From Phycisphaeraceae bacterium (lineage in GTDB: Bacteria; Planctomycetota; Phycisphaerae; Phycisphaerales; Phycisphaeraceae), in the NCBI GenBank assembly GCA_963674705.1, contig OY771506.1:320001-384000 (forward strand): a DNA stretch of 64,000 nt, given 5' to 3'. Every line of letters starts with the position of its first letter. Position 1 is the stretch's first letter. The notes beneath the pieces are model-generated. The model made no database searches, was not told where the DNA came from, and was given only the letters and a program-made list of their open reading frames with translations. The translations under genes were made by a program, and so were the position numbers. Positions 1 to 64,000 of the stretch are shown here, one piece after another.

Positions 1-577
1 GGCCTTTGGCTAAGAGTGCGAAGCCCAGGAAGCAGGCCATGCCGAGTGTACCGAGGATGGTGAGTTTGCCTCGATCGAGCGCGCGGTAGAACAGCCACAG
101 CGCCCCGATCATCGCGGGCAGGAGGATGGAGTCTGCCGTGGCGGCGGTGCCGATCATGAAGATCAGCAAAGTGGATGCGAGGATGCCGGCCGACCAGAGT
201 GCTGTACGTTGATCGAACAGGCGTCGTGCGATAAGGAAGGTGAACAGGCAGGAGAAAGCTGTGCCGAAGGCCGCGACGAAGCGGGCGGGCAAGGCATGCG
301 GGCCGAGGAACTCGAAGGCGCGGACGGGCACGGACATGAGCCAGTAGATCATGATGGGCTTGTCTGGCCGCAGTTCGCCGTTGAAGGTCGGGTAGAGGTA
401 GTTGCCGGTCTCGACCATTTCGTAGGTTGCGCGGGCAAAGCGGGGCTCGTCACGGTCCCATAATGTCGAGCGTGTGGAGGCGAAGAGGTAGACCGCGATG
501 ATCGCCAGCAGCATCCATAGCAGCTTGTAGGCGGCCCCCCTGTTTGGTTGAGGGCTCGGGCTGTTGTCGTTGTGCAT
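1..577 (-). CDS. ArnT/GT39-like membrane glycosyltransferase (partial, runs off window start)
   Basis: Hand translation from ATG 577: ...STLWDRDEPRFARATYEMVETGNYLYPTFNGELRPDKPIMIYWL..., the typical ArnT/PMT N-terminal motif, followed by TM helices. Not in the ORF track. Confidence 0.85.
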   Translation of the reverse strand, partial: MHNDNSPSPQPNRGAAYKLLWMLLAIIAVYLFASTRSTLWDRDEPRFARATYEMVETGNYLYPTFNGELRPDKPIMIYWLMSVPVRAFEFLGPHALPARFVAAFGTAFSCLFTFLIARRLFDQRTALWSAGILASTLLIFMIGTAATADSILLPAMIGALWLFYRALDRGKLTILGTLGMACFLGFALLAKG

Positions 578-1386
578 AGGGCTTACACCGGGTCTGGGAG
601 GCTGTCAGAGCCCCATCGTAGTGCGTCGCTGCTGTGCTGCCAAAATATGGGGCTGCAGAAGATCGCTTGAAGGTGGCCAATGCGCGTGTTTGCCTGGGGG
701 TTCTGTTTGTAACGGTTACAACGGTTATGACGCGCAAGCTGTATGGCCGGGATATTTCGAGTCGTGGTTATACCTGGGAGTGTGATGGCCCGGTTAGTGA
801 TTCAAGCGTGGTATTTTTCGGGGGTGCTGACAGCGGCATATGATGCGTCTGGTCTGTTACGGATCAGCGTGCAGGTAAGCGGTCGACGTTTGATTTTCGT
901 TGAAAAGCGGCAGGTAAGCGCGGTACAACTGTGCTCTACCAGAACACGACCACACCATACCGGCGATATATTTTTGACGCTGTTTGATGGGTAAATAACA
1001 TCATGGTTAATCAATCTGAAAGGCGCTTCGCCAGCAAACCATGAACGCTCTTGCGTGAATTGGTTAATCGAGTGACTCAGCCATCCGACGGGTTAGTCTG
1101 GAAGTTACTCCGGGACACGCGAGACAACTCTGGCTAGCCTGATGACATGTTAGAACGATCAACGTGACAAGAGATGTGCTCATTCGCGTCGGCCGCTCAG
1201 GGTTGTTGTATAAAGAGCCGAAAAAATAGGTGTCGTAAGTAGTGTTGCACTGGAATCGATGTGGCTGCTTGGGGGCTATATCATCGCGGTATGAAGCGGA
1301 ACAGAATCAACCTCTTCTATGCCAACTGAGCGTTCGTCACAGCCATATCCAATTCAGACGAAACCGACCCGTACGTGCGAGAAGGC

Positions 1387-3621
1387 ATGTCGGTAAACAG
1401 GTCTCACTTTGTCAGAAGTACGTGGGTTGTCGCTGCCGCGATACTGATACTTATCCTGTCGAATGTCTGGCTGACGCACACGCTGACGGAGCAGTACAAG
1501 CAGCGTAGTGAGCAGACGCTATCAAGCCTGTTGAACTCGACACATTCGGGGATCAAGGACTGGCTCAGAATGGAGCAGGCCAGGGCTGTCATCTGGGCGC
1601 GTCGACCGGATGTGATCGAAGCCACCAAAGACCTGCTACAGGAGTCACGTGACCGCGAGTCACTGATGAAAAGTCATACTCAGCAAAGGCTGAGACACAT
1701 CATGAGTCCGGCGATTGATACTTTCAACTACGACGGCTTTATTATCATCGCGCCGGACCACATCAACATCGCATCGATGCGCGACAGTAACACGGGGACA
1801 ATGAACACGCTTGTAAAACAGCCCCGTGTGCTTAAGCAAGTCTGGTCGGGACAAACAGCGGTCAGTGTGCCACAAGAAGCCGAAGTCGAGTTGATTGATG
1901 CCTACGGGCAGTCAGAATCATGCCCGCATACGATGTTTGTACTTGCGCCGATCCGGGGAGATGAGGGCGAAGTCATCGCGGCCCTGGCATTCCGCCTCAG
2001 CATCACGAGCGGGCTGGATATGAAGCTGAAAAACGCGCGGCCGGGTTCATTTGGTAATAGTTATGTCATCGATCGGAACGGTGTTGTCATCGGTCACGGC
2101 GCGGTTGCGGATAAGATATTCATATCAAGTCATATCGACCAGTACATCACTGATACAAAAGATCACGTGATCGCAAAGGACCCGGGCATCAACTTGCTGG
2201 ACGGTGGCACACCGAGATTTGCCCGGGATCGCCAGCCGTTGACACGCATGGCCGCATCTATTGCGGCCGGCCGATCGGGTTCAGATGTCGAAGGGTACCG
2301 CGATCTGCGAGGTGTGCCGGTGCTGGGCGCCTGGCACTGGGATCAGGACCTGGGTTTGGGGATAGCGATAGAGATTGAAAGAAGTAAAGCCTATGCCACA
2401 CTGAATCTGACACGCCGGTCGCTGTCGGTTCTGACGGGGGTGGCGTCGATTTTGTGTATTGTGGGTACCATCATTCTAAGTACTCAAAAACGTCGCATCT
2501 ATAAATCTGAATCTCTCTACCGCAATCTGGTTACCAACCTGCCGGCGGTGACGTATCGGTGCTCGCTTGATGAAAACGAACAGATCGTATTTATCAGTGA
2601 ATACATCCAGGCATTGAGCGGTTATCCGACGACCGACTTCCTGGGCCCCAAGGCCATGCACTATTACGACCTGATCCATCCGGACGACAGGCCGCATGTT
2701 GCATCAACACGTCGCGATGCGATTCAAAACCGTCAACCCTACAGTTATGAATACCGGATTGTGCGAGCTGATGGCGGTACCCGATGGGTGTGGGAACGGG
2801 GCATGGTTGTGCGTGATTGTCAGGATCATCGCGGCCACATCGAGGCGGTGATCACCGACATCACGGACCGTAAAGATTCGGCACGGTTAAGAGACCTGAA
2901 CAAGTCACTGGAAGCCAAGACGAAAGAAGTCGAGCAGTTTACGTACTCGGTTTCGCATGATCTGAAGTCGCCCCTGGCCAGTTGTGTCGGGTTGATAGGT
3001 TGTCTTGAAGAAGACTTGGAGGCGTACGGCCAGCGGTATCCCACGGATCTGATCACGCGGATCAAGAGCAACATGGACCGGATGTCCCGGTGCATCGACG
3101 ACCTGCTGGAACTGACTCGGATCGGGCGTGTGAGGCACGAACCGGTCGTGCTTGACATGGTGCAGATCGCCCGGCAGATCGCAGATGACCTGAGTGTGCA
3201 GGCTATCAAGGTCGGCGCCACGATTGGGATCGCGGAGGACCTGCCTGACGCCTATGCCGACAAAATACGGGTAAGCGAGGTGATCGAGAATCTGCTGAGT
3301 AATGCCTTGAAGTACGGCACGGATAACCCGTCGCCGACGATTACGATCGGCTGGAAGCAAGTGAAGGGTAAGCCCCATTACTTTGTTCGCGACAACGGCA
3401 AGGGCGTGCCTGAATCATTTCAACCGAAAATCTTCAATCTCTTTGAGAAGTACGACAAATCAAATAATGGAACCGGTGTGGGCCTGACGATTGTCAAACG
3501 TATCATCGAGGTCCACGGCGGGGAGATATGGCTTGAATCGGAGCCAGACCGGGGAGCCACCTTCTACTTCAGCCTGCCGCAGGTGTGTAAAAACGAAGTC
3601 CAACTGCACCAAGCTGCTTGA
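1387..3621 (+). CDS. Membrane sensor histidine kinase (periplasmic Cache-like region, PAS/PAC, HisKA, HATPase)
   Basis: Two TM segments; PAS motif IHPDDR...EYRIVRADGGTRWV; H-box YSVSHDLKSPL; N box NLLSNALKY; G boxes DNGKG and GTGVGL. Confidence 0.93.
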   Translation: MSVNRSHFVRSTWVVAAAILILILSNVWLTHTLTEQYKQRSEQTLSSLLNSTHSGIKDWLRMEQARAVIWARRPDVIEATKDLLQESRDRESLMKSHTQQRLRHIMSPAIDTFNYDGFIIIAPDHINIASMRDSNTGTMNTLVKQPRVLKQVWSGQTAVSVPQEAEVELIDAYGQSESCPHTMFVLAPIRGDEGEVIAALAFRLSITSGLDMKLKNARPGSFGNSYVIDRNGVVIGHGAVADKIFISSHIDQYITDTKDHVIAKDPGINLLDGGTPRFARDRQPLTRMAASIAAGRSGSDVEGYRDLRGVPVLGAWHWDQDLGLGIAIEIERSKAYATLNLTRRSLSVLTGVASILCIVGTIILSTQKRRIYKSESLYRNLVTNLPAVTYRCSLDENEQIVFISEYIQALSGYPTTDFLGPKAMHYYDLIHPDDRPHVASTRRDAIQNRQPYSYEYRIVRADGGTRWVWERGMVVRDCQDHRGHIEAVITDITDRKDSARLRDLNKSLEAKTKEVEQFTYSVSHDLKSPLASCVGLIGCLEEDLEAYGQRYPTDLITRIKSNMDRMSRCIDDLLELTRIGRVRHEPVVLDMVQIARQIADDLSVQAIKVGATIGIAEDLPDAYADKIRVSEVIENLLSNALKYGTDNPSPTITIGWKQVKGKPHYFVRDNGKGVPESFQPKIFNLFEKYDKSNNGTGVGLTIVKRIIEVHGGEIWLESEPDRGATFYFSLPQVCKNEVQLHQAA

Positions 3622-3675
3622 ATTTGTGACAGTGGTATCGTGGTATTCATCGATACACGCCAAACAATGTCGATA

Positions 3676-3708
3676 AAAAAAACACCCCGCTATTACGCGG
3701 GGTGCTTT
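3676..3708 (-). terminator. Intrinsic terminator hairpin, possibly bidirectional
   Basis: A-run then CACCCCGC-tattac-GCGGGGTG between convergent genes. Confidence 0.7.
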
Positions 3709-3764
3709 CACTAAAAGAAAACAGTGTTTGAGTGACTCACTTATAAATCACTCGCAAAAAGGGC

Positions 3765-4127
3765 TTATTTACGACGACGGCGGACGGCGGTCGCCAAGGC
3801 GCCCAGGCCCAGCATGGACAGGCCGGCGGTCGCCGGTTCGGGCACCGGGTTGTCGCATTGCGGTTCGGGCTGGCAGCCCCAGTCCCAGTCGCAATCCCAA
3901 TCCCAATCACAGTTCCAGTCCCAATCCCAGTCCCAGCCGCAATCCCAATCCCGATCCCGATCACAATCTCGATCACGGTCACGGTCACGATCGCAATCAC
4001 GGTCATTGGTCTGCCTGGACCAGTTGTGATCACGGCTGCCGTGATTGCTGGCCCAGAACGTCGCGTAGCTGGGCGATGCAAAGGCAAAGACAGTGACCAT
4101 CGAAGACAATAAAAGTGCGCGTTTCAT
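3765..4127 (-). CDS. Small PEP-CTERM protein with DR/DW/Cys dipeptide-repeat core
   Basis: Signal peptide, low-complexity core, VPEP + TM + RRRRK tail. Confidence 0.88.
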   Translation of the reverse strand: MKRALLLSSMVTVFAFASPSYATFWASNHGSRDHNWSRQTNDRDCDRDRDRDRDCDRDRDWDCGWDWDWDWNCDWDWDCDWDWGCQPEPQCDNPVPEPATAGLSMLGLGALATAVRRRRK

Positions 4128-4337
4128 CAATTCGACTCCCCACTAAGTAAATGTGAAATAAAGACAGTTGAAAACTATGAGTTCAATGGTGCTCTTGTCG
4201 TTGTTTGCACCTGAGGCAAGACTACACCCGCTTGCGGCGGATGCACGTAAGTTCGAGCTTTTGATCAGTGGTGCGTGGGGTCTGTTCCGGTTGCGTAAAA
4301 CAGGTAAACCCGGAGCCGGCCAAATCCGGGCGCAAAG

Positions 4338-4368
4338 AAAAACACCCCGCATCGCTACGGGGTGTTTA
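4338..4368 (-). terminator. Intrinsic terminator hairpin, paralogous to 3676-3708
   Basis: AAACACCCCG-catcgcta-CGGGGTGTTT just downstream of the 4393 stop. Confidence 0.7.
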
Positions 4369-4392
4369 GAAGGTTATCGGTCTAAGCGGCGA

Positions 4393-4704
4393 TTACTTGC
4401 TGCGACGACGGGTGGCCACGGCCAAGGCGCTCAGGCCCATCAGGCTCAGGCCGGCGGTCGCCGGTTCGGGCACCGGGTTGTCGCAGGGCTCGGGATCGCA
4501 GTCATTCCAGGTCGGCGGGCAGTAGTCGTCTTTCCAGTCGTTGCCCCAATCATTACAGTCATTGGAATCGTTTTGCCACTGGTTCCACTGGCCCCATTGA
4601 TTCCAGCTCTTGGAGCCGCCATAGCCCCAGAAGGTAGCAAAGGAAGGCGTGGCAAAAGACAGTACTGCCACGGCAGCAATCGGTAACAGAAGTTTCTTCA
4701 TCAT
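4393..4704 (-). CDS. Small PEP-CTERM protein, Trp/Asn/Gln/Asp/Cys-rich (paralog of 3765-4127)
   Basis: Signal peptide followed by ATFW; CDNPVPEPATAGLS + TM + RRRSK. Confidence 0.88.
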   Translation of the reverse strand: MMKKLLLPIAAVAVLSFATPSFATFWGYGGSKSWNQWGQWNQWQNDSNDCNDWGNDWKDDYCPPTWNDCDPEPCDNPVPEPATAGLSLMGLSALAVATRRRSK

Positions 4705-4929
4705 GATGGTGTACCCCACTTGTAAGAGAATAAAATGGTATGAACAAATAACGGCTCGGAGTGAGTTCGTACGGATACCGCAGTAAATCAGTCCGATAAC
4801 AGGTTGCCAAATATACAGAGGAACCGGGGCAATACAAGCCCATTCTGGTACGAATTAACAATTTTCTTGTTTATTTAAATATAAAGATGACATGGTCTTG
4901 TGAAATTGCGAAGATGGGTAATCTGTAAA

Positions 4930-6609
4930 TCACTTGGAATCTTGCTCACCACCTCGACCACGCAGAAGGCGGTTCACCTCCAGGCCCAGACGCCGGCCGA
5001 TCCAATCCTCCTCGTTCACGGTCGTCGTAGCGCCAGCCCGCTGGATGTCATCGGCGAAGACGTGATACCGGCTGCGGGCGATGATGGGGATGTCTGCCCG
5101 CAGGCTCCTGACGTGGCGGATCACGGTGACGACCGCGCGGTGGTCCGGGATGGTGACAACGACGACACGGGCCTCGGGAATGCCCAGATGCTGCACCAGC
5201 TCGGGGTTGGTCGCATCGCCGACCTGCACGCCCAATCCCATGCTTTTCGCCAGGGTGAGGTTGCGAGGATTCAGATCCACGACCAGGAGGTTGGTCTGGC
5301 GTTTGAACATCTTGGCGTACATGCGCTGGGCGGCCGGGCCGAAGCCAATGACGATGATGTGGTCTTTCAAAGTGGCGGTCGCAGCACTCGGCTCGACCGG
5401 GCTCGGTTTTTCCAGCCCGACCGCACGGACGGCGCGTTGTATGACCCGGCCGAACTTCGGGCCCCCGGCTACGAGATACGGCGTTAGGAAAAGCGTTACC
5501 AGGGTGGATGAGACGAACAGCTTAAATGTGTTTTCCTGAAGGATCCCGCTGCCGCCGGCAAAGGCGACCTGTGCCAGGACAAAAGAGAACTCCCCTACCT
5601 GCGCCAACGACAGGCCCGCCCCCGCGGCATGGCGGATGCGTGGCATGAAAAGGCGGACGACGGCTGACGTGATCAGCGTCTTGCCCACGATGATGATGCC
5701 GACGGTCATGACGATCAGCGCCCAGTTGGACGCGATCCACTTAATGTCACCCAGCATGCCGACGGAGGTGAAGAACAGGGTGACAAACAAAGCTCGTAAC
5801 GCGCCGACATCCGCACGGACCTGAACCGAGAACGGGCTTTCTGCAAGCAGCATCCCGGCAATGAAAGCACCGATGGCGGGGCTCAATCCGACGCCGTGCG
5901 CCGCCCAGGCAGAACCGATCGCTAATACGATCGAAAGCAGGATCGCCAACTCGCGGTTGCGTGACAGCGTGGGATCGCGCATCACACGTGGCAGTAAGAA
6001 GGCACTGATCAGGTACATCACAAGCCCGAGGCCGATGATCAAAAGCAGTTTCTGGCCCAGGCCCAGCATGATCGCGGCCGGGCTGGGATTATCACCCAGC
6101 ATGGTGACGATCAAAACCAACGGCACGACAGCGATGTCCTGCAAGAGCAATACGCCCAGGCATGTCCGGCCCGTCATGCTGTCCATTTCCGCACGGTCGG
6201 ACAAGACGCGCAGGACACACGCAGTGCTGCTGAGGCAAACAATCGCCCCCACCGCAACGGCTTCCGCGCCTTGTAAACCTATCCACCGCGCGACACCGGC
6301 ACCGATGATGCAGGTCAAAATGACTTGCAGTGATCCGCCGCCCAAACCGACCGCGCCGATCTTGAGTAATCGGCGCAGCGAGAATTCCAGGCCGATGACA
6401 AACAGTAATAAGGAAACGCCCAGTTCGGCGATCGCGTCAACCGATTCCGCGGCCTGTACCCACTTCAATGGTCCGCCCGGGCCCAAGAGCAAACCGGCGA
6501 GCAGGTAGCCGAGGATTGCGCTTTGCCGCAGCCGTTCAAATACCGCCCCCAGCACCAGCGCACCGGCCAGCAGGATCAGAACTTCGGTCAAAGCTTCCCA
6601 GAACGGCAT
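4930..6609 (-). CDS. CPA2 (Kef-type) cation:proton antiporter with C-terminal TrkA-N/RCK domain
   Basis: Multi-TM; AELGVSLLLFVIGLEFS, GVLLLQDI and LAQVGEFSFVL motifs; IIVIGFG Rossmann tail. Confidence 0.92.
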   Translation of the reverse strand: MPFWEALTEVLILLAGALVLGAVFERLRQSAILGYLLAGLLLGPGGPLKWVQAAESVDAIAELGVSLLLFVIGLEFSLRRLLKIGAVGLGGGSLQVILTCIIGAGVARWIGLQGAEAVAVGAIVCLSSTACVLRVLSDRAEMDSMTGRTCLGVLLLQDIAVVPLVLIVTMLGDNPSPAAIMLGLGQKLLLIIGLGLVMYLISAFLLPRVMRDPTLSRNRELAILLSIVLAIGSAWAAHGVGLSPAIGAFIAGMLLAESPFSVQVRADVGALRALFVTLFFTSVGMLGDIKWIASNWALIVMTVGIIIVGKTLITSAVVRLFMPRIRHAAGAGLSLAQVGEFSFVLAQVAFAGGSGILQENTFKLFVSSTLVTLFLTPYLVAGGPKFGRVIQRAVRAVGLEKPSPVEPSAATATLKDHIIVIGFGPAAQRMYAKMFKRQTNLLVVDLNPRNLTLAKSMGLGVQVGDATNPELVQHLGIPEARVVVVTIPDHRAVVTVIRHVRSLRADIPIIARSRYHVFADDIQRAGATTTVNEEDWIGRRLGLEVNRLLRGRGGEQDSK

Positions 6610-6912
6610 ATGTCATCCTTAACCCGGCGCGTCTGTATTTTTAAATCCGTCCACTACCCGACAGCCATCATATGCAAGGATCCAGGGTCGGGCTTATTTA
6701 TCCAAACAATCGATGATGAGCTTACCCATGCGAGCAGGATACCCGATATTCCCGTAGTCTGTGATTGTTCTATAACCATGGATTATCGCGAAAAAAGCCG
6801 CGTTCACGCTCTGGTCGGTGGATAGAAGCCCGTTATAATTGCTGCCCCATGTGTCCGTGCGTGGGCACATCGGATCAAAATTAAAACAATTAACCACTTG
6901 GAATTTTTTGCT

Positions 6913-7800
6913 GTGGCTGTCAAAAAGATCTGGTTTAATGGAAAACTCGTTCCGCCTGAGCAGGCATGTGTCAGCGTGTATGACCACGGGCTGTTGTATG
7001 GCGATGGTATTTTTGAGGGTATCCGTGCCTACAACGGGCGGATCTTCAAGATGGATAGCCACCTCAAGCGTTTGTACGCATCCGCGGCCGCGATCCGCCT
7101 TGAAGTGCCTTACGAAGTCGATGAACTAAGGCAGGCGATTCGTGATACGGTTGCTGCAAACGACCGGACCGATGCTTACATCCGTTTGTGTGTGACCCGT
7201 GGCGTAGGGACGCTTGGGCTCAATCCGTTCACCTGCAATCAGGCCACGGTTTTTATCATCGCTGATAACATCAATATCTACCCGCAGGAATTGTATGAGC
7301 TAGGGATGGAGGTGATTATCGCCAAGACCATCCGCAACCACCCCAGCGCATTGTCTCCCGCCATCAAAAGCATGAACTACCTGAATAACATCCTCGCCAA
7401 GATCGAAGCGATCGACGGCGGGGTGCTTGAAGCGGTGATGCTCAACCACAAGGGCAACGTCTCCGAATGCACGGCAGACAACCTGTTTATCGTCCGTAAG
7501 AAGGATGGCAAGCCGGAACTGCTGACCCCCCCTGCCAGCGCGGGCGTGCTGGAAGGTGTCACCATGGCGACCGTGCTGGAACTGGCTGAAAACGCGGGCA
7601 TCCGGACACAGCGAACCGACCTGACGCCGGAAGACCTGTTCCAGGCGGACGAGGCTTTCCTGACAGGCAGCGCCGCAGAGGTGATGCCAGTCACCAAGAT
7701 CGACGGAAAGATGATCGGTGACGGCAAACCGGGCCCGGTGACTTTGCAGCTGTTCAAAACGTTCCACGAACTGACCCGCGGCCAAGTGCCAGAAGACTGA
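6913..7800 (+). CDS. ilvE: Branched-chain amino acid aminotransferase
   Basis: DHGLLYGDGIFEGIRAY; KSMNYLNNIL (PLP lysine); LEGVT; EAFLTGSAAEV. Confidence 0.95.
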   Translation: MAVKKIWFNGKLVPPEQACVSVYDHGLLYGDGIFEGIRAYNGRIFKMDSHLKRLYASAAAIRLEVPYEVDELRQAIRDTVAANDRTDAYIRLCVTRGVGTLGLNPFTCNQATVFIIADNINIYPQELYELGMEVIIAKTIRNHPSALSPAIKSMNYLNNILAKIEAIDGGVLEAVMLNHKGNVSECTADNLFIVRKKDGKPELLTPPASAGVLEGVTMATVLELAENAGIRTQRTDLTPEDLFQADEAFLTGSAAEVMPVTKIDGKMIGDGKPGPVTLQLFKTFHELTRGQVPED

Positions 7801-8006
7801 ACCGTCGCGAGTTAACCTCCTTAGCTATCAAACAGGCGATCAATTAATACCAAGGTCACAAGGCATCAGTGCCATGTTGGCCTTGGTTTGTTGCGGCATC
7901 GTCTCAAGAGCCATTCCATGGTTCTCGGACGTAAGTACCTCATGAAACGAACATAAGTTTTCAACAAAACTTGAACAGAAGTGCAATGCTATGCAAACTA
8001 AAGGAC

Positions 8007-9365
8007 ATGTCGCTCACCGATTCACTTGCTTACCTGACTGCGGAACTGCCTGGTATTGGTGGCGCGATAAAGCAACGGCCACAAGACTTCCTTGTGGAAG
8101 AGCAGCCGTTGTACCCAACGCGTGGGCACGGTGAGCATCTGTTCCTGCTGGTTGAAAAGACATCTGTTACCACGACGGACGTTGTCCGGGACTTGGCGCG
8201 AGCCTTCCGTGTGGGTCGAAACGATATCGGCTATGCCGGGCTCAAAGACAAGCATGCGATCGTCCGCCAGCACTTCTCGATCTGGTTGCCCGATCGTCAT
8301 GATGAAGAAACCTGTATCAACCGGCTCAATGATCGCCGGCTGATCAAGGTGCTGTGGTCGGACCGTCATACCAACAAACTCCGCCGGGGACATCACGGCG
8401 GGAACCGGTTCGTCATCCGGGTCCGGGACGTGAAGCCGAGCGACGCCGCCAAGGCCAAGGCCATCATCGATCAGCTATTTGCTGAGGGCGTCCCGAACTT
8501 CGTCGGCGATCAGCGTTTCGGTTACCGCCAGCACAACCACAAACTCGGCAGACACCTGCTGCGTGGCGAGTACCAGGAGTTGCTCGATGAGATGCTCGGT
8601 CAGCCGATCGACGCTGACCCGCCGAGCATGCAACGGGCGCGCACGGCATACGACCAGAGAGACTATGACGAAGCGTTAAAGCACTGGCCTAAACACCTGC
8701 GGTTTGACCGCCAGGCGCTGGATGCATTGCGCCAGGGTCATGATGCGAAGCGCGCCGTGATGGCGATCTACAAGTCGCAGCGCGAGTTCCTGATCTCGGC
8801 ATTGCAGTCGGCGATGTTCAACAGCGTGCTGGACAGGCGGATGCGCGAAGGCAAGTTGACCCGCCTGATCCCCGGCGACCTTGCCTGGAAGCACGACAGC
8901 CGAAGTGTTTTCTCTGTGGACGAAGAGACAGCCGAAAAGGAAAACGCACCGACCGGTCGTGTGCCGGCGATCGAGGTCTCGCCTTCCGGCCCGATGTGGG
9001 GTATCAACATGACGCGCGCGTCGGGCGAGCCGGGCGAAATCGAGAAGCAGGTGCTGGATGTGTTCGGCCTGTGTCCCGAGGAGTTGGCGGGTGTCGGCGA
9101 TGTGTACGCGGAAGGCTCGCGTCGGCCCATGCGTATCGCGCTGCGTGACCCGGAAGTCTCCGAAGACAGCGATCAGCACGGGCACTTCGTCAAACTAGCC
9201 TTCGAAATGCCGCGCGGCGCCTTCGCGACGATCGTTTTGCGTGAAGTCATGAAGGAAGGTGAACCGATCGAAGAAGTCGAAGAAGAAAAAGAAAAGCCTA
9301 CGGTTCCGCCGCCGGTCGTCATCACCAAATCACCCAAGACCCAATCCCCCTCCCGCTCTCAATAA
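8007..9365 (+). CDS. truD: tRNA pseudouridine(13) synthase
   Basis: DFLVEE, YAGLKDKHAIVRQ, GNRFVIRVR, PNFVGDQRFG, GAFATIVLRE. Confidence 0.93.
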   Translation: MSLTDSLAYLTAELPGIGGAIKQRPQDFLVEEQPLYPTRGHGEHLFLLVEKTSVTTTDVVRDLARAFRVGRNDIGYAGLKDKHAIVRQHFSIWLPDRHDEETCINRLNDRRLIKVLWSDRHTNKLRRGHHGGNRFVIRVRDVKPSDAAKAKAIIDQLFAEGVPNFVGDQRFGYRQHNHKLGRHLLRGEYQELLDEMLGQPIDADPPSMQRARTAYDQRDYDEALKHWPKHLRFDRQALDALRQGHDAKRAVMAIYKSQREFLISALQSAMFNSVLDRRMREGKLTRLIPGDLAWKHDSRSVFSVDEETAEKENAPTGRVPAIEVSPSGPMWGINMTRASGEPGEIEKQVLDVFGLCPEELAGVGDVYAEGSRRPMRIALRDPEVSEDSDQHGHFVKLAFEMPRGAFATIVLREVMKEGEPIEEVEEEKEKPTVPPPVVITKSPKTQSPSRSQ

Positions 9366-9434
9366 CAGGGCGTTTGCTGAATCAATGATCAGTAAGTTGC
9401 TGACATGGTTGGTAAAGCAACCGTGAAGCCATGT

Positions 9435-10646
9435 TCATTGGTCGCGTATCTTCAACAAGCCGATGAAGAAACCCGCAAATGCGGTCTGCACACCCAGCGT
9501 CATCGCCAGGATCGAGGGGATCACCAGGCGCATCGTGTGGAACGGGTCTAGGTCGCCGAAGTGCTGCTTGAGCCAGCCGCCCACCGCGACGCCGGCGATC
9601 GCGACACCCATGAGGAACAGCAAAGCGCCAGCCGTCAGGCACTTCTCCAAGGTAAGCCATTTTGAGAACGACATGAACTTGCTGTTGCGCGGATGCAAGC
9701 CCATGTTCACCACGAGTACCTTCGCACATACCGCAAAGATGCAGGACTGATAGCCAAGCATGACAGCCGTGGCAGCAAACAGCAGCGTATGCACATCGAG
9801 CCGGACCGAGCCGATCGTCCTGGGTTGAGGTAATAGCCACAACCCGACCAGCAGGCCGAGAACGACCAGGACCAAGCCGGGATACCAGAAGAGCCAGCGC
9901 GGGCTGAAGAGCATAAAGAAGCGCAGGCTGCGCCAGCCGTCGCGGAAGGTCCGCAGGTGCGGCGCTCTGCCGGGCGCGTCAGGCGAAAGCGTGGTTGGTA
10001 CTTCCGTGACGTTCAGGCCAAAGAGTGTTGAGCGGACCAACATTTCAAGGGCGAACGTCATGCCCTTGCTGTGCGGCCGCATTGTCGGATAAGCCTTTCG
10101 GCTGAATCCGCGCAGGCCGCAGTAGAAGTCGCCGCAATCGCTCTTGAAAAATAGCCGACCCACGCGCGTCAGAAACGGGTTGCCAAAATACCGGTGCAAA
10201 GGTGGCATCGCGCCATCGCTGATCCCGCCCTTGAAGCGGTTACCCATCACCAGGTCGTAACCTTCGCGCAGCTTTTCCAGGAACGGGGCAAGCGATGAGA
10301 AGTCGTAGCTGTCATCGGCATCGCCCATGATGACATAACTGCCGCGTGTAACGCTGATGCCTGCATCCAATGCTGAGCCGTAGCCGCGCTTTTCAACATG
10401 GATGACACGCACGCCCAGGTCTTTAGCGATCTCGATGGAGCCGTCCGTGCTGCCGTTATCCGCAATGATGACTTCGCCGACCACGTTCGCCTGCTCAAAG
10501 AAGCCCAACGCTTTACGTATGCAGATCCCAAGCGAAGCCGCCTCATTCAAACATGGCATCACGACCGACAATTCGACCGCCGTCGGGGGGTGAGCCCCCG
10601 CTATTTCGCGTTGCGCCGAGTTGTCGGTAGTCGATACGCTTGTCAT
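9435..10646 (-). CDS. GT2 (DPM-synthase-like) glycosyltransferase with C-terminal TMs
   Basis: SVVMPCLNEA, DNGSTDGS, MGDADDSYD, HLRTFRDGWRSL. Confidence 0.92.
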   Translation of the reverse strand: MTSVSTTDNSAQREIAGAHPPTAVELSVVMPCLNEAASLGICIRKALGFFEQANVVGEVIIADNGSTDGSIEIAKDLGVRVIHVEKRGYGSALDAGISVTRGSYVIMGDADDSYDFSSLAPFLEKLREGYDLVMGNRFKGGISDGAMPPLHRYFGNPFLTRVGRLFFKSDCGDFYCGLRGFSRKAYPTMRPHSKGMTFALEMLVRSTLFGLNVTEVPTTLSPDAPGRAPHLRTFRDGWRSLRFFMLFSPRWLFWYPGLVLVVLGLLVGLWLLPQPRTIGSVRLDVHTLLFAATAVMLGYQSCIFAVCAKVLVVNMGLHPRNSKFMSFSKWLTLEKCLTAGALLFLMGVAIAGVAVGGWLKQHFGDLDPFHTMRLVIPSILAMTLGVQTAFAGFFIGLLKIRDQ

Positions 10647-10655
10647 GGCGATAGC

Positions 10656-12608
10656 TTATTCTGATTTTCCCAATGCTGGACAATGGTACACAAAGCACTT
10701 GCCTCGCGGCAGCACCACGACATCAGCCGACCTGACCCGATCGGCATAGTTAACGTTGTCTGCGGTTCGTTCTTCCAATCCCACGAAACGGTACTGAAAA
10801 GTCTGCCACCACTGCGTGGGCGTGCGGATGGGATGGCCCTTGAAAATCAGCGATGAACCGATCCGCCAACTGAGCATATCGCGCACAGCTTGCAGCGATT
10901 GCTCCTGTCGATCGAATAGCGGCTTAAGGTAATCGGGGATCGGCTCAATCGATGGAAGTACACTGGCTACGTGTGGGGCGAGTTCTTCACGGTACAAACG
11001 CGACTGGATGCGCGACACCCAATCGTTGGCTTGCGCATCACTCAGTTCGATACCCGCATCAGCAGCAAGCCGCTTGACCTCTTCGGCTTGCGGGGGATAC
11101 GCAAAGATGGCCTTATCGAAAATGACAATCGGGCCGGGGTAACTATCAAGGTATGGCTTTCGGATCGGGGCGACACTCTGGATCGGCAGGCCCGTGTAGT
11201 AAGTCAGGACCAACTGGTAGTTGGGCGTGCCGTAGATGCGTGCATCGGTCGGCAGGTCTGCCTCATTAAGGTGCTGGATAACCGTCTCGACATGTTCGTA
11301 AGGCTGGCGGTTGGTATTGAGCGTATCAGTATCGATCAGTCGGCCGGAACCCGCCAGCAGGAAAAGCACGATGATGGGCGCGATGACCGAGGCCCAGCGT
11401 TTATTGATAAGCAAAGCGATGCCGCCCACGATCATGGATGCCAACAAGATACAAGGCACCGCGATCATCAATGATAAGCGTGTCAAAAAGAAGCTTGCGG
11501 CAGGCATGCAAAAGGCATAGCACAGATACATAACACCGGCCCAGATCGATACCAGCGCAAACGCCCCTCGATTGACGCCGAACGCTTCAACCACGCGCGG
11601 CGGCATGCGATCGGCAAAGCACCAGACAAGTGACGCGGCAATAATGCCTGTGAAGAATAGCACCAGTTCAACCGGCCGCTGCATGATGTAACTGATCAGG
11701 GCCTGCCAGAACCCGTCCATCTGCCAGGCGGGTGGGATGGATTCGGTGCTGTGCAGGAACCCGGTCAATAAAACCCAAGGCAAAGTGCCGCACAGAACGA
11801 TCCCAAAAGCCGTAAACCGTTTCTTCCACACGTGCTCGCTGCGCTTGTGCCAGGGCAAGGTAATCAATGCCACGATGCACATGCCAAGACAGGAGCTGAG
11901 GTGAGTGTGAAATAGCAGCACCCACATGATCGAAGCGACCATGTAATCGCGCCACGCCCCGCGGCGGATCAACCGCCAAAGCGACCAGCCGCAGCCGGCG
12001 ATGAGGGTGATCGTCAATGAGTAGTATCGCGCTTGCGAACCGTAATAGACATTCTTCTTGGCAACCGCCGCATACACCAGCGCCGCCCACCCGGCCGCCG
12101 GACCCGCAAGCTCCCTCGCCAACCTGAACATGACCAGCATAAACACGATCGAGAACAGGATCGCCGGCAATCTCGGTACGACCGTCCGGCGCATCAGCGT
12201 GTCTGCCTGGTGCACGGGCTTAAGTGTATCTGGACGTGTATCGGGCTCTTGACCGAACAATGCCATGGAACCCGCAATCGAATACAAAGGCAGCCAGCCG
12301 TGGTACACCACCACGCCTTTGTCCGAATAACTCAGGTCCTTGAACTCATACTCCTCATGGCCCGGCCAGGGACGCATCAGGATATTCTCAAAGATCGGCT
12401 CATCCAGAAAGCGATCGGTCGGGATGCCATGCAGAAGAATCGTCTGAGCGTTGATGCTGGATTCCGCCTCGTCTTCCCATAGCGGGGTATCGGCCGCACT
12501 GAAACCGCGCAGCAACAGCCCGATCGCGATTAACGAGATCAATGCGACCCAACTTCCAGGCTTTAACTTACCAGTCGACATATCGGACCTGCATCGGCTT
12601 AGCCCCAT
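10656..12608 (-). CDS. GT39/PMT-like polytopic membrane glycosyltransferase
   Basis: PLWEDEAES motif after first TM, QARYYS motif, many TMs; co-oriented with the GT2 gene. Start uncertain (maybe ~12581). Confidence 0.75.
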   Translation of the reverse strand: MGLSRCRSDMSTGKLKPGSWVALISLIAIGLLLRGFSAADTPLWEDEAESSINAQTILLHGIPTDRFLDEPIFENILMRPWPGHEEYEFKDLSYSDKGVVVYHGWLPLYSIAGSMALFGQEPDTRPDTLKPVHQADTLMRRTVVPRLPAILFSIVFMLVMFRLARELAGPAAGWAALVYAAVAKKNVYYGSQARYYSLTITLIAGCGWSLWRLIRRGAWRDYMVASIMWVLLFHTHLSSCLGMCIVALITLPWHKRSEHVWKKRFTAFGIVLCGTLPWVLLTGFLHSTESIPPAWQMDGFWQALISYIMQRPVELVLFFTGIIAASLVWCFADRMPPRVVEAFGVNRGAFALVSIWAGVMYLCYAFCMPAASFFLTRLSLMIAVPCILLASMIVGGIALLINKRWASVIAPIIVLFLLAGSGRLIDTDTLNTNRQPYEHVETVIQHLNEADLPTDARIYGTPNYQLVLTYYTGLPIQSVAPIRKPYLDSYPGPIVIFDKAIFAYPPQAEEVKRLAADAGIELSDAQANDWVSRIQSRLYREELAPHVASVLPSIEPIPDYLKPLFDRQEQSLQAVRDMLSWRIGSSLIFKGHPIRTPTQWWQTFQYRFVGLEERTADNVNYADRVRSADVVVLPRGKCFVYHCPALGKSE

Positions 12609-12691
12609 AACACATCGGGCCGGATAGCCTGGTGGAACAGTATAGCTACAGGGTTTATCGACCAGCTTTAAGTTAAAAATCAGATAGCGCT

Positions 12692-14200
12692 TTACGGATG
12701 ATTGCCGATCTGCTCATCCAGCATGTCCGACGCTTCCTGGACCGTTTTGCCGTCGACGTCAACCATCTGGTTGGCCTTTCGCATCAATTCGACATTGATG
12801 CTGTCGATTAACGGCTGGAGTGCACGCACAAGCTGCGGGTCCCTGGAAGCCTCGGGAGACAGCATAAGCACCGCGTCGTAAGGCGGGAAAACATGACGCG
12901 TATCGCTAAGCGTTGTCAGATCGAACGCTGCGATACGGCCGTCGGTGGAAAAGGCGGTGATCGCATCCACCTCACCATCAGCGACCGCCTGATACATCAG
13001 GGACGCATCGAAGTTCATCAGACGCTTAAATGCCAGGCGGTAGGTATCGCGAAGGTTGTACCACTCGGGCCGGTTGAAGAACTCGTAGTCACCGCCCATG
13101 ACCATATCGGGGGCGTGTCCGGCAAGGCCGTCGATGGTCTTGATACCGAGAGACTCGGCACGGTCGCATCGCATGGCAACGGCGTAGGTATTCTCAAAAC
13201 CAAGCGGGCCCAAGCACTTGATGCCGTGTTCTTCTTCGAGCCATTGGTCGACGGCTTCAAGCACTTCCGGGCCGGAGGCCATGTCCTCGCGTTTCATGTA
13301 GTTGGCCCAGACCGTGCCGGAGTAATCGACATAAACGTCGATCTGGTTCGTACGCAGCGCATCGAACGCAACGGTGGAACCAAGGCTTTCCGACACATCG
13401 ACACCGAAGCCTGAATCCTGGATACGATTGGCAATGAGTCGACCAAGCACGTATTGCTCGGTGAAACCCTTGGACCCGATGCGGACGATGCGCCCTTCCT
13501 GGGCTGGTTTGAGTAACGGAGATGCCCACCCGCCGCCGATGACGATCACCAGCCCGAGGATGGCGATGATGCCCTTGCTCGTGCTGCGCTGCCTTGCAGC
13601 GACTTCGGCCAGAGCAATCAGCGCATCAAGGATCACCGCCAAGGATGCGGCGGCGACACAACCGAACAAGACAGCCGTCCAGTTCTGCGTCTGAAGCCCG
13701 CTGAAGATGTAATTCCCAAGACAAGTCTGGCCGACAGGCGTCGCAAGAGTCGCAATGCCAACGACCCAGACGGTGGCGGTGCGGATGCCGGCAATGACCA
13801 TCGGCGCAGCCAACGGTAATTCGACTTTCATCAAGAGCTGCATCGGCGTCATGCCCATGCCGCGCCCCGCTTCGGTCAATGCCGGATCAACCTGCGCGAT
13901 GCCCGTCACGGTGTTGCGCAGGATCGGCAGGATGCTGTAGAGCAGTAACGCAAATAACGCCGAGCGGAACCCGAACCCGATCAAAGGCACCATCAATGCC
14001 AGAAGCGCCAGGCTCGGGATCGTCTGAATGATCCCCGCAGCAGTCAGAACAGGCCAGCGCAAGGGTTTGCACTTGGCGATCAACACCGCGACCGGCACGC
14101 TCAACAAAATGCCTAACCCCAGCGCATAAGCGGACAATTCGATATGAGCGCCGAGGTACTCCGGCAACTTCTGGAATTGGTTGACCAGGTTCTCGTTCAT
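12692..14200 (-). CDS. Glycine betaine/osmoprotectant ABC transporter, fused permease + substrate-binding protein
   Basis: IQTIPSLALL, EAGRGMGMT (EAA loop), IGSKGFTEQYVLG, GFENTYA, FPPYDA. Confidence 0.93.
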   Translation of the reverse strand: MNENLVNQFQKLPEYLGAHIELSAYALGLGILLSVPVAVLIAKCKPLRWPVLTAAGIIQTIPSLALLALMVPLIGFGFRSALFALLLYSILPILRNTVTGIAQVDPALTEAGRGMGMTPMQLLMKVELPLAAPMVIAGIRTATVWVVGIATLATPVGQTCLGNYIFSGLQTQNWTAVLFGCVAAASLAVILDALIALAEVAARQRSTSKGIIAILGLVIVIGGGWASPLLKPAQEGRIVRIGSKGFTEQYVLGRLIANRIQDSGFGVDVSESLGSTVAFDALRTNQIDVYVDYSGTVWANYMKREDMASGPEVLEAVDQWLEEEHGIKCLGPLGFENTYAVAMRCDRAESLGIKTIDGLAGHAPDMVMGGDYEFFNRPEWYNLRDTYRLAFKRLMNFDASLMYQAVADGEVDAITAFSTDGRIAAFDLTTLSDTRHVFPPYDAVLMLSPEASRDPQLVRALQPLIDSINVELMRKANQMVDVDGKTVQEASDMLDEQIGNHP

Positions 14201-14973
14201 GCCTCGGCGGACTCCTCGGCCAAAGCCTCAAGCCGGTCCGCCTGCCGCTTGGGCATCTGCATCAGCGAACGCACGTAGTCATCCACCGGCTTGGTCAACA
14301 TCTCGTGCGGCGTACCATATTGCAGCACGTGCCCGCCACTGATTACCGCGATACGATCGGCCATCAATAGCGCCTCGGTCATGTCGTGCGTCACCATCAC
14401 GGTGGTAAGCCCGAGTCGTTTGTGGATATTGACGAATTCATCCTGAAGCGTGTCGCGCGTCAGCGGGTCGAGCGCCCCGAACGGTTCGTCCATGAGCATG
14501 ATCTTGGGTTTAGCGGAAAGAGCACGCGCGACGCCGATGCGCTGCCGTTGCCCGCCGGATAATTCTCGCGGATAACGGTCGCGGTATTCATCCGGCTCCA
14601 GGCTGACCAGTGATAACAATTCATCGACGCGCTGGGCGGTTTGTGCTTTATCCCAACCCAGCAGGCCCGGCACAACAGCGATGTTCTGCCCGACGGTCAG
14701 ATGCGGAAACAGACCGATACCCTGAAAGACGTAACCGATCGCGCGGCGAAGCTGCACCGCGTCGACGCTGCGGTTATCCACACCATCGACTTCAACTACG
14801 CCTGAGGTCGGTTCGATCAGACGGTTGATCATCTTGAGTGTTGTCGTCTTGCCGCAGCCGGATTCGCCCAGCAGCACGACCAGCTCGCCGGCGCACACTT
14901 CGAGCGTCAAACGGTCGACCGCGACGACGGCACCGTGGTTATAGCTCTTGGTGACCTCTTTAAGGTGGATCAT
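14197..14973 (-). CDS. Osmoprotectant ABC transporter ATP-binding subunit (OpuBA/ProV-like)
   Basis: GESGCGKTT, LSGGQRQR, LMDEPFGALDP. Confidence 0.95.
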   Translation of the reverse strand: MIHLKEVTKSYNHGAVVAVDRLTLEVCAGELVVLLGESGCGKTTTLKMINRLIEPTSGVVEVDGVDNRSVDAVQLRRAIGYVFQGIGLFPHLTVGQNIAVVPGLLGWDKAQTAQRVDELLSLVSLEPDEYRDRYPRELSGGQRQRIGVARALSAKPKIMLMDEPFGALDPLTRDTLQDEFVNIHKRLGLTTVMVTHDMTEALLMADRIAVISGGHVLQYGTPHEMLTKPVDDYVRSLMQMPKRQADRLEALAEESAEA

Positions 14974-15005
14974 CTACAAGGACTGGGGCAAGGTTGGATG
15001 ACGAT

Positions 15006-15809
15006 TTAGAGATTGCGATATTCGTCGGGGACATCGCGCCGTTTCGTGGCGACGACCGCGACATAGTGCAACGGTTCGCCGGTGATAGCCAGGCGGTGCG
15101 GGTAGCGGCGGTAAGCCTCCATGCGGATGATGCCGTCGTCACAGAGCTTGTGGATCAAACCGGCGAATCCCGCACGATCGCTCTCATCGAGGAAGTCCTC
15201 CTTGATGTTGAAAGCGATCCAGCCGGGTGTATCGATCAGGTCCAGTGCATTAAGAAACGCGGCGGCGGGGATATCGCCAAAACCAAGTGCCGCAACGGTG
15301 GAAAGGCAGTTGAGCCCTTGCTTGCGTAGCTTCTCCTCGACCGGTTCGGGGATGTCGGTCATGTCAGTAACGACGTAGTCTTCATAAACCTCCGGCCGAT
15401 CGCGCAGCGCTGCTTTCTTCGCTTCGGGGATGATGTCGACACCGACGACTTTTTCGACGCCCGCGTCTTTGAGTTCCTCGCCGACCATGCCGTTGCCTGC
15501 GCCGAGGTCGAGCACTTTCAAATCTTCCGGGCTATCGGGGTGATCTTCGAGCACTTCGTTGAGTTGCTGGACGACACGCTCAGGGGAACAACACCCCAAA
15601 CGCTCATAAAAAATCGCCTCATACAATCCGGGCCGATCGTAGATTTCGTGGTAATCGTGGAATCGCAAGCGATGCCAACTCCCGTCTTCACGTACTTCGC
15701 ACCATTCTTCATCCTGATCCAGGCCGTTGACGTCGGGCAAACGTATGTCGTAACCCGAGTCTGCTGCCTTGGTGAATTTTTTGGAATGTTGTGAATCGTC
15801 TGAGGTCAT
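15006..15809 (-). CDS. Class I SAM-dependent methyltransferase
   Basis: VLDLGAGNG motif I; GVDI motif II. Confidence 0.85.
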   Translation of the reverse strand: MTSDDSQHSKKFTKAADSGYDIRLPDVNGLDQDEEWCEVREDGSWHRLRFHDYHEIYDRPGLYEAIFYERLGCCSPERVVQQLNEVLEDHPDSPEDLKVLDLGAGNGMVGEELKDAGVEKVVGVDIIPEAKKAALRDRPEVYEDYVVTDMTDIPEPVEEKLRKQGLNCLSTVAALGFGDIPAAAFLNALDLIDTPGWIAFNIKEDFLDESDRAGFAGLIHKLCDDGIIRMEAYRRYPHRLAITGEPLHYVAVVATKRRDVPDEYRNL

Positions 15810-16073
15810 AATTCGGCTGCTCCTGTCATTCCCGTGGTAAAAGCCCAAGCCGAATCGCATGTACGATGTCGGCCGAAAGTCGGCTTCGTGAAAAGTGTTA
15901 GAAGACCCCCATACCTAACACACTGAGGTCTGATGTCAAGTATTGATCTGTAAATAAGATGTGAATACGCCCAGGCAGGGATTCAAATGCTTGCATAAAT
16001 CGCTTACATGTGGGAAAATACGCGACTCGACGGAATTAACCGCAATCAGTCTCTTTAGCAGGAGCGCCTCGCA

Positions 16074-16628
16074 ATGAAGTCTCAGGAAATTCGGCCCGGT
16101 ATGGCTATCAATCTGGACGGCCAGGTCTGGCTGGTCGTCGATATAACCCACGTCAAGCCCGGCAAAGGGCCTGCCTACACCCAGGCGAAACTTAAAAGCC
16201 TGACGTCAGGCAAGAACGTCGACAAACGCTTCAATTCCGGCGAAGAAATCGAGGATATCAACCTCGACCGCCGCGAGGTTGAGTACCTGTACTCCGACGC
16301 CGATGGCGCGGTGTTTATGGATTGCCAGACCTACGACCAACTCACCATCCCCGCTGACATCCTCGACGACACTTTGCTCTACATCAAGCCCAACAACACA
16401 ATCACCGCGCTGTTTTTCAACGGCAACCCGATGACGGTCGAACTGCCCGCCGCGGTCGATCTGGAAGTCACCGAAACGCCGCCCGGCATCAAGAACGCGA
16501 CCGCAACCAACCAGCTCAAGGAAGCGGTGCTGGAAACCGGGCTCAAGACCCGCGTACCACCGTTTATCAACAACGGCCAGATCGTCCGCATCTCCACGAG
16601 GACGGGCGAATACCTCAGCAAAGTATGA
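16074..16628 (+). CDS. efp: Elongation factor P
   Basis: HVKPGKGPAY loop; K(E)AVLETG; VPPFI. Confidence 0.97.
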   Translation: MKSQEIRPGMAINLDGQVWLVVDITHVKPGKGPAYTQAKLKSLTSGKNVDKRFNSGEEIEDINLDRREVEYLYSDADGAVFMDCQTYDQLTIPADILDDTLLYIKPNNTITALFFNGNPMTVELPAAVDLEVTETPPGIKNATATNQLKEAVLETGLKTRVPPFINNGQIVRISTRTGEYLSKV

Positions 16629-16656
16629 TTGATTGCCTAACTTAACTGAACCTCGC

Positions 16657-16690
16657 AGCCCCACCCCCTTTTACCGGGTGGGGCTTTTTT
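16657..16690 (+). terminator. efp intrinsic terminator
   Basis: AGCCCCACCC...GGGTGGGGCT followed by T-run. Confidence 0.85.
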
Positions 16691-16725
16691 ATCTCGCCAA
16701 GACCGGCTGAGGGCATAAACTATGG

Positions 16726-18000
16726 GTGGAAGGGAGTGCGCCCGTGTCGCGTCATACCATCATCGTGTTCGCTGCTGTATTGCTGCTGTTGCCGGCAGGT
16801 TATCTGCGTGCCGATGAAGCGCCGCACGCCAGGGCCTATCTCGATGCGCTTGAAGCCGGGCTTGACCGGATCGAGCAGAACATGCCCCAGATCAGTAACG
16901 CCGCCGAAGTTGCCGCCAAACGTTTGTCGCGCGGTGCAGGTTTTGGTGTTCGCGGAGATGACGGGCTCGGAAGCGAACTGAGCAACCGGACCGGAACGCT
17001 GATGGGTTACGACGGGCGGCGAGGTGATGATGGCGATGTCATCCTGTACGTCATCGGTCTACCGGTATCAATCGAAACCGATGCTGCAGAACAAATCGAC
17101 ATACAACTTATCAAAGCGGCGGACCTCAAAGCCAACGGCTGCGTCGTCATCGGACTCGGTTCGACCGATCACCTGCGCCGACTTGGATTGATGGATCGTG
17201 CGATTGAAATCTGCGACGTCTGGCTGGATAACGCTGTGATTGAAGAGGACAGCCAACTCAATGCGCCGATCGAAACGGTGCAGAACGCGGCCGTAGCGTG
17301 GACGTTTGAATGCGAACTTTTCGCTGCCTTGACGCGCCAGAACAAAGTGCCGGTCGTACAAAAGAGCTTCGAAATCGACACGCTCCGTAAGCGTTGGTAC
17401 CGCTACGGCGTACAACACTTCCACCACGACCGCTGGCTCGATCCGATCGATGCGGGCACGCTGGGCAAAACCTATCTCAAAGAACTGGACACAGTGCTAC
17501 TCGATATAAGCACCAGCTCGTGGCGGGCGGTAGCGAAAACCGCAAATCGAGCATACACAACCAGAACAAATGACGGCACCATCTGGCTGCGTGCCGGTGG
17601 ACGATCACTGCCCTACCACAGCGGCAGCATCCTCAAAAACGATCCCGGCATTTTCACGCTTCTCACGCATGACGGCTCGAATCCGAAGCTGCCGGCCCCC
17701 GGCAACAATGACATGCTCATCGCGGTCGGCGACCATGAAACAGCAGGTAGCTGGGAATGGGGCGAACCTGAGTTGTTACGCAAGGCAGGACGCGGCGTTA
17801 CGTGGATCGTCAACGGCTACAACACGCAGCGGGCCGACCTCGACTACGGCGAAGTCATGATCGATCTCTGGGCCCCTGTCGGTGACAGCGTCGTGCGTAT
17901 CAAAAATTACGATGCCAACCTCGGCCCGGTCAGCGGGATCACCGGCGAAGCCGTGACCTGGATGATCGCGGCGGAAGTCGCCGGGCGCATGCAAGAATAA
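16726..18000 (+). CDS. Exported hypothetical protein, possibly tandem SIS-like domains
   Basis: Signal peptide; two internally similar halves resembling SIS-domain N-termini. Confidence 0.6.
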   Translation: MEGSAPVSRHTIIVFAAVLLLLPAGYLRADEAPHARAYLDALEAGLDRIEQNMPQISNAAEVAAKRLSRGAGFGVRGDDGLGSELSNRTGTLMGYDGRRGDDGDVILYVIGLPVSIETDAAEQIDIQLIKAADLKANGCVVIGLGSTDHLRRLGLMDRAIEICDVWLDNAVIEEDSQLNAPIETVQNAAVAWTFECELFAALTRQNKVPVVQKSFEIDTLRKRWYRYGVQHFHHDRWLDPIDAGTLGKTYLKELDTVLLDISTSSWRAVAKTANRAYTTRTNDGTIWLRAGGRSLPYHSGSILKNDPGIFTLLTHDGSNPKLPAPGNNDMLIAVGDHETAGSWEWGEPELLRKAGRGVTWIVNGYNTQRADLDYGEVMIDLWAPVGDSVVRIKNYDANLGPVSGITGEAVTWMIAAEVAGRMQE

Positions 18001-18039
18001 ACGGTTACGTCTGCCGCGTGATTGGCGTATCATGTCTGC

Positions 18040-18795
18040 ATGAGCGTGCCGCGCCTCTATGATGATCTTGCCTGGCTTTGGCCGCTGCTCAGCCCACCGG
18101 AACATTACGAGTCGGAGGCGGCGGTATTGCTCGATCTGATCGATCGCCACGGCAAACGCGCAAAAGGCGAACGCTACAGCGTGCTGGAACTGGGCGCGGG
18201 CGGTGGACACACACTGGTGCATCTTGCCAACCGATTCGACTGCACAGCCGTCGACCTGTCAGAACCGATGCTGGCGAACTGCAAAATGCTCGTACCCGAA
18301 GCGGAAACGATTGTGGGCGACATGCGCTCGGTGCGGCTTGGCCGAACGTTCAGCGCGGTATTCATCCACGACGCGATCGATTACATGCTCTGCGAGGAAG
18401 ATGTCCGCAAAGCGCTACAGACCGCTGCGGAGCATCTCGAACCCGGCGGCTTGTGCGCAGTCGCACCGACCTATATCCGTGACGAATTTGTAGACGGCGA
18501 TGTCGCCGACGACGGCACAACGACCGACGCGCAAGACCTGACGTACTTCACCTACGTTCACGACCCCGACCCGAACGACAACACGTTCGAAATGATCCTG
18601 CTCTACCTGATCCGTGACAACAATACACGCCAGGTCGAAGTCGTCGAAGACCGGCACACCTGCGGCCTGTTCTCACAACAACAATGGCTTGCATGGATAG
18701 AAGAAGCAGGCTTTGAAGCGCGTTGCGAAGAATCAACCACAGATAGCGAACCATGGACGTTGTTTGTGGGGGTAAAACTGGGGGGCAAGTCTTGA
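18040..18795 (+). CDS. Class I SAM-dependent methyltransferase
   Basis: VLELGAGGG, AVDLSEPML, GDMR, HDAIDYM. Confidence 0.9.
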   Translation: MSVPRLYDDLAWLWPLLSPPEHYESEAAVLLDLIDRHGKRAKGERYSVLELGAGGGHTLVHLANRFDCTAVDLSEPMLANCKMLVPEAETIVGDMRSVRLGRTFSAVFIHDAIDYMLCEEDVRKALQTAAEHLEPGGLCAVAPTYIRDEFVDGDVADDGTTTDAQDLTYFTYVHDPDPNDNTFEMILLYLIRDNNTRQVEVVEDRHTCGLFSQQQWLAWIEEAGFEARCEESTTDSEPWTLFVGVKLGGKS

Positions 18796-19045
18796 TTTAC
18801 CTTGAATTCATGTCACCAAGCCAGTAGGATATTCAGATATTGCGGTTTCAAGTGTGGCTGTCTGTGCGACGCGCTAGGCGGCTGCAAGGTCCGTGGGAGA
18901 CGCGATTGACTGGAAACAGATATAAGTTGTGAGCGTGAGGATTTTGTGCTGTAACTGCGCGAACCTCACTTATTGTCGCACTTAAGCCATCTCAGCCGTA
19001 GTGGGTGAGTAGATTATTCATACCTTATTCGAATCGAGGAAACCC

Positions 19046-20593
19046 ATGTACCGTAGCTCAGTATTTATAAAAACGACCACGTGTATATCAATGTTCCTGG
19101 TGACAATTGCCACGAATCCAGCGCGTACGAACGCTGCTATCGAGATCCGAACCGTCGCCTATGTCGGCGGTAAGGCGGCGGGGATATCCGATGACGCGAC
19201 GTTTAGCCATATCGAATCGGTAGGATTCCATACCACCATCAGCAATTCGGGCAAGGTCGCGTTTATAGGCCAAGCCTTCAGTTTGCAGCCTTCTCCTGTT
19301 TTTGCCAGAGGGCTATGGGTGGAAAATGATGGCATCATGTCGTTGGTCGCCCTTGAGGGCCAGCAAGCGATCGGGGCCGAAGCCGGGATTAATTATAAGC
19401 GTATCAGCATCCCACAACTCGACGCGGTTGGACACGTGTCATTCATGGCTTCAGTAATGGGGCCGGGTATAGATAATAGTAATAATACAGGTATTTGGTC
19501 AGATACCGGCGCCGGCCTCGAGTTGATTACCAGGAGAGGGATGCAAGCGCCGGGTGAGGCGGAGGGCGTGCTGATTGAACAGCTGAACTTCTTCCGTACC
19601 AATGGCGCCGGGCAGACGATGGTTGATTCGCGGCTCATTGGCCCGGGGATTGATTTAGACAATCGTTATCGAACATGGATTCACGAATCAGGTATGCTGA
19701 CACAGTACCAACCGGGGATCGATCCGCCTTTGCATGAGTTGTTTGTCGCGATGGGACCCGAACTGGAAGTTCAGAGCGGTGACCCGGCGCCGGGCTTCAT
19801 ACCTGCCAAGGAATTCTTGGGCCCCGACAGCAGCCGAACTGTGACTAATCACACGGGTCAGCGCCTCTTCCACTCCTTCCTGGCCGACCCGGGCGCGGCT
19901 TCATCCAGCACAGGGAGCATCTGGTTGGAGGATGACAATGGACTCAGGTTGATCGCTTATGAAGGTCAACAGGTACAGGGTATGGAGGTGGGGACGATGT
20001 ATGACTACTTGAATCCGTTTTTCAGTTTGAATACGCACGGCCACGTTGCGTTCCGTGCAAACATACAAGGCCCAGACCTCCAAAGTAACCGGGGAATCTG
20101 GATTGACCGTGAAGGTGTGCTTGAAATGGTTGCAGACGCACAGACCCACGCACCGGGAACCGGTCTGGGGGTAAACTTCGCGATTTTCGAGGCATTGGGA
20201 CTGAACGACCGAGGTGCGGTTGTCTTCGGTGCGCAGTTACAGGGCCTGGGTGTGGACGATACAAATGACCGGGGTATCTGGCTATACGATCACGGCGATC
20301 TGGAACTGATCGTGCGAGAAGGAAACCAACTTGAAGTCGCCCCCGGAGACTTGCGGACGATCGATTCGTTCCAGTTTGATCCAACCAACGAAGATAACGG
20401 GTATTTATCCGGATTCAATGACCATAACTGTCTGGCGTTCACCGCGACGTTTACAGACGGCACCACCGGTGTATTCGTGGCTACGCCTGAGCCCGGTAGC
20501 GCCATCCTGTATTCATCAGGTGCGATATTGCTATTGCGTTCGCGAAAAAAATTGGCTTCCCTGAGCCATGCTTCTGATCGTGGAGATTATTAG
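19046..20593 (+). CDS. PEP-CTERM surface protein with NxxGxxAF tandem repeats
   Basis: Repeats NSGKVAF, NTHGHVAF, NDRGAVVF, NDHNCLAF; TPEPGS + TM + RSRKK. Confidence 0.88.
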   Translation: MYRSSVFIKTTTCISMFLVTIATNPARTNAAIEIRTVAYVGGKAAGISDDATFSHIESVGFHTTISNSGKVAFIGQAFSLQPSPVFARGLWVENDGIMSLVALEGQQAIGAEAGINYKRISIPQLDAVGHVSFMASVMGPGIDNSNNTGIWSDTGAGLELITRRGMQAPGEAEGVLIEQLNFFRTNGAGQTMVDSRLIGPGIDLDNRYRTWIHESGMLTQYQPGIDPPLHELFVAMGPELEVQSGDPAPGFIPAKEFLGPDSSRTVTNHTGQRLFHSFLADPGAASSSTGSIWLEDDNGLRLIAYEGQQVQGMEVGTMYDYLNPFFSLNTHGHVAFRANIQGPDLQSNRGIWIDREGVLEMVADAQTHAPGTGLGVNFAIFEALGLNDRGAVVFGAQLQGLGVDDTNDRGIWLYDHGDLELIVREGNQLEVAPGDLRTIDSFQFDPTNEDNGYLSGFNDHNCLAFTATFTDGTTGVFVATPEPGSAILYSSGAILLLRSRKKLASLSHASDRGDY

Positions 20594-20663
20594 GAACAAC
20601 AAAGTCCCACGTTTCTACGTGGGGCTCGAGGGTGAAGTATTTAATTGACTGCAACCCAACGAC

Positions 20664-22799
20664 TCATCCACTGTGCGCCGGCAGGTAATACTGCTGCGTA
20701 TACTCCCCGACCATCCGGTTCGTATTAAACATACCGGGCACGGTCTTGAGCGAGTTGGCCATGATCTTGACCCAGCGTGAGGGGATACCGGCGCGGTTGC
20801 GTGTGTAGAACGTTGGCACGATGGTTTTTTCGAGCAGCGTATAGAGACAGTCGGCATCATAGGCGTTTTGTTTGCGCAGGCTCGTGTATTCCCGGCCGTC
20901 GCCGATCGCAAAGCCGTTACGCTTGTTGTAACCCTCGGGCCACCAGCCATCGAGCACGGACAGGTTCACCCCACCATGCAGCGGCGGCTTCATCCCGCTC
21001 GTGCCGGAGGCTTCGTTGGGGCGCAACGGATTGTTCAACCAGATGTCGCAGCCCGAAGTCAGCATGCGTCCGACCTGCATGTCGTAGTTTTCGATCACAA
21101 CGACCTTGCCCTTGAAGCCCGCCTTCTGCGAATATCTAACAATCTGCTTCAGGTACTTCTGCCCGTCCATGTCGGCGGGGTGTGCCTTGCCTGCAAAGAT
21201 CAACTGCACGGGGCGTTTCTCGTCGCCGAGGATCTTCATCAAGCGCTTCGCATCATGGAAAATCAGCGGGGCGCGTTTATACGTCGCGAATCGTCGGGCA
21301 AAACCGATGGTCAGCGCGTTGTCATCCAGCATGCACTCGGCATCGATGATCGCCTGTGCATCGCCGCCGTGACGCACCGCCTGCTCGACCAGCCGCTGCC
21401 GCGCAAAACGTACAAGCCGACTGCGGAGCACGCTGCGCAGTTCCCAGAGCGCCTCGGCCGGAACGCGATCAACCTTTTTCCACGGGTCATCAAACGCACC
21501 GGCATCGTGCGCCTTCGGCTTGATGTACTTGCGATAGAACGGCTGCGCTTCGGGCGAGAGCCATGTCTGGAAGTGTACACCGTTGGTCACGTGACCGATC
21601 GGCACGTCCTTCGCCTTGTCGACATCGAAGATCTTCTGCCACATTTCGCGCGACACTTCGCCGTGCAGTTTCGCAACGCCGTTGGCGCGTCGGCTTAAAC
21701 GCAGCGCAAGTGCCGTCATGCACATCGGGGCCTTGGCGTTGCCGGGATCTTCACTTCCCAGTTCCATGAGTTTGGACATCTTCAGGTCGGTGCCCTTAAG
21801 TAGCGGCTTGAAGTATTTGCGTGTCAGTGCAGGTGTGAAGCGGTCGTGCCCTGCCGGGACGGGCGTGTGTGTTGTGAAGACCGTGTGCGAAGCGACCTTT
21901 TCGATCACATCGTCGAGCTTGCTCTTTTTCGTCATCTGATCGAGTACCGCCTTGACCGGCGCGAACGCGGCATGCCCTTCGTTGAGGTGCAACACGGTGG
22001 GCTTGATGCCGACCGTCTTAAGCGCCATCACGCCACCAACACCGAGTAGAACCTCCTGGCGGATGCGTGTTTCGTTGTTGCCGCCATAGAGGAAGGATGT
22101 AATCTTCCTGTCCGTTGGTTTATTCTCGGGTAAATCGGTATCCAGCAGATACAGCTCCACCCGCCCGACATCGACGCGCCAGATCTTGACCTTCACCTTG
22201 CTCGACGCCATGCGGATCGCGAAGGTTTTTTTCGTATCCGTTACGGGCAGTTTGCAGAAGTCGTAGCTCGGATAGATCGGATGCGTTGAGCCGTCCTGCC
22301 CGATTTCCTGCCGGTAGTAGCCGTGCCGATAGAGCAGGCCCACAGCCGTGAGTGGAACGCCGAGGTCCGATGCGCTTTTCAAGTGATCGCCCGCCAATAC
22401 ACCGAGCCCGCCGGAGTAGATCGGCAGACTTTCGTGCAATGCAAACTCGGCGCTGAAGTAAGCGACGCGCATCCGCTTCTGCTTCGCCGTTGCGGTACGG
22501 GCAAACCATGCCTTGCTGCGCTTATATACTGCAAGGTCTTTCTCGCACGCAGCCAGGCGTTTTAAAAAATCAACTTCTTCGGCCAGTTGGTCAAGACGAT
22601 ACTCCGGCAACTGATCGATGACCTTCAACGGGTTGCGTTCGGTCGCTTCCCACAGGACCGGATCGAGCGAAGCGAACAGGCGTTGCGTGTCGGCGTCCCA
22701 GGTCCAGCGCAGGTTCATCGCCAGATCATGGAGCCGTTGCGTGACGTTAACCGGTTTAACGGTCTTGCGTGTCTGTCGCGTCTTGCGGGTCTTTGCCAT
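20664..22799 (-). CDS. glgP: Alpha-glucan phosphorylase
   Basis: YSGGLGVLAGDHLKSASD, HLNEGH, FARRFATYKR, EASGTSGMK (PLP lysine). Confidence 0.96.
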   Translation of the reverse strand: MAKTRKTRQTRKTVKPVNVTQRLHDLAMNLRWTWDADTQRLFASLDPVLWEATERNPLKVIDQLPEYRLDQLAEEVDFLKRLAACEKDLAVYKRSKAWFARTATAKQKRMRVAYFSAEFALHESLPIYSGGLGVLAGDHLKSASDLGVPLTAVGLLYRHGYYRQEIGQDGSTHPIYPSYDFCKLPVTDTKKTFAIRMASSKVKVKIWRVDVGRVELYLLDTDLPENKPTDRKITSFLYGGNNETRIRQEVLLGVGGVMALKTVGIKPTVLHLNEGHAAFAPVKAVLDQMTKKSKLDDVIEKVASHTVFTTHTPVPAGHDRFTPALTRKYFKPLLKGTDLKMSKLMELGSEDPGNAKAPMCMTALALRLSRRANGVAKLHGEVSREMWQKIFDVDKAKDVPIGHVTNGVHFQTWLSPEAQPFYRKYIKPKAHDAGAFDDPWKKVDRVPAEALWELRSVLRSRLVRFARQRLVEQAVRHGGDAQAIIDAECMLDDNALTIGFARRFATYKRAPLIFHDAKRLMKILGDEKRPVQLIFAGKAHPADMDGQKYLKQIVRYSQKAGFKGKVVVIENYDMQVGRMLTSGCDIWLNNPLRPNEASGTSGMKPPLHGGVNLSVLDGWWPEGYNKRNGFAIGDGREYTSLRKQNAYDADCLYTLLEKTIVPTFYTRNRAGIPSRWVKIMANSLKTVPGMFNTNRMVGEYTQQYYLPAHSG

Positions 22800-22868
22800 C
22801 GTTCGCTTCACTTTCGTTTGTATTGCGTGATTGTGTTTGCGTGAGTGTAAGTCAATCGCACACGTTTC

Positions 22869-24389
22869 TCATGCTCGGCCGAACAGCGCGGTCTGCGCCG
22901 CCAGCCAGCGTGCGTGCGACTTCTTCAGTTGGCCCGGCTTCAATCGCCAGGTCCAGTTGCCCCGGAGCGTGCCGGGGATGTTCATCCTCCCCCGGCTGTC
23001 CAGTCCCAAGAGGTCCTGAACCGGAAAGATAGCGGTATTGGAGACCGAACTCAAAGTGAGTCGGATCAGGTCCTGGTGGATCGTCCGCGGCGACCCCCCG
23101 GTGTATGAGAGGATACGTTTGCGTTCGCTCAATCCGTTTTTGTCAGGCTTTCGGCCGGCATTGAGGAACCAGCCGCGTGCGGTGTCGTTGTCGTGCGTCC
23201 CGGTATAGACCACACTCCGGGCGTGGTAGTTGTGCGGCATGTAGTAGGTATCGTCCTCACCGAAGGCGAACTGTAATACGCGCATGCCGGGGAATTCGAA
23301 CTTATCTCGCAACGCTTCCGCCTCGGTGGTCAACACGCCAAGGTCTTCGGCGATGATCGGCACGCTGCCAAGCCTGCGCTTAAGCACCTGGAACAGGTCC
23401 GCCCCCGGGCCCTTGCGCCATTTGCCTCGCCGTGCATCCTTATCTTCCGCGGGCACCGCCCAGAACCGGCAGAAGCCCAGGAAGTGATCGATCCGCGCAG
23501 TGTCGTATTGCGTCAGGCATCGGCGGAATCGCTCGACCCACCAGGCATAACCGGATGTTTTGTGTTTGTCCCAATCGTAAAGCGGGTGCTTCCAGAGTTG
23601 GCCCGTCTTGCTGAACGCGTCCGGCGGAGCGCCGGAAATCACCTTCGGCTTGCCGTTGGCCTTGAGCAGGAATAACTCGGGATTGGCCCAGACATCGCAA
23701 CTGTCTTGCGCCACAAAGATCGGGATGTCGCCGATCAGGCCGATGCCCAGATTTTTGCAATGCTTCTTCAGCGCGTTCCACTGCTTATCGAACTGATATT
23801 GCAGGAACACGCTGTAATCGATCTTGTCGGCCAGGTGTTCACGGGCTTGCTGAAGGTCGGCCTTGCGACGCTTGCGGATCCCGTCGGGCCACTTCCACCA
23901 CGGCCGATTGCGCGTCGTATAACGCAACGCGCTGAACATCGCCCAATCATCCAGCCAGGCCTTGTGCTGCTCGTGGAACTTCGCCATCGCATCGCGGTTG
24001 CGCTTTGGCCCATCAACAAAGCTCTCATACGCCAGCTTCAGCAGCGGCTCCCGCCGCTTGCGCACGGCGGCATAGTCGACCTTGTTCTGATTGATCCCGG
24101 CAAAGCGTTTGATGTCGGCTCGACTCAGCAAACCGTCGCGATACAAAAGCTCCAGGCTGATCAGCGTGGGATCGCCGGCGAAAGCGGAGTATGCGCTGTA
24201 CGGGCAGCCATGCTTGTCTGCCGGGTTGATCGGCAGCGTCTGCCACCAGCGCTGACCCGCGTCCGCCAGGAAGTCAGCAAACTTATACGCCTCCAGCCCA
24301 AGGTCCCCGCAGCCGTACGGCCCGGGCAACGAGGTCGGGTGCAGCAGGATCCCGCTGCTACGCTTTGATAAAGTTGGACCACCACTCAA
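22869..24389 (-). CDS. malQ: 4-alpha-glucanotransferase (amylomaltase)
   Basis: RSSGILLHPTSLP, GDIPIFV, RIDHFLGF, IAEDLG, YTGTHDNDT. TTG start chosen because GGAG lies upstream. Confidence 0.96.
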   Translation of the reverse strand: MSGGPTLSKRSSGILLHPTSLPGPYGCGDLGLEAYKFADFLADAGQRWWQTLPINPADKHGCPYSAYSAFAGDPTLISLELLYRDGLLSRADIKRFAGINQNKVDYAAVRKRREPLLKLAYESFVDGPKRNRDAMAKFHEQHKAWLDDWAMFSALRYTTRNRPWWKWPDGIRKRRKADLQQAREHLADKIDYSVFLQYQFDKQWNALKKHCKNLGIGLIGDIPIFVAQDSCDVWANPELFLLKANGKPKVISGAPPDAFSKTGQLWKHPLYDWDKHKTSGYAWWVERFRRCLTQYDTARIDHFLGFCRFWAVPAEDKDARRGKWRKGPGADLFQVLKRRLGSVPIIAEDLGVLTTEAEALRDKFEFPGMRVLQFAFGEDDTYYMPHNYHARSVVYTGTHDNDTARGWFLNAGRKPDKNGLSERKRILSYTGGSPRTIHQDLIRLTLSSVSNTAIFPVQDLLGLDSRGRMNIPGTLRGNWTWRLKPGQLKKSHARWLAAQTALFGRA

Positions 24390-24431
24390 GGTCTTGGGCT
24401 CCTGTTTCAAAGCCCAAAGGATAACGTATTT

Positions 24432-24480
24432 AGCCCGGGGTCGACGACCCCGGGCCGGCCCCACGTCGTCGACGTGGGGC
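24432..24480. repeat. Pair of REP-like palindromes
   Basis: GCCCGGGGTC-gac-GACCCCGGGC then GCCCCACGTC-gtc-GACGTGGGGC; a related hairpin sits at 20604-20625. Confidence 0.7.
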
Positions 24481-24490
24481 AAAATAATCG

Positions 24491-25555
24491 TTACCCGATC
24501 GCTCCCGTGCAGCTCGATCCCGCCCCGGCGGTGCAGCCGAAGCAGTGGGTGCCCGTGCGGATCGATCGGCCGATCAATTCATCGGGTGTGTAGTCCCAGA
24601 GCTTTTTGCTCCGCGCCTCGATGATGTGCTCTTCTTCCACCCCGTCATCCAGCCCATCCAGCGCCATCAACAGCATCTGGTTGAAGTCGCAGTCATACAC
24701 ACTCCCCTGCCAACCGATGCTAACCAAGTCCCGGCACATGACGCCTTCAACATTGCTCGGATTATGTGCATCAATGAGCTTGGCGATGTAGCTGTCGTAT
24801 TGCCCGTCGCGCTTCAAAGCATGCTCGAAACGTTTGATCGGCATGTTGGTAATCGTCCACAGCTTGTTAAATACAATACCGAAGTGTTCCGCGAGGTACT
24901 TCTTGTAGTCGGTTTCGAGCGAAGCCTGAGCGGGCGGTAGCCCGTAGCCAACGGGGTTGTAGACCAGGTCGAGCCGAAGACCGCTGTCTTCCTTGCCATA
25001 CCCGAGCATGTTGAGTTTGCGCAGCGCCTTGATAGAACCGTCATACACGCCCTTACCTCGCTGCTTATCAACGTTGTCTTCCAGGTAGCACGGCAAGCTG
25101 GCGGTCACCTCGACCTGACTCTCTGCAAGAAACAGTGCCAGATCTTCATACCCCGGCTCAAGCAGGATCGTGAGGTTACACCGGTCAATCACATGCAGAC
25201 CCAACCGCTTGATGGCAACAACCAGGTCACGGAAGTGCGGGTTCATCTCCGGCGCTCCGCCGGTCAGGTCCACGACTTCGATGCCCAATTCATCCTTGTA
25301 GCGCTTCAGCCAGCCGAGGATTTTCTCCATCGTCTGCCAGGTCATGATCTCCGTGCGGCCGGGCCCGGCCTCGACGTGGCAATGGTGGCACGCCAGATTA
25401 CACATCTTCCCGACGTTGATCTGAAGCGTCGTGATCGCCCGGCGGGTCAGCGTCTGCCCGTCAGCCGACAGCCGATCCGCAAAATGATCGCCTCCGGCAT
25501 CCTCGGCAAGCGGCAGCGGATAATCTTGTATGTTTCGTGCGGATTCCGTGGGCAT
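24491..25555 (-). CDS. arsS: Radical SAM/Cys-rich protein, ArsS family (DUF3641 C-terminus)
   Basis: CNLACHHCHVEAGP, DLTGGAPEMNP, YDCDFNQML, HCFGCTAGAGSSC. Confidence 0.88.
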   Translation of the reverse strand: MPTESARNIQDYPLPLAEDAGGDHFADRLSADGQTLTRRAITTLQINVGKMCNLACHHCHVEAGPGRTEIMTWQTMEKILGWLKRYKDELGIEVVDLTGGAPEMNPHFRDLVVAIKRLGLHVIDRCNLTILLEPGYEDLALFLAESQVEVTASLPCYLEDNVDKQRGKGVYDGSIKALRKLNMLGYGKEDSGLRLDLVYNPVGYGLPPAQASLETDYKKYLAEHFGIVFNKLWTITNMPIKRFEHALKRDGQYDSYIAKLIDAHNPSNVEGVMCRDLVSIGWQGSVYDCDFNQMLLMALDGLDDGVEEEHIIEARSKKLWDYTPDELIGRSIRTGTHCFGCTAGAGSSCTGAIG

Positions 25556-25657
25556 ATGCGTGTAACAATGAAACAAGCCAGATTATTCCCCCTTCTTGCT
25601 GATACGCCCCCTCTTGCGGGGTACAATCCGCGGAGTCACATCAGAAGGAGATCAGGT

Positions 25658-26515
25658 ATGCAGACACGTAAACTGGGCAAGACCGACCTCGAACCGACCG
25701 TCATCGGCTTCGGCGGGGTCGTGGTGTGCGATGAGACACAAGACGATGCCAACCGCATGATCGCCGAGGCGTTCGACGCGGGCATCCGCTACTTCGACGT
25801 CGCCCCGCAGTACGGCAACGCTCAGCAGCGCATGGGCCCGGCCCTCGAGCCCTACCGTGACAACGTCATGCTCGCCTGCAAAACACTCGAACGTACAGCC
25901 GACGGCGCTCGCAAAGAGCTGGAAGACTCCCTGACCAAGCTGCGCACCGATCACTTCGACCTGTACCAGGCGCATGCCGTATCCAGCCTCGACGAAGCCA
26001 AGCAGATCCTCGGCCCCGGCGGCGCGATCGAGGCCTTCAAGGAAGCACAACAGGCGGGCAAGGTCCGCTACATCGGCTTCAGCGCCCACGATGAAGAAGC
26101 CGCCCTGCACCTGGTCGAGTCAGGCCTGTTCGCATCCGCCCTGTTCCCGCTGAACTACACCGTCCTGCAGCATGATGGCTTCGGCAAGAATCTGATCGAG
26201 GCAGCCAACGCCAAAGGTATGGGCCTGCTGTCGCTCAAGGCGATCGCACGGACAAAGATCCCGCAGGGCGGTGAACGTTCTCACAAGAAGTGCTGGTATG
26301 TGCCGGAGGATCGGCGGGATGTGGCGCACCTGATGCTGCGCTACGTGCTGAACCTGCCGGGCGTCGCCGCCGCCGTCCCCCCGGGCGATCCGGGCCTGTT
26401 CAAAATGGTCATGGGCTTCGCCGACAACATCGACCCGCTCAACGGCGAGGAACTGGCCGAACTCGAAGAAGCCGTAGGCGAAAACAGCCCCCTGTTCCCC
26501 CTGCAGACGGCGTAA
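25658..26515 (+). CDS. Aldo/keto reductase
   Basis: RKLGKT, YFDVAPQYG, SLTKLRTDHFDLYQAH, GKVRYIGFSAH; AGGAG RBS before ATG 25658. Confidence 0.92.
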   Translation: MQTRKLGKTDLEPTVIGFGGVVVCDETQDDANRMIAEAFDAGIRYFDVAPQYGNAQQRMGPALEPYRDNVMLACKTLERTADGARKELEDSLTKLRTDHFDLYQAHAVSSLDEAKQILGPGGAIEAFKEAQQAGKVRYIGFSAHDEEAALHLVESGLFASALFPLNYTVLQHDGFGKNLIEAANAKGMGLLSLKAIARTKIPQGGERSHKKCWYVPEDRRDVAHLMLRYVLNLPGVAAAVPPGDPGLFKMVMGFADNIDPLNGEELAELEEAVGENSPLFPLQTA

Positions 26516-26526
26516 ACCGGTCCGGT

Positions 26527-26560
26527 CCCCTCTCCCCCCGGGAGAGGGTTAGGGTGAGGG
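26527..26560. repeat. REP-like hairpin CCCTCTCCC-n-GGGAGAGGG
   Basis: CCCCTCTCCCCCCGGGAGAGGGTTAGGGTGAGGG; second copy at ~31227-31249. Confidence 0.75.
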
Positions 26561-26789
26561 CCGAATTCCTGGCGCTTTCATCATCCACGTTAACCTGCCA
26601 AAAACACCAATTATTGCTACGATCTGCGGTCCTGAACCCCGCTGCGTAACCCCGGCTAATCCCGGGCTTCCGCCCGGGGCTATTGTGGATATGCCTTCAC
26701 AGGCTGCCGATGACTTGTACACCAACAGCCCCACCCGCAACGATGGGGTTCAACAACCCTCGAACCTTAAGTTACGCAGGACCAACCCC

Positions 26790-28499
26790 ATGCCCGACAT
26801 CGACCCCGCCGACAAATCCATGGACGCCATCGTCGCCCTCTGCAAGCGACGCGGTTTCGTTTACCCGGCCTCCGAAATATACGGCGGGATCAACGGCTTC
26901 TGGGACTACGGTCCGCTCGGTGTCGCACTCAAAAACAACATCCGCGACCACTGGTGGAAACACATGGTCGAGTGCCCCCCCATCGGCCCCGACGGCGAAC
27001 CCGTCGCCATGGTCGGCCTCGACTCCTCCATCATCCAGAACCCACGCACGTGGGAAGCTTCAGGACACGTCGGTGGATTTAACGACCCGATGGTCGACTG
27101 CAAAGAGTGTAAAAGTCGCTTCAGAGCCGATCACTTATACACACAGACTTGGGCTGAGCCAGAGAAATTTGGCGAATACTTCCTAGAAGGCCCAGAAAAC
27201 CCGCAACCCGATCCCTCTTATCTTGCTATTTTGCCTATTGAAAAACGCAAAGAGGTGAGAGACCAGTATGAACTCGAACTTAAACTTCACGCAAAAGATC
27301 GAGGTGAGGTAATCAGACGATTAGTAGTGGCTTCTAGTCTGGAAGAAGCTGAAACTATTGAGCTGACGGGCAAGCATAAGAAACTGGCTGATAAACTCGG
27401 TTTGAAATTGTTCTGGACTGTTCCACTTGCTGAATATGATTATCACGCACCTCGTGGCGAAGGATGTCCAAATTGTGGTGGAGAACTTACGGCACCGAGA
27501 CTCTTCAACCTCATGTTCGAAACCTATGTCGGGGCAATTCGAGACGACGATGCGAAAGCGTATCTGCGTCCGGAAACCGCGCAGGGCATTTTCCTGAATT
27601 ACAAGAACGTGCTGGACACGATGCGCGTTAAAGTCCCGTTCGGTGTGGCGCAGATCGGTAAATCATTCCGTAACGAAGTAACCCCCCGTAACTTCATATT
27701 CCGCAGCCGTGAGTTTGAACAGATGGAGATGGAATGGTTCTGCGCCCCGGATGAGGCTGCCAAGTGGTACGAGTTCTGGAAGATCGAGCGTATGAAGTGG
27801 TGGAAGACACTCGGTATCAGCGACTCGAACCTGCGCTACCGCGACCACGATGATGATGAGTTGGCGCACTACTCGAAGATGTGCGTCGACATCGAATACA
27901 AGTACCCCTTCAGCGCCCCGGGCTACGGCGAACTGGAAGGCGTCGCACACCGCGGCTGCTTCGACCTGACCCAGCACCAGACGCATTCCAAGCAGAAGCT
28001 GGAATACTTCGACCAGGAGCGCCAGGTCAAAGCCAAGGAAGCCGGTGCGAGCAAGGAAGAGATCGACGCGCAGAGCAAGTACATGGCCAACGTCATCGAA
28101 CCCGCCAGCGGCCTGACGCGCGGCGTGCTGGTGCTGCTGTGCGAAGCGTACACGGAAGACCACACCCGCCCGAGTAAGGTGTTCATGAAGTTCAAGCCGA
28201 AGTTCGCGCCGATCAAGGCAGGCATCTTCCCGCTGGTGAATAAGGACGGCATGCCCGAGGTCGCGCAGAAGCTCTACATGCAATTGCGCGAAAAATACAC
28301 CTGCCAGATCGACGCCAAGCAATCGATCGGCAAACGCTACGCACGCATGGACGAAGCAGGGACACCCTTCTGCTTCACCATCGATGGCGACACGCTCAAC
28401 GATCAGACCGTCACCGTCCGCGACCGTGACTCGCAGAGCCAGGAGCGGATCAACATCGACAAGGTTGATGCGTTCTTAACGGAGAAGATCGGACAATAA
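26790..28499 (+). CDS. glyQS: Glycine--tRNA ligase (alpha2 type)
   Basis: ALCKRRGFVYPASEIYGG, WDYGPLG, YLRPETAQGIF, FRNEVTPRNFIFRSREFEQME, IGKRYARMDEAGTPFC. Confidence 0.97.
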   Translation: MPDIDPADKSMDAIVALCKRRGFVYPASEIYGGINGFWDYGPLGVALKNNIRDHWWKHMVECPPIGPDGEPVAMVGLDSSIIQNPRTWEASGHVGGFNDPMVDCKECKSRFRADHLYTQTWAEPEKFGEYFLEGPENPQPDPSYLAILPIEKRKEVRDQYELELKLHAKDRGEVIRRLVVASSLEEAETIELTGKHKKLADKLGLKLFWTVPLAEYDYHAPRGEGCPNCGGELTAPRLFNLMFETYVGAIRDDDAKAYLRPETAQGIFLNYKNVLDTMRVKVPFGVAQIGKSFRNEVTPRNFIFRSREFEQMEMEWFCAPDEAAKWYEFWKIERMKWWKTLGISDSNLRYRDHDDDELAHYSKMCVDIEYKYPFSAPGYGELEGVAHRGCFDLTQHQTHSKQKLEYFDQERQVKAKEAGASKEEIDAQSKYMANVIEPASGLTRGVLVLLCEAYTEDHTRPSKVFMKFKPKFAPIKAGIFPLVNKDGMPEVAQKLYMQLREKYTCQIDAKQSIGKRYARMDEAGTPFCFTIDGDTLNDQTVTVRDRDSQSQERINIDKVDAFLTEKIGQ

Positions 28500-28505
28500 G
28501 TTAAA

Positions 28506-28688
28506 ACCGCGAAGGCGCGAAGAGCGCGAAGAAAATCATTATTTAGCCACCGATAAACACGGATGAACACAGAGACCGATCAATAGCTCGGATCCATCCA
28601 AGCCGACTTCTTTTTCTTATCTGTGTTTATCCGTGTTTATCTGTGGCTAACTTCTTCTCATCCTTCGCGATCTTCGCGCCTTCGCGGT
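28506..28688. repeat. Nested palindromic element, empty form (copy A)
   Basis: Outer arms ACCGCGAAGGCGCGAAGAGCGCGAAG / CTTCGCGATCTTCGCGCCTTCGCGGT; inner arms TTAGCCACCGATAAACACGGATGAACACAGA / TCTGTGTTTATCCGTGTTTATCTGTGGCTAA; ~45-nt spacer. Confidence 0.92.
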
Positions 28689-28696
28689 AAAAGAAT

Positions 28697-29272
28697 ATGC
28701 CCGGCCGTATACAAGCACTACGATCACTGCTGACCGCACATGTCCCCGCTTGCGAGGAGGAAGCGGTGCACCGATCGCGCATGTTGAAACTCGTTGAAGC
28801 AACGGGCGATCCTTTTTCACGCGAGCATTACGAGCCGGGCCACTTCACCGCAAGCGGGTTTGTGTTGTCGCCTGATAGAAAGAGCGTGTTGCTCGTACTG
28901 CACCGCAAACTCAATCGTTGGCTACAACCCGGCGGGCATATCGATCCGGAGGATATCGATGTGTTTGCCGCCGCCTGCCGGGAAGTGACGGAAGAGACAG
29001 GGCTCGTAAATTTACGCGCAGCACAAAACACCGCCACCCTATTCGATGTGGATATCCACCCGATCCCCGCACGCAAAACCGAACCCGCCCACGAGCACTT
29101 CGATGTGCGATTTCTGCTGCATTGCGACAACACCCACATCACACGCAACGACGAAACGCATGACGCCGAATGGGTTTCATTGAATGAGCTAAGCCAACGG
29201 ATGACGGACCCGTGTGAAGCGAGAGTGATCAGGAAGTTAGAGGGTCTGGGGTCTGGTCAGACAGGCATTTAG
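28697..29272 (+). CDS. NUDIX hydrolase
   Basis: GHFTASGFV, WLQPGGHID...AACREVTEETG Nudix box, HFDVRFL. Confidence 0.93.
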   Translation: MPGRIQALRSLLTAHVPACEEEAVHRSRMLKLVEATGDPFSREHYEPGHFTASGFVLSPDRKSVLLVLHRKLNRWLQPGGHIDPEDIDVFAAACREVTEETGLVNLRAAQNTATLFDVDIHPIPARKTEPAHEHFDVRFLLHCDNTHITRNDETHDAEWVSLNELSQRMTDPCEARVIRKLEGLGSGQTGI

Positions 29273-29578
29273 TGGATAGGAGATGATATACCCCACGTTT
29301 AGCGGGCGAGTTTACTCGCCCATCCGCAACATTCCATCGAAGATTCCGCATCGAACATTGAACATCACCCCCGATTTCCCTTCCCTTCTCACAACCCCGT
29401 GGTAAAATAAATTTAGAGTTAATTGCCCGGGCGCCTCCCTTCAAGGTGCTGTCATGGAATAGCTCCTTGTCGGGTCACGTCTCGTTTCGGCCGCCCCCGG
29501 AAGTCGCTCCGGGAGCATGTCTTCGTTCACCTCGGTAGTTGTCACATCTCACTCGCTCCATGCAGGAAGGAGACCGCC

Positions 29579-30052
29579 ATGCCCGTTAAGAGATTGCGAG
29601 AGTATTTGGACAGCCACGGCGTGAAGTACGTGGTACTCAGCCATTCGCCCGCCTACACCGCCCAGGAGATCGCGAGGGCCGCGCACGTACCCGGACAGGA
29701 GATGACCAAAACCGTCATGGTCAAACTCGACGGCGAACTGGTCATGATCGCGATGCCCGCGCCGTCCAAAGTGCGTTTCGACATGCTGCGCGAGGCCAGC
29801 GGAGCCGAGGTCGTCGAACTGGCGCGCGAACGTGATTTTGCCGGCCTGTTCCCGGGCTGCGAGCTGGGCGCGATGCCGCCGTTCGGCAACCTGTACGAAG
29901 TCCCGGTGATCGTGGACCACATGCTGGCCGAGGATGAATACATCTGCTTCAACGCCGGCACACACACGGAACTGATCCGCATGTCCTACGCCGACTTCGA
30001 CGCGCTGGTCAAACCCACACTCATGCAGCTGAGCGAACCGCTGATGCTGTAA
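29579..30052 (+). CDS. YbaK/EbsC family aminoacyl-tRNA deacylase
   Basis: HSPAYTAQEIA, KTVMVK, CELGAMPPFG, FNAGTH; GGAG RBS. Confidence 0.9.
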   Translation: MPVKRLREYLDSHGVKYVVLSHSPAYTAQEIARAAHVPGQEMTKTVMVKLDGELVMIAMPAPSKVRFDMLREASGAEVVELARERDFAGLFPGCELGAMPPFGNLYEVPVIVDHMLAEDEYICFNAGTHTELIRMSYADFDALVKPTLMQLSEPLML

Positions 30053-30087
30053 AAGCTGAGTGAACTGAACGTGTTCATTTAAACCCC

Positions 30088-30250
30088 GTCTTTCATAGCT
30101 GCGATGTTGGGTGCCACACTTTGACTGCGCAGCAGGAAAGTGTGCATCGCAAAAGCACACTTTGCCCTTCGGGTCAAAGTGTGGCACCCGTCAACTGAAA
30201 CCGTCTTTAAATATAGTCTTTCATAGCTGCGATACGACGCATCGCAGGCA
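30088..30250. repeat. REP-like palindromic cluster
   Basis: 17-bp perfect IR GGGTGCCACACTTTGAC/GTCAAAGTGTGGCACCC (30109-30189) lying between 18-bp direct repeats GTCTTTCATAGCTGCGAT. Confidence 0.8.
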
Positions 30251-30268
30251 GATATAGTTCACGTGTTC

Positions 30269-31141
30269 TTACAACCCCAGCCGAGAAAGATTCTCCGGCC
30301 GGCCTCTGACCCCCGGATCAACACGGAACAGCGCCCCCGCATGCGGTCCGCGCTTGTCTTTCTGATCCCCACCGGCGCTGGTGACATACAACTGATCCAG
30401 ATCGGGCCCGCCGAACATCACGCTGGTGGTCAGCGCGGTCGGCAGTTCGATACTCTTCATATGTTCACCCTCGGGCGAAAACCGCATCACCCGGCCGCCT
30501 TCCCACATCGCACACCAGATACACCCTTCGGCATCCACCGTCAGCCCGTCTGGTATCAATGACTTGTCCACTTCAGCGAATGTCCGCCTCGCTGTGATGT
30601 TACCCGTCTGTCGGTCGTAATCGTAGGCATAGATCGAATGCGTTACGGAATCGACGTAATACATCGTCTTGTAATCGAGGCTGAAACCGACGCCGTTCGC
30701 GCAGCCGATCTCCGTCTCGACGACGCGACGTGACCCATCCGTATCAAAAAGAAACAGGCTGCCGAGTTTCTTCGGCTTATCGGGGTTATCCGGATCGGGT
30801 ACGGGCATCGAGCCTGCAAACACACGCCCTTCAGGGTCCGCGCCGACATCATTGAATCGTGACTCACCGGGGATCGGCTCGGTAAATGGCGTTAATTCGC
30901 CATTGCGCCAACGCCAGACTTCACACTCCCAGCCGAAGACAAGCAGCGAACCATCGGGCTGAACGGTCGTCGCGCCGATGTAATCCAGTTTCAACACCTG
31001 TTCATGCGTATCGCTCGCCGGGTCGTAACGGAACAGCCGACCGGTCGTGCTGTCCTGCCAGTAGAGCCTCTGCTCCCCCCCGTGCCAGATCGGCCCCTCC
31101 CCACAGTGGCAGGCATAGTCAGCAATGATGTCAACACTCAT
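30269..31141 (-). CDS. SMP-30/gluconolactonase/LRE family protein
   Basis: CGEGPIW, RFNDVGADPEGR, NGVGFS, PDGLTVDAEGCIW, FGGPDLDQLYVTSA. Confidence 0.93.
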   Translation of the reverse strand: MSVDIIADYACHCGEGPIWHGGEQRLYWQDSTTGRLFRYDPASDTHEQVLKLDYIGATTVQPDGSLLVFGWECEVWRWRNGELTPFTEPIPGESRFNDVGADPEGRVFAGSMPVPDPDNPDKPKKLGSLFLFDTDGSRRVVETEIGCANGVGFSLDYKTMYYVDSVTHSIYAYDYDRQTGNITARRTFAEVDKSLIPDGLTVDAEGCIWCAMWEGGRVMRFSPEGEHMKSIELPTALTTSVMFGGPDLDQLYVTSAGGDQKDKRGPHAGALFRVDPGVRGRPENLSRLGL

Positions 31142-31161
31142 GTCAGGCTCCAATTTTATTT

Positions 31162-31462
31162 ACCGCGAAGGCGCGAAGAGACGCGAAGTAGTTTAGCCAC
31201 AGATGAACAAGGATACTGGAGTTTCACCCCCTCTCCCCCTGGGAGAGGGCCGGTTGCCTGTAAATGCACGAATGGCGAATATCGAATGTCGAAAGAATGC
31301 CCAATTACCAATGACAAATTTTTGAACGTATATGATTTTGGCATTTGTCATTTGAGCATTCATTCGACATTCGTGCATTCGACATTTTTCTTATCTGTGT
31401 TCATCCGTGTTCATCTGTGGCTAAATAATGCTTTTCTTAGCGCCCTTCGCGCCTTCGCGGTT
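31162..31462. repeat. Nested palindromic element (copy B) containing two other repeat elements
   Basis: Same outer and inner arms as 28506-28688; interior holds a CCCTCTCCC/GGGAGAGGG hairpin and a CGAATG/CATTCG palindromic module (~31259-31386). Confidence 0.9.
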
Positions 31463-31464
31463 CA

Positions 31465-32151
31465 TCACATAAATATCAACACATACCCGATCCCAAATAC
31501 CGCCAGGTCCGCAAACACGTGGCTGACATACCCCGCATAGATATTGCGGTACTTCAGGTAGATCCACGACCAGGTCGCCCCGCCGACAAACACACCGACC
31601 GCGCCGAGCGTCGTCACGCGCCAGTCAAAGTAAGCATTGAGCGCGATGATGTGATGCAACGTGAAGAACAAACCCGATGCAATCACCGCCGGCCAGCGCG
31701 GCATCACTGCTTCACAACGTGTAAAGACAAACCACCGCCAGACGTATTCTTCCAATAACGAATTGATCGTGCACCAGCTAACCGCCAGCAGGATGTACAA
31801 GAGCGGCGAGGTCAGCCCGGCGTCCTTCGCGTTACTGCTCACACGCTGCACATCGATCCAATGCCCGAACAGGAAGTACCCCGCCAGGATCAACGCAAAA
31901 ATAACAACGCCCGTGATCAGCGCGGCCCCCATCCCCTTACCCGTCGGCTTCGGGATCGCCATGCGCTGCTTATCCACGAATAGCAACCACACCACCGGCA
32001 GCAAAAACAGCCAGACCTTGAAGAAACCAAATAAGGCTTTGGCGATAAACGCCCCCTGCATCCCATACAGCGTCAACCACACCGCAATACTCGGCGCGGG
32101 CACCAGAAGCAGCAAGGCTAACAACGCGTTACGTTTGCGATTGTCCGGCAT
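31465..32151 (-). CDS. CPBP (Abi/CAAX) family intramembrane metalloprotease
   Basis: EEYVWRW, FTLHH and SHVFAD motifs; multi-TM. Confidence 0.9.
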   Translation of the reverse strand: MPDNRKRNALLALLLLVPAPSIAVWLTLYGMQGAFIAKALFGFFKVWLFLLPVVWLLFVDKQRMAIPKPTGKGMGAALITGVVIFALILAGYFLFGHWIDVQRVSSNAKDAGLTSPLLYILLAVSWCTINSLLEEYVWRWFVFTRCEAVMPRWPAVIASGLFFTLHHIIALNAYFDWRVTTLGAVGVFVGGATWSWIYLKYRNIYAGYVSHVFADLAVFGIGYVLIFM

Positions 32152-32203
32152 GCTGAATTTATACTTGAATTAACACTTCTTAACCACAAAGCCGCAGAAT
32201 TGA

Positions 32204-32376
32204 GGAACAGGGATGGACACGGATAGGGGAGAATGGCGAATGCACGAATGTCGGATGTCGAATGAATGCTCAAATGACAAATGCCAAAATCATATACGTT
32301 CAAAAATTCGTCATTGGTAATTGGGCATTCTTTCGACATTCGTGCATTTACAGATATCCGTGTCCATCCCTGTTCC
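32204..32376. repeat. Variant nested palindromic element (copy C)
   Basis: Perfect 22-bp IR GGAACAGGGATGGACACGGATA/TATCCGTGTCCATCCCTGTTCC enclosing an inverted copy of the 31259-31386 module. Confidence 0.88.
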
Positions 32377-32506
32377 ATGTTTCTTTCTCTGTGCCTGTGT
32401 GCTTCAATCCATCCGCGCGCAAAAAAGCACGGCCCAGGCAGAGGATGCACTGAGCCGCACTCGATCAGGGGTACGGTTATTCCGGCGTTAACCGGTATGG
32501 ATTCTT

Positions 32507-33046
32507 TCACATCGCCGAGGCGACGGGGCCTTTCTCGACCTTCGGCCGCATCGGAGCGGGGGCCGGGGTCATGGGTTGCTGCGGTGTCCGGCGTTGCATG
32601 AAGTCCGGGCGGAGCAGGATCGCGCGGGGCGTGATCGTCTTTTTCTCTTCAACCGGCGCCAGTTTGCCGCGGTGGATCACGTAAGCGGTGTCCTGGGCGG
32701 TCAAGGCTTTGTACAGCCGTTGGGCACGCAAAATGGAGTGCCCGGTGTCGATGCCGCCGGTCTGCTTGATGTAGTTGCGGTCCGGATCGACATAGATCGC
32801 CTGTCCGCCCATCTGCAGCGTGGCCACTTCCGGTTCAACCACGTCGTCTCGCATCAACAAGCCCACGGTATCACGGTTCATGTTGCTGACCGGGATCAGT
32901 TCGTAGGCGGATTTTTCGCGTTGTACGGGTACAGTCAATCCGGGCTTTGCTTTGCCGACGACGGTGACAGGCCCATCGGCCAGCACCGGCATCGCCATCG
33001 CGCTAAGCGCAACCATACTTATGCATACATCCCTGAATCTCATCAC
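32507..33046 (-). CDS. Exported hypothetical protein
   Basis: Signal peptide (MAMPVLA); AGGAG RBS; Pro-rich tail. Confidence 0.7.
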   Translation of the reverse strand: MMRFRDVCISMVALSAMAMPVLADGPVTVVGKAKPGLTVPVQREKSAYELIPVSNMNRDTVGLLMRDDVVEPEVATLQMGGQAIYVDPDRNYIKQTGGIDTGHSILRAQRLYKALTAQDTAYVIHRGKLAPVEEKKTITPRAILLRPDFMQRRTPQQPMTPAPAPMRPKVEKGPVASAM

Positions 33047-33480
33047 TGATGTCTCTCCTTCCGGCTCCGGGCGGCTTTTGTCCGGGGCACGTCGAAGGGT
33101 CCCTCAACCGATCGACGTTCGACTCTCTTCATTTTGCCCCTTGCGGGCGGCGTCATCCGGCCTGAACATCTCTGGCCGGCACCTCTCCCTCCGGGCGACA
33201 AGCAGATATTCGCAACCGTCATGCCACCCGTTATTACACATTATACCCCAATATAATCCAATGGCCAGCAGCACTTTATGTTAAATTAGGTGGTTTTCGG
33301 ACCCTGTCCGGTCACGCAGGTTGTTGCACGAAATCAACAGCCATCCCCCATTCGTCGCCCCCGCACAACATCAACGCAGACTTGAGTTTGCAGTATCGAA
33401 CCGACTCCCTATCATGCGCGCCCACCGGCTTGTGACGCGCGTCTGGGTCGAACACGCCAACCCTCCCCCCGCAGTACAAC

Positions 33481-34980
33481 ATGGCCCGCCGAAGTAGCCA
33501 ACCCAAACCCGCCCTATTGCGCACACGCACCAGCACCGGCCTGCCGCTGTCGCTGCGCAAACAACTGATGTTCGTCCTCTATGCCTGGACGTTCGGCTCG
33601 GTCTGGCTCTGGTCGATCTCGGGCGCGGCCATGACGCGCTTCAGCAAGGAAATGGGCCTGCCTGAGTACGGCTTCGGTGTCCTGGCGACGCTGCCGTTTG
33701 TCGGAACCTTGCTGCAACTACCCGTCAGCTATCTCGTCGAACGATACGGCCGACGGAAAATGGTCTTCCTCTGGCTGGGCAGTTTCGGGCGCGCGCTGTG
33801 GACACTCACAGCGATGATCCCATGGATCTTCCCCAACAGCCGGGAATGGTGGTGGCCGACGATGCTCTTGTCGCTGCTGCTGACCTGGTCATGCGCCCAG
33901 GCATCCGTCCCGGCGTGGATGAACTGGATGTCGGACGTGATCCCCAGGCAGATACGGGGCCGATACTTCGGACTGCGCAACCAGATAGGCCAACCCATCG
34001 GTCTCATCACGACGCTGGGTATCGGATACGCACTGGATCAGGCTGCCAACGCGCAAGGCATGCACCCGGACATCATGCTCAAGGTCACCTCGGCGATCCT
34101 CGGCGTTGCCGGCATGGTGGGCACGCTGGATATCCTGTGTTTCCGCTTTGTGGATGACACGGATGACAAACCCAAACCGGATACGGACGGCATCCTGCGG
34201 ATGATGCTCAAACCCCTGAAAGTGCCAGAATTCCGCAGGTATTTGGCGTTCAACTTCACACTCATGCTGGGGATCGGCTGCATCGGCCAATACATCTGGC
34301 TCTACCTGTTCGACGTCATCGGCTGGTCGAACCAACGCGCCAACATAATGCTGATCGGCGTCCCGCTGATCGTGCGGATGTTCAGCTTCAAGATCTGGGG
34401 CACACTGATCGACCGGCTGGGCAAGAAACCCGTGATGCTGATCGTCGGATGCTTGAGCCTGTCGGACTCGATCGGCTGGCTGCTGGTCGGCCCCAACCAC
34501 TACATGCTCGGTTATTCCATGGTGCTGATCGCGGTCTTCGTCTGGCCCGGGATGGAAATCGCGAACTTCAACTTCATCCTGAACATGTCAGGCGGCGGTC
34601 GGGGCAAGGATCGTACGGGGGGAACGGCCTATGTCGCGGTCAACTCCATCGCCACCGCGGTCGGCGGGATCCTCTCGGGGCTGCTCGGTGGGCTAGCGGC
34701 AAGCCAACTGGCCGGTTGGAGCCACGACCTGCCCATCATGGATATCCACCTGACGTATCACGGCGTACTGCTGCTGAGTTCTGGTTTCTTGAAGCTGGTT
34801 GCGATGTTGTGGGTGCTGAGCCTGCACGAGCCCAAAGCGGTGGGCACACGTGACGCGATCCGCTACATGACCACTTCGATCTATTCAAACGTACGCCAGG
34901 CCGCACTGATGCCGACCCGTGTCGTTGGCCAGGTGGCAAGGTGGAGTTATAAGGTTACGCCCTTGCCTAAGCGTAAATAG
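33481..34980 (+). CDS. MFS transporter
   Basis: ~12 TMs; ERYGRRK and DRLGKK loop motifs. Confidence 0.9.
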   Translation: MARRSSQPKPALLRTRTSTGLPLSLRKQLMFVLYAWTFGSVWLWSISGAAMTRFSKEMGLPEYGFGVLATLPFVGTLLQLPVSYLVERYGRRKMVFLWLGSFGRALWTLTAMIPWIFPNSREWWWPTMLLSLLLTWSCAQASVPAWMNWMSDVIPRQIRGRYFGLRNQIGQPIGLITTLGIGYALDQAANAQGMHPDIMLKVTSAILGVAGMVGTLDILCFRFVDDTDDKPKPDTDGILRMMLKPLKVPEFRRYLAFNFTLMLGIGCIGQYIWLYLFDVIGWSNQRANIMLIGVPLIVRMFSFKIWGTLIDRLGKKPVMLIVGCLSLSDSIGWLLVGPNHYMLGYSMVLIAVFVWPGMEIANFNFILNMSGGGRGKDRTGGTAYVAVNSIATAVGGILSGLLGGLAASQLAGWSHDLPIMDIHLTYHGVLLLSSGFLKLVAMLWVLSLHEPKAVGTRDAIRYMTTSIYSNVRQAALMPTRVVGQVARWSYKVTPLPKRK

Positions 34981-35090
34981 TCTCATCTACACGGATTGGG
35001 GGCTACAATGCTGGGCGCAGCCTGTTGCAGGCATGGGGAACCGGCGGGCCTGTGCTGCGTCTAAAAGCGGTAGCAATGGAGATAACCATC

Positions 35091-35708
35091 ATGAATATGA
35101 ACCAAACCAAGCGTATGTGGACTGTAGCCCTGCTGGGTATCGCCGTCATGGCGGCAAGCGGCTGCATCAGTGACCGTGGCAACCGCGGCGGGCGGCTGGA
35201 CGTCACCGAAACGACCGAAGCCGAATGGGACTCCGCCAAGGTCCTGCCCGTCTCGCTCGTCGAGTTCAGCGATCAGGCGGCCCAACGGGTCGTCGAAGAC
35301 CTGGTCAAGCTGCCGCAGATCCGCGATAACCAGGGACGCGTCACCGTGATCCTCGGCGACATCAACAACAAGACCGGCATCGTCAGCTCGACCGAGTTCG
35401 AGGTCGTCACCGCACGCCTGCGCAACAACCTGATCAACAGCGACATCGCCCGCGGTACGCTCCGATTTGTCGAACGTCGCGCCCGGATGCTCGACCTTGC
35501 AGAACGTGAGGCCGTCGCATCCGACCAGGTGCTTGCCGATCCGCCCAACTACGATCCGCAGACCACCTACACACTCAACGGCGACTTCTACCGCATCGGC
35601 CGAGGTGAAACGAACCAGTACTACATGGAAGTGCAACTCGTTCACTTCGGGACCAACGAGATCGTCTTCTCAGACCGCTACGACTCCAAACATTCGACTA
35701 AAGACTGA
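35091..35708 (+). CDS. LpoB-like lipoprotein
   Basis: Lipobox AASGC; INNKT and YYMEVQLVHFGTNEIVFS resemble the LpoB/CsgG fold. Start uncertain. Confidence 0.65.
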   Translation: MNMNQTKRMWTVALLGIAVMAASGCISDRGNRGGRLDVTETTEAEWDSAKVLPVSLVEFSDQAAQRVVEDLVKLPQIRDNQGRVTVILGDINNKTGIVSSTEFEVVTARLRNNLINSDIARGTLRFVERRARMLDLAEREAVASDQVLADPPNYDPQTTYTLNGDFYRIGRGETNQYYMEVQLVHFGTNEIVFSDRYDSKHSTKD

Positions 35709-36361
35709 TGCGTACTTCTATGTGTGGCGAACGCACCGACGCTATCCCTGGCCGCCGGCTGCCAGCCGGCGCGTCGCGCCACTTGGCAGGTGGCGGCTAT
35801 CGGATCATCGCACTTGCGCTTACGGCGATGATACTGACCGGTTGTAACGCCAAACCCGTCGGCCAATCCACGCGCTGGACGATCGACGACGTCGAGGCCA
35901 TGACCCACGAGATGGCCCAGAGCCTGCGCGACAGCGAAGCCTTCGCCAAACGCGGCCCCGATAGCGAACCGTGGATCATCTCCATGGACAAAGTCCTGAA
36001 CCTGTCGGATGAAGTGATGACGCCGAACGAGCAGTGGTCGATCATGGCCCAGGTGCGCGGCGCGGCCGATATCCAGGCGCTGTGGGATGAAAAAGCCGTA
36101 CGTTTCGTGATCCCCCCCGAGCGCGTCGTGCAACTGCGCAACAGCGAATACGGCTACGACTTCGACGATAGCTTCGCGCAGAACCGAAAAGTCACGCACA
36201 CCCTCACCGCGACCTTCCGGTCATTAACCCGCGCCCAGGCCAAGCAGCGCAGCGACCTGTATTACTGTGAATTCGAGATACTCGACTTTGCCACCCACGA
36301 ACCGGTCTGGACCGACAAGTTCGAATTCAAACGCAGTGCAAAGGGGCACGTGTGGGATTGA
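35708..36361 (+). CDS. Second LpoB-like lipoprotein
   Basis: Lipobox ILTGC; C-terminal YYCEFEILDFATHEPVWTD. Confidence 0.6.
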   Translation: MRTSMCGERTDAIPGRRLPAGASRHLAGGGYRIIALALTAMILTGCNAKPVGQSTRWTIDDVEAMTHEMAQSLRDSEAFAKRGPDSEPWIISMDKVLNLSDEVMTPNEQWSIMAQVRGAADIQALWDEKAVRFVIPPERVVQLRNSEYGYDFDDSFAQNRKVTHTLTATFRSLTRAQAKQRSDLYYCEFEILDFATHEPVWTDKFEFKRSAKGHVWD

Positions 36362-38172
36362 AACCGATCCAACATGTCGTCAGTTGCCAACGCGCGGATC
36401 TGCGATCCGCCGCTAAACGGTGGCCCGCGTTCTATTGCATGTTTAGCGGGCGATCAAAGATCGCCGTGTTGCTTGTCTTACCTGTACTCATTTTGTGCAC
36501 ACTCGGCTGTCAGGAACCGATGAAAACCCCCGCCGCACGGCTCGCCGTCGGTGACTACGGCCGACCACGCACCGAGTTGCAAAACGACATGCAGCCAAAA
36601 CGCTCCGACCGGGAATACCTCCTGGATCGCATGCGCGTCGGCATCCTCACGCTCGCGGACGGCTACCCCCAATCCGCGCAGCACATCTTCGAAGAAGTCT
36701 ACGATGTCCTGCGCACGCAAGGCATCAACAAAGACAAAACCGTCGCCTCGGTCGTCATTAACGAAGACATCAAGATATGGAAAGGTGAACCGTTCGAGCA
36801 GGCGCTGGCGTTGGCGTATTACGCAATGACTCAGGCCGAGCTAGGCTCGTGGGACAACGCACGCGCCGCTGCAAACAACTCCCTGTTCTCCCTGCGTGAC
36901 TTCGGCACGGATGATGAAGGCAACCGCATCGACACCTACGAAATCGCTCAGCGCGCCGTCGAATACGAACGCGCCATCGAAGCCGGCGACTCGCCCGAAG
37001 AAGCCCTGAAGAAAGCGAACTACATCGACAACGGCTACGTCGTCCGCGACTCCAACTTCATCCTCGGCTACCTGCTTGCCGGCATCGCCAACCAGCAGCT
37101 CGGCCGAGACAAAGAAGCCGATGACAACTTCCTGCGCGTGCTCGAAGTCGACGACACGTTAGCCCGGCTTGTCGAAGAGCTGCGCAGAAATCGGTACAAC
37201 ACGATCCTCGTCGTCAGCTACGGCCTGGGCCCACAAAAAGAAGGCTACGGCCCCGACAACGCCCTCGCCCGCTTCAGCCCCCGCTTCGCCAGCGACAAAG
37301 GCGAACTGCGCATCCGCTTCGGCCCGAGCATGGGTCGCGCCTACCCCGTCGTGCAGGATGTCAACACCATGGCCGCGGATCACATGTGGAACAACATGGA
37401 GGATGTCCGCAGCGCTAAAAGCACGATCGGAAACATCATGCTCGTCGGCGGCGCGATCGCAACACAGTACGGCGGATCGCGGGGCGGGCACGACGACGCG
37501 GTCTATGCCGGTTTGGCTGCAATGGCTGCGGGCATCATCCTCAAAGCCGGGGCGCACGTCGATATCCGTTACTGCGATGTCATGCCCCAACGCTTCTACC
37601 TCGTACCGCTCTACTTGTCGGACCCGAAGCAGACGATCACGCTCGACGTTCAGAACCGTCCATCAACCCAACTTGAATTGACCGGCCTCGGACCGCCGGG
37701 CCCGGAAATGATGGGTAAAGCCCAACTGCGATACATCCGCCTTGTCAGCAATAACAACCACAGCGCCCCACCACCCTCCTGGGCAAGCTCCGGCCAGATC
37801 TACTACACCAACCCGTACTCAACATCGCACACCTCCGGCCCATACATCCTCGGCGGGATGGATGTCAGCCCGCCCACCCAACAAGTGCTCGACAGCTACA
37901 AACAAGCAGGCCAGTTCTACGGCAAAACACTCAACGACCTGCGCGAACTTTATCGAGCCGAAGGCATCCAACTAACCACTGAAGACCAGGGCGGCTTCGT
38001 CGGCCGACATGTGCTCGAAGGCGGTAACTCACTGGTTTCCCCCCTGCCGGGGACGACCGGCTTCGTCCGCCTGTTCGGACAGTTGCACTCACCGTATCAT
38101 CCCAAGTCGCAGGAAGTCGCCCAGTTAGCCACCATCCAACCAGCCACAACGCCTCAAGGAGACACGCCATGA
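36352..38172 (+). CDS. COG3014-like TPR lipoprotein
   Basis: Lipobox TLGC; WKGEPFEQALALAY...WDNARAA and DIRYCDVMP motifs; sits between LpoB-like and YcfL-like genes. True start probably ~36439. Confidence 0.6.
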   Translation: MGLKPIQHVVSCQRADLRSAAKRWPAFYCMFSGRSKIAVLLVLPVLILCTLGCQEPMKTPAARLAVGDYGRPRTELQNDMQPKRSDREYLLDRMRVGILTLADGYPQSAQHIFEEVYDVLRTQGINKDKTVASVVINEDIKIWKGEPFEQALALAYYAMTQAELGSWDNARAAANNSLFSLRDFGTDDEGNRIDTYEIAQRAVEYERAIEAGDSPEEALKKANYIDNGYVVRDSNFILGYLLAGIANQQLGRDKEADDNFLRVLEVDDTLARLVEELRRNRYNTILVVSYGLGPQKEGYGPDNALARFSPRFASDKGELRIRFGPSMGRAYPVVQDVNTMAADHMWNNMEDVRSAKSTIGNIMLVGGAIATQYGGSRGGHDDAVYAGLAAMAAGIILKAGAHVDIRYCDVMPQRFYLVPLYLSDPKQTITLDVQNRPSTQLELTGLGPPGPEMMGKAQLRYIRLVSNNNHSAPPPSWASSGQIYYTNPYSTSHTSGPYILGGMDVSPPTQQVLDSYKQAGQFYGKTLNDLRELYRAEGIQLTTEDQGGFVGRHVLEGGNSLVSPLPGTTGFVRLFGQLHSPYHPKSQEVAQLATIQPATTPQGDTP

Positions 38173-38579
38173 CACGCTCAACACTGCTTTTCGCCGCCCT
38201 GCTCGCCACGCCGTGCCTGCTTGTCGGCTGCGCCAACGCCACCAAGGCCCCCCACGCCGTGAAGCCCGACCCCGTCGCGCCGGTCAGCTATCCGCAGATC
38301 GCGACCGAGAGCAACCTCGGCGACTTCATGTCCTACACCAAGCCGATCGTCCACATGGGCCCACCCATGAAGGTGACCGTCGCCCTGCGTCTGCGGGATG
38401 ATAAGCCCGTCAACGCCCAGTACCGCTTCACCTTCCTGGACGCCACCGGGGCCCCCACCGGCCAGCCGATGGACTGGCGTTTCATGGTCCTGCCCCCCCG
38501 ACTGCAGGTCTTCATGGAAGCCACCGCCACCAGCAGCGAAGCTCGCGACTGGCGCCTGGAAGTGCGACCGGCCAAGTAA
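38169..38579 (+). CDS. YcfL/DUF1425-like lipoprotein
   Basis: Lipobox LVGC; QYRFTFLDATG; ARDWRLEVR. Confidence 0.75.
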   Translation: MTRSTLLFAALLATPCLLVGCANATKAPHAVKPDPVAPVSYPQIATESNLGDFMSYTKPIVHMGPPMKVTVALRLRDDKPVNAQYRFTFLDATGAPTGQPMDWRFMVLPPRLQVFMEATATSSEARDWRLEVRPAK

Positions 38580-38741
38580 TTACGCGTAAGTCTTTTATTT
38601 TTAAATATTAACGCCAGATCGAAAGCGGATGGATTCTCGCCCCACCACGGGTCGCCACGTTGCAATCCCCAGCCATCCTGCTAGACTACCCGGCTCGATT
38701 CAAGCGATAGAACCCAATAGAGAACAGGCAGGAACTCAGCC

Positions 38742-39059
38742 ATGTACGCGATCATTGAAGACTCCGGCATACAGATCAAGGTTTCCGAAGGCGACATCAT
38801 CCGTGTCGACCTGCGCGATTTGGCTGACGACGCCCAGAGCCTCACCTTCGACCGCGTCCTGATGATCGGCGGCGAAGAAGGCGACACCAAGATCGGCCAG
38901 CCCGTCGTTGCCGGCGCTTCGGTAACTGCCGACATCATCGACCCCGATGATTCGGAAAAGGTCAGCATCACCAAGTTCAGGCGTCGCAAGACCTACAAGC
39001 GCCAAAACGGCCACCGCCAGCACTACATCAAGTGCAAAATCACCGGCATCAAGGCCTGA
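38742..39059 (+). CDS. rplU: 50S ribosomal protein L21
   Basis: MYAIIEDSGIQIKV; KFRRRKTYKRQNGHRQHY. Confidence 0.96.
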   Translation: MYAIIEDSGIQIKVSEGDIIRVDLRDLADDAQSLTFDRVLMIGGEEGDTKIGQPVVAGASVTADIIDPDDSEKVSITKFRRRKTYKRQNGHRQHYIKCKITGIKA

Positions 39060-39131
39060 TTGGCGCACCACACTTGCACAAAGTTAATCACCCCCACGGC
39101 GAGGCGTGCTTCAGCACGCCGGCGGTTTTCT

Positions 39132-39230
39132 AATGTTCAATCTTCAATATGCAATGTTCAATCTGATGTTGTCACCGGCAACATGCTTTTAGATTGAACA
39201 TCGAACATTCCACATTGAACATCCCACATC
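39132..39230. repeat. Inverted heptamer-array hairpin (AATGTTC / GAACATT)
   Basis: Degenerate AATGTTC repeats, an inner ATGTTG/CAACAT stem, then GAACATT repeats; a lone arm also occurs at ~29326-29365. Confidence 0.75.
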
Positions 39231-39234
39231 CCCC

Positions 39235-39669
39235 TCATTCCCCAATAATCTTCACCAGCACGCGCTTCCGCCTCCGCCCATCAAACTCCGCATAAAAGAT
39301 CTGCTCCCAAGGCCCGAAGTCCAACTCGCCATCCGTTATCGCGACCACCACCTCGCGCCCCATGATCTGCCGTTTCATATGCGCATCGGCGTTGTCCTCG
39401 CCCGTGCGGTTATGACGATACCCACCGGCCGAGACATCGCCGGACGCATTAAACGGCGCGAGCTTTTCCAGCCAGTCGTCATAGTCCTGGATCAACCCGG
39501 ACTCGTTGTCGTTGATATACACGCTGGCTGTGATGTGCATCGCATTCACAAGACAAAGCCCGTTCTGCACGCCGCTCTGCGTGACTAACTCCTGCACCTT
39601 CGTGGAAATGTTCACGTAACCACGCCGATCAGGAATATCAAACCAGAGTTCTTCACGTAAGTGTTTCAT
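39235..39669 (-). CDS. yjbQ: YjbQ (UPF0047) family protein
   Basis: [36 protein letters not shown]. Confidence 0.92.
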
Positions 39670-39685
39670 GGTGTAGGGTGTTTAT

Positions 39686-39890
39686 ATTTATGATTCATGA
39701 TTTAGGATTTATGATTTGTGCTAATGGCTAACGGCTTTACCCACCCCCCAAGCCGCGCGATAGCTGCGCAGCAGCTTTACGCGGGTCTCTTCCCGGGTAT
39801 CGGGTATCGGGTATCGGGTATCGGAAAACGCACGTAAACATTGTCTTAATTTCCTGCTTTCCTAATTTCCTGTTTTCCAGCTTTCCTCCT
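39686..39890. repeat. Composite heptamer/palindrome element (copy 1)
   Basis: (ATGATTT)n-(GCTAAYG)n-AGCCGCGCGATAGCTGCGCAGCAGCTTT.CGCGGGTCTCTTCCCGG-(CGGGTAT)x4-(TTTCCTGC-like)n. Confidence 0.8.
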
Positions 39891-39893
39891 CCC

Positions 39894-40589
39894 CTAACGA
39901 TTCTTCCCCCTCACCTCTTCCTCCTCCTTCACCGGCTCATTGAACCGGCAAAGATAAATCCGCTCCGGCACGACCTTGCCGCCGTGCCCATCAAAGTATT
40001 CCGTGTTGTCGCCGATGCCGTCCGTCGAGCCTTGGCTCGAGCGGTACTTTAAACCGATGCGGTTGCCATCATCATCCGTGATCCAGCTCAGGAAGATAAT
40101 GCTGTGCCCGCCCTTGGTGCGCCAGAAGTTGCCGAAGTCGCCCGGGCGTGCTTCATCGTGCGTCACAGCATGGCCGACGCCGAGGTGCTCCATCGCCATC
40201 GTGCACTGCGTCTCGGCGCTCTCTTTGCTCGAGCCGTACCACTCGCGTTGGAAGTTCTTCACCTGCTCATACGTCTTGCCTTCAAACAGCCCGCGATGCT
40301 CTGCAAGACGGAACGCGACCTGGAACGTGAACCCGCAGCAGTACGTGCCTTCAGGCTGCTTCTTGAGGATCGTTTTGCCATCGAATTCAAGCGTTTCGTT
40401 GACGCCGGTCGAGTCTTTCCAGATATACCCGCCGCCGTCCGCGTAGGCGTATGCGACCTTCAGCGCATCGTTGGCGTACTTGCTCTCACTTGATTCGCTT
40501 TCCTCCGCACGCACAATCGACGACTGCAAACCAACCGCCAATAAAACCATGGCCAACAAAACACGCGTGAACAAAATATTGCTTCTCAT
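39894..40589 (-). CDS. Exported protein, possible NlpC/P60-like Cys/His hydrolase
   Basis: Signal peptide; GGYIW...TYCCGF...PGDF...GHSIIF arrangement. Confidence 0.6.
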   Translation of the reverse strand: MRSNILFTRVLLAMVLLAVGLQSSIVRAEESESSESKYANDALKVAYAYADGGGYIWKDSTGVNETLEFDGKTILKKQPEGTYCCGFTFQVAFRLAEHRGLFEGKTYEQVKNFQREWYGSSKESAETQCTMAMEHLGVGHAVTHDEARPGDFGNFWRTKGGHSIIFLSWITDDDGNRIGLKYRSSQGSTDGIGDNTEYFDGHGGKVVPERIYLCRFNEPVKEEEEVRGKNR

Positions 40590-40895
40590 CTGTCTATCCC
40601 TTCTTCCCGGTTAATCACGCTGACAATCAGGCAAACCATCTACTCCCAAAACTTCACGGACCTCCGCCACATCCTCCACATCTATCATCACGCCGTCAAT
40701 GATATACCCGCGGATTCCCACCGCCTCGCCCGCCCGATCCAGCCCCGCCGGCACAACCTCCTCCACCTCGTGAAAACAACGGTCCGTATGCCGACGGATC
40801 GCGATACGGGGATGGGCCATCTTTTCCTGGCGCTGGCTTTCATCACACATCGTGCTTATTGTAGCTGACAAAGATACCAAGGATGGAGCCCGCGT

Positions 40896-41180
40896 ATGGC
40901 TGAAATCGAGATCGGCCCGGAGGTCGAAGGCAAAAAACACTGGTCCTACGAAGTCAGCGTCTTCGATGCCGGCAAACGCCACACCTACGCCGTCACCCTC
41001 AGCTTCCAGGATTACGACCACTGGAGCAAAGGCGCGATCCCCCCGTCCAAGGTCGTCGAAAAAGCCTTCAAGTTCCTGCTCGAACGCGAACCCGCCGCCG
41101 CCATCATGAGCAAGTTCGACTGCTCCGTCATCCGCCGCTACTTCCCAGAAGTCGATACCGTGTTGCCGAAAATGAGTTGA
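40896..41180 (+). CDS. Small conserved-looking hypothetical protein
   Basis: GGAG RBS, host-like codon use, AFKFLLEREP...FDCSVIRRYFPE. Confidence 0.8.
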   Translation: MAEIEIGPEVEGKKHWSYEVSVFDAGKRHTYAVTLSFQDYDHWSKGAIPPSKVVEKAFKFLLEREPAAAIMSKFDCSVIRRYFPEVDTVLPKMS

Positions 41181-41217
41181 TAGCTTGTTGCATTTTACTT
41201 GGATGATGTGAGATATT

Positions 41218-41655
41218 ATGGATTATCAAGAATTCTATAAAGTCTTATTTACACCTCTGGTCAAACAATATGGTGAATTAGACAATGAAACATTGACGTC
41301 CATAATCGGCTTTTCCGCAGGCGGCCCCGTCTCATTATCTACAAATAAGAAACAAAATCTATTTGTGACCTGCGAACTGGCTACGTATCCCGAACAACAA
41401 CTAAGCTCTGAAGGCATCAGGTATGAGTTGTATTCTGTCGGCCAATTCCCTGCTGAATGGTGCAGTGTTGTCTTTACAGCTATAGGGAACTTATCTTTAA
41501 ATAAGCAGCTCGGTGATCGGCATACCATCGATATATCGGATCTAATGAGCGGGTCTGATACGATCGATGCCGTTCAGTTGCGATTATTCAGCCAGACAAG
41601 CATCAATAACCAGCCTTATGGCCTTTATGAAGTATCCCCACATAAGCCAGTCTGA
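41218..41655 (+). CDS. Low-GC hypothetical protein, SuFu-like
   Basis: IIGFSAGGPV, FVTCEL, RYEL, GDRHTID resemble suppressor-of-fused-type domains; AT-rich. Confidence 0.6.
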   Translation: MDYQEFYKVLFTPLVKQYGELDNETLTSIIGFSAGGPVSLSTNKKQNLFVTCELATYPEQQLSSEGIRYELYSVGQFPAEWCSVVFTAIGNLSLNKQLGDRHTIDISDLMSGSDTIDAVQLRLFSQTSINNQPYGLYEVSPHKPV

Positions 41656-41680
41656 TATGGGTAATAAATCGGAGCCTATT

Positions 41681-42451
41681 ATGCCCCCACGTCCTTACGT
41701 CCTAATGGAAGCCAACTACAAGCAGCTTCTCGAAGATAAACCCAACGTCGCCGTCCTGCCTTGGGGCGCAACCGAAGCGCACAACTATCACATGCCGCAC
41801 GGCACGGATGTCTACGAAGCGCAGCTCCTCGCCGAACTGGCCGCGGGTGAAGCTGTCAAACAAGGCGCAAAGCCCATCGTCCTCCCCGTCGTCCCCTATG
41901 GCAACGACGGCCAACAACTCGACCAGGTCGCCACCATCAGCATCACCACCACCACCGCGCTCGCCATCCTCACCGATGTCGTCCACTCGCTTCAAAAACA
42001 AGCCATCGACAAACTCGTCATCCTCAACGCGCACGGCGGCAACGAATTCAAACCCTTAGTCAGAGACCTGCAAGCCAAAACCGGCATGCTCATCGTCGTC
42101 GTCAACTTCTGGCAACTCGCGTTGGACGTTCAAAACAAAGTCCTCGACGATCCCGGCGACCACGCCGGCGAACTCGAAACCGCCATGCTCCTGCACCTCA
42201 CGCCCGACCTCGTCAAACTCGACCAGGCCGGCCCGGGAAGCATGAACGAATTCAAACTAAAAACCCTCCGCCAACCCGGCGTCTGGACCCCCCGCCCCTG
42301 GTCCGCCACCCACCCCGACACCGGCGCAGGCGACCCCCGCAAAGCCACCGCCGAAAAAGGCAAAAAATGCATCGAAGCCATCACCGCAAAAATCGCGGAG
42401 CTGTTGGTGGAAGTGTCGAATGCGGAAAAGGGGCAGTTGCCTTACGTTTGA
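41681..42451 (+). CDS. Creatininase family amidohydrolase
   Basis: LPWGATEAHNYHMPHGTD, LNAHGGN, DHAGELETA, GDPRKATAEKG. Confidence 0.93.
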   Translation: MPPRPYVLMEANYKQLLEDKPNVAVLPWGATEAHNYHMPHGTDVYEAQLLAELAAGEAVKQGAKPIVLPVVPYGNDGQQLDQVATISITTTTALAILTDVVHSLQKQAIDKLVILNAHGGNEFKPLVRDLQAKTGMLIVVVNFWQLALDVQNKVLDDPGDHAGELETAMLLHLTPDLVKLDQAGPGSMNEFKLKTLRQPGVWTPRPWSATHPDTGAGDPRKATAEKGKKCIEAITAKIAELLVEVSNAEKGQLPYV

Positions 42452-42466
42452 AAACAAAGAAGAAGA

Positions 42467-42543
42467 TTCACCGCAGAGATCGCGGAGGACGCAGAGTAGG
42501 ATAAGAAGTGTGGAACAATGATAAACGCTGATGAACGCTGATA
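42467..42543. repeat. Left arm of a palindromic element (CACCGCAGAG type)
   Basis: TTCACCGCAGAGATCGCGGAGGACGCAGAG followed by GATAAACGCTGATGAACGCTGAT. Confidence 0.8.
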
Positions 42544-42594
42544 GTCACGATTTGATCCCGTAGGAGCGGGCCTATCCGGGCGCAAACACTGAAT

Positions 42595-43101
42595 ATGCCT
42601 TCAACACCTGTCCCCGAAGTCAGAGATCATGATCTTCCGGTTGTCGAATCGACATTCTGGAGAACCTCCTATTGGCTTGTGTTGATTCACTCAACATGCA
42701 TTTGGATTAGTTGTTTCGTATGCGTATTTCCGTTGCTAGGTGCGAAAACAGATCCTGATGACAGCACAACACTTCTTGTTCTTTTCGCGGTTATATTTTT
42801 TCTTTCCATCACAAGTATCCTGGCCAGCGTCGGGTTTTATAAATGTAGACGAAGCGATCGAAGCAAAGGGTACTTGATAGCCTACATTATCCTCCAGTCA
42901 CTTTATTTTGTCAGTAGCTTGACTTGCGTGTCATATGTTTTCTACGTGATCTTGGCTTTGGCTGCTGGTTATCAAAACCAATCAACAGTTGGGTTAGCAG
43001 TCGTGATTATCTTGGCTCTTGTCGGCTCCTGTCTGCCTTTGTGGCTCGTGATAGGCAGAGGCGTATGGATACTTTTTCATCGGCCCCAGGCAACTGGTTG
43101 A
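42595..43101 (+). CDS. Low-GC 4-TM hypothetical membrane protein (cargo)
   Basis: 168-aa ORF with four hydrophobic segments; visibly AT-richer than its neighbours. Confidence 0.75.
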   Translation: MPSTPVPEVRDHDLPVVESTFWRTSYWLVLIHSTCIWISCFVCVFPLLGAKTDPDDSTTLLVLFAVIFFLSITSILASVGFYKCRRSDRSKGYLIAYIILQSLYFVSSLTCVSYVFYVILALAAGYQNQSTVGLAVVIILALVGSCLPLWLVIGRGVWILFHRPQATG

Positions 43102-43221
43102 TGCCAATGGTAGATTCCTGAATTGCGTCACTTGAGGCTATGACTTGCGAGGCACATACGGCCCAACCTTCCAGGAATGCGGAGCCTCAGTACGTAGGCC
43201 CAGACCCACATCCGCAAAATC

Positions 43222-43310
43222 AAAATATGCGTAATCCCCGTAATCTGCGAATACTTCTATTTGCCTTTCTCAGCGCCCTCCGTGTCCTCTGCGGTGAACC
43301 CGCTTATCCC
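43222..43310. repeat. Right arm of palindromic element (first copy)
   Basis: TGCGTAATCCCCGTAATCTGCG...CTCAGCGCCCTCCGTGTCCTCTGCGGTGAA; inverted to 42467-42496 and direct repeat of 45288-45375. Confidence 0.85.
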
Positions 43311-43400
43311 CCTATCACCAACCAACATCTCATTTTGATTGTAAAATTACTGATATGTCGAGCATGAGACAGTTGCCATAGGTATGAATAGAGGGGGCAC

Positions 43401-44324
43401 ATGTTTTATCCCATCCGGTCGTTCTATCCTGAACTGAAGCCACTACCCTGGAAACTGAGGTGGGCGGTTATCAAGCGCGTCTGCGAAAACCCGATGTCGC
43501 GAAGCCGTGCGCCTAAATTGCTTGTGGGTATTGGCACGGTTGTGGGGCTGGTGAGTATGGTCACCGCCATCTATCTCACGTTGGGCACATTTTCAATGAA
43601 CAACGATGTTGTGGTTGTGATGGCCGCCGTGTTGGCATTGCTGCCGTTTTGTATAGCCGCTTATGTCGTGAAAGTCATCGACGACCGTAAGTCGTTTCTC
43701 ATCTGGCTGGAAAATCACACATACAACCAACGGTCACACTTCTGCCTGAACTGCTGGCAACCTTTGCATGATCTCGATCGCGAAGATTGCCCACACTGTT
43801 CACAGCAGCAATTCACGTTCAACACCGACCGCCAGGGCACCGCTTTACCCTTAGAGGAAGCAACAGAAGAAACACCCGAACTGCAACTACCCGCCATCGA
43901 GTTGCCGGACAAGACTGACCGAGAAGCCATCAGCTACTTCCTGCAAGGCAAAAAACCACCGGAAGCAGAATTCTGGTACGCCATGACCGAACCGTTGGCG
44001 TATGCCGTCATCTTCGGCCTGCCGATCTCCATCGGCGTCGTCATCTACAGCCCCACATACCGGTGGTATGCCATGGCTGCAGCGATAGCCATCATCTCTC
44101 TCGCAGGGATAGCGGGGTACCGTATTCAACGAACCACCCGAGCACATTCAAAACGGGCTATCAAAAAGTACTGCCCCGACGGCGTCGCCCCGTGGTGCAT
44201 CTACTGCGACTACGACCTGCGCGGCCGCATCGAATCTTCCTGCCCGGAATGCGGCAAACCCATCTTCGTCTACGACTTCAAATGGCGGCCGTGGAAGTTC
44301 AGACGATCCCGGCCTGAAAAATAA
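43401..44324 (+). CDS. Membrane protein with duplicated TM-hairpin + CxxC..CxxC zinc-ribbon modules
   Basis: CLNC..CPHC and CIYCDYDLRG..CPECG, each after two TMs; GAGGGGG RBS. Confidence 0.8.
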   Translation: MFYPIRSFYPELKPLPWKLRWAVIKRVCENPMSRSRAPKLLVGIGTVVGLVSMVTAIYLTLGTFSMNNDVVVVMAAVLALLPFCIAAYVVKVIDDRKSFLIWLENHTYNQRSHFCLNCWQPLHDLDREDCPHCSQQQFTFNTDRQGTALPLEEATEETPELQLPAIELPDKTDREAISYFLQGKKPPEAEFWYAMTEPLAYAVIFGLPISIGVVIYSPTYRWYAMAAAIAIISLAGIAGYRIQRTTRAHSKRAIKKYCPDGVAPWCIYCDYDLRGRIESSCPECGKPIFVYDFKWRPWKFRRSRPEK

Positions 44325-44335
44325 GGGGGAATGCC

Positions 44336-45250
44336 ATCTACATCATCCGCTCCCACTATCCCGAACTGCAGCATCTTCCGCATGAACTACGGCACGATCT
44401 ACTCAAGCACATCTGTGCCAATCCCGTGCATCAGCCCGTCCTACCGTTGGTCGTTTTTTCCGCCGGATTGATCCCGGTCTTCGTCACACCCTTCGCCGCA
44501 ATCTGGTACTACGGCATCTATCTGGTGTCCCTCACAAATATCCTGCTTATCACCGGCAGCGTCGCGCTATTCTGGGTTGCAGGCATCGTGATCCCCAAAC
44601 TTATCAGCGACCGTAAAAAGTTCTGTAGATGGTTAGACCGACGCACATACCGTGGGTATCCACATCATTGTTTAAGTTGCAGACACCTGTTGAAAGACCC
44701 GATCGCCACATGCTGTGAATCTTGCGGAGCGCAAACGCATCGACTGGACACGGAACGGCAAGGCGTCGCTCCGCCGGCCGAGGACATGGCTCTGCAATCA
44801 CTGATCGATCCGTCGATGACCACGTATCCGAAGGACCGACAACGTAAAGACCTCACCAAGAATCTCCACTTTGCTCAACGGCAACATCTGCTGCTGGAGG
44901 GCTTCGTAGTATCTCTCACGCTGGTCTTAGAGGGATGGTTGCTATGGGCTATCCTCGTATGTGTAATTGGGTACTGGATCTGGCAAAGTTGGGGCACATG
45001 GTGGCTGATGACACTGAAAATCGCAGCGATCGTGGCGTTATATATTCTGGTTGTAGCCTGGATCGCAATGCAACCGCGGCTATTGCTTAAGGCCGTTAAA
45101 AAGTATGGGCCATATGGAGCGTTACCCTGGTGTCTATCCTGTGATACTGATCTGCACGGCAATCTGACTCGCGACAGAGACGGGCGTCTCAAGAAACGAT
45201 GTGCCAAGTGTGGACGGCCAGTGTTTGAATATGAAGTGGATGACAAATAA
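44336..45250 (+). CDS. Tandem paralog of 43401-44324 (start anomalous)
   Basis: The frame extends upstream of the track's GTG as IYIIRSHYPELQHLPHELR, matching FYPIRSFYPELKPLPWKLR; CLSC..CESC and CLSCDTDL..CAKCG. Confidence 0.72.
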   Translation: MYIIRSHYPELQHLPHELRHDLLKHICANPVHQPVLPLVVFSAGLIPVFVTPFAAIWYYGIYLVSLTNILLITGSVALFWVAGIVIPKLISDRKKFCRWLDRRTYRGYPHHCLSCRHLLKDPIATCCESCGAQTHRLDTERQGVAPPAEDMALQSLIDPSMTTYPKDRQRKDLTKNLHFAQRQHLLLEGFVVSLTLVLEGWLLWAILVCVIGYWIWQSWGTWWLMTLKIAAIVALYILVVAWIAMQPRLLLKAVKKYGPYGALPWCLSCDTDLHGNLTRDRDGRLKKRCAKCGRPVFEYEVDDK

Positions 45251-45287
45251 TAAACAGCCCGTAGTCCCGGGCTCGCATTTACTCATC

Positions 45288-45375
45288 AAAATCTGCGTAA
45301 TCCCCGAAATCTGCGGATACTTCTTCTTGTCTTTCTCCGCGCCCTCTGCGTCCTCTGCGGTGAACCCTCTTATCC
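45288..45375. repeat. Right arm of palindromic element (second copy)
   Basis: TGCGTAATCCCCGAAATCTGCG...CTCCGCGCCCTCTGCGTCCTCTGCGGTGAACCCTCTTATCC. Confidence 0.85.
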
Positions 45376-45383
45376 GAACCGCA

Positions 45384-46700
45384 TCACTCCGCCGCAGACT
45401 GCTTCACCTCGCGCGGCATGATTTCGATCTGCGGCGTTGGATCGGCGGGCAGTTCCTTCGCCGAATCCGCGCCGAGTTCTTTGAACTTGCGGGCGCTACT
45501 GACGACACGAGTCTCGAAGCTGCCGACGAAGTCGTTGTAAGACTTGACGGCCCGGCCAAGGTTCTGGCCCAGCTTGTCGACGTGGCCCGTCGCGACGGTG
45601 ATGCGTTCGTGCAGCTCTCGGCCGAGGTCGCTGATCTTGCGGGCGTTCTCCGCCATGCGCGTCTCACGCCAGCCCATCTCGACCACGCGCAGCAGGCTGA
45701 TGAGGATCGCGGGTGTTGCGATGACGACGCCGTTGGCCATCGCGCTTTCAGCAAGGCCCGTTTCGACATCGAGCGCCGCGGTCAGAAACGCTTCGCCCGG
45801 CACGAACAACACCACAAAGTCCGGCGCTTCGGTCAGGCTCTGTGTGTAGCTCTTGCGCGACAGTTCCGTGACGCGCGACTTCAGATCGCCGGCGTGCTTG
45901 TGCAGCAGGTGCTTGCGCTGCGTCGGGTCTTCGGTTTCCATCGCCTGGAAGTAGTTTTCGCCGACCGCCTTGGCGTCGATCACGATGGATCGGCTTGATG
46001 GCAGATGCACAACCATGTCCGGGCGCAGACGGTCTTCGCCTGTCCAGATGGTGACCTGTTCATCAAAGTCGCAGTAGTTACTCATGCCCGCCATCTCGAC
46101 GATACGCCGGAGCGTGATCTCACCCCAGCGCCCGCGCGCGGTGGCGGAACCCTTAAGCGCGGTCGTCAGTGCGGTGGTCTGTTCGCCGAGTCGGCGCTGC
46201 ACATCGATCATGGATGACAGTTGCTGACGCAGCGAACCCTGGTCCTGCTTGCGTTCCTTCTCGATATCGGTGACGGCTTTGGAGTGTTTATCAAGCGCTT
46301 CGCGGATCGGTTTGATCAGCGCCTCAATCGCCTGCTTGCGCTGCTCAAGCTGCGCGGCCGCATCCTTCTGTTCGCCATCCAAGGTCTTCTTGGCTAGCTG
46401 CAAAAACTGCTCGTTCGACTGCTTGAGCACATCGTTGGCCAGGGCTTTGAACTTATCATCCAGCCCCTCGTGTTTGGCGCGCAGCTCGGTGAGTTGGTTT
46501 TCCTTCTCGTGAACCGACTTCTCCAGTTCATCGATCGCATTCATGTAGCCTTCGATCGCGGTTTCACGCTGCTTCAGATCGCCCGCCACACGGTCACGGT
46601 CGGCCCGAAGCGATTTGCGGTCGGCATACAGCCATACGCAATACGCAGCAGAAGCAGCCAGCGCGATCAGGGCGACGATAGAAAGAATCTGCCAGAGCAT
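45384..46700 (-). CDS. rmuC: DNA recombination protein RmuC
   Basis: N-terminal TM + coiled coil; RGRWGEITL, RPDMVVHLP, IDAK, PDFVVLFVPGE. Confidence 0.95.
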   Translation of the reverse strand: MLWQILSIVALIALAASAAYCVWLYADRKSLRADRDRVAGDLKQRETAIEGYMNAIDELEKSVHEKENQLTELRAKHEGLDDKFKALANDVLKQSNEQFLQLAKKTLDGEQKDAAAQLEQRKQAIEALIKPIREALDKHSKAVTDIEKERKQDQGSLRQQLSSMIDVQRRLGEQTTALTTALKGSATARGRWGEITLRRIVEMAGMSNYCDFDEQVTIWTGEDRLRPDMVVHLPSSRSIVIDAKAVGENYFQAMETEDPTQRKHLLHKHAGDLKSRVTELSRKSYTQSLTEAPDFVVLFVPGEAFLTAALDVETGLAESAMANGVVIATPAILISLLRVVEMGWRETRMAENARKISDLGRELHERITVATGHVDKLGQNLGRAVKSYNDFVGSFETRVVSSARKFKELGADSAKELPADPTPQIEIMPREVKQSAAE

Positions 46701-46751
46701 GATTGGATTGTACCCCGGCAGCGGGATGCAAGGAATGGTGATTTAAGGATT

Positions 46752-46835
46752 TGGGGTGTGGGGTGTGGGGTGTGGGGTGTGGGGTGTGGGGTGTGGGGTG
46801 TGGGGTGTGGGGTGTGGGGTGTGGGGTGTGGGGTG
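46752..46835. repeat. Perfect heptamer tandem repeat (TGGGGTG)x12
   Basis: Counted directly from the sequence. Confidence 0.97.
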
Positions 46836-46871
46836 TGGGAATTGTATTGCTAATGGCTAATTGCTAAAGGC

Positions 46872-47916
46872 TAGAGCATCTTCCACGCCACTGTAGCGCC
46901 CTTGTACACAAGTGATTATGCTGTGCCTTCAAGCAAGGAGGCTTTGATGAAGGCATATTCAATGGATCTGCGGAAGCGGGTGTTGGCGGCGTGTGATGCC
47001 GGGCACGGCACGCGTGAGGTGGCCAAGCGGTTCTCGGTCAGCGCCTCGTGGGTGCGTCGGCTCAAGCAACGGCGTCGTGAAGGCGAGGGGATCGCGCCGC
47101 GGCCTCAGGGCGGCGACTACGTCAGCCGGTTCGCCGGCAAAGACCTGCAGCGTGTACATGCGATGCTCAAGCAGAAGCCGGACACGACGCTGGATGCGTT
47201 GCGTGTGCGTTGTGAGCGTGAGCTGGGCATCCGTTGCGGGCTGGGCACGATGTGGCGGACGGTGCGTTGGAAGCTGGGGTGGACGTTTAAAAAAAGTCAT
47301 TACGGCCCAGCGAGCAGGACCGCGCGGATGTGAAGCAGCAGCGTGTGAACTTCCGCATCGCCACACGGTTCATCGAGCCTAAGCAGCTTGTTTTCCTGGA
47401 TGAATCGGGCGCGAGGACGAACATGACCCGCCTGCGGGGCTGGGCCGGACGCGGTTGCCGGCTGGACGCCGCGGCGCCGCACAGCCACTGGCGTACGACG
47501 ACGATGCTCAGCGCGATCGGTTGTGAGGGTGTGATCCAACGGGCGACGCTGGCCTTCGACGGCGCGACGGATGCGGCGCTGTTCCGAGGCTACGTCGAGC
47601 GTTGCCTGGCCCCGGCACTAAAGCAAGGCCAGATCGTCGTGATGGATAACCTGGCGTCGCATAAGGTGCGCGGGGTGCGTGAAGCGATCGAAGCGGCGGG
47701 CTGTGACCTGTGGTACTTACCGCCGTACTCACCGGACTTCAACCCGATCGAGAAGATGTGGAGCAAGGTCAAAGCCCTGCTGCGTGCCGCCGCCGCGCGG
47801 ACCAGCGACAAACTGATTGAGGCGATCGGTCGGGCGTTGCGTGCGGTATCCCTGGACGAGTGCCGCAACTACTTCCGCAGCTGCGGGTATGCTACATGAG
47901 ATTGGAAGACGCTCTA
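46872..47916 (+). mobile_element. IS630-family insertion sequence (~1.04 kb)
   Basis: Ends TAGAGCATCTTCCA / TGGAAGACGCTCTA (13/14 inverted match) with TA at both ends; encloses the transposase. Confidence 0.95.
46947..47899 (+). CDS. IS630 transposase (orfA HTH + orfB DDE joined by a -1 frameshift at the A7 run, 47289-47295)
   Basis: MKAYSMDLRKRV; WTFKK then the -1 frame KKSLRPSEQDRADV; VFLDESG, VVMDNLASHK, LPPYSPDFNPIE. Confidence 0.92.
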
Positions 47917-48112
47917 ATGGCTCCCCTCCCCCCCAACGCCGGTTCTGAGCGCAGCGAAGGGCCGGGCCGCTTTGAGCAGGAGAGGGTAGATCAGAAGAGC
48001 AGGAGAAGAGGATCACGCGAAGGCGAGTAAACTCGCCCGCTAAACGGGGAGTGTGGCAACAGTTCCAAATCATGAACTCCGGTCCGACCAGACCCCAGAC
48101 CCTAAACCCTAA

Positions 48113-48544
48113 TCACACCTTGATATCGATGTGCGTGTACAAGGCATCACCATCTTCGCGCGGGCGGGCGCTGATCGCTTTCTGTTTGATGGCCGGATCG
48201 GCACTGGCGTTTAGCTGCTGCAGCAGCGTCTCGGAGTCGGGCAGACGACTGGCCTGCTCGTAAGCCATGCTGGCGGCCTGCTCCTCGGCCTCAGCGTGCT
48301 TCTCAGCCCGTTGATCGTCCGGGTGCTCCCGGTCAGGCTGCTGATTGTCCACGTGCAGACGTGTCGCGTCCTCGTCGCCATCGTGCTCTTCCAGACCGAG
48401 CAGGCGGATCTCGAACACCTCCGAATCACGCTGAGCCTGGCGGGTCCGGTTGTTCTCCTTACGGTCCTGCTGACGGGCAACCTGCTGAGACTGCAGGCCC
48501 GTCTGGGCGACCGCGGCAGCGATACCGGTTCCTATAGCACTCAC
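48113..48544 (-). CDS. Hypothetical protein
   Basis: GTG start after GGAG; host-like codon use; ends in HIDIKV. Confidence 0.65.
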   Translation of the reverse strand: MSAIGTGIAAAVAQTGLQSQQVARQQDRKENNRTRQAQRDSEVFEIRLLGLEEHDGDEDATRLHVDNQQPDREHPDDQRAEKHAEAEEQAASMAYEQASRLPDSETLLQQLNASADPAIKQKAISARPREDGDALYTHIDIKV

Positions 48545-48689
48545 GATGAAGTCTCCAAGAGGCGTTTGCAGGTTGGAGTCGCCTGTATCCCATTCATCGG
48601 CCATAACGGACGCCGAACTTTAATCAGAATCTATAAAAGCAGATAGATAAGTTGTTTATCTAAATTTACGGGGTTGTAGGAACTGGGGG

Positions 48690-48885
48690 GATTGGGGTGT
48701 GGGGAATTGTATTTATGATTTAAGATTGATGATTTAGGATTTGTGCTGATGGCTAACTGCTAAAGACTAATGGCTTTCTGCCCCTAAAGCCGCGCGATAG
48801 CTGCGCAGCAGCTTTCCGCGGGTCTCTTCCCGGAGTTCGAGAATCTGCAGGATCGTATTTTCTGTTTTTCTGCTTTCCCCCTCCC
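48690..48885. repeat. Composite heptamer/palindrome element (copy 2)
   Basis: TGGGGTG-GAATTGTATT-(ATGATTT)n-(GCTAAnn)n then the same ~46-bp palindromic core as ~39751-39796. Confidence 0.8.
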
Positions 48886-48893
48886 CCGCGCAT

Positions 48894-48920
48894 AAAAAAC
48901 GCCCCTCGAAAGGGGCGCTT
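48894..48920 (-). terminator. Terminator downstream of nusG
   Basis: AAAAAA-CGCCCC-tcgaaa-GGGGCG. Confidence 0.75.
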
Positions 48921-48997
48921 AAGTGTAATCTGGTTATTGAGCCGCATGTCGCCCGGCCCCTAGCTTCGCTCAGGACCGGCGTTGGGTTGACGGGAAA

Positions 48998-49046
48998 ATA
49001 CCCGATACCCGATACCCGATACCCGATACCCGATACCCGATACCCG
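48998..49046. repeat. Perfect heptamer tandem repeat (ATACCCG)x7 next to the nusG stop
   Basis: Counted directly; reverse complement of (CGGGTAT)x4 at 39794-39821. Confidence 0.95.
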
Positions 49047-49049
49047 ATT

Positions 49050-49781
49050 TTACTCTTCGAACTTCTCGATGAGCCAGTATTCCAGTTCGATCGGGGTGGC
49101 TCGACCGAAGATGGTGACCACCACGCGAACCTTGCCCTGGTCGGGCAACAACTCGTCCACGGTGCCTTCCATGTTCTCGAACGGGCCCTCGCGGATCTTG
49201 ATGTGATCGCCGGGTGCGAATTCCATCTTGACGGTGGGCTGTTCCTCGGCGGGCTTGGACGCCATCTGCATCTTCTCGATCTCGGGGATCGACATGGGCG
49301 ATGGACGCCCGGCTGTGCCGATGAAGTCGCCGACGCCGGTCGTTTCCTTGATGAGGAAGAACACGTCCTGGGGGATGCGGCCGTCATCTTCAAGCTGCAT
49401 CTCGACGAAGACGTAGCCGGGGTACAGCTTCTTCTCGACGATCTTCTGCTTGCCGGCCTTGATGGTCTTTTCCTTCTCGGTCGGCACGAGGATGCGGTTC
49501 ACGAGGTGCTCGAAGCCCTCGATCTTGATCTTGCGCAGCAGCGTCTCGCGGACGGAATCTTCCTTGTTGGAAGCGACACGCAGGACGAACCAGTTCATGC
49601 CTGGCGTGACCAGCAGTTCTTCGTCCTCGCCGCCGGGCATGCCGGAGGCTTCGGGCGATTCGTGCGGCTGCGAGGATCCCGCTTCGCCTTCGTTCGGTTC
49701 TGGCGTTTCGTCAGGAAGGTCGGGGTGTTCGGGATTCTGCATCGTGACGTCTTCGTCCTGGAGGAGGTTATCGTCAGCCAT
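49050..49781 (-). CDS. nusG: Transcription termination/antitermination factor NusG (acidic N-terminal extension)
   Basis: WFVLRVASNKE, LYPGYVFVEM, KOW motif IREGPF, VTIFGRATPIEL. Confidence 0.96.
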   Translation of the reverse strand: MADDNLLQDEDVTMQNPEHPDLPDETPEPNEGEAGSSQPHESPEASGMPGGEDEELLVTPGMNWFVLRVASNKEDSVRETLLRKIKIEGFEHLVNRILVPTEKEKTIKAGKQKIVEKKLYPGYVFVEMQLEDDGRIPQDVFFLIKETTGVGDFIGTAGRPSPMSIPEIEKMQMASKPAEEQPTVKMEFAPGDHIKIREGPFENMEGTVDELLPDQGKVRVVVTIFGRATPIELEYWLIEKFEE

Positions 49782-49830
49782 AATAGTTGCCCTGATCTGC
49801 GAGATTCGCCGGGGTTGCCGTGGATTATCC

Positions 49831-50232
49831 TTAGACCAACAGGCCGATGGCTCGGAACAGTGAAGCAAAGCCAATATTGATCCCCCACAGCAGCAGCGCG
49901 ATGAACGCGGTGCCGCAGATCACGACCCACGTCGAGCCGATGATCTCTTTCTTGCTGGGCCAGTTGACCTTGTTCATCTCGGCTTCGGTGGCGATCATGA
50001 AGTCGGCGACGTTAGGCTTGTTGAGGATCAGGAAAACGATGATCCCGAAAACCGCGATCACGCCGACCGCCATCCCCGCCTGGTAGTACAGGATGTGGTC
50101 CGTGTTACGGACGATGGTGGGCATCTTCTCCCACAGCCAGCCCACACCCGAGAGCACCATCACGCCGACACCCACCGCCGAGAGCATCCGCGTGTAATAA
50201 CCTTGACCGGGTTTGTAGATAGATAGTGCCAT
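49831..50232 (-). CDS. secE: Preprotein translocase subunit SecE
   Basis: ADFMIATEAEMNKVNWPSKKE; 3 TMs; YKPGQG N-terminus. Confidence 0.95.
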   Translation of the reverse strand: MALSIYKPGQGYYTRMLSAVGVGVMVLSGVGWLWEKMPTIVRNTDHILYYQAGMAVGVIAVFGIIVFLILNKPNVADFMIATEAEMNKVNWPSKKEIIGSTWVVICGTAFIALLLWGINIGFASLFRAIGLLV

Positions 50233-50431
50233 GGGTATTCACCAAGCGTTAGGCTTGCATTGCGGCTGGATCAGTTGCAATTGACAACGAACCGCTTGTA
50301 TTTAGTCGTCGGCCAGAACAGAACATTGCCTGCCACCCGGAAAGCCTTTGCAGGAGGCGAAAGGCCAATGGCCGACGGGTTTCGTTCACGTTGACAGGCC
50401 AAGCTTTCCTAACCAGCCCGTCCCGTCCAGA

Positions 50432-50504
<73 letters not shown>

Positions 50505-50612
50505 AAGAGCGTGCGGCACGAGGGGTCGAAGCCTGGGGCCGAGCAAGCTCGGCCGTTAAACTCGGGCTGCGCCCTCAGCACGGCCAAGCCGTGCGTGCCC
50601 GCTTCGCGGTCA

Positions 50613-50792
50613 CTACTTACGTTTGATCTTATGCAGCGTGTGTTTACGCAGGCGTGGCGAGTACTTCTTCAGGCCGGCCTTGAGCTTCTCGGGCAGACCG
50701 CCCTTGACGTTCACGGGTGTGCGGTAATTCAGATCACCACACTCCGAGCACTGGAGCCACACGTATTCAACTGCTTCGGCTTTCTTGGCCAT
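50613..50792 (-). CDS. rpmG: 50S ribosomal protein L33
   Basis: Hand translation [25 protein letters not shown]...[19 protein letters not shown]; lies between tuf and tRNA-Trp/secE. Confidence 0.93.
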
Positions 50793-50799
50793 GGTAAAG

Positions 50800-50888
50800 A
50801 GCCTTTAGCTAATTCGAATCAGCCTTTAGCCAGCCTTTAGCCATCAGCATCATCAGTGCTAACGGCTAAAGGCTAACGGCTAAGGGCT
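50800..50888. repeat. Inverted heptamer-array hairpin between tuf and rpmG
   Basis: (GCCTTTA-like)n ... (GCTAACG/GCTAAAG)n. Confidence 0.75.
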
Positions 50889-50894
50889 TGTTAA

Positions 50895-52100
<1,206 letters not shown>

Positions 52101-52252
52101 CGTCTGAAACCTCCGCCTAACTTTCCGTTGTTCTTGGTTGTACCCGGACACGCTGTGTTAGGCGTCAACGCGTCCGGCCGTGATCGGTTTCCAATTCACC
52201 TGTGTCGGCCGCCGAGCCCGTACCCGGCTGATCTAATTAGCCGTCCTCAAAA

Positions 52253-52324
<72 letters not shown>

Positions 52325-52852
52325 GGCCAAATGCCTTGACAGCCCGCGCACCCTGACGCAGTGGCTGTCACCGAGCCCAAGACTCGGCACTTTAGCGACT
52401 TCACACCGATTGACAAGGGGCGTCGAACTGGCCTTGTAACCAATCCGCGCCCCTAACATCCGGTCGCTATGAAAACCGCTGCATCGGTCAGCCTGGATCA
52501 GATCCAAACCGACGCAGGAGCATATCAGCATGCCCCATCCACGTCAAACCCGCAGCAGTTACCACTCAATGCCATAAACATCCTTGCCGAACTGGGGATA
52601 CTGCTATCGACCAGCAACCCGCCCCCGATCGTAAAATCAATCCATTTAACAGATTATCGGATTCAAATTGCCGCCAAAATCTTTGTGTAAACCCCTTTTA
52701 AACACCCCATCCCCCACCCGACTGAATTGTCTATTACCTTATGCCGACCTATCATACGGTGTCGCAGACGCAGTGACCCGGCAGCCCCGGACGTTCCGGG
52801 ATAACCCGGCTATCAACGCGGCCACCACTTTCGATGGATCGCAAGGAGCACA

Positions 52853-53116
52853 ATGACCCAGGACGGTAATACCACAGCTGACACCCGCAGTATCTACGAA
52901 CGCGTGGAAGAGGTGATCGAACGGATCCGACCGGCCGTCCAGTCCGACGGCGGGGACCTGGAACTGGTCGCCGTCACCGACGAGGGTGTCGTGCAGATAC
53001 GCCTGCTGGGCGCCTGCATCGGCTGTCCGTCCAGCGGGATGACCCTGCACATGGGCATTGAACGCAACGTGCGCGAAAAGATCCCGGAAGTGACCGGCGT
53101 TGAGCAAGTGAGCTAA
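52853..53116 (+). CDS. NifU/NfuA family Fe-S scaffold domain protein
   Basis: IRPAVQSDGGDLELV, GACIGCPSSGMTL. Confidence 0.93.
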   Translation: MTQDGNTTADTRSIYERVEEVIERIRPAVQSDGGDLELVAVTDEGVVQIRLLGACIGCPSSGMTLHMGIERNVREKIPEVTGVEQVS

Positions 53117-53214
53117 ACCCCTACCCCGCCAATGTAATCGGCGGACTCAGGACGAGATACCCAAGCCGCGACACCCCCAGCGGCCCGGGAAGACAGGGTC
53201 AGGAGACCAAAGGC

Positions 53215-53430
53215 ATGCTCGCACTCACACGCCGCGTCGGCGAAGAAGTCGTAATTGGCGACCCAGGCAACCCCCAAGGGGTCATCCGCATCGTCGAAAT
53301 CCAAGGCGACAAGGTACGCCTCGCCTTCGACTTCCCACGCGAAACCGCCATCAACCGCCGAGAACTCGCCGACCAGAAAGCCCGCGGCGAAAAACCAACA
53401 AAGAAAAACAACGGCAACGGCGGCAAGTAA
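53215..53430 (+). CDS. csrA: Carbon storage regulator CsrA-family protein
   Basis: MLALTRRVGEEVVIG...VRLAFDFPRETAINRRE. Confidence 0.88.
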   Translation: MLALTRRVGEEVVIGDPGNPQGVIRIVEIQGDKVRLAFDFPRETAINRRELADQKARGEKPTKKNNGNGGK

Positions 53431-53457
53431 ACCTCACCGTCCTGCCTTCGACCCATT

Positions 53458-53487
53458 TAGCCCCAGGCGGAAGCCTGGGGTTTTTTA
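53458..53487 (+). terminator. REP-like hairpin acting as terminator after csrA
   Basis: CCCCAGGC-ggaa-GCCTGGGG + T6; related hairpins at 26661-26683 and 54330-54351. Confidence 0.75.
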
Positions 53488-53535
53488 TTCGTCTACCACA
53501 TTGCCGCCTAACCACCGCCGACTAAGATCGGCCCC

Positions 53536-54321
53536 ATGACCCAAAACAATCACTCACAACCCGCCCCACAAAAACTCGGCGACTTCACCGAACAAGCCGA
53601 CGCGTATCAGGCTTCACGCCCGAACTACCCCGTCGCCCTGATCGAAGAGCTTATCCACCAACTCAACCTCCAACCCAGCGCCAACGTCGCTGACATCGGC
53701 GCGGGCACCGGCATCTTCACCGCTCAACTCGCAGCGCATGGCTTCAACATGACCGCCGTCGAACCCAACCCCGTCATGAGTAACAAAGCGGTAACCCATA
53801 CGAACGTCCGTTGGGTCAAAGGCACGTTTGAAGAAACTTACCTGCCTGATGCTTCGCAGGATTGGATCACCGCCGCACAGGCATTCCACTGGGCCAAACC
53901 CGACCAGGCCCTGCCCGAACTGCACCGCATCCTCAAACCCAACAGCGCTTTCACCGCGCTGTGGAACAACCGCCTTAACAATGAAGAACCGATACTCACG
54001 CGCACATGGGAACTGATACGTACCAACGTCCCCGAATTCGACGATACCTACCGCGACAACGGCAACTGGGAAAACGTACTCACCTCAAACGGCCTCTTTC
54101 ACGATGTAACCCGCAACGAACACCGCCACATCATCAACATGCCCCGCGAGCGCTACCTCGCACTCTGGCACAGCCACAACCACCTCAACGTCTCCGCAGG
54201 CCCACAGCGCTTCGCCAAACTGATCCAACTCATCGAACAGGACCTGGACAAACACAATGTCGATGTTGTGCCGATGCCCTATCTATGCCAAGCCTGGACC
54301 GCCAAACGCCGCGATACATAA
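53536..54321 (+). CDS. Class I SAM-dependent methyltransferase
   Basis: RPNYP, VADIGAGTGIFT, AVEPN, AAQAFHW. Confidence 0.92.
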   Translation: MTQNNHSQPAPQKLGDFTEQADAYQASRPNYPVALIEELIHQLNLQPSANVADIGAGTGIFTAQLAAHGFNMTAVEPNPVMSNKAVTHTNVRWVKGTFEETYLPDASQDWITAAQAFHWAKPDQALPELHRILKPNSAFTALWNNRLNNEEPILTRTWELIRTNVPEFDDTYRDNGNWENVLTSNGLFHDVTRNEHRHIINMPRERYLALWHSHNHLNVSAGPQRFAKLIQLIEQDLDKHNVDVVPMPYLCQAWTAKRRDT

Positions 54322-54368
54322 AACACACTTAGCCCCGGGCTTGCCCGGGGTAACTCAACAAATGCAGA

Positions 54369-55125
54369 TGAACCGCGAAGGCGCAAAGAGCGCGAAGAAG
54401 ATTAGCCACCGATAAACACGGATACGAGCCAAGCGAAGAGGTGCTATTCCAACAAACGCGACGACACGACATACAATGCCGCCAGGCAAACCGGTGTCAG
54501 GCTGTCGAAGAAAAATGCAACCAGTAGATTGATATTATCGTCCACTGGAATAACCCGAACGATCGCAGTTGAAACCAGACAAACCGGCACGATGGCGATG
54601 CACGCAAGCTTCACCCATTCGATGCCTTTTAGATTCGCTTCTCGCCAAAGCCCTATCAAGAGAAACAAGAGCGTCAGCAGGTAGAGGATGTAGAAAGGCC
54701 AATAGGTCCAGACATAAAGCCAATCGAGACGATCGGTCGTTTGGCCCCTGAATAAATCAGGAAACGTCAGAACTACTTGAATACCTGATGCAACAGCAGC
54801 AAATGAATACACCTTCTGACGATCACGTATCGCCCAGCAAGCCCCGGCAATGAGGCCATATCCAATACAGCTTGGCAGACAAATACCTAGCCCGTTGACT
54901 TCCAGGTTTAACGCAACACACAACAAGCCAATCGCAATCAACCAATAATGTGTCATCAGTAAATTCCCCCTTTAAAACATGGATCGAAAACGAACAATCC
55001 TCTACTACTAACTGAATCTAAGAACCAAACGCTGCTCATCAGCCTCAACTCTTTTTTCTTATCCGTGTTCATCCGTGTTCATCTGTGGCTAATCTTCTCC
55101 GCGCTCTTCGCCCCTTCGCGGTTCA
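54369..55125. mobile_element. Nested palindromic element (copy D) carrying a cargo gene; mobility inferred, not shown
   Basis: ~56-bp inverted arms TGAACCGCGAAGGCGCAAAGAGCGCGAAGAAGATTAGCCACCGATAAACACGGAT and its near-complement at ~55060-55125, same family as 28506-28688. Confidence 0.7.
54444..54956 (-). CDS. Low-GC multi-TM hypothetical membrane protein (cargo)
   Basis: 170 aa, ~6 hydrophobic segments, AGGGGG RBS, AT-richer than flanks. Confidence 0.78.
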   Translation of the reverse strand: MTHYWLIAIGLLCVALNLEVNGLGICLPSCIGYGLIAGACWAIRDRQKVYSFAAVASGIQVVLTFPDLFRGQTTDRLDWLYVWTYWPFYILYLLTLLFLLIGLWREANLKGIEWVKLACIAIVPVCLVSTAIVRVIPVDDNINLLVAFFFDSLTPVCLAALYVVSSRLLE

Positions 55126-55129
55126 CCCC

Positions 55130-56038
55130 CTATCCAAAATACTTCCCCCACAACAAATCCAACCGCTCAACCGCCACCCGATCGATCTTCGAGTTATCCG
55201 ACCAGATTCCCAGCGCCAGCGCGCTGTGCGCCGGACTCGGTTCAGCCTGCAACGCGCTCGTATCGCGCAGCGCCTGCTTCATCAGCGCGATGTTCGCCTT
55301 CGTCGCTTTTTGCAGGTTCCCGATGATCTCTTCCAGCAGATTCTGCGCAGGTACATTCGGATCGTGTGGCCGCCAACAGTCGTAATCCGTCGGCATGGCG
55401 ATCATCGCATACGCGATCTCCGCTTCACGCGCGAGCTTCGCCTCGGGCATCGCCGTCATGCCGATCAGGTCGCCGCCCCACTGCCGGTGCATGTTGGATT
55501 CAGCCTTGGTCGAAAAGGCAGGCCCTTCCATCACCACATACGTCCCCGTTTCGTGCACCTTGATCCCGTCGAGCCCCTTGGCCGCATCCAAGAGCCACTT
55601 GCGCATCACCGGGCAGAACGGCTCGGAAAATTCCACGTGTACCGCGGCACATTCGTAAAAGGTGTTTGCCCGCTTGTGCGTCTTATCTATCAGTTGATCG
55701 ACGATGACAAGATCACCCGGTGCGACCTCTTCGCGCAATGAGCCGGTTGCGCCGCTTGCGAGAATATGTGTAACACCCAGGCTCTTGAGTGCGTAGATAT
55801 TAGCGCGGTACGGCACAGCCGAAGGGTTGAGCGTGTGCCCCGGGCCGTGACGTTGAAGGATCGCGACCTGTGTGCCACCCCCGGAAGTTCCCCAATCCGC
55901 GAGCGTGATCGGTGAACTGGGTTTACCGAAAGGGGTATCGACTTCGATCGTCTCGCCCTTTTCCGCCCCGAGCGCGTCGCCCAGGCCGCTGCCGCCGATG
56001 ATGCCGATTTTTACTTGTTCATGGGTTGTCTGATTCAT
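55130..56038 (-). CDS. mtnP: S-methyl-5'-thioadenosine phosphorylase
   Basis: IGIIGGSG, RHGPGH, PYRANIYALK, MEGPAFSTKAES, GMTAMPEAKLAREAE, TDYDCW. Confidence 0.95.
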   Translation of the reverse strand: MNQTTHEQVKIGIIGGSGLGDALGAEKGETIEVDTPFGKPSSPITLADWGTSGGGTQVAILQRHGPGHTLNPSAVPYRANIYALKSLGVTHILASGATGSLREEVAPGDLVIVDQLIDKTHKRANTFYECAAVHVEFSEPFCPVMRKWLLDAAKGLDGIKVHETGTYVVMEGPAFSTKAESNMHRQWGGDLIGMTAMPEAKLAREAEIAYAMIAMPTDYDCWRPHDPNVPAQNLLEEIIGNLQKATKANIALMKQALRDTSALQAEPSPAHSALALGIWSDNSKIDRVAVERLDLLWGKYFG

Positions 56039-56231
56039 CACAGGATCATAACCCATTTACAAAAGTGCAGACCCGATGCACAAAACCACCCGCGAGCACG
56101 GTGTGATCAATGAATACACACCCGAATCAAAATTTCCTATTGGGGGCATGACATAAATCTGTCCGTCATGCGACTACACCCATGCATCAGCCTGAAAGTG
56201 CCTCTGGCACGACACGCTAGGGAGGTGTCAC

Positions 56232-57002
56232 ATGTCAACGACGACGCTCCAGCCCAGTCTCAGCGATTGCACATCACAAACGCAGCCCCAAGCCATCCAA
56301 ACACCTTCCGGGAAACTTGCTTCCGGGGCTATTCATTCGCCTCATTCTGCCCGTCCAGGGGGACAAACGCCGGCGCTTTCCGCCAAGAGCAGCTCGGCCG
56401 CGTCCCCCGGACTTTTAACATCCACCCACCGCCGCCTCGCCCCTGCCCAGGCTGGCATCCTGAGCAAAATGACGACCCAAGGCCTCGCGCTTACCGGCCT
56501 GGGCATCGTCGCCGCCTCGGTCTGGCTGAGCTACCAGATGGGTGAGATCGACCGCGTTCGCAACTTCATCGCAGACTGGCCCAACTTCATCACCTTCAGC
56601 GCCATCGACGAAGCCTACTACCCGTCCGTCTCAGGCTACCTCGGCCTCGTGTTTGCCGGCCCGCTCGGCGCGATCCTGACTGCCGCGCTTGCGATTTGCA
56701 TGGGTATGGGACTATGGGCGTTAAGATCCGGCCGCCGCTCACAACCCCGCCTGTTTCCCAAAGCATTACCGCTTACCGCCGCATACCTTTTACCCTTCCT
56801 GGTCCTCGGCTTTGCGATCTTCTCCGCCTTCGAATTCGCCGGGGCATACGCGATGCCCGCCACGCTCCGCGCTCAGCCCGCCCTCATAGACATCTGGGTC
56901 ATCACCGCCCTCTCCTGCGCCGCCCTCCTGACCCTCTCTTCCACCGCCCTGCTGCTTATCTGGGCCTGGCGACGCGAAAATCGACTCACAAAATGCGCCT
57001 GA
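56232..57002 (+). CDS. Hypothetical membrane protein
   Basis: GGAGG RBS; four TMs after a disordered N-terminus. Confidence 0.7.
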   Translation: MSTTTLQPSLSDCTSQTQPQAIQTPSGKLASGAIHSPHSARPGGQTPALSAKSSSAASPGLLTSTHRRLAPAQAGILSKMTTQGLALTGLGIVAASVWLSYQMGEIDRVRNFIADWPNFITFSAIDEAYYPSVSGYLGLVFAGPLGAILTAALAICMGMGLWALRSGRRSQPRLFPKALPLTAAYLLPFLVLGFAIFSAFEFAGAYAMPATLRAQPALIDIWVITALSCAALLTLSSTALLLIWAWRRENRLTKCA

Positions 57003-57100
57003 ACCAAACCGGCCCCAAAACGTCTGTAACACTCCGGCCCCATCCGACGTATGCTTGATTGACCGACCAAACAAACATGCGTCAGCCGGAGAAAATAACC

Positions 57101-58144
57101 ATGAAACGCAATATCACGTCCCTGATCCTGATCCTCTGCCTGCTTCTCACCGTCCTGCCCACCCAGGCCCAATCACAATCGACGCTCGTGCCGGACGATG
57201 CACAGTTCGCGCTCGTGCTCAACCCCTCACGGATCATGCAGAGCAAGCTCGGCCAAACCATCCTCGAAAGAATCCGCGAGGAAGAACCCGAAATCGACTC
57301 AATCATCGATGAGTTCTCCAACACCGTCGGCATCGACCTGCGTAACTCGCTCGGCCAAACCGTCCTCTTCGGCTCAGGCTATGACAAGAAACAGTTCGCA
57401 CTCGTCGCCGACATCGGCCCAAGCGCGGGCAACATCAGCGGCCTGTTGCTGACCGCCCCGGATTACAGCTCCGAAGTCTACCGCGACAAGGTCATCATCC
57501 ACTCCATACTCACCGAAGACCCGATGGGCCAGGCCGACCGACTCTACTGCGCCATCCCCAAACGATCGTTCGGCGATTCCTACTACCTCGTCGCCTCCTT
57601 CGACCCGAAGCGTACCCGCGACATGGTCGACCAGACCATCGACGGTAACGCCAAACTGATGTCCGACGGCGACGATTCAGGCACCCTGCTGAATGCCTGG
57701 TTCAACGGCCTGCCCGAACTGGCGCAAGCCGCCCGCGCCGAAGGCCCCCCCTCCAGGATCGCTGAGATGATCCAACGCGGACAACTCACGCTCAAAGAAG
57801 CAGGCGAAAACGCCACCGTCACACTCAAACTCACCATGACCGACGCACTCCGAGCCGAGCAGGTCTGTCAACTACTGCAAGGCGGCCTGGCGATGATGCA
57901 ACTGGTCGCCAGCAGCGAACCCGAGGCTCGACCGCTCGGTGAACTCGGCCAACTCATCAAGGTCAACTACACGCCCAACGACACCGTCGTCGTCGCCACC
58001 ATGACCAGCAGCTTCGAGCAACTGGAAGAACTGATCGGTAAACTCGAAGACATGGATCATCATCAAAACAATCATCATCCCAAGGCCGCGCCGGTAGAAA
58101 TGCAAGAGACCGAAGAAACAGTCGACGTCGTGGAAACGCCCTGA
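57101..58144 (+). CDS. Exported hypothetical protein
   Basis: Signal peptide (LPTQA), GGAG RBS, host-like codon use. Confidence 0.78.
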   Translation: MKRNITSLILILCLLLTVLPTQAQSQSTLVPDDAQFALVLNPSRIMQSKLGQTILERIREEEPEIDSIIDEFSNTVGIDLRNSLGQTVLFGSGYDKKQFALVADIGPSAGNISGLLLTAPDYSSEVYRDKVIIHSILTEDPMGQADRLYCAIPKRSFGDSYYLVASFDPKRTRDMVDQTIDGNAKLMSDGDDSGTLLNAWFNGLPELAQAARAEGPPSRIAEMIQRGQLTLKEAGENATVTLKLTMTDALRAEQVCQLLQGGLAMMQLVASSEPEARPLGELGQLIKVNYTPNDTVVVATMTSSFEQLEELIGKLEDMDHHQNNHHPKAAPVEMQETEETVDVVETP

Positions 58145-58188
58145 TAATCCTGTCCACTCATCGCAACTAAACAATCGGATTCGGCAAA

Positions 58189-58875
58189 TTGACTGACCCA
58201 AGCACGCAACAGACCACCAACGCAGGGGGACTCGGCACGCTCAGCGATGAACAGCTCGCTGAGCGTGTCCGCGGTGGGTGCGTCAAGTCCTACGAGCAGC
58301 TCGACAAACGTTTCCGCCCCAGGCTTGTGTACCTGATGCGTAAACGCACGGGTAGCCGCGAAGATGCCGAAGACCTGACGCAGCAGGCGCTGCTGCGTGC
58401 CTACCAGCAGATCGACAAGTACAACCCCAAGCACTCGTTCCGCGCCTGGCTGTTCACGATCGCGATCCGCATGGCGATCGATGCGTTCCGCAAACGCGGC
58501 ATCGATGCAGCAGCCGAAGGCATCGAACGCGCCCAGGACCCGACGCCCGGCCCAGCCGAAACCGTCAGCCGAATGGATACCCAACGAAGACTCTGGGCGC
58601 TGGCCGACAAAGTACTGGACCCCGTCCAGCGGACCGCGCTATGGTTACACTACGGCGAAGACCTGAAAACCAAGCAGATCGCCAAAACACTGGGACTCAC
58701 CGCGGTACACGTAAGAGTATTGCTCTACCGTGCAAGACGAACCATGATGACGCATCTAGAGGAGACCGAAAACAAAACCGAGGCCGTCACCGTCCCCGAA
58801 CCGGCATACGCCTCGACACCACCGCACGCCTCGACCCCTCGTAAGTCAAGGCTGAGTGAAGGAGCTGTGACATGA
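58189..58875 (+). CDS. ECF sigma-70 factor
   Basis: DAEDLTQQALL, FRAWLFTIAIR, region 4 IAKTLG...VRVLLYRAR. Confidence 0.93.
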   Translation: MTDPSTQQTTNAGGLGTLSDEQLAERVRGGCVKSYEQLDKRFRPRLVYLMRKRTGSREDAEDLTQQALLRAYQQIDKYNPKHSFRAWLFTIAIRMAIDAFRKRGIDAAAEGIERAQDPTPGPAETVSRMDTQRRLWALADKVLDPVQRTALWLHYGEDLKTKQIAKTLGLTAVHVRVLLYRARRTMMTHLEETENKTEAVTVPEPAYASTPPHASTPRKSRLSEGAVT

Positions 58876-59525
58876 TCCGTTGGCTTTCACAACTATGGGT
58901 CAGTAGCGCGATCGATCGAAACGACGCGCCACCGAAGCTCTGGACATGGACGTTCGGACGCCTGAAGTCCCACCGCAAGTTCGCATCACAACTGCAACAA
59001 CTCGACGGCCAACTCAAACGCCAGGCCGTCTCACAACAGCGATCCCTCGCGCAAGAGCACCTGCCCATCGGTGACTACACAGCAAACAAAACAATCACCG
59101 ATCCCGCGCCGGCCAGCGCATCAAACGAATGGCTACTTCGCCTGCTCAAACCAGCCGTCGCACTCGCCTGCTGCGCGATCCTCGCCGCCGCTACCTGGAC
59201 ACTTTGGCCCAAACAACCTGCACCAGACACCGACCTGCTCACCAAGGCTTTCGAAGATCAATTCGAACAACTCTGGACCCCAATCTCCGAGCAGGCCCAA
59301 ACGACCGGCCAAGCCCTGCGCCAGCAAACCACCTACATGACCGACCTCCCCCAGCATCTGCCTAAGATCGACCAGGTTGTTCAGGACCTGAGCATCAACA
59401 TCGAAACACCCATCCGCGAAGAAATGAACCGCTTCGCACAGGACATGACCCAACCCTGGATCTACATCACCAACCAACTCCCCCGCCCCACCCCACGCCA
59501 AGACCCACCACCCTCAAACGGCTAA
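58872..59525 (+). CDS. Single-TM hypothetical protein, candidate anti-sigma factor
   Basis: Overlaps the sigma stop codon; central TM. Confidence 0.6.
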   Translation: MIRWLSQLWVSSAIDRNDAPPKLWTWTFGRLKSHRKFASQLQQLDGQLKRQAVSQQRSLAQEHLPIGDYTANKTITDPAPASASNEWLLRLLKPAVALACCAILAAATWTLWPKQPAPDTDLLTKAFEDQFEQLWTPISEQAQTTGQALRQQTTYMTDLPQHLPKIDQVVQDLSINIETPIREEMNRFAQDMTQPWIYITNQLPRPTPRQDPPPSNG

Positions 59526-59792
59526 ACACAATTCAACTGGATAGCCCACCCGGGGTACCCACCTAAAGCCCGGGGATAGCCATCCCAGGGCACAAGGGCG
59601 CTAAGGCGTTAGCGCATCTACCACAACCAATATCGCAACAATCGCGCAAGATAATCTTGGAATCCTTAAGCGCGGGTGTTACACTGTCACATAGCGTCCG
59701 ACGGTGTAGCTATACAGAAGCTATATAGAAAATGCCGGGCAATTCAACAAGCTGGCTTCATGCCATCGCATGACTGTTAAAGGGGGCTTTCG

Positions 59793-60602
59793 ATGAACAC
59801 TTCCCGTCTTGCCTTTTGGCTCACCGCTTTACTATGCACAGCCGTCGTATCCTCCGCCTGGGCGGCAACTGTCAGTATCCACGTGCCGGAGTACGAAGGC
59901 ACACGCCACACCTATGGCGATGCGACACGCTATGTCGATCTCGACTTCGGGATGGCCTTTTCTCAGATCAACAACATCACAATCGAAGTCACCGGGACCG
60001 GCCACGAGGGAGCAGGGATCATCACCGGCGGCCTCTGGGACCCCGGCACTTACCCGGTGGCGCTGGACGCCGAATTCCTGATCGGATCGATGTCCGAGTA
60101 CCTGACCGACGGCAGCAGACTTTCCGGATGTTACTTCGGCGTCGTCGGGCTGTTCGATGACACGCCCCAAACGCTCCAACCATCCACGACCGTGCGGCCG
60201 CGTTACCAGACCTTCCTTGACGGGCAGGCCCAGTTGTACATCGAATCAAACTTCATCGGCACGTTTGATGGATACTTCTATCCGACCGATCCGTCATACG
60301 TCGATATCGAATCCTTCGTCATCACCATCGAAGGCGAACCTGCAGCACTAACCTTGGACCCCGACAACGACGGCTACGTCGGGTTGTCGGACCTCGACCT
60401 GGTGCTAGCTCATTGGGGCCACACCGTGACGCCGGGTAACCCCCTCAAGGGCGACCTCGACGGCGACGGACTCGTCGGCCTGGCCGACTTGGATATCGTA
60501 TTGAACAACTGGAACACAGCAACGACGCCGGCAGTCGTCGTACCGGAACCGACAGGATTTGTGCTGCTGAGCCTTGGTGTCTGTGCGTTATTAAGACGTT
60601 GA
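59793..60602 (+). CDS. PEP-CTERM protein with dockerin-like/EF-hand repeat
   Basis: Signal peptide; DNDGYVGLSDLDLVLAHW and GDLDGDGLVGLADLDIVLNNW; VPEP + TM + RR. Confidence 0.92.
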   Translation: MNTSRLAFWLTALLCTAVVSSAWAATVSIHVPEYEGTRHTYGDATRYVDLDFGMAFSQINNITIEVTGTGHEGAGIITGGLWDPGTYPVALDAEFLIGSMSEYLTDGSRLSGCYFGVVGLFDDTPQTLQPSTTVRPRYQTFLDGQAQLYIESNFIGTFDGYFYPTDPSYVDIESFVITIEGEPAALTLDPDNDGYVGLSDLDLVLAHWGHTVTPGNPLKGDLDGDGLVGLADLDIVLNNWNTATTPAVVVPEPTGFVLLSLGVCALLRR

Positions 60603-60678
60603 AAATGGCAATAAACAGCCTTATCCACCCTCTTTTCAACCCGCAAGTCGATGTTTTAAACAAAGCCCGAATGCTCAA

Positions 60679-60712
60679 CTAACGCCCGGGGATAGCTATC
60701 CCCGGGCGTTAG
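60679..60712. repeat. Perfect 34-bp palindrome (REP-like)
   Basis: CTAACGCCCGGGGATAGCTATCCCCGGGCGTTAG; degenerate copy at ~59568-59591. Confidence 0.85.
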
Positions 60713-60816
60713 GAAGTTCGGAAGTTGAAACCTCACCCAATCAGATAGACAGCGTTGCGATGCGCTTATCCACTCCCTGCATAAGAGTGAGAACCGATGC
60801 TACTTGCTTCCTGATA

Positions 60817-61242
60817 TTAACTATCACCGAAGTAGTAGTCTTTTACAACATCCGTTTCAATGTCATATTCAAACCTCAACCAATGGCTCCATTCCGAACC
60901 AAACAGAGAGTATTTAAGATGAAACGGCCCATACTTGAACTTACCCTCTGAAGAAGCGTCCGGCTCCCCAAGCATGCTACGAACTTCCGTGGCCGATAGA
61001 TTGTCTAAATGATGATCGTGTACGAGACTATCCATCATCTACAGCCGATCTGCATTGTCTGCAGCCAACCATTCTTGTTCTGTGAATTCACGATTAAACA
61101 GCCCAAGCTCGTACACTTGAATCAACGGACTAGACTTCTGCGACGGGTAAAGACATACCAAGAAACATACCAACAATGCGATTATCGCAATAACGACATA
61201 TCGAATACGTCCGCGTTTCTGCTTGTTTATACGACTGCTCAC
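60817..61242 (-). pseudogene. Membrane-anchored BamE/SmpA-like small protein interrupted by an in-frame TAG
   Basis: Track ORFs 61039-61242 and 60817-61038 are in the same frame, separated only by TAG: FTEQEW...DRL*MMDSL...EVRSMLGEPD. Confidence 0.7.
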
Positions 61243-61284
61243 AGGATGCCCGTTTGCACCTTCGCTTAACTATACAACAATATA

Positions 61285-61338
61285 ATAGCCGCATTGCAAC
61301 GCAATGCGGGCCCTGCGTTGCGTCGCAACGCAGCTATG
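61285..61338. repeat. Inverted REP doublet
   Basis: ATAGCCGCATTGCAACGCAATGCGGG + CCCTGCGTTGCGTCGCAACGCAGCTAT; relative at ~30223-30249. Confidence 0.8.
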
Positions 61339-61405
61339 ACAGAAACCTCCGCGATACACCCGAACTACTTCGTCTGCGTCGCCTTCGTCAAAGTGCAGCG
61401 CTCTG

Positions 61406-62092
61406 CTAACCGCTGTTTGAAGTCGAGGCCGAATCGAGCCATTGACGGCCGCCGGGAACAATCACTTCAGACCAGCCAAAATATCCGTAGAAATGAAGTG
61501 AAATATCGTCCCGATGCCGTTCAGGCACACGGCCTTTGTAATACCACGATTGTCCATCGTCACCGGATATCGTGACTTCAAACTCAAGATAAGAACCTTC
61601 ATGACTGGGGTAGAAAAGCTCAGCACGCCTTGTGTGATCAGCAAATGATTCGATTTGCTGTGCATCTGTGATGTGAACGCCCGGATTATTCTCAACATAA
61701 ACCCACACGTCGGATATCTCAGCCGCAGTCAGCGAACGAATGAAACCGCGTTGCTGCTCCTGGGCATGCAGATCTGGCGCGACAAAAATCAGCGCAAACC
61801 CAGCGAACAATCCACAACCCCCGAACCCCATCACAATGAACCAGCCCGAGGTGGCGGGCCATCGCTCACGAACGCGTAGTTGCCAGATAGTACCCGGCAC
61901 CATCCCAACCGCGAACCCCGTTGTCATGCCGGCACAGAACTTAGTGAACCATAACGTGTGTGGCCAACACAGTTGCCAAATGAACAATGAGATTATGCCA
62001 CCGAGCACCACGCAAAGGAGCATGCGCCAGTGCCCCCCCACGTTGCAGCTTCGCGCTGAGGTTTCCCAATCAAGTCCTTGAAACATCCTCAT
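61406..62092 (-). CDS. Hypothetical membrane protein (3 TM + soluble domain)
   Basis: 228-aa ORF with hydrophobic N-terminal half. Confidence 0.65.
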   Translation of the reverse strand: MRMFQGLDWETSARSCNVGGHWRMLLCVVLGGIISLFIWQLCWPHTLWFTKFCAGMTTGFAVGMVPGTIWQLRVRERWPATSGWFIVMGFGGCGLFAGFALIFVAPDLHAQEQQRGFIRSLTAAEISDVWVYVENNPGVHITDAQQIESFADHTRRAELFYPSHEGSYLEFEVTISGDDGQSWYYKGRVPERHRDDISLHFYGYFGWSEVIVPGGRQWLDSASTSNSG

Positions 62093-62279
62093 CGACCTTA
62101 TGACTGACCTGTTACCCCAGCTTGAGTCGAGTCACATTTTGATCCGCAGTGACAAAGTGCGCCGGAACACATTGCATTAAGATGATACATCCAGCGGCTG
62201 ATGCCTGTCATCGTTCAATCACCCCCAGAACATTTACAGAATCTCTGGCAAAGTGTGGCCCCCGGCATTAACTATATAT

Positions 62280-62612
62280 CTAGATTTGCTCACCGCATTC
62301 GGGACATTTGGGCTCGGATATGCCCTTGAGTATGTAGCCGCATTTGCGGCAGCGGCATTCGCCATCATCTTTCGCTCTCTTGATATATGAGTAGATAATG
62401 GCGGTTACGAGACAACCTAACGTGCCCATGGGAATCCAGAATACAAGCGTGCGATATAAGTAGACGCTCCAAAAATCACTTGGCACTTGGCTCTGAGCGT
62501 AAAAGCGGTAAACTGAAAAGTATGCATAAATGGCATACGCAATTGTGTATGCGAATACGCCGGACAAAACAGATACCATAAACCTTGATACTTCTAGCTT
62601 TGTTATCCGCAT
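62280..62612 (-). CDS. Small 2-TM protein with C-terminal zinc ribbon
   Basis: CRKCGYILKGISEPKCPECGE. Confidence 0.75.
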   Translation of the reverse strand: MRITKLEVSRFMVSVLSGVFAYTIAYAIYAYFSVYRFYAQSQVPSDFWSVYLYRTLVFWIPMGTLGCLVTAIIYSYIKRAKDDGECRCRKCGYILKGISEPKCPECGEQI

Positions 62613-62834
62613 GGTCAACCCTTATGCCACCCAATAGCCGATCGCCACACTTTTGTCATACCGCGACAACGTGTGCCGGAATACATTGCATTCATATGAT
62701 ACATTCTGCGGTTGATGTCTGACGATGTACAAACACACACAGCACTCTTTGCAGCTTTGCTGTTAAGGGACAATACCCGGTAAACCTTACGCGCAACGGG
62801 AATCCCAAAGACTTGCTGGAACAAGGTTGAACGC

Positions 62835-63155
62835 ATGCAATATGACGACTTGAAAGCTAAGTATCCCGAATTTATTGCTGGCTTGAAGCGACTGCCTTTG
62901 AATCGAAATAATGTCCCCCCTGAACTCCATGCATATATTCCATATGCAGAAGTATGGGGTGTGCCTGACGACCTTGAGCGAGAGCAACTTGCTGAACGAG
63001 CGCCTGAAGCCGCTAAAGCTGAAGTTGCCAGAATCGTTAAGGAAATCGATGATCAACTGGATGAATGGCTTGCTGGACCGGAAGCGGAAAGTGAGAATCC
63101 GTCGGATGAGTATGTGGCATTCTCCGCCATGCGTATGGCAGTTGACTTTATGTAA
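62835..63155 (+). CDS. Small acidic low-GC hypothetical protein
   Basis: 106 aa, AAGG upstream, helical pattern YAEVWGVPDD...EWLAGPE. Confidence 0.7.
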   Translation: MQYDDLKAKYPEFIAGLKRLPLNRNNVPPELHAYIPYAEVWGVPDDLEREQLAERAPEAAKAEVARIVKEIDDQLDEWLAGPEAESENPSDEYVAFSAMRMAVDFM

Positions 63156-63520
63156 CATGATGGACAACTAGCCGATTTATGTTCTCAAGTGCTACTGTAC
63201 ACATGTCTGCGCCATGGGTACGAGGATCGTGTCTTTGTAAGTTTATCCATGGGTAACTTGCCTATCCGAGATGGGCAGAAGCCGGTTACCGTCGCGCCCT
63301 AACGCGCCGATTCGTTGCGATCAAATCACCGCCTGCTCGACGGTCGGTTATCCACCACCTTACATGCGCACAGCCCTGTCGCGATTACCTGGCGCGCGCA
63401 CTTTTCTGCTTTCCCAATTTCCAGCTTTCAAGCTTTCCAGCTTTTTCAATTTCCCGCTCCCCCTCACCCCGCGTACAATGCCCGGCGACTGTGGCTTCGT
63501 GACTCATCGAGGGCTCGGGT

Positions 63521-64000
63521 GTGGAAAGTCAGGCATTCCGTGAATTGGCGTTGACGGAGATGGACGCTGTGTATCGCATGGCGATGCATCTGACGCGCAA
63601 TTCCGAGGACGCCTCCGACCTGGTGCAGGACACCTATCTCAAGGCGTTCAAGGCGGAAAAACGCTTTGAACTGCGTGAAAACGGGGTTCGGCCTTGGCTT
63701 TTCAAGATCCTGCACAACAACTTCTATACCCGCGTCGGCCGCAAGAGCCGGGAGCCTGTGCTTTCCGAGGACCTGTCGTATCAGCCGCACCAGGATGGCG
63801 ACCCGAGCCAGGACACGCCGGCGTGGGACCTGTCGCACCTGGACTGGGAGCAGGTCGACGATCGGCTCAAGCACGCAATCCATGAATTGCCAGAGCATTA
63901 CAGAGAGGTGCTATTGCTTTGGGCGGTGGAAGGATTGAAGTACCGGGAGGTCGCGGATGTGCTGGGTGTGCCGTTGGGCACGGTGATGAGCAGGCTGTAC
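63521..64000 (+). CDS. ECF sigma-70 factor (partial, runs off window end)
   Basis: Hand translation from GTG 63521: DASDLVQDTYLKAF, RPWLFKILHN, LPEHYREVLLL..VEGLKYREVADVLGVPLGTVMSRL. Confidence 0.92.
   Translation, partial: MESQAFRELALTEMDAVYRMAMHLTRNSEDASDLVQDTYLKAFKAEKRFELRENGVRPWLFKILHNNFYTRVGRKSREPVLSEDLSYQPHQDGDPSQDTPAWDLSHLDWEQVDDRLKHAIHELPEHYREVLLLWAVEGLKYREVADVLGVPLGTVMSRLY

Follow-up and report, generated by a model that had tools for sequence, protein, structure and literature searches.

The palindrome at positions 54369-55125 of the window (the whole 64,000-nt stretch of DNA that was analysed, from genome G000) is a genuine member of a little-described, REPIN-like family of elements, and it holds an orphan gene at a variable junction. 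What is new is that the same-site arms of the closest relative surround a non-coding palindrome, and that the outer arms of other relatives surround two further unrelated genes. The explanation that we favour, and hold to be probable, is that non-autonomous REPIN-like palindromes occupy a variable junction and that a gene is occasionally inserted into their loop. The focal site resembles a place where foreign genes land more than it does a dedicated machine for gene capture. A dedicated capture system, as proposed in an earlier note on this DNA, is not supported, and arm-guided exchange keeps a minor chance of being right.

The focal palindrome and its gene

The arms have two tiers. On the left, on the plus strand, an outer arm of family A (54369-54397, three CGCGAAG units of 8-9 nt) is followed by an inner arm of family B (54401-54423, two 10-nt CACRGATRAA units). 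On the right, on the minus strand, stand an inner B arm of three units (55061-55093) and an outer A arm (55100-55125), which lies 4 nt past the mtnP stop codon. The two 55-nt arms (54369-54423 and 55071-55125) are 91% complementary, and the inner-arm interior is 637 nt long. It should be pointed out that the left inner arm has two units against three in other copies; its orthologue in the relative G004 also has three, and the match with G004 runs up to the edge at 54423. As the earlier note stated, the element lies between convergent genes, namely a SAM methyltransferase gene (Methyltransf_11; 53536-54321, plus strand) and an mtnP-like phosphorylase gene (PNP_UDP_1; 55130-56056, minus strand), the latter being the constant flank of the slot. 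Because a public contig spanning 53200-55090 is identical letter for letter, with zero differences, the insert is not an assembly artefact.

The enclosed gene (54444-54956, minus strand) encodes an orphan membrane protein of 170 aa and is co-oriented behind mtnP. Its GC content is 0.48 and its GC3 is 0.53, compared with a genome GC3 median of 0.71 and a 5th percentile of 0.56. With the 55-nt arms, the 170-aa ORF and a G-rich stretch immediately upstream of it, the earlier description of two-tier inverted arms around a complete low-GC membrane-protein gene with a ribosome-binding site was borne out. A full HMMER search gave a family of 29 proteins at E 0.001 or better including the query (28 others), most of them about 170 aa long and sharing a conserved N-terminal motif. 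The ORF is a real gene, supported by its protein relatives. A word-seeded protein search matched the query alone, Pfam named no family for it, and weak single Pfam matches in 6 of 19 family members were discarded. The Atlas search returned hypothetical clusters only, none of the 8 checked having an informative name, and a metagenome scan with the cargo protein as single query gave no match. No sigma-70-like promoter was seen in 54300-55200. The cargo is probably kept because it would be read through from mtnP. A putative 38-codon open frame (54956-55072, minus strand) begins at an ATG of the right inner arm (MNTD...), and its stop overlaps the cargo start. This beginning resembles that of arm-started GxxExxY genes, and the frame may be there by chance.

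The earlier note counted three copies of the arms. The two others are as it described, the first (28506-28688) being a gene-less A+B palindrome with a loop of 44-46 nt and the second (31162-31462) an A+B palindrome with other repeat modules in its loop, an interior shared with G004 (93%); the count itself gave way to a genome-wide family with 200 inner arms. The fold z values obtained for palindromes were -10.9 and -13.4, the latter for 28506-28688. Nearby, at 31283-32342, one membrane gene is flanked by two inverted, near-identical 88-nt modules of 7-mers.

At a sister site (42466-43300, plus strand), a low-GC membrane ORF (42595-43101) is enclosed by different arms of the GxxExxY type. This ORF was rejected as a second captured cargo, as it belongs to a resident gene family: four congeners (G002, G003, G008 and G009) hold a homologous gene here without arms, and G004 holds one with the right arms only. 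Arms can therefore come to bracket a resident gene. The longer array at 42466-45365 runs from nested arms through the low-GC membrane ORF, closing arms and two paralogous membrane ORFs to a second set of closing arms, downstream of a gene that we take to be creatininase-like. Five congeners have one fast-evolving membrane gene at this place (24-70% alike), with a C-terminal cysteine motif in frame in four of them.

Arm families and GxxExxY nuclease genes

Genome-wide arm pairing and tabulation of the interiors, which the earlier note had suggested, showed that the inner arms of G000 form 75 facing pairs. In 65 of these the loop is at most 200 nt long and gene-less. Among neighbouring inner-arm pairs within 1300 nt, 74 of 85 face each other, and a reversed control pattern gave 39 matches in G004 against 359 with the true pattern; facing inner-arm pairs are not chance. 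The 10 longer B loops hold two GxxExxY genes, both intact (one at C1:2217408-2217809), three orphan ORFs (the focal cargo, C1:1782082 and C1:1252423), a transposase-like ORF, a gene of 444-475 aa that seemingly lies between two half elements, and three nests without a convincing gene. Insertion sequences and transposase genes also occupy B loops; about 30 B arms are genuine and unpaired. The 241-aa gene at C1:1252423 was dismissed as evidence of movement, its sole match among 144 family genomes being G004 at the same site.

The earlier note had suggested that arms of this type commonly flank GxxExxY genes, and this proved correct for both tiers. In 11 genomes of the genus PF13366 matched 37 times; 30 of these matches were fetched and 29 were scorable. 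All 29 had inverted tandem-unit arms, which were A arms in 2 cases, B arms in 5 and arms of other families in 22; several of these other families also nest in loops of this genome. GxxExxY genes stand between A arms in G004 (L127:9428-9826; TIGR04256, E 1.7e-43) and in G009. Since both arm types belong to GxxExxY cassettes, the A and B tiers are therefore one element within another. The focal arms are two nested gene-less members of a palindromic family, the full forms of which hold a GxxExxY gene between inverted arrays of short units. An excerpt of PMC3424549 lists PF13366 as of unknown function. No description of the arm family was found in the openly accessible literature searched.

Eight arm families in G000 form 169 facing pairs, 159 of them without a called gene, a number reached with a gene caller that overlooks some low-GC genes. 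Gene-less pairs favour convergent gaps (41/155, against 375/2719 of all gaps) and avoid divergent ones (7/155, against 584/2719), and the palindromes favour the 3' ends of genes. They are also nested, one being placed in the A+T-rich loop of another. G000 has 14 Y1 matches; those with inverted repeats bear other repeats, and no Y1 gene lies within an A or B pair in this genome.

Further arrangements were noted in passing. At C1:2957918-2958265, G000 has a third GxxExxY gene with CACAGAG-type arms and an internal TAG, where the B element of G004 contains no gene. A recurrent unit, about 290 nt long, combines B arms with outer inverted ends of its own; it is found in G000 (C1:630386, 1333294, 2250660 and 2407021) and in G004 (L031, L051 and L067). 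It twice substitutes the interior of a CCCTCTCCC-type element, and one G004 copy carries a transposase gene. A 100-aa ORF with a GC content of 0.39 lies in 70-nt nested inverted arms at C1:5347571-5348171, and low-GC orphan genes lie in perfect inverted repeats of other families, of 27 nt at C1:3053900-3054496 and of 19 nt at C1:3296973-3297627.

The mtnP junction and the cargo homologues in relatives

At the methyltransferase-mtnP site the loop content varies among relatives while the arms persist, as the earlier note had supposed. In G004, which has about 93% nucleotide identity to G000, the same A+B arms surround a 109-nt non-coding palindrome. The match between the two genomes stops where each B arm ends on its inner side, and each G000 arm matches the same-side arm of this single G004 element in both tiers, with diagnostic bases in common. 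In G002 the A arms enclose a gene of roughly 185 aa, whose start codon comes directly after the head of the inner arm. The A arms of G008 enclose a GIY-YIG-like gene that is interrupted by one stop codon; metagenome contig L151 has it intact (an Atlas lead). Gene-less palindromes stand here in G009 and G003 and degenerate arms in G005, G006 and G007. In G001 a homologue (51%) of the G002 cargo stands beside a single degenerate arm, and G010 lacks arms and cargo alike. Besides G000, 4 of 10 congeners possess the methyltransferase at this site; in the public runs X4 and X6 the flanks are present and the cargo absent. Across these genomes the interval from csrA to mtnP contains three different, unrelated genes, gene-less states of several kinds and a methyltransferase that some genomes lack. 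Judging from these contents, unrelated genes have refilled the focal loop on at least three occasions.

Such a record is a point against the explanation that we favour. Assuming that about 3-5% of loops hold a foreign gene, two further foreign genes in nine lineages have a p of 0.03-0.07, so that three unrelated genes in A arms at one site (G000, G002 and G008/L151) come to about this value after allowing for the first. Among 150 of the 305 A-arm matches, from six genomes, there were 36 short pairs and 2 long ones (counted by eye), and both long pairs lie at mtnP. Long A interiors are therefore a property of the locus more than of the arm. An A element is a long-standing resident behind mtnP in this genus, at a junction that is a variable slot. 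Two A+B arm starts in direct orientation flank the G004 methyltransferase (L031:10140-11700); recombination between them could explain its loss in congeners. In two other genera (L015 and L016, from G012 and G019) an arm begins inside the mtnP stop codon.

The bracketing could also be only apparent, if the gene came first and complete elements were inserted on both sides, each losing its inner half. The sister site, where arms surround a gene that is arm-less in four congeners, would agree with this, as would G001 with its homologue beside one degenerate arm, the unpaired B arms, and a pair of half elements at G004 5234275 where G000 has one whole element. The focal gene, however, was not found in the 10 congeners searched; a cargo gene present at the same locus in arm-less relatives, which the earlier note had named as evidence against its own proposal, was seen at the sister site and not at the focal one. 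Because both focal arms match a single G004 element, such an origin is very unlikely at the focal site.

The earlier note had further proposed a non-integron cassette system mobilised in trans. A system in which arms and cargo move together is not supported by the cargo homologues. In 144 family genomes the focal cargo has five homologues at five different loci, none of them bracketed; those of the G002 cargo elsewhere (0/3) and of the G008 cargo (0/6) are likewise without arms. In total, arms surrounded 0 of 14 relatives at a second locus, all of them distant (24-65% identity), so that a close donor could be missed. Arm absence says little in three of the five genomes with focal-cargo homologues, because B arms are almost lacking there. 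G017 has 8 B-arm matches and is weakly informative; G525 has 82 together with a GxxExxY gene, yet its cargo homologue has no arms. Many of the homologues start just past a host stop codon, a place also favoured by the palindromes.

Some of these homologues point to integrons. The G008-cargo homologue in G449 (58% identical) is flanked by attC-like sites as an ordinary integron cassette, and the focal-cargo homologue in G017 is one of several small genes in a row, with spacers between them that look attC-like by eye. At L238 (G449:C26), attC-like sites form an array together with a GIY-YIG-like cassette. The cargo could be a cassette that was integrated at a genomic attG-type site in the loop and later lost its attC by decay. 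At its head the B arm looks like the 5' end of a cassette, two cargos begin immediately behind TTAGC(C), and cassette insertion at GWT sites has been published (bioRxiv 10.1101/2022.09.11.507474, in part). However, no integron integrase over the cut-off was detected in G000, and the cargo stop codon is only 20 nt from the arm. A loose hand-made pattern found no attC at the three cargo sites and a single match in G000, which is another repeat; the pattern is insensitive, because it also missed the G017 spacers. On balance we consider the integron route decidedly unlikely.

Exchange of loop interiors and likeness to known systems

G004 was compared with G000 over 1.2 Mb; the comparisons are of only two close genomes, with about a third of G004 covered. 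Of the simple indels, 7/52 had an inverted repeat score of at least 14, namely two GxxExxY genes, three repeat nests and two genes that, from their motifs, we presume to be four-helix-like. Gains made up 36 of 708 ortholog slots. Repeats were present at 19/36 gain slots and 109/595 conserved slots (p 8e-6), a count that includes repeats together with their cognate genes. A score of at least 14 was reached by 5 of the 36 gains, all of them repeat nests or repeat-associated genes, and no ordinary gained gene among the 36 was bracketed by arms. The claim that arms preferentially bracket low-GC variable genes was thus upheld for base composition, as 3 of 4 non-cognate, non-IS called genes inside arms are low-GC (p 2e-4). 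It failed for variability, with ordinary gains unbracketed and orphans in loops near chance: since loops make up 1.5% of intergenic DNA and there are 135 low-GC gene clusters, 2.1 orphans in loops are expected, and 4-5 were seen (p 0.06-0.15).

Loop interiors do differ between the two genomes. Among 65 B pairs of G004, the interior was kept in 30, intermediate in 6 and replaced in 12 (one of them mis-paired and dropped), while 10 had no partner in G000 and 7 were unplaceable; unrelated interiors were thus found in 11/47 orthologous pairs. Faster turnover in loops than in other intergenic DNA was rejected (4/28 with arms versus 46/372 without, p 0.77, the arm-less control class including other repeat families). 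The sites of replaced loops have more diverged flanks (91.7% versus 94.6%, p 0.003). As for a target-site duplication, the one clean empty site, at G004 1033488, has only an imperfect short repeat, and other arm-less sites hold different elements. Several candidates were set aside. L052, considered as reciprocal cargo in G004, is a transposase-bearing insertion, as is L051; G004 5234275 was dropped as cargo because it consists of two half elements where G000 has one whole; and joints across the insert in run X1 had sides shorter than 30 nt and were taken as other repeat copies. Separately, at C1:3382621-3383256 G000 has a small membrane gene between two self-palindromic repeat copies, while in G004 (L051) a single copy is present without the gene, which is what recombination between two such copies would leave.

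GxxExxY genes themselves differ in their presence between the two genomes. At an orthologous B palindrome G004 has such a gene between the same arms (4603421), which G000 lacks (C1:1758774), having a different nested palindrome instead; the break is at the inner arm edge. At an operon stop/start junction, 7-mer arms frame a four-helix-bundle gene in G000 (C1:2218910-2219398), and A arms frame a GxxExxY gene in G004 (L127:9400-9840). In addition, some elements are chimeras joined within an arm. The swaps and chimeras fit arm-to-arm copying, and they also fit independent insertions at shared hotspots.

Arm-guided exchange would proceed as follows. A GxxExxY protein acting in trans would cut an empty palindrome, and repair would copy the interior found between matching arms at another chromosomal site or on incoming DNA. 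In this way the nuclease gene would spread much as a homing element does, and now and then so would a foreign gene that had once entered a loop. Both swaps, the unrelated interiors in 11/47 pairs, the chimeras, the three cargos at one site and the two intact B-armed GxxExxY genes of G000 speak for such a process. That the genes fit the arms tightly, that repeat-bearing slots are enriched for gains and that full and empty GxxExxY forms alternate also counts against the explanation that we favour. However, an arm-bound donor was found for no cargo (0/14), loop turnover is no higher than that of other intergenic DNA, and the replaced loops lie in diverged flanks. In addition, PF13366 is without known activity in the excerpt of PMC3424549, and no locus-specific empty joint was found in the assembled contigs of the best holder. 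Arm-guided exchange is improbable, though less so than the integron route. The same doubtful standing applies to its wider form, an integrase-free cassette exchange driven by a PD-(D/E)XK nuclease, in which every empty palindrome is refillable and loop genes hitch-hike.

The identity around the slot suggests how the full and empty alleles may have been exchanged. A tract at 53400-55800 (limits approximate), including the 3' 600 nt of mtnP, is 82-93% identical to G004, while the flanks, from tuf to csrA and onward from the 5' part of mtnP, are mostly 96-100% identical. The methyltransferase, at 88%, is in the lowest tenth of 248 orthologue pairs. In this one genome pair the dip points to homologous recombination in the flanking genes; thus the full and empty alleles would be old and would have been exchanged as a block through flanking-gene crossovers. 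The earlier note had placed an exchangeable slot at the centre of the palindrome; the two alleles differ as a 2.4-kb, probably recombined block and not by a clean swap at arm edges in chromosomes that are identical elsewhere.

Under the explanation that we favour, some 600 nt of DNA bearing an orphan gene from a mobile gene pool would have entered a resident A+B loop in one lineage, probably at the cost of the former loop and of an arm unit. Read on the minus strand, the bases that adjoin the inner side of each arm are similar to the head of the G004 loop palindrome, although weakly. Homologous recombination in the flanking genes may then have carried the cargo allele, as the 2.4-kb block, from one related lineage to another. 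The arms would serve as a landing place and a frequent recombination boundary, and not as a vehicle between loci.

Among known systems, REPIN/RAYT (PMC3116915) and TIRtrons (PMC3733652), both consulted as excerpts, share with this family inverted doublets, a less conserved spacer, hairpins and many gene-less extragenic copies, with few copies around one small cognate gene. Unlike REPIN/RAYT, the cognate gene here is a PD-(D/E)XK GxxExxY gene (TIGR04256) and not a Y1 HUH transposase, and the arms are tandem arrays of 8-10-nt units, with families nested in each other. Minimal mobile elements (definition quoted in PMC3787668; PMC1797815; excerpts of both) likewise have variable genes between conserved flanking genes, and the identity dip would fit their exchange by homologous recombination in the flanks; the variable part here lies within a palindrome whose arms persist. 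Neisserial dRS3/NIME arrays, proposed in the excerpt of PMC1797815 as promoters of exchange with incoming DNA and as targets of mobile elements, are similar in having inverted repeats around variable low-GC spacers that are dynamic at syntenic sites; here, however, the sequence is unrelated, no phage recombinase is known, and there are single nested palindromes instead of long arrays. Integron cassettes outside integrons (SALIN/attG; bioRxiv 10.1101/2022.09.11.507474, in part) are also promoterless single orphan genes behind host genes, and one cargo family has a cassette member, but attC and integrase were not found here. A MITE or composite element with passengers differs in that arms and cargo were not seen as a unit at more than one locus.

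The matched arm/protein pairs, A and B, offer candidate DNA targets for the uncharacterised GxxExxY family. Together with the full and empty alleles that two genomes, about 93% alike, have at the same site, they would make a biochemical test easy to design. Arm-guided exchange, if true, would add a new way of capturing genes. As the evidence stands, the captured gene counts as an occasional passenger; the site also illustrates how orphan genes accumulate in repeat loops and at gene 3' junctions of these bacteria.
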